This document shows, in pieces, positions 1 through 64,000 of a stretch of DNA of 64,000 nt. This DNA comes from Pecten maximus (taxonomy: Eukaryota). The notes under the pieces were generated by a model. That model was not told the DNA's origin, did not search any database, and was given only the letters and a program-made list of their open reading frames with translations. Location of the stretch: positions 23,808,001 to 23,872,000 of the forward strand of contig NC_047030.1 of assembly GCF_902652985.1 (NCBI RefSeq). The letters are read 5' to 3'. Within the stretch, counting starts at the first letter, position 1, and every line of letters starts with the position of its first letter. The position numbers were made by a program, and so were the translations under genes.

Positions 1-467
1 CATATACTACCCCATACTGTCATATACTACCCCATACTGTCATATACTACCACATACTGTCATATACTACCCCATACTGTCATATACTACCCTATACTGT
101 CATATACTATCCCATAATGTCATATACTACCCCATACTGTAATATACTACCCTATACTGGCACATACTACCCCATACTGTCATATACTACCCCATACTGT
201 CATATACTACCCCATACTGTCATATACTACCCCATACTGTCATATACTATCCCATAATGTCATATACTACCCCATACTGTAATATACTACCCCATACTGT
301 CATATACTATCCCATACTGTCATATACTATCCCATACTGTCATATACTACCCCATACTGTCATATACTACCCCATACTGTCATATACTACCCCATACTGT
401 CACATACTACCCTATACTGTCACATACTACCCCATACTGTCACATACTACCCAACACTGTCACATAC
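1..467. repeat. 20-bp minisatellite (CATATACTACCCCATACTGT)n, ~23 copies, truncated by window start
   Basis: 20-bp periodicity is directly visible. ORF 257..514 is only its translation. Confidence 0.97.
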
Positions 468-1180
468 TTAAGATTCAGGGAGAATTACACACTTGCCTTT
501 CATCTCGGCGTTGATTCCCCGATCGGACGTGTAAAGTTATGGGGTCAACTGCCTGACCACGTGGATTTTACCGGGTGCCTCCATCAGGACGAACAAGAGT
601 GATTATTATAAGCTAGTATATAATTTATTTTGCAATTGTTTTATCTTGCATACACTATAACAACACCTTGTAGTGTTGAATAAGTTATGTCTATATTGAC
701 TGACTCGCAATGTCTTATAGGATGTGTTACGCTGTGGCTTTACATTTTGCTAAGGTTCACTGCGATTCTAGCAGAATGGCTTTTTGCTGGTATGGCTGAT
801 AATGGTTGGTGTATTATTTTCCCATCTCATGTGAAATGGAAACCCCGGTACGAGTTCTCACAGCTACAACTACTACATGTATCTTAGAGAATTGTACGAG
901 ACCCAAGCACGGGAACAGCTGGTTTGAGGCCGACACACAAAGGCGGCCTTTTTGTATCGATCCACTCCTACACTTGTGCATTAAGTGTGTTACGAAACAC
1001 ACATATATCCGATTGATCACTGTACATATGCGCTCTACTGTGCTTGTGTTGCGTGTGTGCAGACTATTTTCCACATGTTAGATATGTGCCCAAGTGTGTA
1101 TCAGTGTGCGCATGTCCACTATATTCCTTAGCATTCTGCTATCGGCATATATATAGAGAGAATATGCGTTAAGTTACACG

Positions 1181-4100
1181 ATGGACAACCGAGAGAAAGG
1201 CCGTTCCCGATGTGGGATGATATTGAGGGCTAATGGCCTTGTGATACTAACCCTGATCGGGGTCACCGTTGGAATGTCGATTGGATTCGGTACAAGACAC
1301 TATCAATTTACCGACTCAGCTGTTATGTGGATAGGTAGGTGTATCAGAACGTTGGCGTATTTGTTTACTTTATGTCAATTGTCAATCTCTCATCATCTAA
1401 AGAATTAACGCTTGTAGCATGTACACTATTCTGTTTGAAAACTGATTAAAATTGTACCCACGGTATGAAAAATTATCTAATATCAACAAATGAAAAACAA
1501 TGAAAATTGTGTCCTAATAATGACAATTTGATAGAATGCAATACAATATAATGTATTATAATAGATAGAATACAATACAAAAATACAATAGAATAATATA
1601 TAAAATATTATGTATTGTAAATAAAATACGATATAATTAGATATTTTACAATAGAATGCAATATGATGTATTATACAATAGAATACAATACAATACAATG
1701 TATTATGCAATTGAATGCAATATAATGTATTATACAATAGAATACAATATAATGTATTATTATACAATAGAATACAATATAATGTATTATTATACAATAG
1801 AATACAATATAATGTATTATACAATAGAATACAATAGAATATGATATTATTAAATAGAATAAAATATAATGTAATGTATTATACAATAGAATACAATACA
1901 ATCAAATGCATTATGCAATAGAAGACAATAAAATGGAATATATTATACAATAGAATACAATACAATATAATGTATTATACAATAGAATACAATGCAATAT
2001 AATTATAATGTATTATACAATATAATACAATGCAATATAATGTATTGTACAATAGAATACAATACAATAGAATATGATATTATACAATAGAATACAATAT
2101 AATGTATTGTACAATATAGCTAGCGCGCAATATGACGTTTGTTTGCAAAGCTCTGGCATCTATATCGACCATAGACACCAAAAAGACAATTTAATCCTTA
2201 GATAGAATACAAAATAATGTATAATACAATAGAATACAATAGAATATGATATTATCAATAAAACACAATACAATATAATGTTTTATACAATAGAATACAA
2301 TACAATCTAATGCATTATACAAAATAATACAATATAACAGAATATGATATTATCCAATAGAATACAATGCAATATAATGTATTATACAATAGAATACAAT
2401 ACAAAATAATGTATTGTGCAATAGAATACAATACAATATGATATTATCAATAGAACACAATACAATATAATATGGTATTATTCAATAGAATACAATACAA
2501 TGGAATATGATATTATACAATAGAATACAATATAGTACAATACAAATACAAAACAATAAGATACAAAGTCGTGTATTTGACTTTCAAAATTGCATTTCTG
2601 TAAAAGACGTGTATATGAAATAAGTAAAGGAGATTATTCAATATCTTTAAGACAGTGTATACTATGTTGAAAAGGACACAGGCCTAAGAGCAGGTGTTTG
2701 GGATAGCCCCTACCTAGCATGCTCCCTTGCTCCATTACATTAAAGCTTAACGATAAAAAGATAGTTATCAATGCATGTTTACTATGACATAATAATTATC
2801 AGAGCTCTTCAATCTGGTTCATATCAATTTCCCTTGGGTTGGGAGGTCTCTCCAATGAAGGTCTGTTCTATGCCACCCCAGTTATATTCTTACAAATGAC
2901 AAATTAATATGAACACAATTTAACTAAAAACAACAATGAACATTACTTACTAAATAAAATAGTAATCGTACTTCCACGTTAAGTAACAGTTTCAGATTGA
3001 TCCATGATATAAAAATATATCATTTATGTAAAAATCACTTTGAGATACTCAGATGAAACTGGCTTACTATTAAACATAAAACACGCGTAAATTAGTTATT
3101 CGTGCAAATTGCTACGTAATCTGTCCATACTATACAAGTGCTTTTGCCATCGGTATTTGTACTTTATAAGAAATAATTAAAACATTAATTTGTCTTAAAT
3201 CGTGCAAAATCACAATAAATTCTGCTAGTCTCTTTATATAAACAGGACCTAATTTCGTTACAAATATTACATTCAATCAGAAAATGAGTATTCATCCTCT
3301 GAACAGTCATTTATGTTTCTGTATCTATGTGCAATTCTGTACTGGAATCACAGGTTAAGTGCATCTGCCAAAGATGGAGAATCACAAAGAAAATGAATAA
3401 AAGGCCAATTAACACATATATTGGTGGCAGGCACTGTGTTACAGTGTTACAGCACATGATCTAGCGCTACAAAACAACCTAGAACATCTACAGAACTGTA
3501 AACGTCAATTTCGTTGGTAAGGCCAAAAAAGAACTTACACCGGAAATGTCTGAATAAATAAACAAATTAAAAATCAGTCTCTTATCACACAGCACTGTAA
3601 ATCAATAGTGATCTATCGAAGCCCAAAGTAACGATCATTACAGATTAATCCCCAACTTTCCTTGTATACTTTCACCACTCAACTTTTTGGCATGATGCTA
3701 TAAACTGTTGGGTCACGCCAACCACCTGAAAAGGACTCTGCGTTGATTCTTCTGTCTGACTAATTTTACGAATGGTTATGGTAAGTTTACAAATGGTTAT
3801 GATATCATACCATAACCATTCGTAAAATTAGTCAGCCAAACGAGTCAATGCAGAGTCCTTTTTAGTTGGTGGACTATCGATTCGTTTATACACTGGCCTA
3901 CTTCTGCTGTTAAAGTTTTACCGGGTTAGCTTGTTTTCGTGGTACACATTTGACTATTTTTATTTGCTGTCAACAGCTTTCTGTAAATAACTGCCTTGTA
4001 TAACAACAGCACACTTTCATTTGGAACCCGCGGTGGCCGAGTGGTTAAGGTGTTCCGACACTTTATCACTAGACCTCCACCTCTTGTTTGCGAGTTCGAA

Positions 4101-7100
4101 ACCTACGTGAGGCAGTTGCCAAGAACTGGCCGTAGGCCGGTGGTTTTTCTCCGGGTACTCCGGCTTTCCTCCACCTCTAAGACTTGGCACATCCTTAAAT
4201 GACCCTGGCTGTTAATAGGACTTTAAATAAAATAAACTAAACAAAATAATTTGCAAACCTCTTTCACGAGCAAAAGTAGTTAAATTTGAATCACACGTGA
4301 CGTGTAACGCTGTACACAAGAGCACTAAATATGAAAGTATCGGCTTTCGTTCAAGTCATCACAAGGGATGTGTGTCGCGTGTGACGTATTATTCCTTTCA
4401 TCGTTTTTATAGGTACCATTGTTATATATATTAATTTTGTCTCCTAACGTCATTATGTTTAGTACCATTATGAACGATCGGCATTCTCGCACCTGCATTA
4501 ACAATTCATATCTTAAATAAAGATATTAGCTCTGTTCCACTATGGAAAACCAAATATTCATGAGTTAAAAAGGTGTGTTTGTATTACATACTACACAAAG
4601 GCTACTTAGCTCGTCTCGCCTTCAACGGATGATAATATTCCATGACATGCATTAAACATGGCTTTTGTCAGTTTAACACTCGACTTCATCTCGGGTTTTT
4701 GATATAGTAGACATGAACAGGCACGATATTCCACCATTACATACACTGCAATAATCAGCCGAGGTGGAAAAAAACGGGGACAAAATGGTCATTCACACCA
4801 TATTGCACACATCACTCTAAACAGCAATCTGAGCTTGGTTATTTATTTGTTTGCTGGGTTTATCGCCCCGTGAACAGCAAGGGTCATTTTGAGGTGGTGT
4901 TTCCTTGTAGTAGTTGGTGACTACCTCACTGAACAACACACAGAGACCCGTCGCATGCCATCCAGAGCAATTAGGGTAAAGTGTGCTATCCAAGGACATA
5001 ACCACGACAGCAGAGACCAGTTAATTTCTAAGCTTCCCGAGAAACACAATCCGACGCGGGTATGAGTCGAAACATGCACCTCGGATCTTCACCTAAGGTT
5101 ACGTGGCCGGTGCTCTAACCGCGGTGGCTGAGTGGTTAAAGTGTTCCGACACTTTATTACTAGCCCTCCACCTCTGGGTTGCGAGTTCGAGACCTACGTG
5201 GGGCAGTTACCTGGTACTGACCATGGGCCGGTGGTTTTTCTCCGGGTACTCCGGCTTTCCTCCACCTCCAAAACCTGGCACGTCCTTAAATGACCCTGGC
5301 TGTTAATAGGGCGTTAAATTAAACAACCAAACCAAACTCTAACCGACTGAGCCTGAGCTGGGATCTCGTTATCTGAGAAGAATACCTTATTATTCATCAT
5401 TAAATATATTGTACCTCCTCTTTCTCTTTTAAATCTAGGCATGGTTGGTGAACTCTACCTACGTATTCTGAAGATGATGATAGTTCCGCTTATTATAACA
5501 GCTATTATTTCTGGTAAGTCTGGACTTCCTTTTGACTTTCTGCTCTAAAAATCAATAAATATGTACATACGTATATAATACATAGCAATGGTTACATGTA
5601 TTATGAATAATTATAAGATGATTTGCATATTTATGTTAACGTATTATATGTATTAGGTTGTATATTTCCGTTTATATAGGTACATGTACAATAACGGGTC
5701 ATTGTGTAGATGAAAGAAAACATCTGTATATATTACAGGGTGATAGATTCTATCGCACATAATTACACTTTGCTATCACAGTTATCGGCATAACATGTGT
5801 CAGCTCTGTAGGTGTATTGTAAATCACTGTTTGTTTTCTTTATTTTCCCCCAATTTTTAACCTAGACTACACCTGTGACTTATTTCAACTCATCTGTAGA
5901 AATGCGTGTATTTTGTCTTCTGTCTTATGAAGAAGGATTTTGTTACACAACCATTGAATTTTTAAACGTGACGTTTCGATGAATAGTACGGTATGTACAC
6001 TGCCACCTTCATCAGAGAAATGACCGAGGCAGCAAGTTATTTTATGCCATGGTGCAGCGTCCGTCGTCCATCAATATTTCTTTGTATAAACGGAGGGTGT
6101 GTGACTCTCCTGGGGCCGAAGGGACGGGGCTCAAATGGGGAAATTAAGTTAAATCCTTTAGATTGCTACTAGTCCTGAAAGCCTGAATGGATTCTGATGA
6201 AATTTGGTCTGGATCATTATTTGGCAAAAGAGATCAAGCGTTGGATAAATGGAGGGTGTGGCTACCATGGGACTGGAGGTGCGGGACCAATTAGCGAAAT
6301 TGTTAATCCTTTAAATTAATCGTATGACAGAATATTTCGATATTTTTCACTCGTGCTTCGCACTCGTAAAAATATCGATATTCTGTCATACTCGTGAAAT
6401 ATATTAAACGGGAAACCATTCAATATCCTCTATATATCAAAATAAATGTTTAAATCTCTGCACGTCTTTATTGTCTTTGTTTTATCGTTACTTTTTACGC
6501 TTGAGTAAGCTACATTATTTCCTTTTTACAGTAACATCCTCGATGGACCCCAAATCTAACGGTCGGATCAGTGCTGTATGCGTTGTGTACACCCTCATTA
6601 GTAATTTCATACCCACTGTCCTTGGCTGTGTATTCGGTATAGTAATAGGACCAGGTAAGTGTTTATAACATTGTAGCAGGCAGGTAAGTAATTCGAGTAC
6701 AACACAAACCAAACGTGACTACATTTTCAAATATATTCTCTTTTATTTCGGGTAAGGCTAAAATGAATCATTCAAACATGACGTAAACACAGCTATCCTT
6801 AAAAACTTAGCACGAGGTTTCGTATGCGGAAAATGACAATCGTTAATTCTAATCACGAACCCGTGCACTTCGTATATATATTCAGTAAATGTGCAAGTGT
6901 AGTATATCGGGGGGAGGGGGGGGGGGGGGGGGGGGGGTATAAATATGGATGTTGACAGAACCTGTTAATCCCTATTTGGTGGTTAACCCGTTCACAGTCA
7001 GACACAAATACAATAAATGACTCCGAACGTTCTGTAGCTATAAAATCATTATAATGAATGTATCTGCCTTACGGTTAAAACTGATTTTCTCTCATGTAGA

Positions 7101-10100
7101 AGTACAACATATGTGTTCAATGTTTTATCTCCTTTATCTAGTTTTCTATCATATACTTCAACACCTCTAGCGATGTGAACGTGATCGCCTCTAACGTTTT
7201 CCCAGAAAAATCAATCAAACGAATACTTAAATGTTTGTAAAAATTATATAGACACATACTAATGGTTTATGTTACCTGTGGGCATTTATATTGATTTTTC
7301 TCAGTCGAGAGCTGGCAATCTGTAACAAAGTCTCATTCGAGGTTTGGACGGCAATGAAATGTTGTTTGGTGAAGGTTTCTCCTTAAATGTGTGCATAAAA
7401 CTGCATTTAGTGCGTATAAACCATTTCTATTTTCGAAAGGGTTTATATTTTCGACCAAATTACCTCCCTTTTGGTTTACGCGACAGGCAATTTAAAAGGA
7501 CGTCATTTTGATTATGACGTTACTTTAAGCAAAATGTCACGTAAACGTTCAAGATAGATCAGATGAGACAGAAAACCTAGCACTGGGACTAGCGAGTAGA
7601 GATGTCTCATGTCTCATTAACGAGAAATACTTGAATCCACGCATATTAATACTTGGAAAGGGTTCTGAGAACTATAACCCGCAATTCAGACACCAGTTAT
7701 TTATTTGTTAATAAGTTACGCTTGCGCATACTATCACTATAACATAAACTAGTAATCAAGCAAAGCATTTCATTTCCCTATTTAGCTTCTTTTAAAACAT
7801 TTCTTTCGTGGTATTGAGTAAAGACAAGTCATGACGCACAGAGTTGCTTCCAACTTTGCATTCTTCTCTCTTTGTCACGCGTCTGCCATACGTTTTATAA
7901 ATTGTAAGTAGGCTTAGCGCGACTCATTTGGAGATTATGTTCCAACCTTTTCAAATCTAGGCTATGCAGTCAAGGGAAGATCCATAGAAGTGGAACATCT
8001 ATCCAATCTCACTTCCTCCATGGACACTAGTGATATTTTGGCCGACCTGTTACGGTAACGCTCACATGCATTACTGAGTGTTTCTCTTTGACACTTATTC
8101 AATACGCTGTATGTTGAACTATCATTAATTCATATGAATAAATATCATTCTTGGTGTAAGTTTTGTTATTGTTTAACTCCTATTAAACCTTTTTAATTAT
8201 TAATAACACCAAGAAAGAGGATGAAGGTATCATTATATGTTTATAATTTATGTTGGTTTCATCTCATTCTTTCAGGAATTTCTTTCCAGACAATCTCATT
8301 GAGGCCACGTTTCTACAGGTAGGTCCAACACTATAACAGAGCCCAAACGTGTTATATGTATCTATACTTATCTCGTTTAACTGTAGTTACTCCCCTTCCA
8401 ATATAAATATACCCTAGGATTATTTTTAATGATTAGTAAAAAATGCTGATAATGAATGGCATATCGACTTAATATATCATTCTTTACTGATAAAGAACCG
8501 ATAGTTTCCCATAAGTGTTTACAATCTGATTGAAATACATCTCTTCAATACGCTTACGCTAAGCGTATTGATGAGATATATTTTAATCAGATTGAAGTGT
8601 TTATGTAATATCTTATACCTTAGACAATTATGTAAGTACTAAGTGATATGTATAATCACAACTAAACACATTTTAGTTAATTTCACAGTTTTAAGGTGAA
8701 AAACGTGTATGTCCACATTAGTCTAAACTGAAGTCGATATGAATATCATTTGATTAATTTAATATATGTGTTTTGATTCATTTTTTTGTTTATGTCAAAT
8801 TTATTGTGTAACTATAACCTTGAAATGCCTTTCACAAGGATAAACACCCCTTTCCGATATCTGACATCCACATTTCAGACGCAGACAACTTACAGTGTAG
8901 AGATATCTGTTCAATCACAGATAACAGTTAACCGAACTTCTCTTAATGACACAAGGATACGACGCCTGACAACGGTCAGAAGTCCAAATATCTTAGGTAA
9001 ACATGACGAATTTATTAATTTTTATATAAACTCCACAGCTCTAATACGGCATTTATTTTTTTATTTTTTTTTTTTTTTTTTTATTCCTGGCACAGATCTT
9101 TTGTTTTTTCTTACAAAGTAATGGTAGAAAAGACACACAGTTGAATACACAGTTGTACTTTTACATATGACTTTAATTATTAGCTCACTTGGTCCGAATA
9201 AACGGTCCGTCCGTCCCCTGTCATCATATCTTTTACATCGCTACTACTCCTGAACGCCCGAATGAACTTTGATAAAATTTGGTCTGGATCCTTATTAGGC
9301 AAAGAAGATATAATGTAGTATAAACGGAGGGTGTGTCACCGTTGGGGCCGGAGAGACAGGGCTCAATAACGGGAAATCATTGAAATCCCTACTAGTCCAG
9401 AAAGACTAAGTGAGTTTAATGAAATTTGGTCTGGAGCATAATTTTGCAAATGGAGATTTAAGGTTGTGTAAACTGAAGGTGTGACTCCCCCGGGACCGGA
9501 TGCACTATTGGGCGTACACCTGTACATGTACCTGTCCTTCTAGGATTCGTTAGTGATGCTAGGGTGGATACAGGGATAAGGAAATCAAAAAGGTCCTAAG
9601 CCAGTGTTAAAATATAGAAAGGGAGGCACATTACACCATAATTGATACATTTAAATAAATCATTCCAAGCAACAACAAAAAAATGTGCATTCAAAATAAC
9701 ACAAGACCTTCTGTAGTTAATGAATAAATATTCAATCTATTAATTCCAGTCAATTTAAGATATTTTTTATTCGATTTTATCAGGATTGGTGGTGGTATGC
9801 ACTTTGTTTGGGATAGCTTCTGGCGTCCTTCGTGACGTCGGTAAACCCTTCAAAGCTTTCGTTGATGCTGCAAGTGAAATCATAATGCAGGTTCTGAGAT
9901 GGATCATGTGGTAATGTGTTTGCTTTGGTGCCAAACCTATCATATAATGAAATGAGAATGAAAAATGAATATATTGTTGTTGAAATTGAGTATTTTCAAA
10001 AGGTCAATAAATACTCTTACTTCTAGCTTTAGTTCATTCTTACAGTTACATAAGTTAAACACTCACTGAAAACAACTTAAAAATAAACGCATTAAACGTC

Positions 10101-13100
10101 TATTTTGCAAAAAGAATTTATATTACACAACGCATTAGAAACTTTTTTATTTTGTATGTGTATCCTTCTTTGTATGTGCTAGATATAAAACGATGTACTT
10201 TGTTTTTCCTAGGTTGACGCCCATTGGAGTGGCAAGTCTAATCGCTAAGACCATATGCGCTGCTGACAACATATCAGAAGACTTCCAGAAGTTAGGCATG
10301 TTCATCTTAGCGGCTACAACAGGAATGACTGTATGTGGTCTGATAATACCCATCAGCTACCTCCTTTTACGGAGGGCAAATCCGTTTACCTTTCTGTTGT
10401 CTCTTTCCCAGCCGATCCTGATGGCATTTGCAACAGCAAATTCGTATGTATCTTTCTAATAGTATACTTCTGTATATCTAATGAAAAGTATGTATATCAA
10501 TATATATTTAAATGTAGGGATATATATATTCGTGTATGGTTTAGTTTCAAAACCTCATTCATATGATGTGTCTTAAAGAGCTGTACGGGCTCATGACGTA
10601 TGTACGTGATAGGGATCACGGATTTAAAAATCGCGTCTTCAGAATATTGCAAACACCCGTCTGAGATTAATAAACGCTATTTGTATGTATAAGGCTCAGT
10701 AAAACCAAGTTTATGTAAAAATGTACAGTAGATCGTGCTAGACAATGTAACAAACTTTGCCTGTAGCCTGCTCGGCATGTGCGATATCATAGAACATCCA
10801 TGTTCCCGGCTATCAACTCTATATCATGTGATCACCCAATGTGTTGGTATCTTTCTTTTAGATGTTTTGTTTGAGGTTTGCGTTGTTTTGTGTATTGTTG
10901 TGTGTGATGTTTTGTGCGACCTTTTTGCGTGACGTTTCGATTGACGTCTAGTGTGTAATATCGTGTGGCGTTTTGTTTTGTTTTTATGACTTTCTGTATA
11001 TTGTTTTGTGTGGTATTGTGTGTATTGTTTTGTGTGGTATTGTGTGTATTGTTTTGTGTGGTATTGTGTGTATTGTTTTGTGTGGAATTGTGTGTATTGT
11101 TTTGTGTGACGTTTTGTGTGGTATTGTGTGTATTGTTTTGTGTGATATTGTGTGTATTGTTTTGTGTGATATTGTGTGTTTTGTTTTGTGTATTATTTTG
11201 TGTGACTTTTAGTGTGGTGTTTTGTATATTATTTTGTGTGACTTTTCGTGTGCCGTTTTGTATGACTGGTATGGTTTATTGAGCGTAACGTTTTGCAGTG
11301 TTTTCTGGGTTGGTATGCGTGCCGTTTCGTATGACGTTTTCTGTGACATTTTATTCAATGTTTTATGTGATATTTCTGTTCCAGACCGATCACTATGCCT
11401 GCTGTGATGACTATTCTAGAGACCGAACATGCTGTAGACAAGAGGGTATCACGATTTGTTATGCCATTTGTAATGACGCTAAGCCGATCGGGCACTGCCT
11501 TCTACATCGCCGTGTCGTCCATCTTTGTCTGCCAGATGCTAGGGACCACTCTTAACGCACCTACGGTCATGCTCATATGGTAAGCATTGATTGTGTGTGA
11601 CGACATCAACGGATTTGATTAATGGTTCATTCTCTTCCTGGTCGGCAATCTCTTATCCTGTATGTCGTCATCATGTTTCGGATATGAATGCATTTTTGGC
11701 TATGCATCTTCTACAATAAACGTCAAAGAATAATAGTTTTACCATACGTTNNNNNNNNNNNNNNNNNNNNNNNNNNNNNNNNNNNNNNNNNNNNNNNNNN
11801 NNNNNNNNNNNNNNNNNNNNNNNNNNNNNNNNNNNNNNNNNNNNNNNNNNNNNNNNNNNNNNNNNNNNNNNNNNNNNNNGTATGCTGTATGCTATGTATT
11901 CTATATATGTTATGAATGCTATGTAAGATACAGTCAGATAAAAGGTTACCCTATATACGTAATATAGATCAAAGCTTTACTGAATGGTTTTTCTACGTTT
12001 CGATATCACATATTACAAACCTTTCCGTTTCGTTTGAAGTCTTTTAACAACAATAACATCTACTGGAATGCCTCCCGTTCCCTCCTCTGCACTGATGGGG
12101 GTAATCATTGTTGTGGCAGCTCTCAATATACCGACCGAGGCAGTCACTCTGCTTTACACATTCGACTGGCTTTTGTGAGTATTATTTATTATCGCCTATG
12201 GTCCTTACCCTTATGATATACGATGTTTTAGACAATTTCCCAGTGACATGCATCCATACGCTGCAATTGGAAACAAAAAGATACATTTGATGTTTATTAA
12301 TATTCCGTTAGAGCGTGATGAAAATCTGTGTATCCATATAGCTTTTACACACACAAACATATGGCGGATAGTCAAGTGTTCGTTCTGCTGGAACAAAATT
12401 GTTTCTCACGAAATATGAAAGGAGTGTTGAGCATACCAAATGTTAAGCAACTCATCAAGAACGGTCCTCGACTTTTATTAGTATTATCCAAAAGAAAATA
12501 TGATATAATCGTCACTATACGATGGCTTGAATGTACACAAAAATACACAAACTAAATTCTACAAAATTATAAAATACAGACTCAATACAAATATATATCA
12601 AATCTTAGAGAACGAGCAAATAAAGGGGTCCTGATAGAATATGTGCCACATCAACCACATATATTGAAAATAGATTTATTTTCGAGCGCGTTTAATTTTC
12701 GCGTATTTGACAGGTGTTTCGAATTCGCGAAAATTAATCGCCGCGAAAAAGTATAAATCACAGATACAGTATGTTTTCTATGACTGTAAATGGCGACAAT
12801 AAATCGCCGCGTAAGGCATGAAAACGCGGATTTAAGTCCCCGCAAAAATAAGCTGATTTACAGTAATGCACGTGTGCACCCCTCGTATGTCCTCCGTCAG
12901 CTGTTATATATCAGTATCAGTTTATAGAAAATCTTACTATCACAATCTCAGTGTTTTTACTGGTTTTCAAACGTAACGATATTTATTTTACTTTTACAGA
13001 GACCGTATACGAACCATCGTGAATTTGATGTTCCAAGCATTTGCAGCAATACTGACACAGGATCTATGTGGGAAATATCTGCCGTCTCTTCCTGGTGATA

Positions 13101-13138
13101 ATGATGTGTTTCGAAAGTTTGACAAAGACATTCCCTAA
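1181..13138 (+). CDS. SLC1 / excitatory amino acid transporter family protein, 11 coding exons, 477 aa, divergent ion-binding motifs
   Basis: Exons 1181-1334, 5439-5513, 6532-6654, 7961-8054, 8276-8318, 8879-8996, 9784-9910, 10213-10443, 11385-11579, 12040-12174, 13000-13138. All GT-AG with compatible phases; 1434 nt open to TAA. Family motifs: GELYLRILKMMIVPLII, ADLLRNFFPDNLIEATF, PNILGLVV, WIMWLTPIGVASLIA, AFATANS, VDKRVSRFVMP, FDWLLDRIRT. Confidence 0.93.
1530..2560. repeat. Degenerate AATAC/AATAT-type low-complexity repeat in SLC1 intron 1
   Basis: Recurrent TATTATACAATAGAATACAATATAATG units. Explains the Y/C/I-rich ORFs at 1483-1901. Confidence 0.9.
3718..3875. mobile_element. Small foldback/MITE-like element
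   Basis: About 60-bp imperfect inverted repeats (AAAAGGACTCTGC...CTGACTAATTTTACGAATGGTTATGGTA and its reverse complement). Right end reads ...GGTGGACTA. No clear TSD. Confidence 0.6.
4028..4245 (+). mobile_element. tRNA-derived SINE, V-domain type
   Basis: A box TGGCCGAGTGG, B box GAGTTCGAAAC, central TTCTCCGGGTACTCCGGCTTTCCTCCAC, A-rich tail. Closely similar to the copies at 5119 and 24139. Confidence 0.88.
4838..5355 (-). mobile_element. tRNA-derived SINE, CORE type, interrupted by a V-type SINE
   Basis: Minus strand: head GCTCAGTCGGTTAGAG|CACCGGCCACG, CORE-like GTCCTTGGATAGCACACTTTACCCTAATTGCT, tail AAATGACCCTTGCTGTT...AAAC. Related copies near 16650, 21380, 30860 and 47620. Confidence 0.8.
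5119..5336 (+). mobile_element. V-type tRNA SINE nested in the CORE-SINE head
   Basis: Full head, core and tail; flanked by direct repeat CTCTAACCG (5113-5121 and 5337-5345). Confidence 0.9.
6030..6432. mobile_element. Interspersed repeat fragments: HINE-like body plus a CACTCGTG-containing hairpin element end
   Basis: CGTCCGTCGTCC start, and GAAATTTGGTCTGGATC / AAACGGAGGGTGTG units shared with 9178-9500. Hairpin GTATGACAGAATAT...ATATTCTGTCATAC near 6323-6392. Confidence 0.55.
8522..8594. mobile_element. 73-bp palindromic micro-element with 9-bp TSD (CAATC family)
   Basis: 35-bp arms with 3 mismatches and loop CGC. Flanked by AAGTGTTTA at 8513-8521 and 8595-8603. Confidence 0.9.
9178..9500 (+). 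mobile_element. HINE/pearl-like non-autonomous element, partial
   Basis: Begins TATTAGCTCAC, then CGTCCGTCC microsatellite. Internal repeated AAATTTGGTCTGGA units are shared with 6030-6310. Confidence 0.6.
10860..11370. repeat. (TTGTG)-rich degenerate 24-bp minisatellite in SLC1 intron 8
   Basis: Units TATTGTTTTGTGTGGTATTGTGTG. Explains the VLFC-type ORFs. Confidence 0.9.
12670..12865. mobile_element. Mariner/pogo-type MITE remnant
   Basis: TTTCGCG/CGCGAAA motifs and right end TTTACAG-TA. Same style as 22835-23064 and 59907-60111. Confidence 0.55.
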
Positions 13139-13164
13139 TATCAATCAGTCTATCGAAATACATA

Positions 13165-25318: not shown

Positions 25319-25772
25319 ATATTTGTTCCGGTGATACACTGACGTAACGTTTCCGGACCGCATACTCTCTTCCGCTTTGTAATCGAGCAAAGTTCAAATC
25401 AGCACTTGATCTACCAATCGCAACATCTCGGGGAAATTTCCCCGAGATGTTGCGATTGTTGATCTATAGGATCCGTCAGTAACCATAACAACGGCATTTC
25501 GAAGAAATTTTATTGTATTCCGTCTCAACCATCCTGTCACGTTGACATTTTCGTGGGATACGCAAAATGGACGATTCCATTTGTTTCGGTGCCTCGAATA
25601 CATAGCGTATACATAACATGTTGTCAAGTAACTGGTGAACATTGGGAAGACAACAGCAAAGAGTGACAGGTCTATGAAAATCACAATGAATATTAATGTC
25701 GTTTTATACAATAATTTACTATTACATGTAAGTTTACAGAAAGTAGTCGTTGTGTCACACACTCAAATGTGC
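25319..25772 (-). pseudogene. Candidate disrupted exon of an unidentified type II membrane protein
   Basis: Bounded by acceptor TTTGTATAG and donor GTAAGT. Contains a hydrophobic segment (LIFIVIFIDLSLFAVVFPMF) and an NVT sequon. The frame stays open to the donor only if the 53-bp insertion is removed. No good ATG; family not recognised. Confidence 0.4.
25415..25458. mobile_element. 44-bp perfect palindrome with 9-bp TSD (CAATC family)
   Basis: CAATCGCAACATCTCGGGGAAA|TTTCCCCGAGATGTTGCGATTG. Flanks TTGATCTAC (25406-14) and TTGATCTAT (25459-67). Confidence 0.88.
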
Positions 25773-26865
25773 CTATACAAACAGGTAAAATTTAAAAAAA
25801 AATAGCATATCTTGCAGTTGAAATGCAAAAAAGGACATGACATCTACGTTCATTTGTATAGGTTAAATAGCCTTAATTAGTTAAGGTTATAAAGAGTGTT
25901 TAAAATTAATATTTTGATTATTATATTATTTAAATTTATGTCATTAAAAGTTGTCTCTGTCAATACTCGAGTAATTCAACTTGACAGCAAGGACGACGGC
26001 AACGATGGAATGTAAAATTGAGAAGACAAAAAAAAATGAAGGATTTTTTTTAAAGGAAGAAAAACATACAACAAATACCAACAACCCAAAAATGCGCACA
26101 TAGCATACCAACATTTTCATATATATATTTTTTTCTTATTATTTATTTTAAAGGGAAAACAAAGCTTACCAGGAATCGAACTTGTTACACCTATACCAGT
26201 ACTCACTGACGTCACAACTTGCTCATCATGACTGATTCGTCAAAAATCTCGAGCATCGATTAAAATGTTGTATATACACATATATAATATACCTATTCGT
26301 GCATTCATCCCCTCATGAATATCGACTCGTCTGCCAATCAAAAGTCAACAAGACACGTCGCTCTGGTGGAATTATAACTATATACTCTTACAAACGATTG
26401 TTATTAGAACACTATCTTTTTTTCATTTGTTGGTGTTAATTGGATAGATTTCATGCCTTGCCGTGGGTGCAAGTATCTTTGTGACAGGCAGTGTAAAGGC
26501 TGTCGGCACTGTAGCTTCTTAAAATGATTATTGTGTGGTAGAATTGTGGTATCTGGCAAGAAATCTAATATTTTATAAAATATATATTTTAAACCATCGT
26601 TATCAATGGATAAATGTAAATTAAATTAACATTTTGTATCATTTGAAATAACTATAGTATACCTTCAATGTATCCAAATTACATACCTGGATTCTTAAAG
26701 GGGTCTAGTTTAACAATAAAGCAGAAGGAATAACAGGATGATTGGTACTATATGATCAGGAACACATCAAGAGTCACAGCCGAATACCATTCCTTCTCGT
26801 AGCATTGCTAAACTTGTCTCGGCCTGAACCTCGATCTCATAAGCATTTTGATGTCTTGCACATCC

Positions 26866-26982
26866 CAATCTAATTAAAATTAGACTTGTAATTTCCGTTC
26901 CTCTACGATACACTGCAATACAAGTTGTATTGTAGTGTATCGTAGAGGAACGGAAATTACAAGTCTAATTTTAATTAGATTG
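26866..26982. mobile_element. 117-bp palindromic micro-element with 9-bp TSD (CAATC family)
   Basis: 58-bp arms, 1 mismatch, 1-nt loop. TGCACATCC at 26857-65 and 26983-91. Confidence 0.93.
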
Positions 26983-27132
26983 TGCACATCCCGACAAGAA
27001 CTCATCAAGTTCGGCAGTAACGAATGATATGCACCCTTGTCTATTTACAGGGTGTAGTTTGAGCGATTGGAAATAAAACATACCTTTTTACACTCGCATT
27101 TTCAGTACATCGCATGTTACAATGAACTTGAT

Positions 27133-27170
27133 GAGGAGGAGGAGGAGGGAGGAGGAGGAGGAGGAGGAGG
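27133..27170. repeat. (GGA)n microsatellite
   Basis: Directly visible. Confidence 0.9.
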
Positions 27171-28188
27171 GCTGTCCTCACCAAGACGGAATCGGTGATT
27201 TTGGTGTCAATCGGATAACCTCTGGCCTTTCCCGCAAGCTAAGAAAAAAAAAGAATACCCGAGGAGTTCCGAATGATTTTGCTGTCTGACATGGTAGAAA
27301 TCATGCAATGATGGTGGACGTTTGTTGCCAATGTCATAAGCATGCACTGCATCGTGTGCTCCTGGGATTGTCGGGCGTGGTACTTGTCAACAATTTACAT
27401 CTAGCCTAGTTGTCTGAACTCTCATCATTATTATCACGATCACTGTCCATCTTTTAGATCAGAAGTTGTATTGTTTGATAAAACCACATGTAAGAGTTGT
27501 CTCCCCTCGAACAAAGATTACGCCGCGCGTGTGAAATGCTTTAGTTACACCAAAGGTGCACGCTGATTGGTCAATTAACGATTATGACATAGATATACTA
27601 TAATCCATATTTTACTAATGAGAGTGAATAATCACGTTTGATTACATACTTTTCTTAACTGGGCAATTGCTTTCCAACATGGCAGGATATGACTCTTTAG
27701 TATATTGGGTTGTCGTTCAGATATGCAATGAAGACAAACATTATCAATGATTTGTTAGGGAGACAATGTGTTTATAACAAAAGCGTCCAATGTTTAGTAC
27801 TGTATGGACTAGCTAACGTATCCATGACATCGTTTCATCCCGCAAAAGTAGTATGGATATGGTACGGATCCTCTGTATAAGGAAAAGGCTAAAGTCAACC
27901 GTTCTTAACAACATTTTGAGGAATCGATGATGGAAATCCCTATCTTATATAGATGTACTAATAAAATGTATACATACTTATGAAAATGGCTAGTATGTAT
28001 TATAGTTTAGTCAGTGTTTGGATCTCGTGCTGCTTACGTAATGCTAAGGTACACTTAGAGGTATATGAATAAGAGCCATATAAGGCGATACCCATCCTGG
28101 GGGGGTATTGTAAATAAACGGAAGTGAATTTTACCACCACAACTGCCTGATTAATATGAATTCTGACTAACAAGCCCTATCATACATG

Positions 28189-28194
28189 TATAAA
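28189..28194 (+). promoter_or_regulatory. Putative TATA box of the C-type lectin gene
   Basis: TATAAA 130 bp upstream of the signal-peptide ATG 28319. Confidence 0.4.
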
Positions 28195-28318
28195 GAGTGT
28201 GTATCACGTGACCGGACAAGAAACGAGAAGATATAACTTGAAATGTGTGTATAGGTTGAAATATATATCGGTCGCTTAAAAGGACAGTATGGAAGATACA
28301 TCGAGAGAGACGTTCACA

Positions 28319-31018
28319 ATGAAAACCGTTATCCTTATTTTGACCGTGTGTGTTTCTGCTGTAAAATGCCAGGGTATGTAAACCTCTGTAATAAGTATAC
28401 TTGTTTTTCTTTTTCTTTTTTCTCTCTCTTTTGTTTAATGGTTGAACATTATGTCTCTCTTGCATGGTAGTTAATTGGATAAAATCTCGATCAAGGGTTA
28501 GAATTTAATGAATTACCTCACAGCATCATTTGAGAAAATTCAGAGCTAGAAGTCCTTGGTTCAACTCTGTAACGTAATGTCATCTGATAGAGGAGGTCTT
28601 TCTCTCTTATCTAGCATCTTTCTCTTTCCTTCTGTATAATCATTCATCCATTCATTCTCTCATTCTCATACATCTTTTTTTAGTCAAAGTTTGGTTTAAA
28701 TGTTCAGACGTAAAATTAGAATATAAACATTTTAATAACGGTTCTCGTACCTCCAGAATATGACATTATTCCCAATAAATGTTTTACTTCAATACAACAT
28801 AAATGGTCCATTGCACCATAACATAAAGTGGGTCCGGGAGAGATTGTCTCAATATTTATATATACATGTGTATATCAAATGATAAAATTATGTTCTCTGT
28901 TTCATTTTCTTTTTTCCTTTCCTTCATTTCCATTTTATAAGTTCAAATTATGTAATAAAATACATGTTTATGATATTGTCTATCGTATTGCGCGTGCGAG
29001 GGAAATGACTCGGACAGTAGACAAATTCAAATTAGTTTATTAAGTATCACATGTAAAAGGTACAATTATTACACATTTTAAAACATGCCTACGGAAGCCC
29101 TGGAGGGACATTTTGAGTTACTACTTATTACTTATAACTTATTAGTTATAACTTATTTGTTATTACTTATTTGTTATTACTTATTAGTTATTAATTACTA
29201 AATTATTGTATAACAGTACGTTACTTTATCATATCGTCAAGATAAATGATGTTTTATATAAAGGATGTTGTTCATATCGATCCTTTTTGTGTAATTGAGT
29301 AATAAATTGTCTGATAAAAATACCGTTTTTAAACAAAACGTACTTAGTTATAATTCATTTAATTTGTTATTTCTTATTCGTTATTTGTTATTTCTTATTT
29401 TTTAATTCTTATTTCTTACTTGTTATTTCTTATTTGTAATTTCTTATTTCTTTTTTCTTATTTCTTACTTGTTATTTCTTATTTGTGACTTTTTATTGAT
29501 AAGAAATAAGAATTAACAAATAACAAATAACAAATAACAAAAAAGAAATAACAAATTAAATAAATTATAACTAAGTACGTTCTGTTTAAAAACGGGATTT
29601 TTATCTGACAATTTATTACTATGCTTTACTATATTACTATTTATATAAAACATCATTTATCTTGACGATATGATAAAGTAACGTACTGTTATACAATAAT
29701 TTAGTAATTAATAACTAATAAGTAATAACAAATAAGTAATAACTAATAAGTAATAACTAATAAGTTATAAGTAATAAGAAGTAACTCAAAATGTCCCTCC
29801 AGGGCTTCCGTACATGCCCTCTCACTCACCCTTACATCCAGTCTACTATTAGACTTATGAGACACTCGCTCTTCTCCTGTTCTCTCACCCACCCTTACAT
29901 CCAGTCTACTATTAGACTTACGAGACACTCGCTCTTCCCCTGTCCTCTCACCCACCCTTACATCCAGTCTACTATTAGACTTATGAGACACTCGCTCTTC
30001 TCCTGTTCTCTCACCCACCCTTACATCCAGTCTACTATTAGACTTATGAGACACTCGCTCTTCCCCTGTTCTCTCACCCACCCTTACATCCAGTCTACTA
30101 TTAGACTTATGAGACACTCACTCTTCCCCATCACACTAGATTGTTAAAGTATTACACATCACACAAAGCATATACACATAAAATAAAAGTTATTTATAGC
30201 ATATTGTCATTTTTGTAAATATATATATTGACAAAATATAATGGACAAACTGAAACACTGTACGTGTATTTCCCCAAAATGAAGGGATAGATAACGTGTG
30301 TGATGTATAGACGCCTCGGACAGTTTTCAAATTAGCTGAGACCAATGACAAAGTTGTTGTGGTTGTGTGATTAGAAGATATATACTGTACACCTATTGTT
30401 CTTGGTAACATGCGTTCCAATTGTTGTTCTGTCTGTTGACAATAAACGTTCACAAACTTGAGATGTTGTGAGTTTGTGTGACATCATTTGTAATATATCT
30501 GGTGATTTCAACCTTTCAGTCGAATTAATGTATCGAGCCAATGATATTGTAGATGAAATGTATATGATTCAGAGCTGTAAGTTAAAGACAGCCGATAGAA
30601 TAATTCTACTTCACTTTGAACATCCGATGGACCATGAAACGTCAAGTAGTTTATATGTACATGTCACCGGTACGTCCGAGTACATACGTATCCAAGGTCA
30701 CTTTCTTGTCATTAGGGGTTTTCAATATTACCTACTCATGCATCCTAGTTTGGGTACAGGACTAATATGAAACGGTCAATATATGGGTCAATTTGGCGGT
30801 CACTTCAACCACTAAATAAATTCAACCAATTTATTTTGCTAGTTTATTACTCCGTGAAAAGGCTTGTAGAAGCAGGTGACTACCTCACTGAACAACATAC
30901 GGGAGCCCTGTCGTATGACATCCAGAGCAATAAGGGTAAAGTACCTTGCCTAAGAACACAATAACCTAATTAAGCACAGACCGATCAATTTCTCCTCCTC
31001 AACAACAACAGCAGCAGC

Positions 31019-31050
<32 letters not shown>

Positions 31051-34000
31051 CCGTACCTCCTATCTAAATCGTTAACAACATAAACAACAACATTGTTAGC
31101 AACATTTTTGTAAAAGTTCTTAAAGTTAATGGAACTCGTCCAAATTTGTTGGGGTTTTTTTTCTAGTCTTACCAAGTTATTTCACCAATCACAGAAATAT
31201 CATATAACATCGCATATAAATATGTAGTGTTCAATTCTCTATTCCTATTTCACTTTGAAAAATGCTTCGTAAAATTGATGGGATTTTTGTGACAAATTTC
31301 AGAAATATCTTATCAAATCAAAGCGAATTTTAAAATCTTTACCAAACGTATCAAGAAATTTACTAAACATCACAAAAACATGTTGTCCGTGGAATATGGT
31401 ATTATCGGGTAGTCTTGATTTTTAACATTGCTTTATAACATTGCTTTATAACATTGCTTTATAACATTGCTTTATGGTGTTGAACAATGAGTGGGAAATA
31501 CGTAGTTACAGTAGATATTGAATTTAGTTTAAACAGTATTTATTTATATTTAATACAAATGTACATATACATTGCAAATTGTACATTGGTGAGGGATCTA
31601 GAAACAAGCTTAAAGCTTATATTGAATTTGATGATTAATAATTATCTGACGTATTCAAAGTGACCCATTCAACATTTTGTAATCTCAATTCCATTCACTT
31701 GACTGTAGATACACTCTAGAATAATGTTTCAAATAATGACGTCATTTGAGTCGCTCAGAAAATACATATTAAAAAAAATGCATTTATCAAGATTTGTTTT
31801 GGGAAGTTCCTCTAGTCAATAGATTACAGCAAAGATACGCCTTCAGATACTGTGAGCGTACGTATTTTAGCGGTCAGACTATTTTTAACGATTTTTGCGT
31901 TAGTAGCATCGCGCTAATTGAAGTGTCTGTACATTGTTTTCAATGGTAAGATTGGTGTTTGCGATAATTCAACATTGCGTGAATCTTTTATTTAATTGTG
32001 TTACGTGCTGATAAGAAAAATGGTAATACGTTCTGTAATATCATTAACCACATGTAGTATATCGTTGTCTTATANNNNNNNNNNNNNNNNNNNNNNNNNN
32101 NNNNNNNNNNNNNNNNNNNNNNNNNNNNNNNNNNNNNNNNNNNNNNNNNNNNNNNNNNNNNNNNNNNNNNNNNNNNNNNNNNNNNNNNNNNNNNNNNNNN
32201 NNNNNNNNNNNNNNNNNNNNNNNNNNNNNNNNNNNNNNNNNNNNNNNNNNNNNNNNNNNNNNNNNNNNNNNNNNNNNNNNNNNNNNNNNNNNNNNNNNNN
32301 NNNNNNNNNNNNNNNNNNNNNNNNNNNNNNNNNNNNNNNNNNNNNNNNNNNNNNNNNNNNNNNNNNNNNNNNNNNNNNNNGTTACTGACATCATGGAGTC
32401 TTTTTTTAATTCCAGGAGACACAATGTGCAATTACATACCAACAGCTGATCCGTACCATGTGTTAGCAATACACGGTAGGTGTTATCATATGGTACAGGA
32501 CGCCATCACCTGGACAGAAGCTACCACCAGATGTCGTGCCAGGAATGGTACACTTGCAATCGTTCGGGACTCGGAAACAAATAAACTACTTATTCAGAGA
32601 GCTATGGATCTAGATCTTAATGACAAAGCAGAGGTGTCTTTTTACTGGATTGGAGGAAGTATTCAAACAACGGGAGCCGCAATCACGTGGCAGCGAGGTA
32701 AGAACTCACTCCCTGCTCCCATTTACCCAAATATGGAGGTTTACTTCTGAGTTTGATTTCGTTATGACGATTTGTCAAAGTTTTATACGATGAACCGAAA
32801 TGTGATTACTCAAGTTTTCTTTTGACTTGGATGTGCTCAAATAATACTCTTTATTTTCTTTTCTTTTTTATTTGTTTACATACACACAGGCAAAATGTCT
32901 TGAGGTCAATTTGACCTGAAAATATTGGCCTGAAATTTACCTGAATTCGACCTGAATTGACATGAAAACATTTTGCCTGTGTAAGATTATAAAGAATTCT
33001 AAATGATACAAGCATAGCGATAAAACATGTCTATAGCTTAATATTAAATAAGTGTGTACTACATTCATTCTTTATAGTTTTTTTCAGAACAAATGATATT
33101 TTTGAGCTGTTATAAATTCCAGAGTAAATTCTAACAATAACCAAATGTAAGGGGTAGGTGTTTTTGGTGTAGCTATGTCATTATCACGTACTATTTTTAT
33201 TTCGAGTAGGTGTAGAAATAGCCCGAGTTTCCTCTCGGGCTAGTGTATTTTACTTCAATCTTCCTTTGGCTTCAACGAAGTCCTGATCAGGTGATTTTGA
33301 TAAGACGGTGTTCAAAAATACATATGATATCATTAGACATGTTTTGGTACAGTAAAGTCCCAATAATTCTGTGTTTAAAGTAGAAAGCTTTCTCGTGTTT
33401 TAATTGAAATGTTCAATATGTTTCAGACATAAATGGCGATGAAGTCACTAACCCCTTTACTGCCTTTTTGGACGGTGAACCCGTGGGTTCTGGATCTAAT
33501 GGGTGTTTACTTCTGGATCCCTCGGAAATGGGCTGGGCAACGGATTTCTGTAATGTCTCCCTCGAACTCACCGGTTACGTTTGTGAACTCGCCAGTGGTA
33601 CGTATAGATTGGTTACATTATATATATTTCGATGAATATATCTTGCATTGATCATTGTTTATTGGACGTGGTGTGCGGCTAGGTTAACAAGGATGGATAG
33701 TATTGCAACAGCAATACAAAGTCCCCTGCCTGATCTAGAAGTGCACCTATTCATTTCCCATTTGTTTTTGGAAAAATGGTTTTTCGAAAAAAAAAATGTG
33801 GGATGCACAACTACATGTTATACTGGTCATGTATACCAAGTTTCGTTAAGATCGAAGTAGTACTTTAGGAGGAGTTGTCCGGACAACTACTGCGTGACAG
33901 ACAGACGGACGGACGGACGGACGGACGGACGGACGGAGGGTAAACCTATAGTCCCCCCGTTTTTCAAACGGCAGGGGACTAATAAGCACTGCAGCTGCTA

Positions 34001-35215
34001 TTACCCTCTATGTGTATAAGTAAGAGGCAGCTTATGTAGAAACTCCCCGGAAATGGGTTTATGTTTAGGGGCATGACTCAAATGAATCTGCTGAGACATT
34101 TGCAAAACTTTCAGGCTCAATTTTACTCTGATCGTTCAATAAGGTCTGTGTTTCTTTTTCACTTGTCTTCCGTAATAAGGAAAGAGACAGTTACCTATAC
34201 TATATAACAATTGTACTAAACAATATGTTAATTTCTGATAACTCGATGAACATTAAGATAATTACCGTATAAAATGAAATAAAATAAGATAAAACGAAAA
34301 CATTTAAAAACTTGCTTTGAAGCAATGTGCATTGTGTACATTAAGTGTCATGCACGTTTTAAATTCTAAATGTGATTTTTTTTGTCAAATGATAATAAAT
34401 AATTCAATTTTGCTTGTAACAAGCATTTTCATTGACTTAAAATCTATGTTATCAGCCCATTTTGTTTGTTTGTTTGTTTGTTTGTTTGTTTGGCCTTTTT
34501 TTGTAATTATTTTTATGTTATTTTATTCTATTTTATTTTTTAATTAATTCCAATTTTTTTCATGTGTGTTATATCTCCAAAAAAATTGTATTCAAGTAAA
34601 TCCTTAAATGATAAGAAATGGGGATGGGGTTGGAGGTGTGTGTGTGTGTTGGGGGGGGGGGGGGGGGGGGGGGCATTTCAGTGTGACTGCACTGTAACAG
34701 CAGTCTTGTGTGACTCGATCATCATGGGGCATCTCTAGTTTAGTACATAAAAAAATCCAGAAACCTAGAAACAACCCCGATGGTTTGAACTGTCTATTTA
34801 AATCAAATATTATTACGAATTACTGTCATCCTAGCAATAGGACTTTTTTGGACATATCGACAAAAATAAAACAAATTTACATGTATTTGTATCAAACATG
34901 TTCAATTCCATCTCTTTTTTTTATTGCAGGATCGATGTCTTATTTGCGATCAGGTATGTACTTATTCAATGCCTATTACATGTAAACATATTTTTGATAA
35001 GATATGTATATATCTTTATGAAATAATTCATCAACATATATAGTTCCCATGATAATGTTCAGATAGCATTTGGCCTCTAATATCGCTGACATGATTTTCT
35101 TCATAACTTGTTAGAGATGTACAGGTGTTCAATATTTACACCTTTTCTTTTTGCAGGTACGTCAAAATTGTTACTGACCTTCCTACTGACTGTAGTTCTG
35201 GGTCACGTGGTGTAA
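28319..35215 (+). CDS. Single-CRD C-type lectin domain protein with signal peptide and probable GPI-anchor tail, ~196 aa
   Basis: Exons: 28319-28373 (MKTVILILTVCVSAVKCQ); 32416-32697 (GRCYHM...TWTEATTRC...GTLAIV...YWIGG); 33427-33597 (GEPV...GCLLL...WATDFC...GYVCE); 34930-34953; 35157-35215 (LLLTFLLTVVLGHVV*). All junctions phase 1. AATAAA at 35406 and 35431. The N gap 32075-32380 could hide another exon. Confidence 0.85.
29090..29812. mobile_element. Foldback non-autonomous DNA transposon, IS3EU-like (723 bp)
   Basis: Ends TACGGAAGCCC...GGGCTTCCGTA, ~300-bp imperfect inverted arms, 6-bp TSD CATGCC (29084-89, 29813-18). TAY..RTA ends with a 6-bp TSD fit IS3EU. Confidence 0.85.
29819..30128. 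repeat. 63-bp minisatellite, ~5 copies
   Basis: Unit CTCTCACCCACCCTTACATCCAGTCTACTATTAGACTTATGAGACACTCGCTCTTCTCCTGTT. Gives the 21-aa periodic ORFs. Confidence 0.95.
30860..30990 (-). mobile_element. CORE-type SINE fragment
   Basis: GGTGACTACCTCACTGAACAACA...CATCCAGAGCAATAAGGGTAAAGT matches 4916-4982. Confidence 0.75.
31001..31051. repeat. (CAA/CAG)n microsatellite
   Basis: Directly visible. Confidence 0.9.
32884..32982. mobile_element. ~100-bp MITE, possibly CACTA/EnSpm-like
   Basis: 15-bp TIR ACACAGGCAAAATGT / ACATTTTGCCTGTGT with internal ACCTGAA repeats. Superfamily call is tentative. Confidence 0.6.
33686..33985 (-). mobile_element. HINE/pearl-like element
   Basis: AACAAG end, hairpin GTATTGC-AACA-GCAATAC, subterminal inverted repeat AGTCCCC/GGGGACT, (GACG)n microsatellite. 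Confidence 0.75.
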
Positions 35216-35370
35216 CAGGGAGGTTCTTTGTGTCTACAACAATAGAAGCCCGCCAAATTTGGACATGTGGTGTAACAGGGAGGTACTATGTGTCTATCGC
35301 AATAGACACCGGCCACATTTGGACACGTGGTATAACAGGAGAAGTCACGTGCGCCTACAACAATAGATTC
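35204..35370 (+). repeat. 60-bp tandem repeat (~2.7 copies) overlapping the lectin stop codon
   Basis: CACGTGGTGTAACAGG-like unit recurs at 35204, 35264 and 35324. Confidence 0.8.
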
Positions 35371-35871
35371 AACGTGTCATCATTCCATCAATGTCATCAT
35401 CATTCAATAAAGCATTTTCTAATCACGTTCAATAAAGCGTTTTGTAATTTTATCTTTTTTTGCCGTTTTTCAATTCATAAATAATTCGAATTTTATCATA
35501 TTTAGTCTCGTATTGAATAATTTGTGACTTCGTCATTTTGTCTTCAGCTTTTCTTGATGTAGACAAAACGAACATTCTAATACCTGTGCATAAAAAACGA
35601 TTGGTCAATGTAACTTGCAACAATTTATGTAGATCTAGTTGTAAAAAAAAAAGGGGGGGGGGGGGGGGGGGTGAGTATCCTTAACTGTTTTTGTCTGTTA
35701 CTACGCACTATGTTTTCGCCTGTAGTCGTGACGTCACAAGAACGTGTCTCATTGACAGCGCGAAATTTGACTTTGGAATGTGATAACACTGTTACAGGTT
35801 GGATATAAGAAACATTATATATAAAACGGACATATAAGTATTAAACCAATTCTCACGTGAATGCTGACAAT

Positions 35872-37276
35872 AACAAGAGCTGTTGGAGAACAGCATAGCT
35901 CGTCTCGCAAATGTTTGTCAATAAATAATTAAAATATATTAATTGGAATGGTTTCGCAAATTGCATTAATAATATTTATATTGTTTACTTGATCAGATTA
36001 TGTTTTGTGAATTCATGCAATTTTCAAAACCATACCATTATATATATATATAAATTATTTATTGACAAACATTCGGGAGACAAGCTATGCTGTTGTTAAA
36101 TGAATATATTAAATACAAATGTAATTGCTTTTGGACATATTTCTTCAATTTTTTGACAAAATATTATCCTAATGAGAGTTGTCTCCCTTGAAAAATGTGG
36201 ACCGGTATAAATTGTCTATTGTGAGCATTTCGACATTGTTTTATTTTCAGTTTCACCCCAAGAAGGGATAGTGTAATTCCATAGGGACTCTTTTACCTAA
36301 TATCAGCACCCTAGTACATCATAAAGTGACGTGTTAATAGCTTTCAACATTTGCACAAATTTTTTAAAAATGTATTTATTCCCCCAAAATATCTTTCAGT
36401 TTAACTCCGGCAAGGGATAGTTTAACCCCCACAGGGAACCTAATACCATGTATTACTATGGCTTTCAACACTCACAACATAAACTTAAAACACAAAGTCC
36501 AAAGATTTAAAAGCAAAAACAAAAAAAACACAGATTTAAAAAGAAAAAATCAATTTTTTTTTTTTAAGTTTTACTCCAGGAAGGGATTGTCTTACTCCAT
36601 AGGGACTCTATTGCCAATTATCAGCACCCTAGTACAATTATAAAGTGATGTATTAATACCTTTCAACACTTGCACCAAAAACTTAACGCAGAAATATTCT
36701 AAGTCCAAAAATTTGAAAATTCTGGTTTTTTCCCCAAAAAAATCTTTCGGTTTTACTCTGGCAGGGGATAGTTTAACCCCATAGGGACTCTATTGCCAAT
36801 TATCAGCACCCTAGTACAATTATAAAGTGATGTATTAATACCTTTCAACACTTGCACCAAAAACTTAACGCAGAAATATTCTAAGTCCAAAAATTTGAAA
36901 ATTCTGGTTTTTCCCCAAAAACATCTTTCAGTTTTACTCTGGCAGGGGATAGTCTAATCCCAGAGGGACTCTATTGCCAATTATCAGCACCCTAGTACAA
37001 TTATAAAGTGATGTATTAATATTTTTCAACACTTGCACCAAAAACTTAACGCAAAAATTTTCAAAAATCTGTGTTTTTTCCAAAAAATCTTTTAGTTTAA
37101 CTCCGGCAGGGGATAGTTTGACCCCCACAGGGACCATATTACCATAAATTACTTTGCCTTTCAACACTTGCACCAAAAATTTAACATTTGGAAAACCAAC
37201 GCCGACGCCGACACCGACGCCGACGCCGGAGTGACGACATAAGCTCTCACTCTTCTTCGAAGAGACGAGCTAAAAA
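35872..37276 (-). mobile_element. HINE/pearl-like element carrying an internal ~182-bp tandem array
   Basis: AACAAGAG plus hairpin GCTGTT-GGAG-AACAGC at one end; (GCCGAC)n and GAGACGAGCTAAAAA at the other; subterminal inverted repeat AGCTCGTCTC. AGGGACTCTATTGCC recurs at 36601, 36783 and 36964. Confidence 0.8.
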
Positions 37277-37358
37277 TCATAACGCGCTAATGTGCGTTAT
37301 ACAATATGTCTACAATCCTGTGAAAATTAATTTCGAAAGACGGCAGTTTAATGCTTAA

Positions 37359-37716
37359 AGGGGCATTCCTTCGTTTGAATAAAGTTTAGGTCGTCAAAAT
37401 TAAACTCACTGGAAAATATGTATTTTTTCAAAGTAGTAAAAGTTATAATCTTTACATTAATAAGGCAGTTTTACTCTCAAGATAAACCAATGTTCTTCGA
37501 GTACTATTAAGTCCTGAAAATTCTTAATTCGACCCGAAGTATCACTAATTACCGCAAAGACACACGGTATTTGTATACGAGAGGCCTTTTTCGTGTACAT
37601 TTCGGCGTTAATCTAATAACATGTACGTAAAAACACTCATATAATCATCGTTCTGACATAGATTTCATCAATAGAAATTCTGCATGTTTCTGATGTCCGA
37701 ACGAAGGAATGTCCCT
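37359..37716. mobile_element. Kolobok-type MITE
   Basis: TTAA TSD on both sides; 17-bp TIR AGGG(G/A)CATTCCTTCGTT. Confidence 0.8.
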
Positions 37717-39209
37717 TTAAACAGACCTATTTTCAACTCTATTTTCTAAAATCTATACCGTATATTAAATTGTAGAGATAATTATTTTAGGTAGTTAAGC
37801 TTTATGTGCCAAATAAGGATATCACCCTTTAAATGTTTAGATAAGAACGTATCCGATGTCGGTTCATTGCACTAAGATACTAGTGTCTCGTGAAGCGTAG
37901 CGCAGTGCAGTCAACCGTGGGTCTCCGTCGATGATCATCCGGAACTCTTCGGGTTTTTTTTCAATATTTTTGAAAGAAAAAAAAACAAGGAGTTCCAGAT
38001 GCGTCGATGATCACCCATCAGTCAGCCGCATCTAGCTGCGGTTGCCTTTCTATTGGTACGTCCAAATATAAAACAATAATAAATATGTTATCATAAATAA
38101 TAATAATTTCACAACAGAAAACAGAAGTGCCGATGGGGTGAAATGAAATGACAATGAATGCATTTACTTTCTACGAGCACCTGGTACTACAAAAATGACA
38201 ACAGTCAATGGGAAGTAACTCCAATCGTGATTTTTGTCCGCTATTTGTCGATGAGCAACTCCAAACCATTCGGATTAAAATTGGCATATTGCATTAAGAA
38301 GACAACTTCCACATCTCACAAAGTAGCTACCAAGTCGTCACATTCAATAAGGACAAGACTATAAAGACTAACGAAGATTAAAAAAGACTATTGTTTAAAC
38401 TCAATTTTGAGCTTATTCAAACTCAAAATTGAGATTAAATAACAGTTCTGTATCGTTTCTTTTGCTTTTAATGATTTAGTATAAAGAAATCTTGACATGG
38501 CAAGACGACCGTTTTGAAGGAAAATTGTTCAACCGCTGACTTTGAAGAAAAATATTCATATTTCTGAAAAAGGACACAAGTTCCACAGTATAACTATTTG
38601 TTTTGAACACAAATACATTCAAAACAATGAGAAATATTTTTTTTATTTTTTCATTTTATTTTATTTTTTATTTGATAATCTGAATGACTTATTCTAATCA
38701 GTGAACAAGGAGAATATAAATCAATGGGATATTGTGAATTAGGAGACTAAGACCTTATGTTCGGGAAGAGTAAGCAAACTTTACTTCATCGTCGCCATAC
38801 AACAGATAAGGACAAGTAATTGTGTACAAAATAATTCGTAAATCAATACTGGAGCAGAAAATGGAGTCGGTAAAGGAGTAGTGGTTCACACCAAGCCTCT
38901 TCGATATAAAAATGTTAACAATTGTCACACTTTCTGAATCAATAGCCGAAGTGTGAGCAACTCTGTTTATTTCTCAAAAACATGAGTGTAGAACGTGACC
39001 CATTTCGTATTATATTTACAACGGGATCACACAAGTTAAATGTTTGTGACTGACTTTTTGAACGTTGTTATTGTTAAAAGAAGGTATTGTGAATATAAGT
39101 AGTAACCTTTTATCTTGTTTAGTTTATGAGATCATCAATAAAATTGAGCACAAGTTAAATACATAATGTAGTCTGTATCTGTATTGTTGACACATTTTAT
39201 CTTAAAACC

Positions 39210-40945
39210 GTGTACTTACAGACAAACGTAGAAAACCACGTATTTAAACTAAACGTAAAAAGCAACGTACTAAAATACAGACAAACGTAGAAACCCATAC
39301 ACTTACAGACAAACGTAGAAACCCATACACTTACAAACATAGAAACCAATATACTTACAAACATAGAAACCCATATACTTACAAACATAGAAACCCATAT
39401 ACTTACAAACATAGAAACCAATATACTTACAAACATAGAAATCCATATACTTACAAACATAGAAACCCATATACTTACAAACATAGAAACCAATATACTT
39501 ACAAACATAGAAACCCATATACTTACAAACATAGAAACCCATACACTTACAAACATAGAAACCAATATACTTACAAACATAGAAACCCATATACTTACAA
39601 ACATAGAAACCCATATACTTACAAACATAGAAACCAATATACTTACAAACATAGAAACCCATATACTTACAAACATAGAAACCCATATACTTACAAACAT
39701 AGAAACCAATATACTTACAAACATAGAAACCCATATGCTTACAAACATAGAAACCAATATACTTAAACATAGAAACCCATATACTTACAGAAAAACATAG
39801 AAAAGCATGTTCTTGCTTACAATTGTAGAAAATCATGTATTGCAGACAAATGTAGAAATCCGTGTGTTTACACACAAACATAGAGAACCACGTACTTAAA
39901 TACAAACGTAGAAAACCATGTATTAACTTATAGACAAACGTAGAAAACCATGTATTAACTTATAGACAAACGTAGAAAACCGTGTATTAACTTATAGACA
40001 AACGTAGAAAACCGTGTATTAACTTATAGACAAACGTAGAAAACCATGTATTAACTTATAGACAAACGTAGAAAACCATGTATTAACTTATAGACAAACG
40101 TAGAAAACCGTGTATTAACTTATAGACAAACGTAGAAAACCGTGTATTAACTTATAGACAAACGTAGAAAACCATGTATTAACTTATAGACAAACGTAGA
40201 AAACCATGTATTAACTTATAGACAAACGTAGGAAACCATGTATTAACTTATAGACAAACGTAGAAAACCATGTACTTACTTACAGACAAACGTAGAAAAC
40301 CATGTACTGACTTACAGACAAACGTAGAAAACCATGTACTGACTTACAGACAAACGTAGAAAACCATGTACTGACTTACAGACAAACGTAGAAAACCATG
40401 TACTAACTTACAGACAAACGTAGAAAACCATGTACTAACTTACAGACAAACGTAGAAAACCATGTACTGACTTACAGACAAACGTAGAAAACCATGTACT
40501 GACTTACAGACAAACGTAGAAAACCATGTACTTACTTATAGACAAACGTAGAAAACCATGTACTTACTTACAGACAAACGTAGAAAACCATGTACTAACT
40601 TATAGACAAACGTAGAAAACCATGTACTAACTTACAGACAAACGTAGAAAACCATGTATTAACTTATAGACAAACGTAGAAAATCATGTATTAACTTATA
40701 GACAAACGTAGAAAACCATGTATTAACTTATAGACAAACGTAGAAAACCATGTACTAACTTACAGACAAACGTAGAAAACTATGTACTTACTTACAGACA
40801 AACGTAGAAAACCATGTATTAACTTATAGACAAACGTAGAAAACCGTGTATTAACTTATAGACAAACGTAGAAAACTATGTACTAACTTACAGACAGACG
40901 TAGAAAAATCATGTGCTCACATACAAACGTAGAAGAGATGTACTT
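39210..40945. repeat. Compound minisatellite: 24-bp array (~39290-39790) then a related 32-bp array (~39905-40910)
   Basis: Units ACTTACAAACATAGAAACCCATAT and GTAGAAAACCATGTATTAACTTATAGACAAAC. Confidence 0.96.
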
Positions 40946-42614
40946 GGGTCACATGCAATGTATTAGAAATGGGTATTTATTCATTATCGCCCTAATGACG
41001 TCACAGAACCAGACCATCATATCACCAAACCCGGTACAACAGATGTAGCTTTGATTTAACTGAGCGTAATTATCAATCGTCATAATCTGGTGTTTCTTCC
41101 GATTACTGCAGACGACGAAGTGTTTAGCTTCCCATGTTTCCAGTCATCCAAAATAAGAAGCACAAGAACTGTGGATAGAGAACTAAATATCCCCAAGTCT
41201 TGCCCCTGTCTTCTCTGTGTTACCGGTAAGCAATTACGATTGGCTGGTATTTTATGGTAGCCATATATGATTGGACAAAACACTCATAATGAGCCCATTA
41301 TCATTTTTTTTTTCACCAGTGTGGGGGCAAATGGACAATAATTTCTGCAAGCACAAAAATAGATCAGTATACATATTTTTTTTTCTTTATTTTGATAATG
41401 TTGATGACTATCTAAAACGGGTGATATTTTCCCGAAAAACGAAAGAGAGAAAAAAACAAACCCTTTTTTTTATATAAAAATGTTTAAGGTAGGGGTGTCA
41501 ACCAACAGCGAAAGTGTCATTTACAAAAACTTTTCCATTGGGTGGACATTTTAATACACATATAGTATAAAAGTATGAGAAGGGTGTAAAAACAAAGTCC
41601 AGGAGCATTAAATTTTTAATTAGAGTGATTGTATATCATCCTTTTAATAAGCTCTTCTAAACTCTACAAAACTCTACAATAGTGATTTTATCGTATGAGA
41701 AGAGAATGAAAGACCATGTCCTTTTTTTTTTTTACACAAGATCTCTTCTGAATACTTTTATAATATTTTCAATGCAGGAATAATACCCTGCTAACGTCAA
41801 ATTGTTGTAAAATCATCCGTTTGAAGCAGCTAGAGTGTGGAGCCCTAATGAGCTGCGGATATGTATTTTTTTTTTTTTTTTTAATTTCAATTTGTAATTA
41901 CACGAGTTGTAATTGTACAATTTGTAAAGGCACGAGTTGTCAACGGAATGAAGACAAATAGATGGCGTGGAACACTGGATCATGTAGCTGGAAAGGAATT
42001 AATTTTTATAATGTATAAATATTTTTGATCACATAAAATAAAGCATTTTCATCATTTGTACGCGCGTCCTTCTCGTAAACGAGTAAATCACTCCGTTATG
42101 ATTGTGTTAAACGTTAACGAATTGATAATATTCTTAGGTTTTGCTGGCACATTGACACAGTGGGCTATCAACAAGATTTCTTCTATACAAAAAAAATTCT
42201 AGTGGGATACAATCCATGCTCAATCTAGTATGACGTAACTGACCCAGTCTGGTACCGCTATTGTAATAGAACAGTAACGTTTGAATTTTATAGACAGTTT
42301 TGCGTATTTAAGGCGAGATTTAAGCTATCAAAATGAAGGGCCATTCTTAACAGATTCTGGGAAGTATTCCAAGTTATGATTTACTATAATATAGGGTCGT
42401 ATCAGAAACAGATTGGCAAAAATTACTTCCAGTACGAGTATCGTTTATGGTAAGTACGGTTGGGTTAAAGTAGAACATTTAGAATACTCCAGGTAATAAG
42501 GCTATGGACCATTTAGTGGAAAAAAAGGAGAAGCAGAAGATGCTTATCCTTACGGAACATCTGGTATTATTCTCGCTGTACTTTTTTCATGGGTCTCCAA
42601 GCAAATCTTTTTGT

Positions 42615-42870
42615 TCGTATTTTGCCCACGTGTTGCCCTCGTATTTTCCCTCATGTTGTCCTCGAGTTACCCACGTGTTTGCCTTCGTGTTACCCTCGTA
42701 TTTTGTCTTCGTGTTACCCTCGTGTGTTGCCTTCGTGTTGCCCTCATGTTTTGCCTCCGTGTTACCCTCGTATTTTGTTTTCGTGTTGCCCTCTTGTTTT
42801 GCCCTCGTGTTGCCCTCGTGTCTTGCCTTCGTGTTGCCCTCGTATATTTTCCTCGTGTTGCCCTCGTTTA
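42615..42870. repeat. Degenerate 24-bp (2x12) minisatellite (CTCGTGTTGCC-like)
   Basis: Visible periodicity; ORFs on both strands are 8-aa periodic. Confidence 0.9.
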
Positions 42871-44279
42871 TCATTTATAACTATAATTACGGTTTCGTTT
42901 GCACGTCGGTATTGTTTTCGTGTAGTCTGCATCTTCGTCGCTTGAGGGAAACCGGCCTGTTTCAACCCTGCTTGTATATCTGTAATGACTACCCTTTAAC
43001 ATTTCAATAGCTGTGTATTTCACTGAATTAATCTACATTGATACTGAATCATCGTGTACAAATGGCATTTGGGAAATCAGAAAAATAAGAACTGAACAGT
43101 CATAACAAAATGTTGATTTTTAACTTTCAATGCGTGTATTTAAAATATTCCAAAGCAATGCAAACAAATATGAACAGATATGTCCACAAATGCGGGAACA
43201 TTGTGCCTATCTTATTATGTGGAAATGTCCGTTACTGCTGGTTATTATATAATAATATTCTATAAAGATTGCAATCTGTTTCAATTGTGTATCAAAATTG
43301 AATACATAACATTTATGGGGAAAAATTATATACGCAAGAGAATAGGGATTCAAAATGTAAAATACTTGGATTTGACATATCTACGAACGCACATTGCAAT
43401 CTACATCGTAGTTGAGAGGTACAATGTCTGTCCATCCTTAATTCTTCGAAGTTCTTGATTATAACCTATAATGAATATATTAAATGTATTAATGATGCGA
43501 GTCGAATAGATTTCGTACATACGGACACTACTACTTGTGCAATAAGATTATTTGAACTAAAATATATAAAAAAAAATCTGTCAATGCTTCACAAATGACA
43601 ATTTGTATGATTGAATTATCGTATTCCCTGGAGATGAAGCTAAATCTGTTTACATTAAATCTACCAAATTTACATAACCTTGTAGATAATTCTATAAACC
43701 TATTGAATGCTGCCTCATCTAAATGAATTAAAACACGAATGGTCGCTCAGAATTTCCGTTTTGGTAATATTGTAAACTGTAACGGGAGTTTTCACTGTAT
43801 GTACACGAACTTATGCAACCAATAAAATTCCTCCATCAACCTGGCTTTGAATTGCTTATTTTAATTACTATAAATACATTGATTGTTCCATTTCGTAGTC
43901 ATGTATTATAACTGCTGTAACAAATTAAACAATGGAAATAAATATATATGTGAATATATTCATGATTAGTTCCATGCTCGCTGATATAAAATAACACTTC
44001 GTGGTTGATAGCTTCTTGTAGCCTTTCCGTCGCCTCAGCCTCTGAATACATAAGCAGCCAGTTTTTATTAGGGTTGTCTCCCTTGGAGCACCTTCCAGAT
44101 AATTATTGCTGTCTGTCAATTGTGACAGTTTTTGCTTTCCATGTAGGACTTGGAAGCATAAAAGTCATTTTACTAAAACGAATAAAGTTATCTATATTTG
44201 CAAATTCCTACCTGACACGACGTACACTAATAAGTACGTGTTCGCAGCCGTTTTCACAACCCGGCTGAAATGCTAATGA

Positions 44280-44723
44280 GGATGTCGTCAGAGAATGACA
44301 TACGCATGCGTACTGACGTTAACTATCACAGTCTACGGGGTTTCTCATACTGATTCAGGGAGACCGCACCCCATCACAGGAAAAGGGAAACTGATTAATG
44401 CCGGCCAGAGAACTGTGATTTCGGGAGCCTGTATGACCGAATAGTGGGAGTTTTCGGACCCCCTTTTTATATATTGATGTAAGTATTATCACGTAAGATA
44501 TAATCGGCATATGTATGGAATTAATCGTTTGGGAAATTCGCCGATTTAGCTGTCTACCAAACAATAGACGAGCTGTTAGCTCAGCGCCATTTCCGTCTGT
44601 CAGATCAGTGTTTACGTTGTGTACACCCAGACCCATGTCCTATTTTATATTTCATCGACGTGAAACAAGTCCTCGATTGATGCGTATCGCCGATTGCATG
44701 TAAAATAACGAAGGAATTGGATG
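44280..44723 (+). promoter_or_regulatory. Putative promoter / non-coding first exon region of the G-beta gene
   Basis: Locally CpG-richer; palindrome TACGCATGCGTA (NRF1-like) at 44301-44312; YY1-like GCGCCATTT at ~44584; possible donor G|GTAAC at 44723. The ATG exon is preceded by an acceptor at 46471, implying an upstream UTR exon. Confidence 0.4.
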
Positions 44724-46497
44724 GTAACCCTATTTCTACATCGTTGTACTACGGTTTGAATGGCCCATTCAATATTGTACTTTGTTTACCTCACAGTACA
44801 ATGTATCTTTTTGACAACTTTGTTGCAATAAACGTTGAATTATCTTTATAATCAATTACAGCAACAAAATATGCAGTCGTTTATGGATTCCCGTTATGTT
44901 TGGAAAAATATTCTGAGGATGCTAAGATGCAGACGGTGGCTGAGCATGAATTTTGTGAAAGCAGCCATTTTCAAAGATGGCGATCATGCATAAATTCTGC
45001 ATAATTACATATGAAATCCATATTGGCCAGGGTTTGTAATATTTCGTGTTGCCATCATGAGAATCCTGTACTATTATGGGTGTGGTTTGAAAAACAGGAT
45101 TACATCTTCCGTGTGACAGATTCATCTGGATGTAAATGATCACTGATGAATTAGGGCATTTGGGAAAACAGCTAAATACACGAGCTGAAATATTGATCAT
45201 AATTGATTAGGTTGGTCTGGCTCCGAGGCCTTTGTGAAGAAATGCGTGTTGTGTGTAAGTCTCATGATATCCAGCAATTGATTAAATATTAACTAGATAG
45301 CATCAGAAAGTTGTGACGAAAATGAAGGAAATGGCGAACCAATTTTAATCTACATGTATCCCATCTACATTGATCATAATGTGCCAATGTCTCATCATCT
45401 TTATGTAATTTTCCCCATTTGGTTCTATGTTAATTTGCATTTATATGCTTAATATTCATGAATTCTTTTTTTCAACCAGGTTTTACATTTTAAAAAATCG
45501 CAGCCTCTATGAGAATTACTGTATTTCTGTTTATTATGACCCTGTCACCCTCCATTTACATCAAAAAGAATATGTGTTATCTGCTGTTACTGTTGTGTAT
45601 ATGACTCGGGTAAAATGACAAATCTCATCCATGGCACGGGGAAATATGAAAGTCTTAATCCCGAAATCTCGTGCTTGAACTGTTATAATGACAATCCAAA
45701 TTATATTGACTTTATTATATCTGTACACCAAAATTGGCACCAAATAAGAGTTTCCATTTGTCCACATGTGTCTCCGATCGAACAAATTTATTCAGTACAA
45801 AATGCACACATTTTTTCTGATCATCATGGCAGTCTCTATGAGGATTTAAAGGACACAACAGGAGGGCAGTTTAGCCTTCTGGGGTAATTTATATTTCAGA
45901 GGAATACATGCTTGTTGCGAATTGGCAGAGGAATCATTCAGACAACATTGTCAGGGCTAGAACAAGAATGTAGTGGATTTAAGTTACATCTAGATTAAAT
46001 TAAGTAGAGGTACATGTATGTTGAAACTGCTGTGTAATATGTTGGTACATCCATCCAGTTATAAAACATTTGGATGTCATATCTGGAAACCCCTACTTAT
46101 TGCTTTAGTTTCATGTTACACCTGATCAGATTTTGGTAGTCGCTGGTCGAGTTGAGTGTAAAAGACCACATTAAGTGAATCCAGGTATCTCTTTGCATTG
46201 TAAGCTGTAGGCCTATCCCTTTTGTTGACATGTAACATTCTTGCTGCATGAATTTTACCCCTGATGTTATTTCCACAGGCTTCAAAGTTGAAAATTAACA
46301 TTTTACAATATATTCAACACGTCCCCAAAAAACTGAATCGGGGAATCTTCAACTTGTCACAGACAGATCCTTGTAATATGTTTCGGTGATATTATAATTA
46401 TTATGTAATAAACATGTTAAATGTAACGTTTGTGAAACAACATTAATGTATCTTATTCTTTTACATTTCAGATTTTTTTCTTTTTTAAAAAATAATC

Positions 46498-60323
<13,826 letters not shown>

Positions 60324-63300
60324 GCCAAGTATTAGTTAGCCCATCTGAGGGGAAATATACAAGACTTATTATTTATATCTTAAAACTGATGTGCCCGTGT
60401 TATATGGGGGAAAGTAACAATGTATTCACGCGCATTATGGAACTATTGTTTTAACAGCTGCGAGAATAAACTTGTGGTTATTTTTTTTTTTTTTTTTGAT
60501 TAAACAAAAATTGTGGATGTGAACTTTTCCACGGGACATAATGGATATTTTTATGGGATGGATCAATTGAAGTGGAAAGTGTTATGAACAGTTGACACTT
60601 GGTGTGAAGAGCCCACAGGGCACGAAGTGCAAGAAAGGTGCCGTTAAATGGTATATGTGCATTTATTGGTGGGCTTTTCTTACCGGCAACTGAGGACAAG
60701 CATTTGTTACACAAACAAATGTCAATTCAAAGAACTGGAAAACTACTACCTTCAAAACTAGGTAAAGAAAACTATACATCAGAATATATCACAGCACATG
60801 ACATCTATTGGCTTTCTTGGAAGAAAGATCTTGTGTATAAATAATTATTACAATATATTCCTTGTCTGTGTGTTACAGCAGGGGGACCATTTCATCTAAA
60901 AATGGGCCCACTAAATCTCCACCCCCTTATAACTGATCAGTGACAGAGGGTCTGCCTACATGTCCCGCCACATGTAACCCGACCTTGCATATGTCCTGGA
61001 TCGTTCTAGCGCTTAGGTGACTGCGAGTGAGGAACAGCTAAGACACATGTGGATTATGATTGTGATTTTGTTTTAAAACATTTCATGTTCAATCATGCAA
61101 GTGCTCATTGATTATGAAGACTGCATCTAAATGATGATTGCTTTCTACTATAAATGTTGAAGTCTCAAGAAATTTCTCCCCCCAAAAAAAGAAAATATTT
61201 TAATTCAAAGTATATTAGAATTTTGTTCAAGTGTTCGTTTATATAATACGGAAATCAAATGTAAAGATATTTCTTTTCTTCTGGAAAGGATTGGAATTGT
61301 AGCTTCTTAACTTGGATAATATAACTTGAAGGTGATATGGGTAGGGTGGGCCTTATGTATGTATGATGAACTTGTTGATGCATGATATTTATGTTTATGT
61401 AGATACGAATGTATTTCATTATAAACTAGTATTGTCTTCTATTTCGAAGGTTTTAGTGCAATGAAAATTGAAAAGATCAACATCAAAAGACATGAGTCTG
61501 TCAATGTTTCTTTTCTAAATTTCCTTTTCCTTCCCCATTTTGTATAAAAACTTGATGTTTTCACTTCTCAGCTTTGACATGGTCTGACACGATGATGTAC
61601 ATATATAGCAGTGACATCCAAAGCTGTCCTTATTTAAATAATCTGCCTTTTATAATGAAGTGCTGTCTGTTAAAGATCAAACAGCTGAATTAAGGAATAA
61701 TTAATGAAAACATTGCTGTCACAAAGGGAAAAAAATGAAATCTCCATACAGTCGATTGGGTTGAAGAGAAAACATCTGTAAGGTATTTGGACCGGATATG
61801 AAAGCTATGTGGCCTTGCTTACTGTTTGTACGTGTTTGTAGGTCCTTGAATTTGCTTGCACTTCAATTTTAACAAAATTTGCGTTATTTTGAAAATGGAC
61901 TTAAGAAGACTGTTTGGAACCTTGTAAATCGATGTATGCAGATTGTATATTTGCCTGTTTCGTATAACCAAATGTTCAGCAATTCCTCACAGGAAATCAT
62001 TCTGAACTGAGGTCTGATTTAACTGTAATTTTGAGCAAATGTTAACAAACCTACCATGCCAACAAAGTATATGGGGCTAAAAAAAAAACATTAAAAAATT
62101 AAATGTGTTCTGAAATGTATGATATATTCAATTGTACTCTATGGATATGCATGTTGCACCTATGGATTTGGGTGCGTGTCTTGTTTCCATTTTTTTTTTT
62201 TTTTTTATTATGAGTTGCGTTGTCTTTTCAAATATGGCAAAAATGAATGAGAGAAAACGCATATCTCTTTTGTGTAACTCAACCGTATCGGGACCCTGAT
62301 ACACTATAGTAATATATGTTAAGCTCGGCATGGAAAATGAGTGAGAATGAATGGTTGTGCGAGTGTTTGCATTTTATGGTGTATTAACTGGTGAAGCGAA
62401 AGCAATCTTGACCCTTGACCCCAATGGGTCAGTCTGATGCTTGTGTATGATTATTTACAACCCAGATTTTGGTCTTCAAGATTAATAGGTCGGTCAATCT
62501 TAGTCCCTTGAATGTTTGTATTGCAACATGTGCAAATGTAACCTTTTATTTTCTTGTGACAGATGTGTGTGAACTGATGCATGTTGAAACGTAGATGTAG
62601 ATATATACTTTCATCCTAAGGATTTCCAAATGTTTCTTCTTACAAAACAAATCTCTAGACCAAAAGTTACTGAAATCATATACAAACATCACATCTCTTC
62701 AAGATAATTCATTTCATGTAAGATTCCATAGTATATACACTATACATAGAGAGCTTAGGTTGATGTGAATTTTTGAGTCTTATCTCATTTTGTTTTTATA
62801 TATAATGTTTTGTTGTTTTTTTCCTAAAATAAATCCAGAACCAGAGTACAAAACTTCAGATCAAATTTCCATCAATAATCAAGCTAATCTCATTACTAAA
62901 AAAATGCAGTCTTTTCTTATTCACTGTGAAAGTTCCTTGGATGACCTATTCCTTGGAAGACCTTTTTATGTAATGGTGAATAGAATTTTTATTTATTTAA
63001 AAGAAAAATGCCTAGAAACTCTCAATAGCTGATGGCAATGCCTGTCATTCCCAAGACCACAAGTAGACACACCACACAAAATGTGGAGACAGTTGCCTTG
63101 CTCCAGTAATCAAGTGTTCTCCGACTTCCTTGTCTGTAGTCAATATTCATTCTACAGGAAGTAGTCCTGTTGAAAATCAAAGCAAATAATAAACTTGTTG
63201 GAATTGATATTTCCGGTGACTTTAGATTTGAACAACTTTGACAAAGCAAGGTCTAACAAGAGAAGATTACTGGAATAAGTTAGGTCAGTACAGACGTTGG

Positions 63301-63478
63301 ACAGTTGTGTGGGGTGGACAGGCAGGCCCCTTTCTCCTAGTGTAAACGTGATGTGTGCTAGATATATCTCACCATCCGCATCAGTGTGTCTATTTGAACT
63401 AGTCCTACACATTAATTATGAATATTATATTGTGAAAATTATCTGTCAGTGTCAGTGTAACTGTATTTTTCATTTGTC

Positions 63479-63484
63479 AATAAA
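63479..63484 (+). terminator. Candidate distal polyadenylation signal of G-beta
   Basis: AATAAA followed by a T/GT-rich tract after ~3.1 kb of repeat-poor sequence. A proximal AATAAA also lies at ~60465. Confidence 0.35.
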
Positions 63485-64000
63485 GCTTTTTTGTCATTAA
63501 TGATCCGGTTTATCTTCTCATTGATGCATGGGCGAGTGTTAAGTGTTAGGGTTTTAATAAACATGGATGAATGCTTTTAGTATTTTTTTTCCCTATATGT
63601 GACAGTTTTTCTCCCCAATATGTCACAGAGGTAATTTATTTGTTTTTCAAATACAGCTACATGTATTTCATTATTTTGAGATTTGACATTCATCCATGTC
63701 GATATTCAGATAATCTAGGTGTTATTTGGACTATCCCGAAGATTCATGGTGTGACAAGAGATCAATATTTCAAAGGTTACATTTCTTGGGCTTTTAAAGA
63801 TATATCATGTGTATATCAGGATGAAAATGGAATGAGGGGCCATGCCCACATGTCCTTAAACTTAAAATATTTGGAGAATAATTTCTTATTAGTGACCCCA
63901 CCAATTTGGTCAATTAAATTTGACGAAATATCAATGTGATATTTAAAAAACAAGCTTTTTAAAATCTACTCTAAGCAGACTTATATGTGATTCAGTAGGA

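Follow-up and report, generated by a model that had tools for sequence, protein, structure and literature searches.

Short palindromic insertions in a 64,000-nt window of the Pecten maximus genome (NC_047030.1, positions 23,808,001 to 23,872,000) appear to be made of the two tips, left and right, of AcademH-like transposons. The tips are fused head to head with the original target duplications on either side, probably as footprints left locus by locus after excision with a staggered cut. The arms of these hairpins are the termini of longer parent elements, the arm length has a lineage-specific ceiling inside the terminal inverted repeat (TIR), and the centres are of the end-joining type.

Hairpins in the window and in the genome

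An initial annotation of the window listed three elements starting with CAATC and ending with GATTG, all of which were confirmed at their positions (Table 1). Their description as nearly complete inverted repeats was also accurate, with mismatches to their own reverse complements at 9/73, 0/44, and 3/117 positions for elements 1, 2, and 3, respectively. A fourth hairpin, likely a further lineage of the same kind, also lies in the window. The 9-bp target site duplications (TSDs) reported for all three held for elements 1 and 3 (9/9), while the repeats of element 2 agree at only 8/9 positions and other copies have TSDs of 9 or 10 bp.

Table 1. Positions of the hairpins and their TSDs in the window
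Feature	Positions	Strand	Description
Element 1, left TSD copy	8513..8521	+	9 bp, identical to 8595-8603
Element 1 (family 1)	8522..8594	.	About 39 + 34 nt from both ends, older lineage
Element 1, right TSD copy	8595..8603	+	
Element 2, left TSD copy	25406..25414	+	Single in the element-free allele
Element 2 (family 2)	25415..25458	.	Two joined termini of a DUF6589 + helicase transposon of 11.6 kb
Element 2, right TSD copy	25459..25467	+	8/9 identical; 2-bp loss likely
Element 3, left TSD copy	26857..26865	+	9 bp
Element 3 (family 3)	26866..26982	.	59 nt + 58 nt, ends of a 788-bp relative
Element 3, right TSD copy	26983..26991	+	
Fourth hairpin with TSDs	37926..38011	.	Hairpin 37936-38001, 66 bp, CATC...GATG; 10-bp TSDs at 37926-37935 and 38002-38011

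The lineage that gave rise to element 1 has arms stopping at position 45 and is a sister of the coding lineage F. The junction of element 2 is a 10-nt self-complementary word, corresponding to TIR positions 18-27. Element 3 matches the ends of its relative at 100% identity over the 59 nt and 98.3% over the 58 nt, and its end is also present on a decayed DUF6589 and helicase element on contig C10. An empty site, which the initial annotation had proposed to look for, was found for element 2 in one other sample (run X5), and this element-free allele suggests that the right TSD copy probably lost the 2 bp.

The hairpins were expected to be multi-copy, and the first 17 nt of element 2 indeed had 134 + 125 exact matches in genome G000, compared with 0 for the reversed control. 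All of these family-2 ends were counted and 78 were read. No hairpin with a TSD was found in shuffled controls comprising ten 10-kb stretches. One such element was found in an evenly placed sample of 399.5 kb, which corresponds to a genome-wide load on the order of a few thousand, with wide uncertainty. Tandem-repeat matches (L348, L352, L360 of 165 bp, L362, L384, and the window at 1.7-2.3 kb) were removed from the hairpin scan by eye, and a single locus carried twice, by C439 and C465, was scored as one. Among 33 copies of family 2, the TSD was an exact 9-mer in 11, an exact 10-mer in 10, and a repeat with one mismatch in five, with none in seven; the corresponding counts among 26 copies of family 3 were five, nine, seven, and five.

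The forms could have arisen in the assembly by the collapse of longer elements at their inverted repeats, and among four runs no contig covered all of element 2 or 3. Such an artefact is nevertheless barely credible, as contigs of three runs cross the centre of element 2 from unique flank (to 25440-25441), one X5 contig does likewise, and the assembly contains long, medium, and short forms side by side, with centres that are specific to each locus.

Parent transposons and the origin of both arms

The initial annotation interpreted the hairpins as naked transposon ends placed head to head and derived from several related lineages, a view upheld by the match of the arms to the termini of longer transposons in the same genome. 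The search that it suggested for long elements with the same ends recovered parents of 8.6-11.7 kb with 60-382-bp TIRs, carrying genes for a DUF6589 protein and a RecQ-like helicase. The family-2 parent (G000:C4:48479210-48490796) is 11,587 bp long with a 10-bp TSD, and its 62-bp TIR is identical to the arms of element 2. It encodes DUF6589 on one strand and the DEAD/RecQ-like helicase on the opposite strand, and a second copy is 98.6% identical. A convincing TIR/TSD pair was present at 11 of 20 further DUF6589 regions and was not found at the remaining nine. For the decayed coding element of family 3 (C10), no second end was found within 20 kb, and the search for an exact coding parent of family 1 returned none. 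Another candidate long element (C1:53124207-53134341) was dropped, being two separate short copies with no common TSD. MITE-like derivatives of 472-481 bp and about 700-930 bp also occur in the hairpin lineages, the former as a MITE of near-fixed length in a sister lineage.

The helicase of the C4 parent matched the DEAD family (PF00270, E 8e-13), and its nearest solved structures were WRN, RECQ1, and BLM. Helicase motifs were detected by a simple pattern in six of eight long elements and were also seen in the decayed C10 element. With regard to an RNase H-like DDE fold, the DUF6589 alignment contained conserved GDNxD, GGDQLT, and DxxxE motifs, but the predicted structure had a mean pLDDT of 60, its core was of low confidence, and it matched no fold or profile; it was therefore not used as evidence. 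We take DUF6589 to be a marker of Academ; the literature search returned no paper stating this, and a comparison with the published Academ HMM, which covered 25 of 465 positions, was uninformative. Among the parent proteins and their homologues there was no Pfam match to a P-type transposase (THAP, Tnp_P_element).

A diagnostic end variant occurred at 13 places, comprising three long elements, eight hairpins, one hybrid, and one solo end. Seven of the eight hairpins pair this variant with the other-end sequence of long relatives of 784-851 bp. Duplication of one end, as the initial annotation had suggested, is thus contradicted, since the hairpins hold distinct left and right end variants of longer relatives. 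The affiliation with Mutator-like elements was not sustained either. Although 9-bp TSDs are typical of MULEs, the TSDs here have 9 or 10 bp, the parents encode DUF6589 and a RecQ-like helicase, and no MULE Pfam family was found in 14/14 homologues (E<=0.01), which matched only DUF6589 apart from one weak unrelated match. Mutator-like (MULE or foldback) ends, or palindromes from single-end duplication, are accordingly very improbable.

Junctions, arm lengths, and the proposed excision

In family 2, 29 distinct centres were found in 33 copies, and in family 3 there were 19 in 34 loci. All eight centres of the diagnostic-variant subfamily differed, and the commonest junction was seen in both polarities. 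The proposal that the hairpins are a minimal mobile unit was not supported, since most loci have their own junction, unlike the 472-481-bp MITE of the sister lineage. The near-identical length and interior by which a clonal MITE is recognized were not found across the hairpin copies. Recurrent junctions count against scars: one family-3 centre was found in 11 of 34 loci, and centres in family 2 recurred three, two, and two times in 33 copies, for which clonal spread would fit too. Occasional movement of hairpins may occur.

A more far-reaching version, in which each lineage has one or a few masters that move as palindromic mini-elements and the centres of the copies are later eroded by cruciform cleavage, is in our view rather unlikely. 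It would account for the recurrent family-3 junction, for the TSD that each copy has of its own, for the 44-bp form found at two independent loci, and for the existence of an element-free allele. However, none of the 33 family-2 copies was an intact 50 + 50 hairpin, and no intact 42 + 42 hairpin with both ends was seen among those read. The subfamily centres differ although their arms are already mismatched near the centre, the same junction occurs in both polarities, and hybrids and solo ends halt at the same base as the hairpins. Masters centred on a homologous landmark across lineages would themselves require a defined inner break.

The arms reached a ceiling of 50 nt in a 62-bp parental TIR in family 2, 42 in 84 in lineage F, and about 59 in 106 in family 3; the ceiling in family 1 was 45, where three copies end. 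Collapse of the TIR stem as a cruciform, which the initial annotation had offered as an origin, is not supported, since the arms stop well short of the inner end of the TIR. Among the 66 arms of 33 short family-2 copies, nine ended at 50, three at 49, and none beyond. The 78 exact ends read in this family, which include a copy (L058) lost from the 33-copy tally by the terminal-CA filter, comprised 72 stopping at or before 50, two at 57 and 59, and four full parents. For lineage F, ungapped counts were used, because arm values of 46-47 were gap-alignment artefacts via the internal repeat; 35 of 46 ends stopped at or before 42 (five at 42), one at 43, and one at 55, and nine were full TIRs. In family 3, 16 of 52 arms ended at 59. 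Each of two hybrids that are not palindromic (246 and 232 bp) had one arm ending at exactly 59. Tandem duplications starting at base 1 had units of 41 and 49 (ceiling 50), 50 (ceiling 59), and 39-45 (ceiling 45). The ceiling falls within an internal inverted repeat that folds in single-stranded DNA, on its inner arm, and in lineage F, family 1, and family 3 it coincides with one shared landmark, G^ATCT. Probabilities computed for it against a uniform null were crude and carry no weight here.

Several exceptions count against a staggered cut. These are the 57-nt family-2 arm (L058), a 59-nt terminal duplication in the C16 parent, the F end at 43, and those family-3 centres (7 of 34) that extend 2-4 nt beyond 59. 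In the J, L, and M lineages (two, eight, and five copies) the limit was less sharp, at around 45-46, and arms of 48, 51, and 60 occurred.

The sharp limit on arm length points to an unusually long stagger of 42-59 nt in the cut, and we interpreted the hairpins as excision footprints because the ceiling, the end variants, and the differing centres mirror P-element excision repair. In the proposed sequence of events, transposase cleavage would sever the transferred strand exactly at the terminus of the element. The second strand would be cut 42-59 nt further in, at a conserved landmark that lies 5-6 nt short of the far end of the internal inverted repeat. Unwinding of this 42-59-nt duplex by the element's own helicase would free the element, and the donor site would be left with a pair of identical 3' overhangs that are not complementary to each other. 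These would be trimmed and fused by the end-joining machinery of the host, as happens when a P element is excised. We see an even chance that AcademH elements exit in this way, through a stagger about three times that of the P element, too long to melt unaided and unwound by their own RecQ-like helicase, so that the hairpins would locate the inner nick with single-base precision for each lineage. No long and hairpin alleles were found at one TSD; the contigs of four runs at elements 2 and 3 contained filled alleles and one empty allele only.

The hairpins would still be per-locus AcademH-like scars, without a long stagger, if flush excision were followed by abortive gap repair from the sister chromatid, with synthesis stalling in each TIR at the internal inverted repeat or at a bound protein and the nascent ends then being joined. 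This explanation is possible, and we assign it a minor share of the probability. It agrees with a ceiling inside the foldable inner arm and with the hybrids with one long side, which show that gap-repair synthesis happens, and an excerpt of PMC2895639 describes incomplete synthesis with end joining as the usual result of P excision in wild-type flies. By contrast, the family-2 arms pile up at a single base, with none at 51-62, whereas a stall would more likely yield a broad tail. No end pair spanning 101 bp to about 10 kb occurred among the first 100 family-2 places listed, and a staggered break is the simpler account of the duplications from base 1.

Implications and comparison with known systems

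If the staggered excision is correct, the helicase of AcademH transposons gets its first proposed job; in the excerpts consulted, no role is stated for the helicase of cut-and-paste transposons that encode one, beyond a loose link to TSD length (PMC10045372). Under this model, the young lineage whose two copies are 98.6% identical should be nicked internally at position 50, and inactivating the helicase should abolish excision. Repeat libraries may also contain scars catalogued as "MITE families", namely short palindromes with 9- or 10-bp TSDs that are not mobile units, and hairpin footprints would count past excisions.

The parents have TIRs on multi-kb coding elements, an internal RecQ-like helicase gene, 9- or 10-bp TSDs, and CA or TA termini, for which the YA/TAG rule is the relevant background. 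In these respects they resemble AcademH, a helicase-encoding DNA transposon of the Academ lineage with 9- or 10-bp TSDs (Kojima 2020, as outlined in part of PMC10045372). No earlier description of AcademH hairpin footprints or of a staggered cut was found in the literature searched, which did not include the main AcademH paper.

Kolobok elements insert at TTAA. The TSDs here are unrelated 9- or 10-mers, although KolobokH, reported only from fungi according to an excerpt of PMC9587614, is likewise a DNA transposon encoding a RecQ helicase. Mutator elements and MULEs have the 9-bp TSD in common with the present elements, whose parents differ in carrying a helicase gene and no match to a MULE domain. 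MITEs and foldback or hairpin elements are likewise short and non-coding with inverted ends and a TSD, but MITE families are near-clonal in length, whereas the hairpins differ from locus to locus beneath a ceiling.

The P superfamily has a P-type transposase (THAP, Tnp_P_element) and 7-8-bp TSDs, and the P element is not known to encode a helicase. The parents here, with TSDs of 9 or 10 bp and no P-type match, do not belong to this superfamily, yet the behaviour of the donor site is alike. P excision proceeds by a staggered cut inside the TIR; the resulting 3' overhangs, 17 nt long and non-complementary, are then end-joined through microhomology or with templated inserts (excerpt of PMC2895639), and its footprints are remnants of both TIRs end-joined between the TSD copies (excerpts of PMC2895639, PMC10983969, and PMC2577343). 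Apart from the ceiling exceptions, the hairpins have the same fixed inner bound, variable end-joined centre, and retention of both TSD copies. The stagger of 17 nt in the P element compares with a putative 42-59 nt here, which varies between lineages and is tied to an internal sequence landmark.

Hairpins and other features of the window

The initial annotation described three near-perfect palindromes in the window (G000:C16:23808001-23872000; genome of 918 Mb), each starting with CAATC and ending with GATTG, and the sequence bore out all three. The 9-bp target site duplications (TSDs) assigned to them were exact for elements 1 and 3 (9/9), while that of element 2 matched at 8/9 positions. A fourth hairpin, absent from those three, has an end resembling family 2 and another genomic stretch, L360:4914-4977. 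Although the window was chosen for its hairpins, a local excess (8522-38001) remains even allowing for this choice, with four in 64 kb versus one in an evenly placed sample of 399.5 kb. Among the other features, the MADF/Myb-SANT reading frame likely belongs to a Harbinger-type transposon.

Features located in the window
Feature	Position	Strand	Remarks
Element 1 (family 1)	8522-8594		
SLC1-like sodium:dicarboxylate symporter gene exon	10139-10459	+	PF00375
MADF/Myb-SANT domain ORF	18598-19137	-	E 1e-5
Element 2 (family 2)	25415-25458		
High-copy repeat in the element 2-3 interval	26340-26520		Summed contig depth very high
Element 3 (family 3)	26866-26982		
C-type lectin domain exon-like reading frame	about 32400-32750	+	Read by eye
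Fourth hairpin	37936-38001		CATC...GATG ends; exact 10-bp TSD

The expectation of several copies per element type was confirmed by 1,038 first-look candidates for element 3 (best 40 scored), 20 candidates for element 1, and 134 + 125 occurrences of the 17-nt end of element 2 (control, 0). The proposed TSD length of 9 bp held for part of the copies and was 10 bp in others. Exact TSDs flanked 21/33 short copies of family 2 (one mismatch, 5/33; none found, 7/33) and 14/26 copies of family 3 (one mismatch, 7/26; none found, 5/26). The end pattern of the further lineages J, L, and M had 742 + 807 exact matches across the genome, and four stretches of contig C1 (L241, L244, L252, and L266) carry a lineage L MITE of 472-481 bp with a 9-bp TSD.

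The suggested search for empty sites succeeded for element 2: in X5, a sequencing run of a different sample, one contig of a diverged haplotype with a short side of 30 letters joins 25414 to 25474 through 20 other letters and holds the target once. The filled allele is also present in X5. A second 44-bp copy lies inside a dispersed repeat, three paralogues of which contain a single target.

Long transposons with the hairpin ends

TSDs of 9/10 bp are described for AcademH (PMC10045372). Since this TSD length pointed to AcademH, DUF6589 was sought in the genome, giving 89 matches with the best 102 of 142 candidates scored; one match was flanked by two family-2 ends. The long elements that the initial annotation had proposed to look for were found in family 2, whose 11,587-bp parent (C4:48479210-48490796) has a 62-bp terminal inverted repeat (TIR) identical to the hairpin arms and a 10-bp TSD, and encodes DUF6589 exons and, on the opposite strand, a RecQ-like helicase. 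Contig C16 holds a second copy with 98.6% identity. The named protein closest to the DUF6589 exon of the C4 parent was 99% identical and labelled Pecten maximus, the remaining named matches among 14 being from molluscs. TIRs and TSDs were present in 11/20 additional DUF6589 regions, with the ends CAATC, CAACT, CATCT, TAGTC, or TAGCC.

The family-3 end is carried by a decayed DUF6589 and helicase element on contig C10, the other end of which was sought and not found. The family-3 TIR also occurs on 700-930-bp derivatives, and element 3 consists of 59 + 58 nt from the ends of one of these. Genome searches gave no coding parent for family 1, whose end has an 18-nt match to, and an inner landmark in common with, coding lineage F. 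The arms of families 2 and 3 almost certainly derive from these helicase transposons, and those of family 1 likely do. The lineage F parents L298 and L129/L130 contain an F-like end copy in an intron region, approximately 1.7 kb inside the coding element, which is possibly a nested remnant.

Centres and inner limits of the arms

The centres at which the arms meet are blunt joins, show 0-2 nt of microhomology, or contain short inserts of templated sequence. There were 29 distinct centres among 33 family-2 copies and 19 among 34 family-3 loci, a single centre accounting for 11/34; by comparison, the lineage L MITE is of nearly constant length (472-481 bp). A diagnostic end variant occurred at 13 places, comprising two complete long elements (784 and 851 bp), one long one-ended copy, eight hairpins, a 232-bp hybrid (a short, non-palindromic copy), and a solo end. 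In 7/8 variant hairpins, its partner was the sequence found at the other end of the long elements; no two of the eight centres were alike, and the common junction was seen in both polarities. Therefore, the hairpins are a left end plus a right end, most likely joined independently, and the suggested duplication of one end is contradicted. Mobile hairpins with eroding centres seem quite improbable.

Collapse of a stem to bare ends, also proposed earlier, was not upheld: simple loop loss would give arms of full TIR length, and the arms are shorter. They stop at an inner base, here called the ceiling. In family 2 (TIR 62), 78 exact ends were read, of which 72 extend no further than base 50, two reach 57 and 59, and four are full parents; nine of the 66 arms of the 33 short copies end at 50 and three at 49. 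The 46 ends of lineage F (TIR 84) comprise 35 that go no further than 42 (five at 42), one at 43, one at 55, and nine full TIRs. Among 52 family-3 arms (TIR 106), 16 end at 59, eight at 60-64 via the palindromic AGATCT, and one is from a hybrid; a variant with a 10-bp duplication has a shifted length and an unchanged landmark. Three family-1 copies end at 45. The ceiling is G^ATCT in lineage F, family 1, and family 3; in every folded lineage, read by eye, it precedes the far end of an internal inverted repeat by 5-6 nt. Hairpins of 50-111 bp also occur in lineages J, L, and M, where the limit, seen in few copies, is softer and near 45-46. Flush excision followed by gap repair that stalls at the landmark is a reading we regard as rather unlikely.

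In two hybrids, one of the arms ends exactly at base 59. Tandem duplications begin at base 1 and mostly stay inside the ceiling, while a 59-nt duplication in the C16 parent passes the family-2 ceiling; those of family 1 expanded to arrays with units of 44 nt and 39-45 nt. Minisatellite-like arrays at L113:4422-5360 (C10) and L198 (C16, near 24957000) have units taken from the start of the family-1 end (its first 44 nt, or 39-45 nt), are closed by a short opposite end, and were apparently born at a transposon end. At L006/L114 (C9, near 20026700), a complex rearrangement doubled a family-3 hairpin to a 259-bp palindrome with an inverted flank.

Relation to known transposons and proposed origin

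The hairpins are a real feature, being what remains of transposons of an already known type, and are possibly catalogued in earlier work or repeat libraries. Judged by parents and TSDs, they belong to neither Mutator, the origin first suggested, nor the P superfamily or KolobokH. The parents agree with AcademH in TSD, helicase, and architecture. Literature searches on Academ, with Kojima 2020 outside their coverage, turned up no description of such footprints or of staggered cutting.

We consider the hairpins to be probably excision footprints of a 42-59-nt staggered cut. The transferred strand would be cut at the terminus and the inner nick made at the ceiling. Since a duplex of 42-59 nt would not separate unaided, a role for the RecQ-like helicase in unwinding it is likely. 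In the 44-bp element, two overhangs could anneal at a 10-nt self-complementary word (bases 18-27). This putative stagger and the proposed helicase role are new and testable. When a P element is excised, the donor ends retain 17-nt non-complementary 3′ overhangs (PMC2895639; stagger also in PMC10983969 and PMC2577343). Once these are end-joined, the TSD copies enclose the stubs of both TIRs, together with microhomology or added bases (PMC2895639). The hairpins fit this excision pattern, with overhangs of 42-59 nt here versus 17 nt in P.
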